This document shows positions 1 to 7,663 of a DNA stretch of 7,663 nt, one piece after another (the first letter of the stretch is position 1; each line of letters begins with the position of its first letter). The position numbers were made by a program, and so were the translations under genes. The notes beneath the pieces are model-generated. The model had not been told where the DNA came from and did no database searches. It saw only the letters and a list, made by a program, of their open reading frames with translations. The stretch comes from PVC group bacterium (lineage in GTDB: Bacteria; GCA-001730085; JADFSZ01): positions 1 to 7,663 of the forward strand of contig JADFSZ010000084.1 in the NCBI GenBank assembly GCA_022560555.1, given 5' to 3'.

Positions 1-169
1 CCCAAGTTTCATTTGTGCACGCACTTGTTCCCGCTGTGCGAGGGGCTCCCGACCCCGCACCCACCACGACCGTAGGTCTCCTCTTTCCCTCTTTCCCAAA
101 TTTTCCCTCGTTCCCAAATTTCATTTGGGAACTCCCGCTGTGCGAGCGTCTCCAGCTCACGCACCCACC
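1..169. repeat. Imperfect direct repeat with two copies (1-65 and 113-169) in the C-rich region upstream of the first CDS
   Basis: Three blocks recur in the same order. CCCAAGTTTCATTTG (1-15) matches CCCAAATTTCATTTG (113-127) at 14/15. TCCCGCTGTGCGAG is identical at 29-42 and 133-146. CGCACCCACC is identical at 56-65 and 160-169. The offset is 112 nt for the first block and 104 nt for the other two, so the copies differ by an 8-nt indel. Copy 1 may extend beyond the left window edge. Confidence 0.6.
111..131. promoter_or_regulatory. Perfect 9-bp inverted repeat TTCCCAAAT-TTC-ATTTGGGAA, an operator-like palindrome or hairpin
   Basis: Read directly: 111-119 TTCCCAAAT is the exact reverse complement of 123-131 ATTTGGGAA, with a 3-nt spacer. 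The same half-site, TTCCCAAAT, recurs at 93-101. The site lies about 80 nt upstream of the ATG at 209. The function is inferred only. Confidence 0.35.
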
Positions 170-208
170 GGTACAGAATAACCTCACCCAAACCGTGGTA
201 TACTCAAA

Positions 209-715
209 ATGAACTCAACGAGGCTACCTCACATGGACGATTCCAGTCCGCAAAACCAAGAGTCCACCGAAGAACTTCAGCTCTGCCCTTCCTGCCTCGC
301 GCCCAACGATCCCGAATGCGATTTCTGCACCAATTGCCAAGCACCCCTCGGAGCCACAGCCGGCCTCGACCCCATAAAGAGCATCTGGGCCCGCGGCTAC
401 ATCTACCGTGAAATGGCCCACGGCAAAGCCAGCAACACCGTCATCATCGGCGCCTGGCTCATATTCGGCCCCATGGTCATGTTTACGATCATGGCCCTGG
501 CATTTGCCGTCTTCTCTTTTACCTTCGGCGCCTCACGTTTCGAAGAACCAGCCGGTGCATGGCTACTCCTCGGCCTAGCCTCCGCTACAATGGGAATCCC
601 CGCCGCCATCATCCTCTACAAGACCACCACACGCTCCATAGACAAACTCGAAGAATCCGAAGCCACCGCGTCCCCGGACAAAAACGCTGACGGCAACAAC
701 AAAGCCTCTCTGTGA
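209..715 (+). CDS. Zinc-ribbon domain membrane protein with two predicted TM helices; function unknown
   Basis: ATG-to-TGA ORF of 168 aa. The N-terminal Cys cluster is C26-x2-C29-x7-C37-x2-C40-x2-C43 (CPSC...CDFCTNC), typical of a zinc ribbon. There are two long hydrophobic stretches (about aa 76-104 and 115-136) and a polar acidic tail. Third-codon-position bias is strong: about 94 of 168 codons end in C by hand count, which supports real coding. An alternative start is the ATG at 233, preceded by GAGG at 220-223. Confidence 0.7.
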   Translation: MNSTRLPHMDDSSPQNQESTEELQLCPSCLAPNDPECDFCTNCQAPLGATAGLDPIKSIWARGYIYREMAHGKASNTVIIGAWLIFGPMVMFTIMALAFAVFSFTFGASRFEEPAGAWLLLGLASATMGIPAAIILYKTTTRSIDKLEESEATASPDKNADGNNKASL

Positions 716-734
716 ACTCTGTGCTCTCTGTGGT
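708..734. repeat. Three tandem 9-bp units with a conserved heptamer core: CTCTGTGaa CTCTGTGct CTCTGTGgt
   Basis: Read directly: CTCTGTG occurs at 708-714, 717-723 and 726-732. Units 1 and 3 extend to CTCTCTGTG (706-714 and 724-732). The repeat spans the stop codon of the 209-715 CDS and sits at the GC-content break. Confidence 0.7.
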
Positions 735-750
735 AAAAAAATTATCGATC

Positions 751-1680
751 ATGAATGAATTTGACCTGATCCGAAAAATTGCTTCAAAAATTCGCACCTC
801 TCCCCGGGTAAAAGTTGGGATTGGAGATGACTGCGCCGTTCTAAAAGACACAAAAGATACATACCTTCTGTTTGCCCAAGACACGATTGTAGAAGATGTT
901 CATTTTCGTTTGAATTCAATCACATACGAAGAAATCGGATGGAAGGCATTGGCGTGTAACATGAGTGATATCGCGTCTATGGGGGGCTGGAGTCTATCAG
1001 CCACCATCAGCATGGGTGTTCCCCGGCATGTTTCCGCAAGATCTTTAATAAAAATTTATGACGGGTTGATGAAACTTGCGAAAAGATTTGATGTGGATCT
1101 TGTCGGCGGAGATACGGTGAGAAGTCCGAAGAAATTATTTGTGAGCGTATCCATATTGGGGCGTGTCGAAAAAAAGTGCCTTGTGCTCAGAAAGGGCGCG
1201 AAGGTGGGTGATGCTGTTTTGTGTACGGGGAGCCTCGGAGGCAGTTTTTATGGAAAGCATAAACGCTTTACCCCGAGACAATCTGAAGCACGCTTTCTCG
1301 TCAAAAATTTTAATATTCATAGTATGATTGACATATCAGACGGCCTTGTAGGGGATTTAGGGCATATGTTAGTATCCTCCGGGTGCCAGGCTGTTTTGTT
1401 CGAAAGGACGATACCCATCTCAAGAGAATTAAAGAGGAAGAAGAGCTTATCAGGAAAAAAAATTAATCGTGCTCTCTACGATGGCGAGGATTATGAATTG
1501 CTTTTTTGTATAGCGTCAGAGGATGTGCGTGTGCTCTTAAACAGGGCTAAAAAACAAGGAATTCCTATCTCTCATATTGGAACAATTTCAAAAAAGGGCA
1601 AGGGGGTTATTCTCAAAACACTTGATGGTCGGTTGGTGCGTTTGCCTGTTCGTGCCTTCACTCATAATCTAATCTCGTAA
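751..1680 (+). CDS. thiL: Thiamine-monophosphate kinase (ThiL, PurM/AIR-synthase-like fold)
   Basis: The N-terminus MNEFDLIRKIASKI...VKVGIGDDCAVL...DTIVEDVHF matches the ThiL signature (EF.LI, GIGDDCA, hF). NMSDIASMGG, VGGDT and ISDGL motifs follow. The ATG at 751 is preferred over the upstream GTG at 712 because ThiL proteins normally begin at the M-x-EF-x-LI motif. Confidence 0.9.
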   Translation: MNEFDLIRKIASKIRTSPRVKVGIGDDCAVLKDTKDTYLLFAQDTIVEDVHFRLNSITYEEIGWKALACNMSDIASMGGWSLSATISMGVPRHVSARSLIKIYDGLMKLAKRFDVDLVGGDTVRSPKKLFVSVSILGRVEKKCLVLRKGAKVGDAVLCTGSLGGSFYGKHKRFTPRQSEARFLVKNFNIHSMIDISDGLVGDLGHMLVSSGCQAVLFERTIPISRELKRKKSLSGKKINRALYDGEDYELLFCIASEDVRVLLNRAKKQGIPISHIGTISKKGKGVILKTLDGRLVRLPVRAFTHNLIS

Positions 1681-1686
1681 GATCCC

Positions 1687-3072
1687 TTAGCGATTTAAAA
1701 GAGAATTTTTAGCAAGATGGAAAATGGATGTCCACATACTACCCGGGAATTTGGAGCAGTCCGTCAAGACGCATTCAAATGATTGAAGAAAATAAAGTGC
1801 ATCCTCCGGGTTGAGTGTGAGGGCCGGCAAAAGTTTAATCACATCCATGCGGTGCCCCGCCACTTGGGTTAGAATGCGGTGTTTGTTCAAGAGAGGCATG
1901 ATAATTGTCTGTGTGAATAAATCCTGATTCATCCTATGGATCATATCCCAGGCGGTTTTCATTCCTAAAGATTGAGGGCGTGTAAACTCAATCCCGATCA
2001 TGACCCCTTTCCCGCGAATCTCTTTAATAATATCATATTTTTTTCTGTGCTGATTTAAACCATCCAGAAATATTCTTTCTAGATGAATCACATTGTCCAA
2101 AATATTTTCTGATTCGATAACATGCAGTGTCGCTAAGACGGCGGCCATGGCAAGGCCGTTTTGACTAAAAGTACTGGAATGGACTACGCAGCGATCCATT
2201 TTACTAAACACACTGTCATGAATGTCCTGCCGGGATAGAACGGCTCCGACAGGAATCATCCCGCCTGAAAGAGCTTTTGATAACGTGACAATATCCGGAG
2301 TGATACCGAAATGCTCAAAGGCAAAGAATTTTCCTGTTCGTCCGCATCCTGTTTGAATCTCATCGGCAATCATTAAAGCACCGTATTTTCGACAAAGAGT
2401 TTCAGCCTGAGGGAAGTAATCATGATCAGGGAGATATACTCCCTTGCCTTGAATCGGCTCAAAAATAAATGCGGCAACATCATTGTTTTTTAAGGCTCTT
2501 TCTAATACTTCGAGATCGTTAAATGGGATCTGTTGACATCCATCCAGCAACTTACCGAATCCATCCTTGAATTCAATATTTCCGTTAACGGATAAAGGTC
2601 CGATTGTGAGGCCATGGAAGGCATGTTTGAGAAATACAAACTTATCTCTCTTTGTAAAACATTTTGCGTATTTCATGGCCGTGTCTACGGATTCAGAACC
2701 TGAATTAGTAAAAAATACGTTTTCTAAATTATCCGGAGCGATTTTGATGAGACACTCCGCGGCCAGTCCGCTCACTACGGCGCAGTCCATCTTGAGAAGG
2801 TGCGGAGCTTGAGAGCCGATAAAATCCATAATCGCTTTGACAATCACAGGATGGTTGCGGCCTAAGGCAAAAACACCATAGCCCGTGATAAAATCAATAT
2901 AACGTTTATTATCCTTGTCATAAAGGTAATATCCGTTGGCGCGTGTGTAAGCCTTGTCAAAGCCGATAGTTTTTACCACTTTGACAAATTGTTTATTGAT
3001 GTGTTTGCTGTGAAGATGGTACATGTCGCCGGTACGCTCTTTGAGAATTTTCTTTAGATCAAAATCCGCCAT
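1687..3072 (-). CDS. Class-III PLP-dependent aminotransferase (ornithine/acetylornithine/GABA/putrescine aminotransferase family); substrate not assignable
   Basis: 461-aa ORF with GYGVFALGRNHP, FTNSGSESVDTAMK and DEIQTGCGRTGKFFAFEH motifs. The Schiff-base lysine context is TLSKALSGG (Lys266, codon 2275-2277). Its ATG (3072-3070) overlaps the upstream gene's TAA by one base. Confidence 0.9.
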   Translation of the reverse strand: MADFDLKKILKERTGDMYHLHSKHINKQFVKVVKTIGFDKAYTRANGYYLYDKDNKRYIDFITGYGVFALGRNHPVIVKAIMDFIGSQAPHLLKMDCAVVSGLAAECLIKIAPDNLENVFFTNSGSESVDTAMKYAKCFTKRDKFVFLKHAFHGLTIGPLSVNGNIEFKDGFGKLLDGCQQIPFNDLEVLERALKNNDVAAFIFEPIQGKGVYLPDHDYFPQAETLCRKYGALMIADEIQTGCGRTGKFFAFEHFGITPDIVTLSKALSGGMIPVGAVLSRQDIHDSVFSKMDRCVVHSSTFSQNGLAMAAVLATLHVIESENILDNVIHLERIFLDGLNQHRKKYDIIKEIRGKGVMIGIEFTRPQSLGMKTAWDMIHRMNQDLFTQTIIMPLLNKHRILTQVAGHRMDVIKLLPALTLNPEDALYFLQSFECVLTDCSKFPGSMWTSIFHLAKNSLLNR

Positions 3073-5126
3073 TATGATTTTTCCTGTGTAGCTAAAAGTT
3101 TTTTTATGGTAATTTTCTTGATCTCGTCTACAACCTTGTATGCCGCTTCCTCTCCGGTTTTGACAAGGTCGCGAAAACGATGAAAATCGAAAAATGAAAA
3201 CTGCTCTATTTCCGGTTCAATCCGGATATCGGCATCTCTGGTTTTAAAACGTGCGTTGTTTAAACTCGATACGCCTACAGTTCGTGTAATAATCCGAATC
3301 ATGGTCGGCTCGGTAAAAAAACGATCAAAGACAGATAATAGACCTTTAGGTTTTGATTGTCGAGCGGAATCTGAATAGGGTGAATGGGTCAAAAAACGCT
3401 CGTGATAAGGTGTGACCGTTGATGTGATAATGATATGAGCCCCTTTTGATTTGAGAATATCTGCCGGAACGCTGTTAGATACGGCGCCATCAATCAAATA
3501 GTGATTTTTCCAGCGCACAGGCGGCATGAGAACGGGGATGGAAGAACTGGCTAAAAGCGCACGGTAAAGAATGCCTTTTTCGAGAACAATTTCGGAGCTG
3601 GTGATTAGATCAGTGCATAGAACATAGACAGGAATCGGAAGTTGGTCAAATGTCATATGTCCGAAAAAATCCTGCAAAAGTTTTTTAATCTTTCCGCCTT
3701 TCGTGATGGATGTGCGCGGCCAAAGTGAGTAATCTAAAATGGAAGACCTGCCTTTACCTAGATCATGAAAAAGTCGATTTTCAATCTCAGCAGCTGTTAC
3801 ACCTGTCGCGTACATAGCGCCGATCACAGCCCCCATACTTGTTCCGGAAATCATATCCACAGGAATGCCCTCTTTTTCAAATACTTTGAGAATCCCAATA
3901 TGCGCCATGGCTCGTGCTCCGCCGCTGCCAAGAGCTAAACCGATTTTAGCTCCCCCGAGCTCTCGTGCCAGGGTGTTCATCTGGCGGGTTGTTTTGCTAG
4001 CAGGCTCATCAATAACAATCGGAATTATTTTTTTGGTTTCAAAGAGAGGCTCATTTTCTCGCGTTGGAATGAGAATTGTGCTATTGATTTTTGACGCGTT
4101 CCTGATTTGCCCTAAGAGGCTTCTCGGCATAAAAACATTGTAAAACAAAGCCAATTTGGATTTAAGATTTATGTCTATCGTTTTCTCCCTAAGCTCATAG
4201 AGGAGTCGGTAAAGGTGTCTTAATGAGTCTTTTTGAGTTGTCGTTAAAATGATCGTTTTGTGAGATTGATCGATAGATTTAAAAGAAAATTCAGATTTAG
4301 GAATGCCGCTGCTGATCAAAAGTAAATCATACTTTTTGTGAAGTCCGCCGAGAAAGGGAGCTATATGTTTTGGATCCATCTCTTGTAAGAATTTTTTTTC
4401 ATCCTGACTAAATACCAGCATATCTTGAAAGTCCATAAATTTATGAACGTGCTCCTGGATGCACTCTTCACGACACTCTGGGTTGTTAATGGTTTTGAAA
4501 AACTCGTGAAGATCAGGTTTTTTTGATGTCTCACAAGAAGAGCTGTTTATGTGAAATTGGCTATTAAAATCAATAAACAAAACATTCTTGTGTGTCTCTG
4601 CCCGAAGGGAAAGCGCGAGATTTAGAGCAAAAGGAGAAGTGTTGATTTTAGGATCCGCGGTTAAAATGCTGATAATGGAGGGCGTGTAGATCAAGTCTTG
4701 TTGGATGTTTGTTTTTTTAAGCCGTTGCGACAAAATATGACTGAGATTTAATGAAATAACGTGTGATTTCGAAATGAAATCGTTAAAATCCTTTTTTGTG
4801 AGCAAGAGCATCTCAGTGTCGAGTGATGCCGTTGTTTCGGCTGATGTTTTATCTCCCGTCAAAAGCGACATCTCCCCAAAGTAATCGGAAGCATTTAAAA
4901 TGGTTAAAATCCTTTCCTTGTTATCATCTGTCTTAGGGACCTTTACAACAATCTGCCCGGATTTTACGATATAGAGATATTGCCCGACCTCATTTATATG
5001 CTGGACAACCTCACCGCGACTGTAAAAGACAAGGGAGGATTTGTTTGAAATGGAGTTGATCTCTCGATCTGAAAGAGAATGAAAAAGCGGGCAGTGTTTT
5101 AGTGTGTGATAATTAGGATTTGACAT
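3072..5126 (-). CDS. Three-domain protein: N-terminal cyclic-nucleotide-binding-like domain, central degenerate MinD/ParA-like domain, C-terminal NTE/RssA-type patatin-like phospholipase
   Basis: 684-aa ORF. The CNB-like domain spans about aa 10-135 (LFHSLSD..., FGEMSLL at 83-89). Residues 148-375 align by eye to MinD (IISILTADPKINTSPFALNLALSL...NVLFIDFN; YDLLLISSG; TIILTTT; ILIPTRENEP) but lack the P-loop lysines. The patatin domain spans about aa 394-560, with oxyanion GSGGAR (400-405), nucleophile GTSMG (Ser430, codon 3837-3839) and catalytic DGA (Asp546). Confidence 0.9.
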   Translation of the reverse strand: MSNPNYHTLKHCPLFHSLSDREINSISNKSSLVFYSRGEVVQHINEVGQYLYIVKSGQIVVKVPKTDDNKERILTILNASDYFGEMSLLTGDKTSAETTASLDTEMLLLTKKDFNDFISKSHVISLNLSHILSQRLKKTNIQQDLIYTPSIISILTADPKINTSPFALNLALSLRAETHKNVLFIDFNSQFHINSSSCETSKKPDLHEFFKTINNPECREECIQEHVHKFMDFQDMLVFSQDEKKFLQEMDPKHIAPFLGGLHKKYDLLLISSGIPKSEFSFKSIDQSHKTIILTTTQKDSLRHLYRLLYELREKTIDINLKSKLALFYNVFMPRSLLGQIRNASKINSTILIPTRENEPLFETKKIIPIVIDEPASKTTRQMNTLARELGGAKIGLALGSGGARAMAHIGILKVFEKEGIPVDMISGTSMGAVIGAMYATGVTAAEIENRLFHDLGKGRSSILDYSLWPRTSITKGGKIKKLLQDFFGHMTFDQLPIPVYVLCTDLITSSEIVLEKGILYRALLASSSIPVLMPPVRWKNHYLIDGAVSNSVPADILKSKGAHIIITSTVTPYHERFLTHSPYSDSARQSKPKGLLSVFDRFFTEPTMIRIITRTVGVSSLNNARFKTRDADIRIEPEIEQFSFFDFHRFRDLVKTGEEAAYKVVDEIKKITIKKLLATQEKS

Positions 5127-5127
5127 T

Positions 5128-5520
5128 TTAGTTTACCTTTCCAAAAGCTTTGTCAAATTCAAAAATATCCTTAAAATCATCAAGGCTGTCGTTCTCGGTC
5201 TTTGAAAGGATCTTGTGATCAAGTAGATTGTAAACAATATGACCAAAATCAATCGTTTCGTTGACACCCCAATGATCAATCACAGTCCGGACCATGGGTC
5301 CGAATTTATCATTGGCAAAATCCTTGATGCCATAAAGAAGCTCTTTGCCGGTGACGTGGCCGGGCTGAGGCCGCTTGCGGACTGTGTTCTCGAGCGCCTC
5401 AAGGACAAAAATGTAAGAGTCACGCTTGAATCGCGGATCACGTTCAACAATGCAATCCAGTGTATCCTGGAAATCTGCTTCGCTTAATTTAGGGGGGCTA
5501 TTTTCCCTCGACTGAGTCAC
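5128..5520 (-). CDS. Minf_1886-family protein (PVC-associated conserved hypothetical protein; function unknown)
   Basis: The core sequence RDPRFKRDSYIFVLEAL...HVTGKELLYGIKDFANDKFGPMVRTVIDHWGVNETIDFGHIVYNLLDHKILSKTENDSLDDFKDIFEFD matches my recollection of the Minf_1886 (TIGR04138-type) family pattern. The start is ambiguous. The GTG at 5520 is preceded by GAGGA with an 8-nt spacer and is chosen here. The longest ORF starts at the TTG at 5562 with no SD and would overlap GH3 by 65 nt. Confidence 0.7.
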   Translation of the reverse strand: MTQSRENSPPKLSEADFQDTLDCIVERDPRFKRDSYIFVLEALENTVRKRPQPGHVTGKELLYGIKDFANDKFGPMVRTVIDHWGVNETIDFGHIVYNLLDHKILSKTENDSLDDFKDIFEFDKAFGKVN

Positions 5521-7183
5521 AGCTGATTTCCTCAATAGTTTTAAATTGTTTCTGAAAATCAAAGTCGCTTGTTAGCTGCATCATCTTGAATTGGCCGTCC
5601 GGAGTACCCGAAGCAACTTTGTTTTTGCGGTACTTTTCCATTTCGCCCTGGGCGAGGATTTTTAAGACAGGAGCTCCGAGTCTTAATGATTTTCGCTTGC
5701 TCTCGTACTCGATATTTTGAATACTCAGTCTTTCATCGATAGACTTTATGATGTTCATCTTTGCTTCCCGGCTGGTAGAGTCAGGTAAAGATTCGATCAA
5801 AAAACTGTATCGTGGAGGGTCGCTTGGATCAGCTACGGCCGAAACAAAAGTAAAATCAATATCCATATCCTGCATAGTTTCGCGAACGCTTTCAATGACC
5901 TGGTTTTCATAAAGCTTCTCTCCTGTAAGAGAGCTTACCCCTTTTCCTTTTTGAATGAATGATATTAACGGCGCGTCATAAAAAAATCCATCCACTCGTA
6001 TGATATCATTCATTTCGTAGCGGTAAAGCCCGGCGGAGGTGGTCATAAAAACGAAGTATTGCTCATCTTTTTCAAGTTCATGTGCTCGATAAACAGTCGG
6101 GTCGTCTTTTTCGATATCATCCAAGCGAATAAATTCGTAAAAATTTGTTTGAATCGTCAGCACTCCGGAAGAGGAATTGTCCTCTAACGGTAATGATCCG
6201 CGAAGCTCGCTCGCAAGATATCCCCAGTCCCGAATAGGAGTTGATTCGGGAAAATAGGCTCGCAGACCTTTTAAAAATATTTTGACGCTTCCTCCTGTCC
6301 AGCAGCCGATCAAGGCCATGTTGGGCCAGACGTCCTTTGGCAGTAAACTGTTATTTTGTTCGGAGAAATTTTGCAGCTCGGACGCTCGCTTAGGATTAGG
6401 TGTTAATCCGCGTGCGATGATCTTTCTTATCGCGTCATCAATAATAAGATCTTTTTTGAGAGTTCCATCTTGGATATCACGGATAATATCTTTTTTAAAA
6501 ATATCCATTTTTCTTGCCAAAAGGAGGATCGTACTTGGATTGCATGATCCGAGGAAAGTGACATCATGTTCTACGGACAATCTCAATAGAGTGTAATACT
6601 TTGAATCATAGTCTTTAATCAGAAAAACTTCATAGGGAGCCACATAGAGTTTCCGCATTGCATTCGGGATGTTTCGATAAGCGTGTCCGGACTCGGCTCC
6701 GCACGGTATGCCGCCTTTAGTGTAGCTTTCGATTTCCGGGCTAACAAGTGTAAAAAACTTTCCTTCGAACATTCGGGGATGATCTTTGGACGCTTTGTAC
6801 AGCCAGAGCCGCATAACGGCTGCTTTGTCATTGCGTGAAGTTTTGTTCATCGGAATGTATTTTGGGGTTCCTGTCGTGCCGCTTGTTGTTGCGAAGAGTA
6901 CGGGGTCTTCACATGTGAGAATGTTTTTGGCCCCGAGGGTTAATTGATTAATGTATTTGGAAATGTCATCATAGCTCTGACGGGGGACATGCGCCTGGAA
7001 ATCGGAAACTGAATGGATCGTCTCAAAGTCATGCTCATTGCCGAACGCACATGTCTGATTATCGCGGATTATCTTTAAAAGAACGTTTTTTTGCGTCTCT
7101 TCAACCGCGCGAGAGGCTGCTTCGAATTCAGACATCCCCTTTTTGCCAAGGATGTCTAAAACGTATTTGGCTATGGTAGGCAT
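5498..7183 (-). CDS. GH3-family (auxin-responsive GH3-like) acyl-acid amido synthetase, ANL-superfamily adenylating enzyme
   Basis: 561-aa ATG ORF. The phosphate-binding motif is FATTSGTTGTPKYIP (TTSGTTGTPK = aa 99-108 at 6860-6889). GYLASE corresponds to the plant YASSE motif, and LYRYEMNDIIRV to the YRxGD motif. Length and motif order are typical of GH3 proteins. Confidence 0.88.
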   Translation of the reverse strand: MPTIAKYVLDILGKKGMSEFEAASRAVEETQKNVLLKIIRDNQTCAFGNEHDFETIHSVSDFQAHVPRQSYDDISKYINQLTLGAKNILTCEDPVLFATTSGTTGTPKYIPMNKTSRNDKAAVMRLWLYKASKDHPRMFEGKFFTLVSPEIESYTKGGIPCGAESGHAYRNIPNAMRKLYVAPYEVFLIKDYDSKYYTLLRLSVEHDVTFLGSCNPSTILLLARKMDIFKKDIIRDIQDGTLKKDLIIDDAIRKIIARGLTPNPKRASELQNFSEQNNSLLPKDVWPNMALIGCWTGGSVKIFLKGLRAYFPESTPIRDWGYLASELRGSLPLEDNSSSGVLTIQTNFYEFIRLDDIEKDDPTVYRAHELEKDEQYFVFMTTSAGLYRYEMNDIIRVDGFFYDAPLISFIQKGKGVSSLTGEKLYENQVIESVRETMQDMDIDFTFVSAVADPSDPPRYSFLIESLPDSTSREAKMNIIKSIDERLSIQNIEYESKRKSLRLGAPVLKILAQGEMEKYRKNKVASGTPDGQFKMMQLTSDFDFQKQFKTIEEISCDSVEGK

Positions 7184-7341
7184 TTTAAAGTTCGGAAATC
7201 AAAAGCACAAATCCAAATCAGCACTTTCAATTTATGAGTGTTATATTCGATAGTCTATATGCTGTTGTAAGGCTATTAAAATGAGGATTTTAACAGAAAA
7301 GAAGGGGAAGTCAATCGCTAGTGCATATCGATAGAATTGGA

Positions 7342-7370
7342 TTGACAGGTTATAGGTCGGCATATATAAT
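7342..7370 (+). promoter_or_regulatory. Consensus sigma70-type promoter for the tRNA-Leu/tRNA-Gly transcription unit
   Basis: TTGACA at 7342-7347, a 17-nt spacer, then TATAAT at 7365-7370. Both hexamers are perfect consensus at optimal spacing. The -10 element ends 37 nt upstream of the tRNA-Leu 5' end. Confidence 0.6.
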
Positions 7371-7407
7371 TCTATTTCTTTTATATATAACGATTTACGC
7401 TGTATAG

Positions 7408-7489
7408 GCGAGAGTGGCGGAATTGGCAGACGCGCTAGATTTAGGATCTAGTGTCCTCGGACGTGGGGGTTCAAGTCCCTTCTCTCGCA
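7408..7489 (+). tRNA. tRNA-Leu, anticodon UAG (type II, long variable arm)
   Basis: Folded by hand. The acceptor stem GCGAGAG (7408-7414) pairs perfectly with CTCTCGC (7482-7488), and the discriminator is A7489. The anticodon stem is CTAGA/TCTAG, and the loop TTTAGGA has TAG at 7442-7444, U33 and G37. The variable arm lies at 7452-7464. The T arm is GGGGG-TTCAAGT-CCCTT. No CCA is encoded. Confidence 0.93.
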
Positions 7490-7603
7490 TCTAAAAACGG
7501 TACATTATAAATGGTATTAGTAAATGGCCTAAAGTCTTTAGAACACCCTTTCTTTTATCTTGGCTATTTACGATTTACTATTTACGAATAACGGTTCCTT
7601 AAA

Positions 7604-7663
7604 GCGGGAGTAGCTCAGTGGTAGAGCTTCACGTTGCCAACGTGAAGGTCGAGGGTTCGAACC
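7604..7663 (+). tRNA. tRNA-Gly, anticodon GCC (3' end truncated by the window edge)
   Basis: Acceptor 5' strand GCGGGAG (7604-7610). D arm GCTC-AGTGGTA-GAGC. Anticodon stem TCACG/CGTGA, with loop TTGCCAA carrying GCC at 7636-7638. Variable loop AGGTC. The T stem GAGGG and TTCGAA loop begin before the window ends. Confidence 0.9.

Follow-up and report, generated by a model that had tools for sequence, protein, structure and literature searches.

What does a domain resembling a MinD/ParA ATPase do between a CNB-fold domain and a patatin lipase? The question is raised by a 684-residue protein encoded on the minus strand of the window, by which we mean the whole 7,663-nucleotide stretch of DNA analysed. 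The original prediction described this protein as a three-domain lipase in which a CNB sensor and an NTE-type patatin flank a MinD/ParA-like module that has lost its ATPase motifs. We confirmed the three domains by Pfam matches at either end (cNMP_binding, 62 bits against a cut-off of 27.5, and Patatin) and by the fold of the region between them (Table 1). The full-length AlphaFold2 model (pLDDT 86.2, pTM 0.86) suggests a fixed arrangement between the domains, and residues 648-683 form a long terminal helix within the C-terminal extension. Taken as a whole, the protein is probably an NTE-type phospholipase for lipid turnover or catabolism that carries a pseudo-ATPase scaffold domain.

Table 1. 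Features of the lipase gene and its neighbours, with positions in the window.
Feature	Residues	Nucleotides	Strand	Basis
GH3-family adenylating gene (acyl-acid amido synthetase type)		5498..7183	-	Pfam GH3, GH3_M, GH3_C
Minf_1886-family ORF, upstream		5128..5562	-	NCBIfam TIGR04138, 128 bits vs cut-off 60
Whole lipase gene: CNB / MinD-like putative pseudo-ATPase / patatin lipase	1-684	3072..5126	-	ORF list, Pfam, full-length AlphaFold2
CNB-fold domain	33-120	4767..5030	-	Pfam cNMP_binding E=4.3e-17
MinD/ParA-fold (SIMIBI) domain, putative pseudo-ATPase	~148-392	3951..4685	-	Profile vs PDB, AlphaFold2 + Foldseek, hhalign to NTE_Ploop
Degenerate P-loop ADPKINTSP	157-165	4632..4658	-	Aligned to orthologue block xxPGxGKT[TS]
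Walker B remnant YDLLLISSG	266-274	4305..4331	-	Column tallies, 71 homologues
Patatin phospholipase domain	397-558	3453..3938	-	Pfam Patatin E=7e-33, 71-homologue columns, Foldseek
C-terminal helical extension	559-684	3075..3452	-	AlphaFold2 secondary structure
Lipase stop codon		3072-3074	-	
Class-III aminotransferase (ornithine/acetylornithine/putrescine type), downstream		1687..3072	-	Pfam Aminotran_3 E=1e-90; NCBIfam

Taken alone, the middle region (aa 140-390) gave a sub-threshold match to Pfam AAA_31 (E=4.7e-5; 23.8 bits against a cut-off of 27) and matched Soj (6iub) at E=0.049, in a pairwise alignment that recovers the blocks previously aligned by eye (SIISIL..., NVLFIDFN, YDLLLISSG and TIILTTT). 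When a profile built from 43 sequences and 247 positions was searched against the PDB, the best match was 3ea0, a 'ParA family ATPase' (E=6.2e-21 over 223 of the 247 positions), followed by VpsO, Soj, MinD, FlhG and FleN; 27 of the 43 family members match AAA_31 individually. An AlphaFold2 model of aa 140-392 (pLDDT 88.7, pTM 0.88) superimposes in Foldseek on 3ea0, FlhG (4rz2), MinD (1hyq), ParA (8ray) and Soj with E-values of 1e-12 to 1e-10 and TM scores of 0.70-0.76. Among these, 3ea0 is again the best (E=1.6e-12, TM 0.76), and TadZ (3fkq) also appears among the matches. At the family level this evidence lies far beyond chance, and the middle domain is specifically of the MinD/ParA (SIMIBI) class, as predicted. 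It shares its fold with MinD, Soj/ParA, FlhG/FleN, BcsQ and 3ea0, and its elements follow the same order (beta-1, P-loop, helix, hhhD strand, Walker B strand). Whereas those ATPases stand alone, the window domain is embedded between two others and has no free C-terminal targeting helix.

Unlike the MinD/ParA ATPases, the window domain has lost the signature Lys, the Walker A Lys and glycines, the Walker B Asp and the QSD Asp. In the orthologue alignment, D158 occupies the signature-Lys column, N162 a Gly column, T163 the Walker A Lys column and S164 the Ser/Thr column, while in the family motif hhhhDLP the Asp is replaced by S272. The register chosen by eye for D158, T163 and S272 was thus right, and no GKGGxGK[ST] motif concealed by mis-registration was found anywhere in the lipase. 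Two further losses had been missed: His289 takes the place of the conserved QSD Asp, and Gly274 that of the DLP Pro. The hhhD strand, next after the P-loop helix, still has its Asp (D186).

The P-loop is not consistently degenerate across the orthologues. Both the Walker A Lys and a Walker B Asp or Glu are kept by 19 of 71 homologues, and by 19 of 66 independent representatives at 50% identity, or about 27-29% of the fused lipases; the Walker B acid column itself holds Asp in 41, Glu in 7 and Asn in 9 of the 71. In a rough midpoint-rooted NJ tree, the window protein falls in an all-degenerate clade. Since relatives retain the Walker motifs and the window protein sits in such a clade, the ATPase motifs were likely lost in its lineage, which bears out the proposed loss of nucleotide-handling residues; the middle domain would no longer bind or hydrolyse nucleotide. 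The signature-Lys column never holds Lys among the 71 homologues and rarely does among the 66 representatives. Because the fused family almost never has this residue, nucleotide-sandwich dimerisation of the MinD kind cannot be taken for granted, not even in members whose Walker A and B motifs are intact. In this respect the comparison with MinD is overstated.

The original prediction regarded the arrangement as unusual and undescribed, which proved to be overstated. Pfam PF24179, 'NTE_Ploop: Neuropathy Target Esterase family P-loop like domain', lies between CNB and patatin in relatives; since Pfam already lists an equivalent domain, the CNB / P-loop-like / patatin layout is not new. Precomputed Pfam annotations of the homologues likewise show AAA_31 or CbiA in this position, and the fused family is not rare, with about 60 clusters at 50% identity. 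The NTE_Ploop HMM gave no direct match to the window protein or to any of the 43 family members. Profile-profile comparison, on the other hand, aligned the middle domain with NTE_Ploop over its full length (hhalign 94.2%, E=1.1e-7, with a 29-sequence profile; 82% with an 8-sequence profile). Both domains also end in a shared helix, R-L-A-R-x-L-[SG]-G, just before the patatin G-x-G-x-x-G, and no residue of the middle domain is more conserved than R388 in this helix (99%). On these alignments we take the two domains to be homologous, though the relationship is beyond the reach of the current Pfam model. NTE_Ploop (~180 aa) was not recognisable as MinD/ParA by PDB profile search, whereas the window domain is longer (~245 aa) and still recognisable by profile, and in some members of its subfamily both Walker A and Walker B are intact. 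The middle domain would then be a better-preserved bacterial counterpart of the NTE P-loop-like domain, and its family would reveal the origin of that domain.

From the Pfam family name, eukaryotic NTE is presumably also a carrier of NTE_Ploop. The window lipase has the same domain order as the NTE/PNPLA6 family and an intact patatin Ser-Asp dyad and oxyanion motif, and it shares with NTE_Ploop the ARxL[SG]G helix that abuts the patatin domain; bacterial 'NTE family protein' / RssA-YchK-type patatins belong to the same closest group of known lipases. It differs in having a single CNB domain, against two or three, and its polar N-terminus lacks the transmembrane anchor, a feature of the eukaryotic branch only. 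The active NEST fragment of human NTE (aa 727-1216) takes in ~200 residues upstream of patatin; first regarded as putative TMDs, these are 'likely not true TMDs' (PMC6995513). These data fit an obligatory structural partner domain upstream of patatin.

In an exhaustive search, the nearest non-lipase relatives of the middle domain were receiver+MinD-like proteins of ~400 aa with a CpaE/TadZ-like layout, in which an N-terminal sensor-type domain is followed by a MinD-like domain from ~aa 145. Their NCBIfam CpaE-type scores are sub-threshold, and one of them is fused to a T2SSE ATPase. They share with the window protein the logic of a sensor domain followed by a MinD-like domain. However, the sensor position of CpaE/TadZ is taken by an atypical receiver and that of the window protein by a CNB fold; these relatives also keep KGGxGK[ST], with the signature Lys in 49 of 59, and the window protein does not. 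No tad or pilus genes were found among the window neighbours by Pfam and NCBIfam. Together the families form a gradient of decay, from the receiver+MinD-like proteins, which keep the motif, through the fused lipases, which mostly do not, to NTE_Ploop, which PDB profile search does not recognise. We tentatively propose that the P-loop-like domain throughout NTE/PNPLA6, the human disease protein included, is a decayed MinD/ParA ATPase from a sensor+MinD-like (CpaE/TadZ-like) ancestor. Bacterial members with GK[ST] and a Walker B acid might then be ATP-gated phospholipases, and the window protein and eukaryotic NTE later, nucleotide-independent stages. If true, lipase activity would be coupled to nucleotide-dependent dimerisation in a previously unrecognised way.

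The lipase domain itself is intact. Its oxyanion motif reads G400-S-G402-G-A-R, its nucleophile is Ser430 within G-T-S-M-G (nt 3837-3839) and the dyad is completed by Asp546 within D-G-A (nt 3489-3491); at G400, G402, S430, G432, D546 and G547, 70-71 of 71 homologues have the identical residue. Foldseek matched the domain to PlpD (5fya) at E=1e-19. The best NCBIfam match, RssA (NF007623, aa 393-672), supports the claimed NTE type, here NTE/RssA, at 129.6 bits against an equivalog cut-off of 272. Of six homologue loci, four have an acyl-CoA synthetase gene next to the lipase gene, in most cases together with beta-oxidation genes. Two loci (P0042 and P0047) read glycerol kinase, GDPD, lipase, beta-oxidation genes and acyl-CoA synthetase, with a thiolase in P0042 and not in P0047; a third (P0046) reads lipase, acyl-CoA synthetase, thiolase and ECH/3HCDH, and a fourth (P0025) lipase, acyl-CoA synthetase and hydrolase. 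The beta-oxidation/GDPD context is absent from the other two (P0004 and P0039) and from the window, where GH3, Minf_1886 and aminotransferase genes stand instead.

These observations suggest a cytoplasmic NTE-family (PNPLA6/RssA-type) patatin phospholipase or lysophospholipase that would deacylate phospholipids to free fatty acids and glycerophosphodiesters, most likely in lipid turnover or catabolism. A MinD/ParA-class ATPase would have become fused into a sensor / ATPase / lipase arrangement and, in the window lineage, have been reduced by decay to a structural module. The last helix of this module, which is conserved (ARxLGG), may be welded to the patatin domain at its first strand. The MinD-like domain may serve as a rigid scaffold, probably also as a platform for dimerisation or oligomerisation, and set the position of the CNB-fold domain relative to the lipase.

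A possible, if rather doubtful, alternative is that a small-molecule ligand, either a cyclic nucleotide or some other compound, binds to the CNB domain, and that the MinD-like domain switches the lipase on through ligand-induced dimerisation. In the model the long CNB C-helix (aa 122-141) runs directly into beta-1 of the MinD-like domain, and the layout with an ATPase from ~aa 145 behind a sensor is common to the receiver+MinD-like relatives; one relative (P0003) even stacks REC, CNB, MinD-like and patatin domains. The cassette Arg of CNB domains touches the cyclic phosphate. The phosphate-binding cassette of the window protein, however, is non-canonical (FGEMSLLTGDKTSAE), with Thr94 where this Arg is expected, and the column holds His in 55 and Arg in only 8 of 71 homologues; the window protein also reads KTSAE where PHSAT is typical of the family. 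Without the canonical Arg, cyclic-nucleotide sensing appears doubtful, and 'CNB sensor' claimed too much. Any such regulation might still be argued by analogy, since MinD, ParA and TadZ dimerise in a nucleotide-dependent manner, the ATPase domain of TadZ binding ATP to do so (PMC13170226), and since catalytic function in Drosophila SWS is reported to require its CNB sites (PMC12710771). Against it, sandwich dimers use the signature Lys, which is missing from the fused family, and no cyclase was found among the window neighbours by Pfam or NCBIfam.

It is unlikely that the MinD-like domain is instead a targeting module that brings the lipase to a membrane or lipid surface. In its favour, membrane binding by MinD, CpaE and FlhG relies on amphipathic helices (PMC13170226), and NEST, comprising patatin and the region upstream of it, has an intrinsic affinity for lipid droplets that neither sub-fragment has alone (PMC6995513). 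In the window lipase, however, no lipid-binding surface was identifiable from sequence and no TM-like hydrophobic segment was found, the top 19-residue Kyte-Doolittle value (1.34) lying inside the patatin core. Moreover, the MinD-type membrane-targeting helix sits at a free C-terminus, and that of the window domain is fused to patatin.

Non-canonical nucleotide binding by the middle domain, as a sensor of energy state, is very unlikely. D186 and the overall fold are kept, the best PDB match 3ea0 itself reads KGGDGGS, and Arg occupies the Walker A Lys column in 32 of 71 relatives, even where the glycines are lost, a hint that some family members still make contact with a phosphate or anion. The window P-loop, however, has neither Lys, Arg nor P-loop glycines, and the Walker B acid and QSD Asp are gone.

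It is highly improbable that the protein is a patatin effector switched on by cyclic nucleotides in anti-phage defence (CBASS CapV-like or Pycsar-like), and gene context largely refutes this: the weak matches to the PADLOC phospholipase 'Effector' (E=1e-9, 36 bits) and PycTIR CNB region (E=4e-6) and to NCBIfam DS2_1 antiphage phospholipase (E=1e-6) and CBASS_lipase (E=2e-6; 27 bits against a cut-off of 200) all fall far under curated cut-offs (27 vs 200-400 bits), the cassette Arg is missing, the window holds no cyclase, CD-NTase context or other defence gene, its metabolic neighbours lack PADLOC matches, and the homologue loci are lipid-catabolic. The patatin fold is common to CapV/CapE (Foldseek E~1e-11), as is the idea of a nucleotide-regulated phospholipase, but CapV-type effectors have no CNB or MinD-like domain.

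The lipase gene lies in an apparent, tightly coupled operon. The Minf_1886-family ORF stops one base ahead of the lipase ATG, and the ATG of the aminotransferase overlaps the lipase stop codon (TAATG). Since the TIGR04138 match begins at aa 36 of the Minf_1886-family ORF, translation of this ORF probably starts downstream of position 5562. The GH3-family gene, whose best named relative in NCBIfam is OlsH, far under cut-off, is the first gene of the apparent operon, and a promoter-like site lies at 7314-7287 on the minus strand.

A full-length Pfam scan of the 684-aa lipase identified a CNB domain and a patatin phospholipase domain (see table) and gave no curated match in the ~250 residues between them. 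The original prediction had read this middle region by eye as a MinD/ParA-like domain without its ATPase motifs, and as a whole the three-domain observation was confirmed. Single-sequence matches of the middle segment were suggestive (Pfam AAA_31, ParA/MinD class, E=4.7e-5 and 23.8 bits, below the cut-off of 27; the solved Soj structure 6iub, E=0.049; NCBIfam minD_bact, E=0.18), so that family profiles were needed; the Soj alignment recovered the blocks first matched by eye. A database search returned ~80 full-length relatives with 25-32% identity, most of them in MAGs of Omnitrophota, Elusimicrobiota and Chloroflexota. Precomputed AAA_31, CbiA or BcsQ matches lie between CNB and patatin in several of these relatives. 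With the profile of a 43-sequence middle-domain alignment, the 'ParA family ATPase' 3ea0 came first in the PDB (E=6.2e-21, 223/247 positions), followed by VpsO, Soj, MinD, FlhG and FleN, and 27 of the 43 members matched AAA_31 individually. We modelled aa 140-392 with AlphaFold2 (pLDDT 88.7, pTM 0.88), and the closest PDB structures to this predicted fold by Foldseek were 3ea0, FlhG 4rz2, MinD 1hyq, ParA 8ray and Soj (E=1e-12 to 1e-10, TM 0.70-0.76). Since both profile and structure matches fall in the MinD/ParA class, a fold unrelated to SIMIBI/MinD-ParA is not what we found, and the assignment is solid at the family level. The closest solved structure, 3ea0, is a stand-alone protein from Chlorobium tepidum that reads KGGDGGS when aligned with the family profile, with Gly at the Walker A Lys place; pseudo-ATPase MinD-like proteins are thus already among solved structures.

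The patatin G400-x-G402 oxyanion motif, Ser430 in GxSxG and Asp546-Gly547 are invariant (70-71/71 homologues), and from its sequence the lipase looks catalytically competent. The full-length AlphaFold2 model was confident (pLDDT 86.2, pTM 0.86), matched PlpD at E=1e-19, and has the CNB C-helix (aa 122-141) running into beta-1 of the MinD-like domain. Against the PDB it gave single-domain matches only, none spanning two or all three domains; hence no NTE-like structure with several domains has been solved. The protein has no TM segment, and a transmembrane anchor was therefore rejected. Species-representative genomes searched with the window protein returned patatin-domain matches only and no close relative.

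Next to the fold, the motif losses stood up. In a 71-sequence alignment, window A157-DPKINTSP-165 aligns to the xxPGxGKT[TS] block of orthologues such as P0006, P0042 and P0046. The signature Lys column, occupied by D158, is never Lys in the 71 relatives; the Walker A Lys column holds T163 in the window (Lys in 19 relatives, Arg in 32), and the Walker B Asp column holds S272 (Asp in 41, Glu in 7, Asn in 9). The Pro of the conserved DLP has become G274 and the Asp of QSD has become H289, with D186 kept. The register read by eye is correct and no intact Walker A is hidden elsewhere in the lipase, so a mis-registered intact motif is not the explanation. The Arg that stands for Lys at the Walker A column is kept even without P-loop glycines (KSERAF, KSQREL), and this suggests that selection on it serves a function different from canonical ATP hydrolysis.

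A rough NJ tree was drawn from the CNB and patatin columns alone. Members that have both GK[ST] and a Walker B acid are scattered over one half of it, degenerate states (GRT, xRx, QNA, GVT and others) occur in several separate lineages, and the clade holding the window is degenerate in every member. 'Lost' is probably the right description of the motifs, since relatives keep them, and the loss is not uniform across the tree. An HMM search run exhaustively over 1.84 billion cluster representatives served as an independent sample. Lys plus Asp/Glu was kept in 19/66 fused representatives, Arg plus Asp/Glu in 9, the acid alone in 18 and neither in 12; the rest had Arg (5) or Lys (3) without the acid. 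The next-best matches were ~400-aa proteins with the MinD-like domain at aa ~145-385, which Pfam resolves into receiver plus AAA_31/ParA (in one case with a T2SSE secretion ATPase fused on), a layout like that of CpaE/TadZ. Their deviant Walker A, KGGxGK[ST], is complete: 49/59 have the signature Lys, and 38/59 combine Lys with Asp. PMC13170226, citing Xu et al. 2012, presents TadZ as an atypical receiver joined to an atypical ATPase that binds ATP for dimerisation. Judged by sequence, the family forms a gradient from receiver plus MinD-like ATPases, through fused lipases with partly intact motifs, to fully degenerate proteins such as that of the window. One metagenomic homologue, P0003 (821 aa), combines receiver, CNB, MinD-like and patatin domains; its MinD-like domain matches the profile at aa 286-534 (E=2e-24), and its lipase part shares 39% identity with that of the window protein.

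The claim that this arrangement is undescribed did not stand. In a second set of relatives, the place between CNB and patatin is taken by Pfam PF24179, 'NTE_Ploop: Neuropathy Target Esterase family P-loop like domain'. The Pfam NTE_Ploop HMM did not match the window's subfamily, an NTE_Ploop profile found nothing relevant in the PDB (no MinD/ParA), and one NTE_Ploop segment recovered a single fragment in a homology search. Profile-profile comparison of eight NTE_Ploop sequences with the MinD-like profile gave 82% probability (E=1e-5), and with 29 sequences this rose to 94.2% (E=1.1e-7), all 177 columns aligning to MinD-like positions 10-248. The elements match in order up to a common R-L-A-R-x-L-[SG]-G helix, which the patatin G-x-G-x-x-G follows directly, and R388 in this terminal helix is the domain's most conserved residue (99%). 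By this match and the common helix, the window protein appears to have the NTE architecture recorded by Pfam, and its subfamily forms a link between NTE_Ploop and MinD/ParA. The protein is a divergent representative within a subfamily of the NTE family. What we add is a putative MinD/ParA (CpaE/TadZ-like) ancestry for the NTE 'P-loop like' domain, made explicit from sequence and models, together with bacterial fused members that have intact Walker motifs.

NTE/PNPLA6 is the cause of neuropathy induced by organophosphates and of several hereditary neurodegenerative syndromes. We found no paper on P-loop, MinD or ParA in NTE, nor on PF24179/NTE_Ploop, and a 2025 review still calls the non-enzymatic NTE segments 'poorly defined' (PMC13224342). 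The ~200 residues upstream of the NTE patatin were long drawn as transmembrane helices; for NEST, an active human NTE fragment (aa 727-1216), an experimental paper considers the 'putative TMDs' at aa 734-976 unlikely to be true TMDs (PMC6995513). Going by the Pfam family name alone, we infer that this human segment is NTE_Ploop. By tying the NTE_Ploop region to MinD/ParA ATPases through sequence and predicted structure, with a graded series from intact Walker motifs to full degeneracy, the bacterial subfamily offers an evolutionary origin for the domain and a structural hypothesis for why NEST needs the region upstream of patatin. It also provides tractable proteins, some that have intact Walker motifs and some that lack them, for asking whether the domain ever gated the lipase. 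For the window gene itself the gain is better annotation, with no new system.

We consider it probable that the window protein is an NTE-type (lyso)phospholipase whose MinD-derived domain would act as a structural or oligomerisation module without nucleotide dependence. The conserved terminal helix would tie this domain into the patatin domain, and the domain may in turn position the non-canonical CNB-fold domain. We infer both the scaffold or dimerisation step and the lipase substrate. A more tentative possibility, overlapping with this reading, is that the CNB and MinD-like domains form a ligand-gated relay. In CNB domains the cassette Arg contacts the cyclic phosphate; here its column is His in 55/71 and Arg in only 8/71 homologues, and is Thr94 in the window (Glu85 is kept). 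The name 'CNB sensor' is therefore unsafe and was the other part of the original prediction to fall. Three homologue loci (L003 1674-3665, L005 1807-3505, L002 3783-6001) have PilZ-domain genes, encoding a c-di-GMP receptor fold, immediately upstream of the lipase operon, with a YajQ gene at L003 and L005; these neighbours suggest a possible second-messenger link, unexplained by the non-canonical CNB domain. That the MinD-derived domain targets a membrane or lipid surface appears doubtful, and residual non-canonical nucleotide binding improbable. An anti-phage effector, for which there are weak, domain-level matches to defence families, was rejected as highly implausible with no defence genes nearby.

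The gene neighbourhoods of six homologues were examined, and lipid catabolism is the theme at four of them. The P0042 locus runs glycerol kinase, GDPD, lipase, thiolase/3HCDH/ECH and acyl-CoA synthetase; P0047 differs in having 3HCDH/ECH/ETF in fourth place. The P0046 locus has lipase, acyl-CoA synthetase, DLH hydrolase, thiolase and ECH/3HCDH, and the P0025 locus lipase, acyl-CoA synthetase and alpha/beta hydrolase; the lipid-catabolism theme is absent from the P0004 and P0039 loci. GDPD beside the lipase fits known NTE chemistry, in which phospholipid yields glycerophosphodiester and fatty acids (PMC13224342).

Features of the window and domains of the lipase
Feature	Position	Strand	Evidence
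ThiL, thiamine-phosphate kinase	712-1680	+	TIGR01379, 262 bits (cut-off 184)
Class-III aminotransferase, ornithine/acetylornithine/putrescine type	1687-3072	-	
Lipase ORF	3072-5126	-	
CNB domain of lipase	aa 33-120		Pfam E=4e-17
Patatin phospholipase domain of lipase	aa 397-558		Pfam E=7e-33
Minf_1886-family ORF, 144 aa	5128-5562	-	TIGR04138, 128 bits (cut-off 60)
GH3-family adenylating enzyme	5498-7183	-	Pfam/NCBIfam
Perfect sigma-70 consensus TTGACA-17-TATAAT, upstream of tRNAs	7342-7370	+	
tRNA-Leu (anticodon TAG)	7408-7489	+	
Second tRNA, cut off by window end	7604-7663	+	

In the window, the GH3, Minf_1886, lipase and aminotransferase genes, in that order, form one apparent operon judging by their spacing: a one-base gap separates Minf_1886 from the lipase, whose stop overlaps the aminotransferase ATG (TAATG). 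An aminolipid or membrane-lipid remodelling role for GH3, lipase and aminotransferase is speculative. The nearest named relative of the GH3 gene is OlsH, lyso-ornithine-lipid synthetase (121 bits, far under the cut-off of 620). TIGR04138, a Planctomycetes/Verrucomicrobia conserved hypothetical whose presence hints at the PVC group, matches from aa 36, so the TTG at 5562 is probably too early and the real Minf_1886 start would lie downstream of it; a later start would abolish the ORF's 65-nt overlap with GH3. At L002 4555-4983, ~1 kb upstream of P0025, there is a second Minf_1886 gene, and a constant partnership with the lipase was rejected because besides the window it occurs in just 1/6 homologue loci. 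The ThiL gene converges on the aminotransferase gene and is seemingly ordinary housekeeping. The N-terminus of a 168-aa ORF (209-715, +) is Cys-rich and zinc-ribbon-like; hydrophobic segments come after it, and the ORF has no family match. Positions 1-500 are 57% GC, compared with ~41-45% over most of the window, and an 18-nt tandem repeat (2.1 copies) lies at 84-121.
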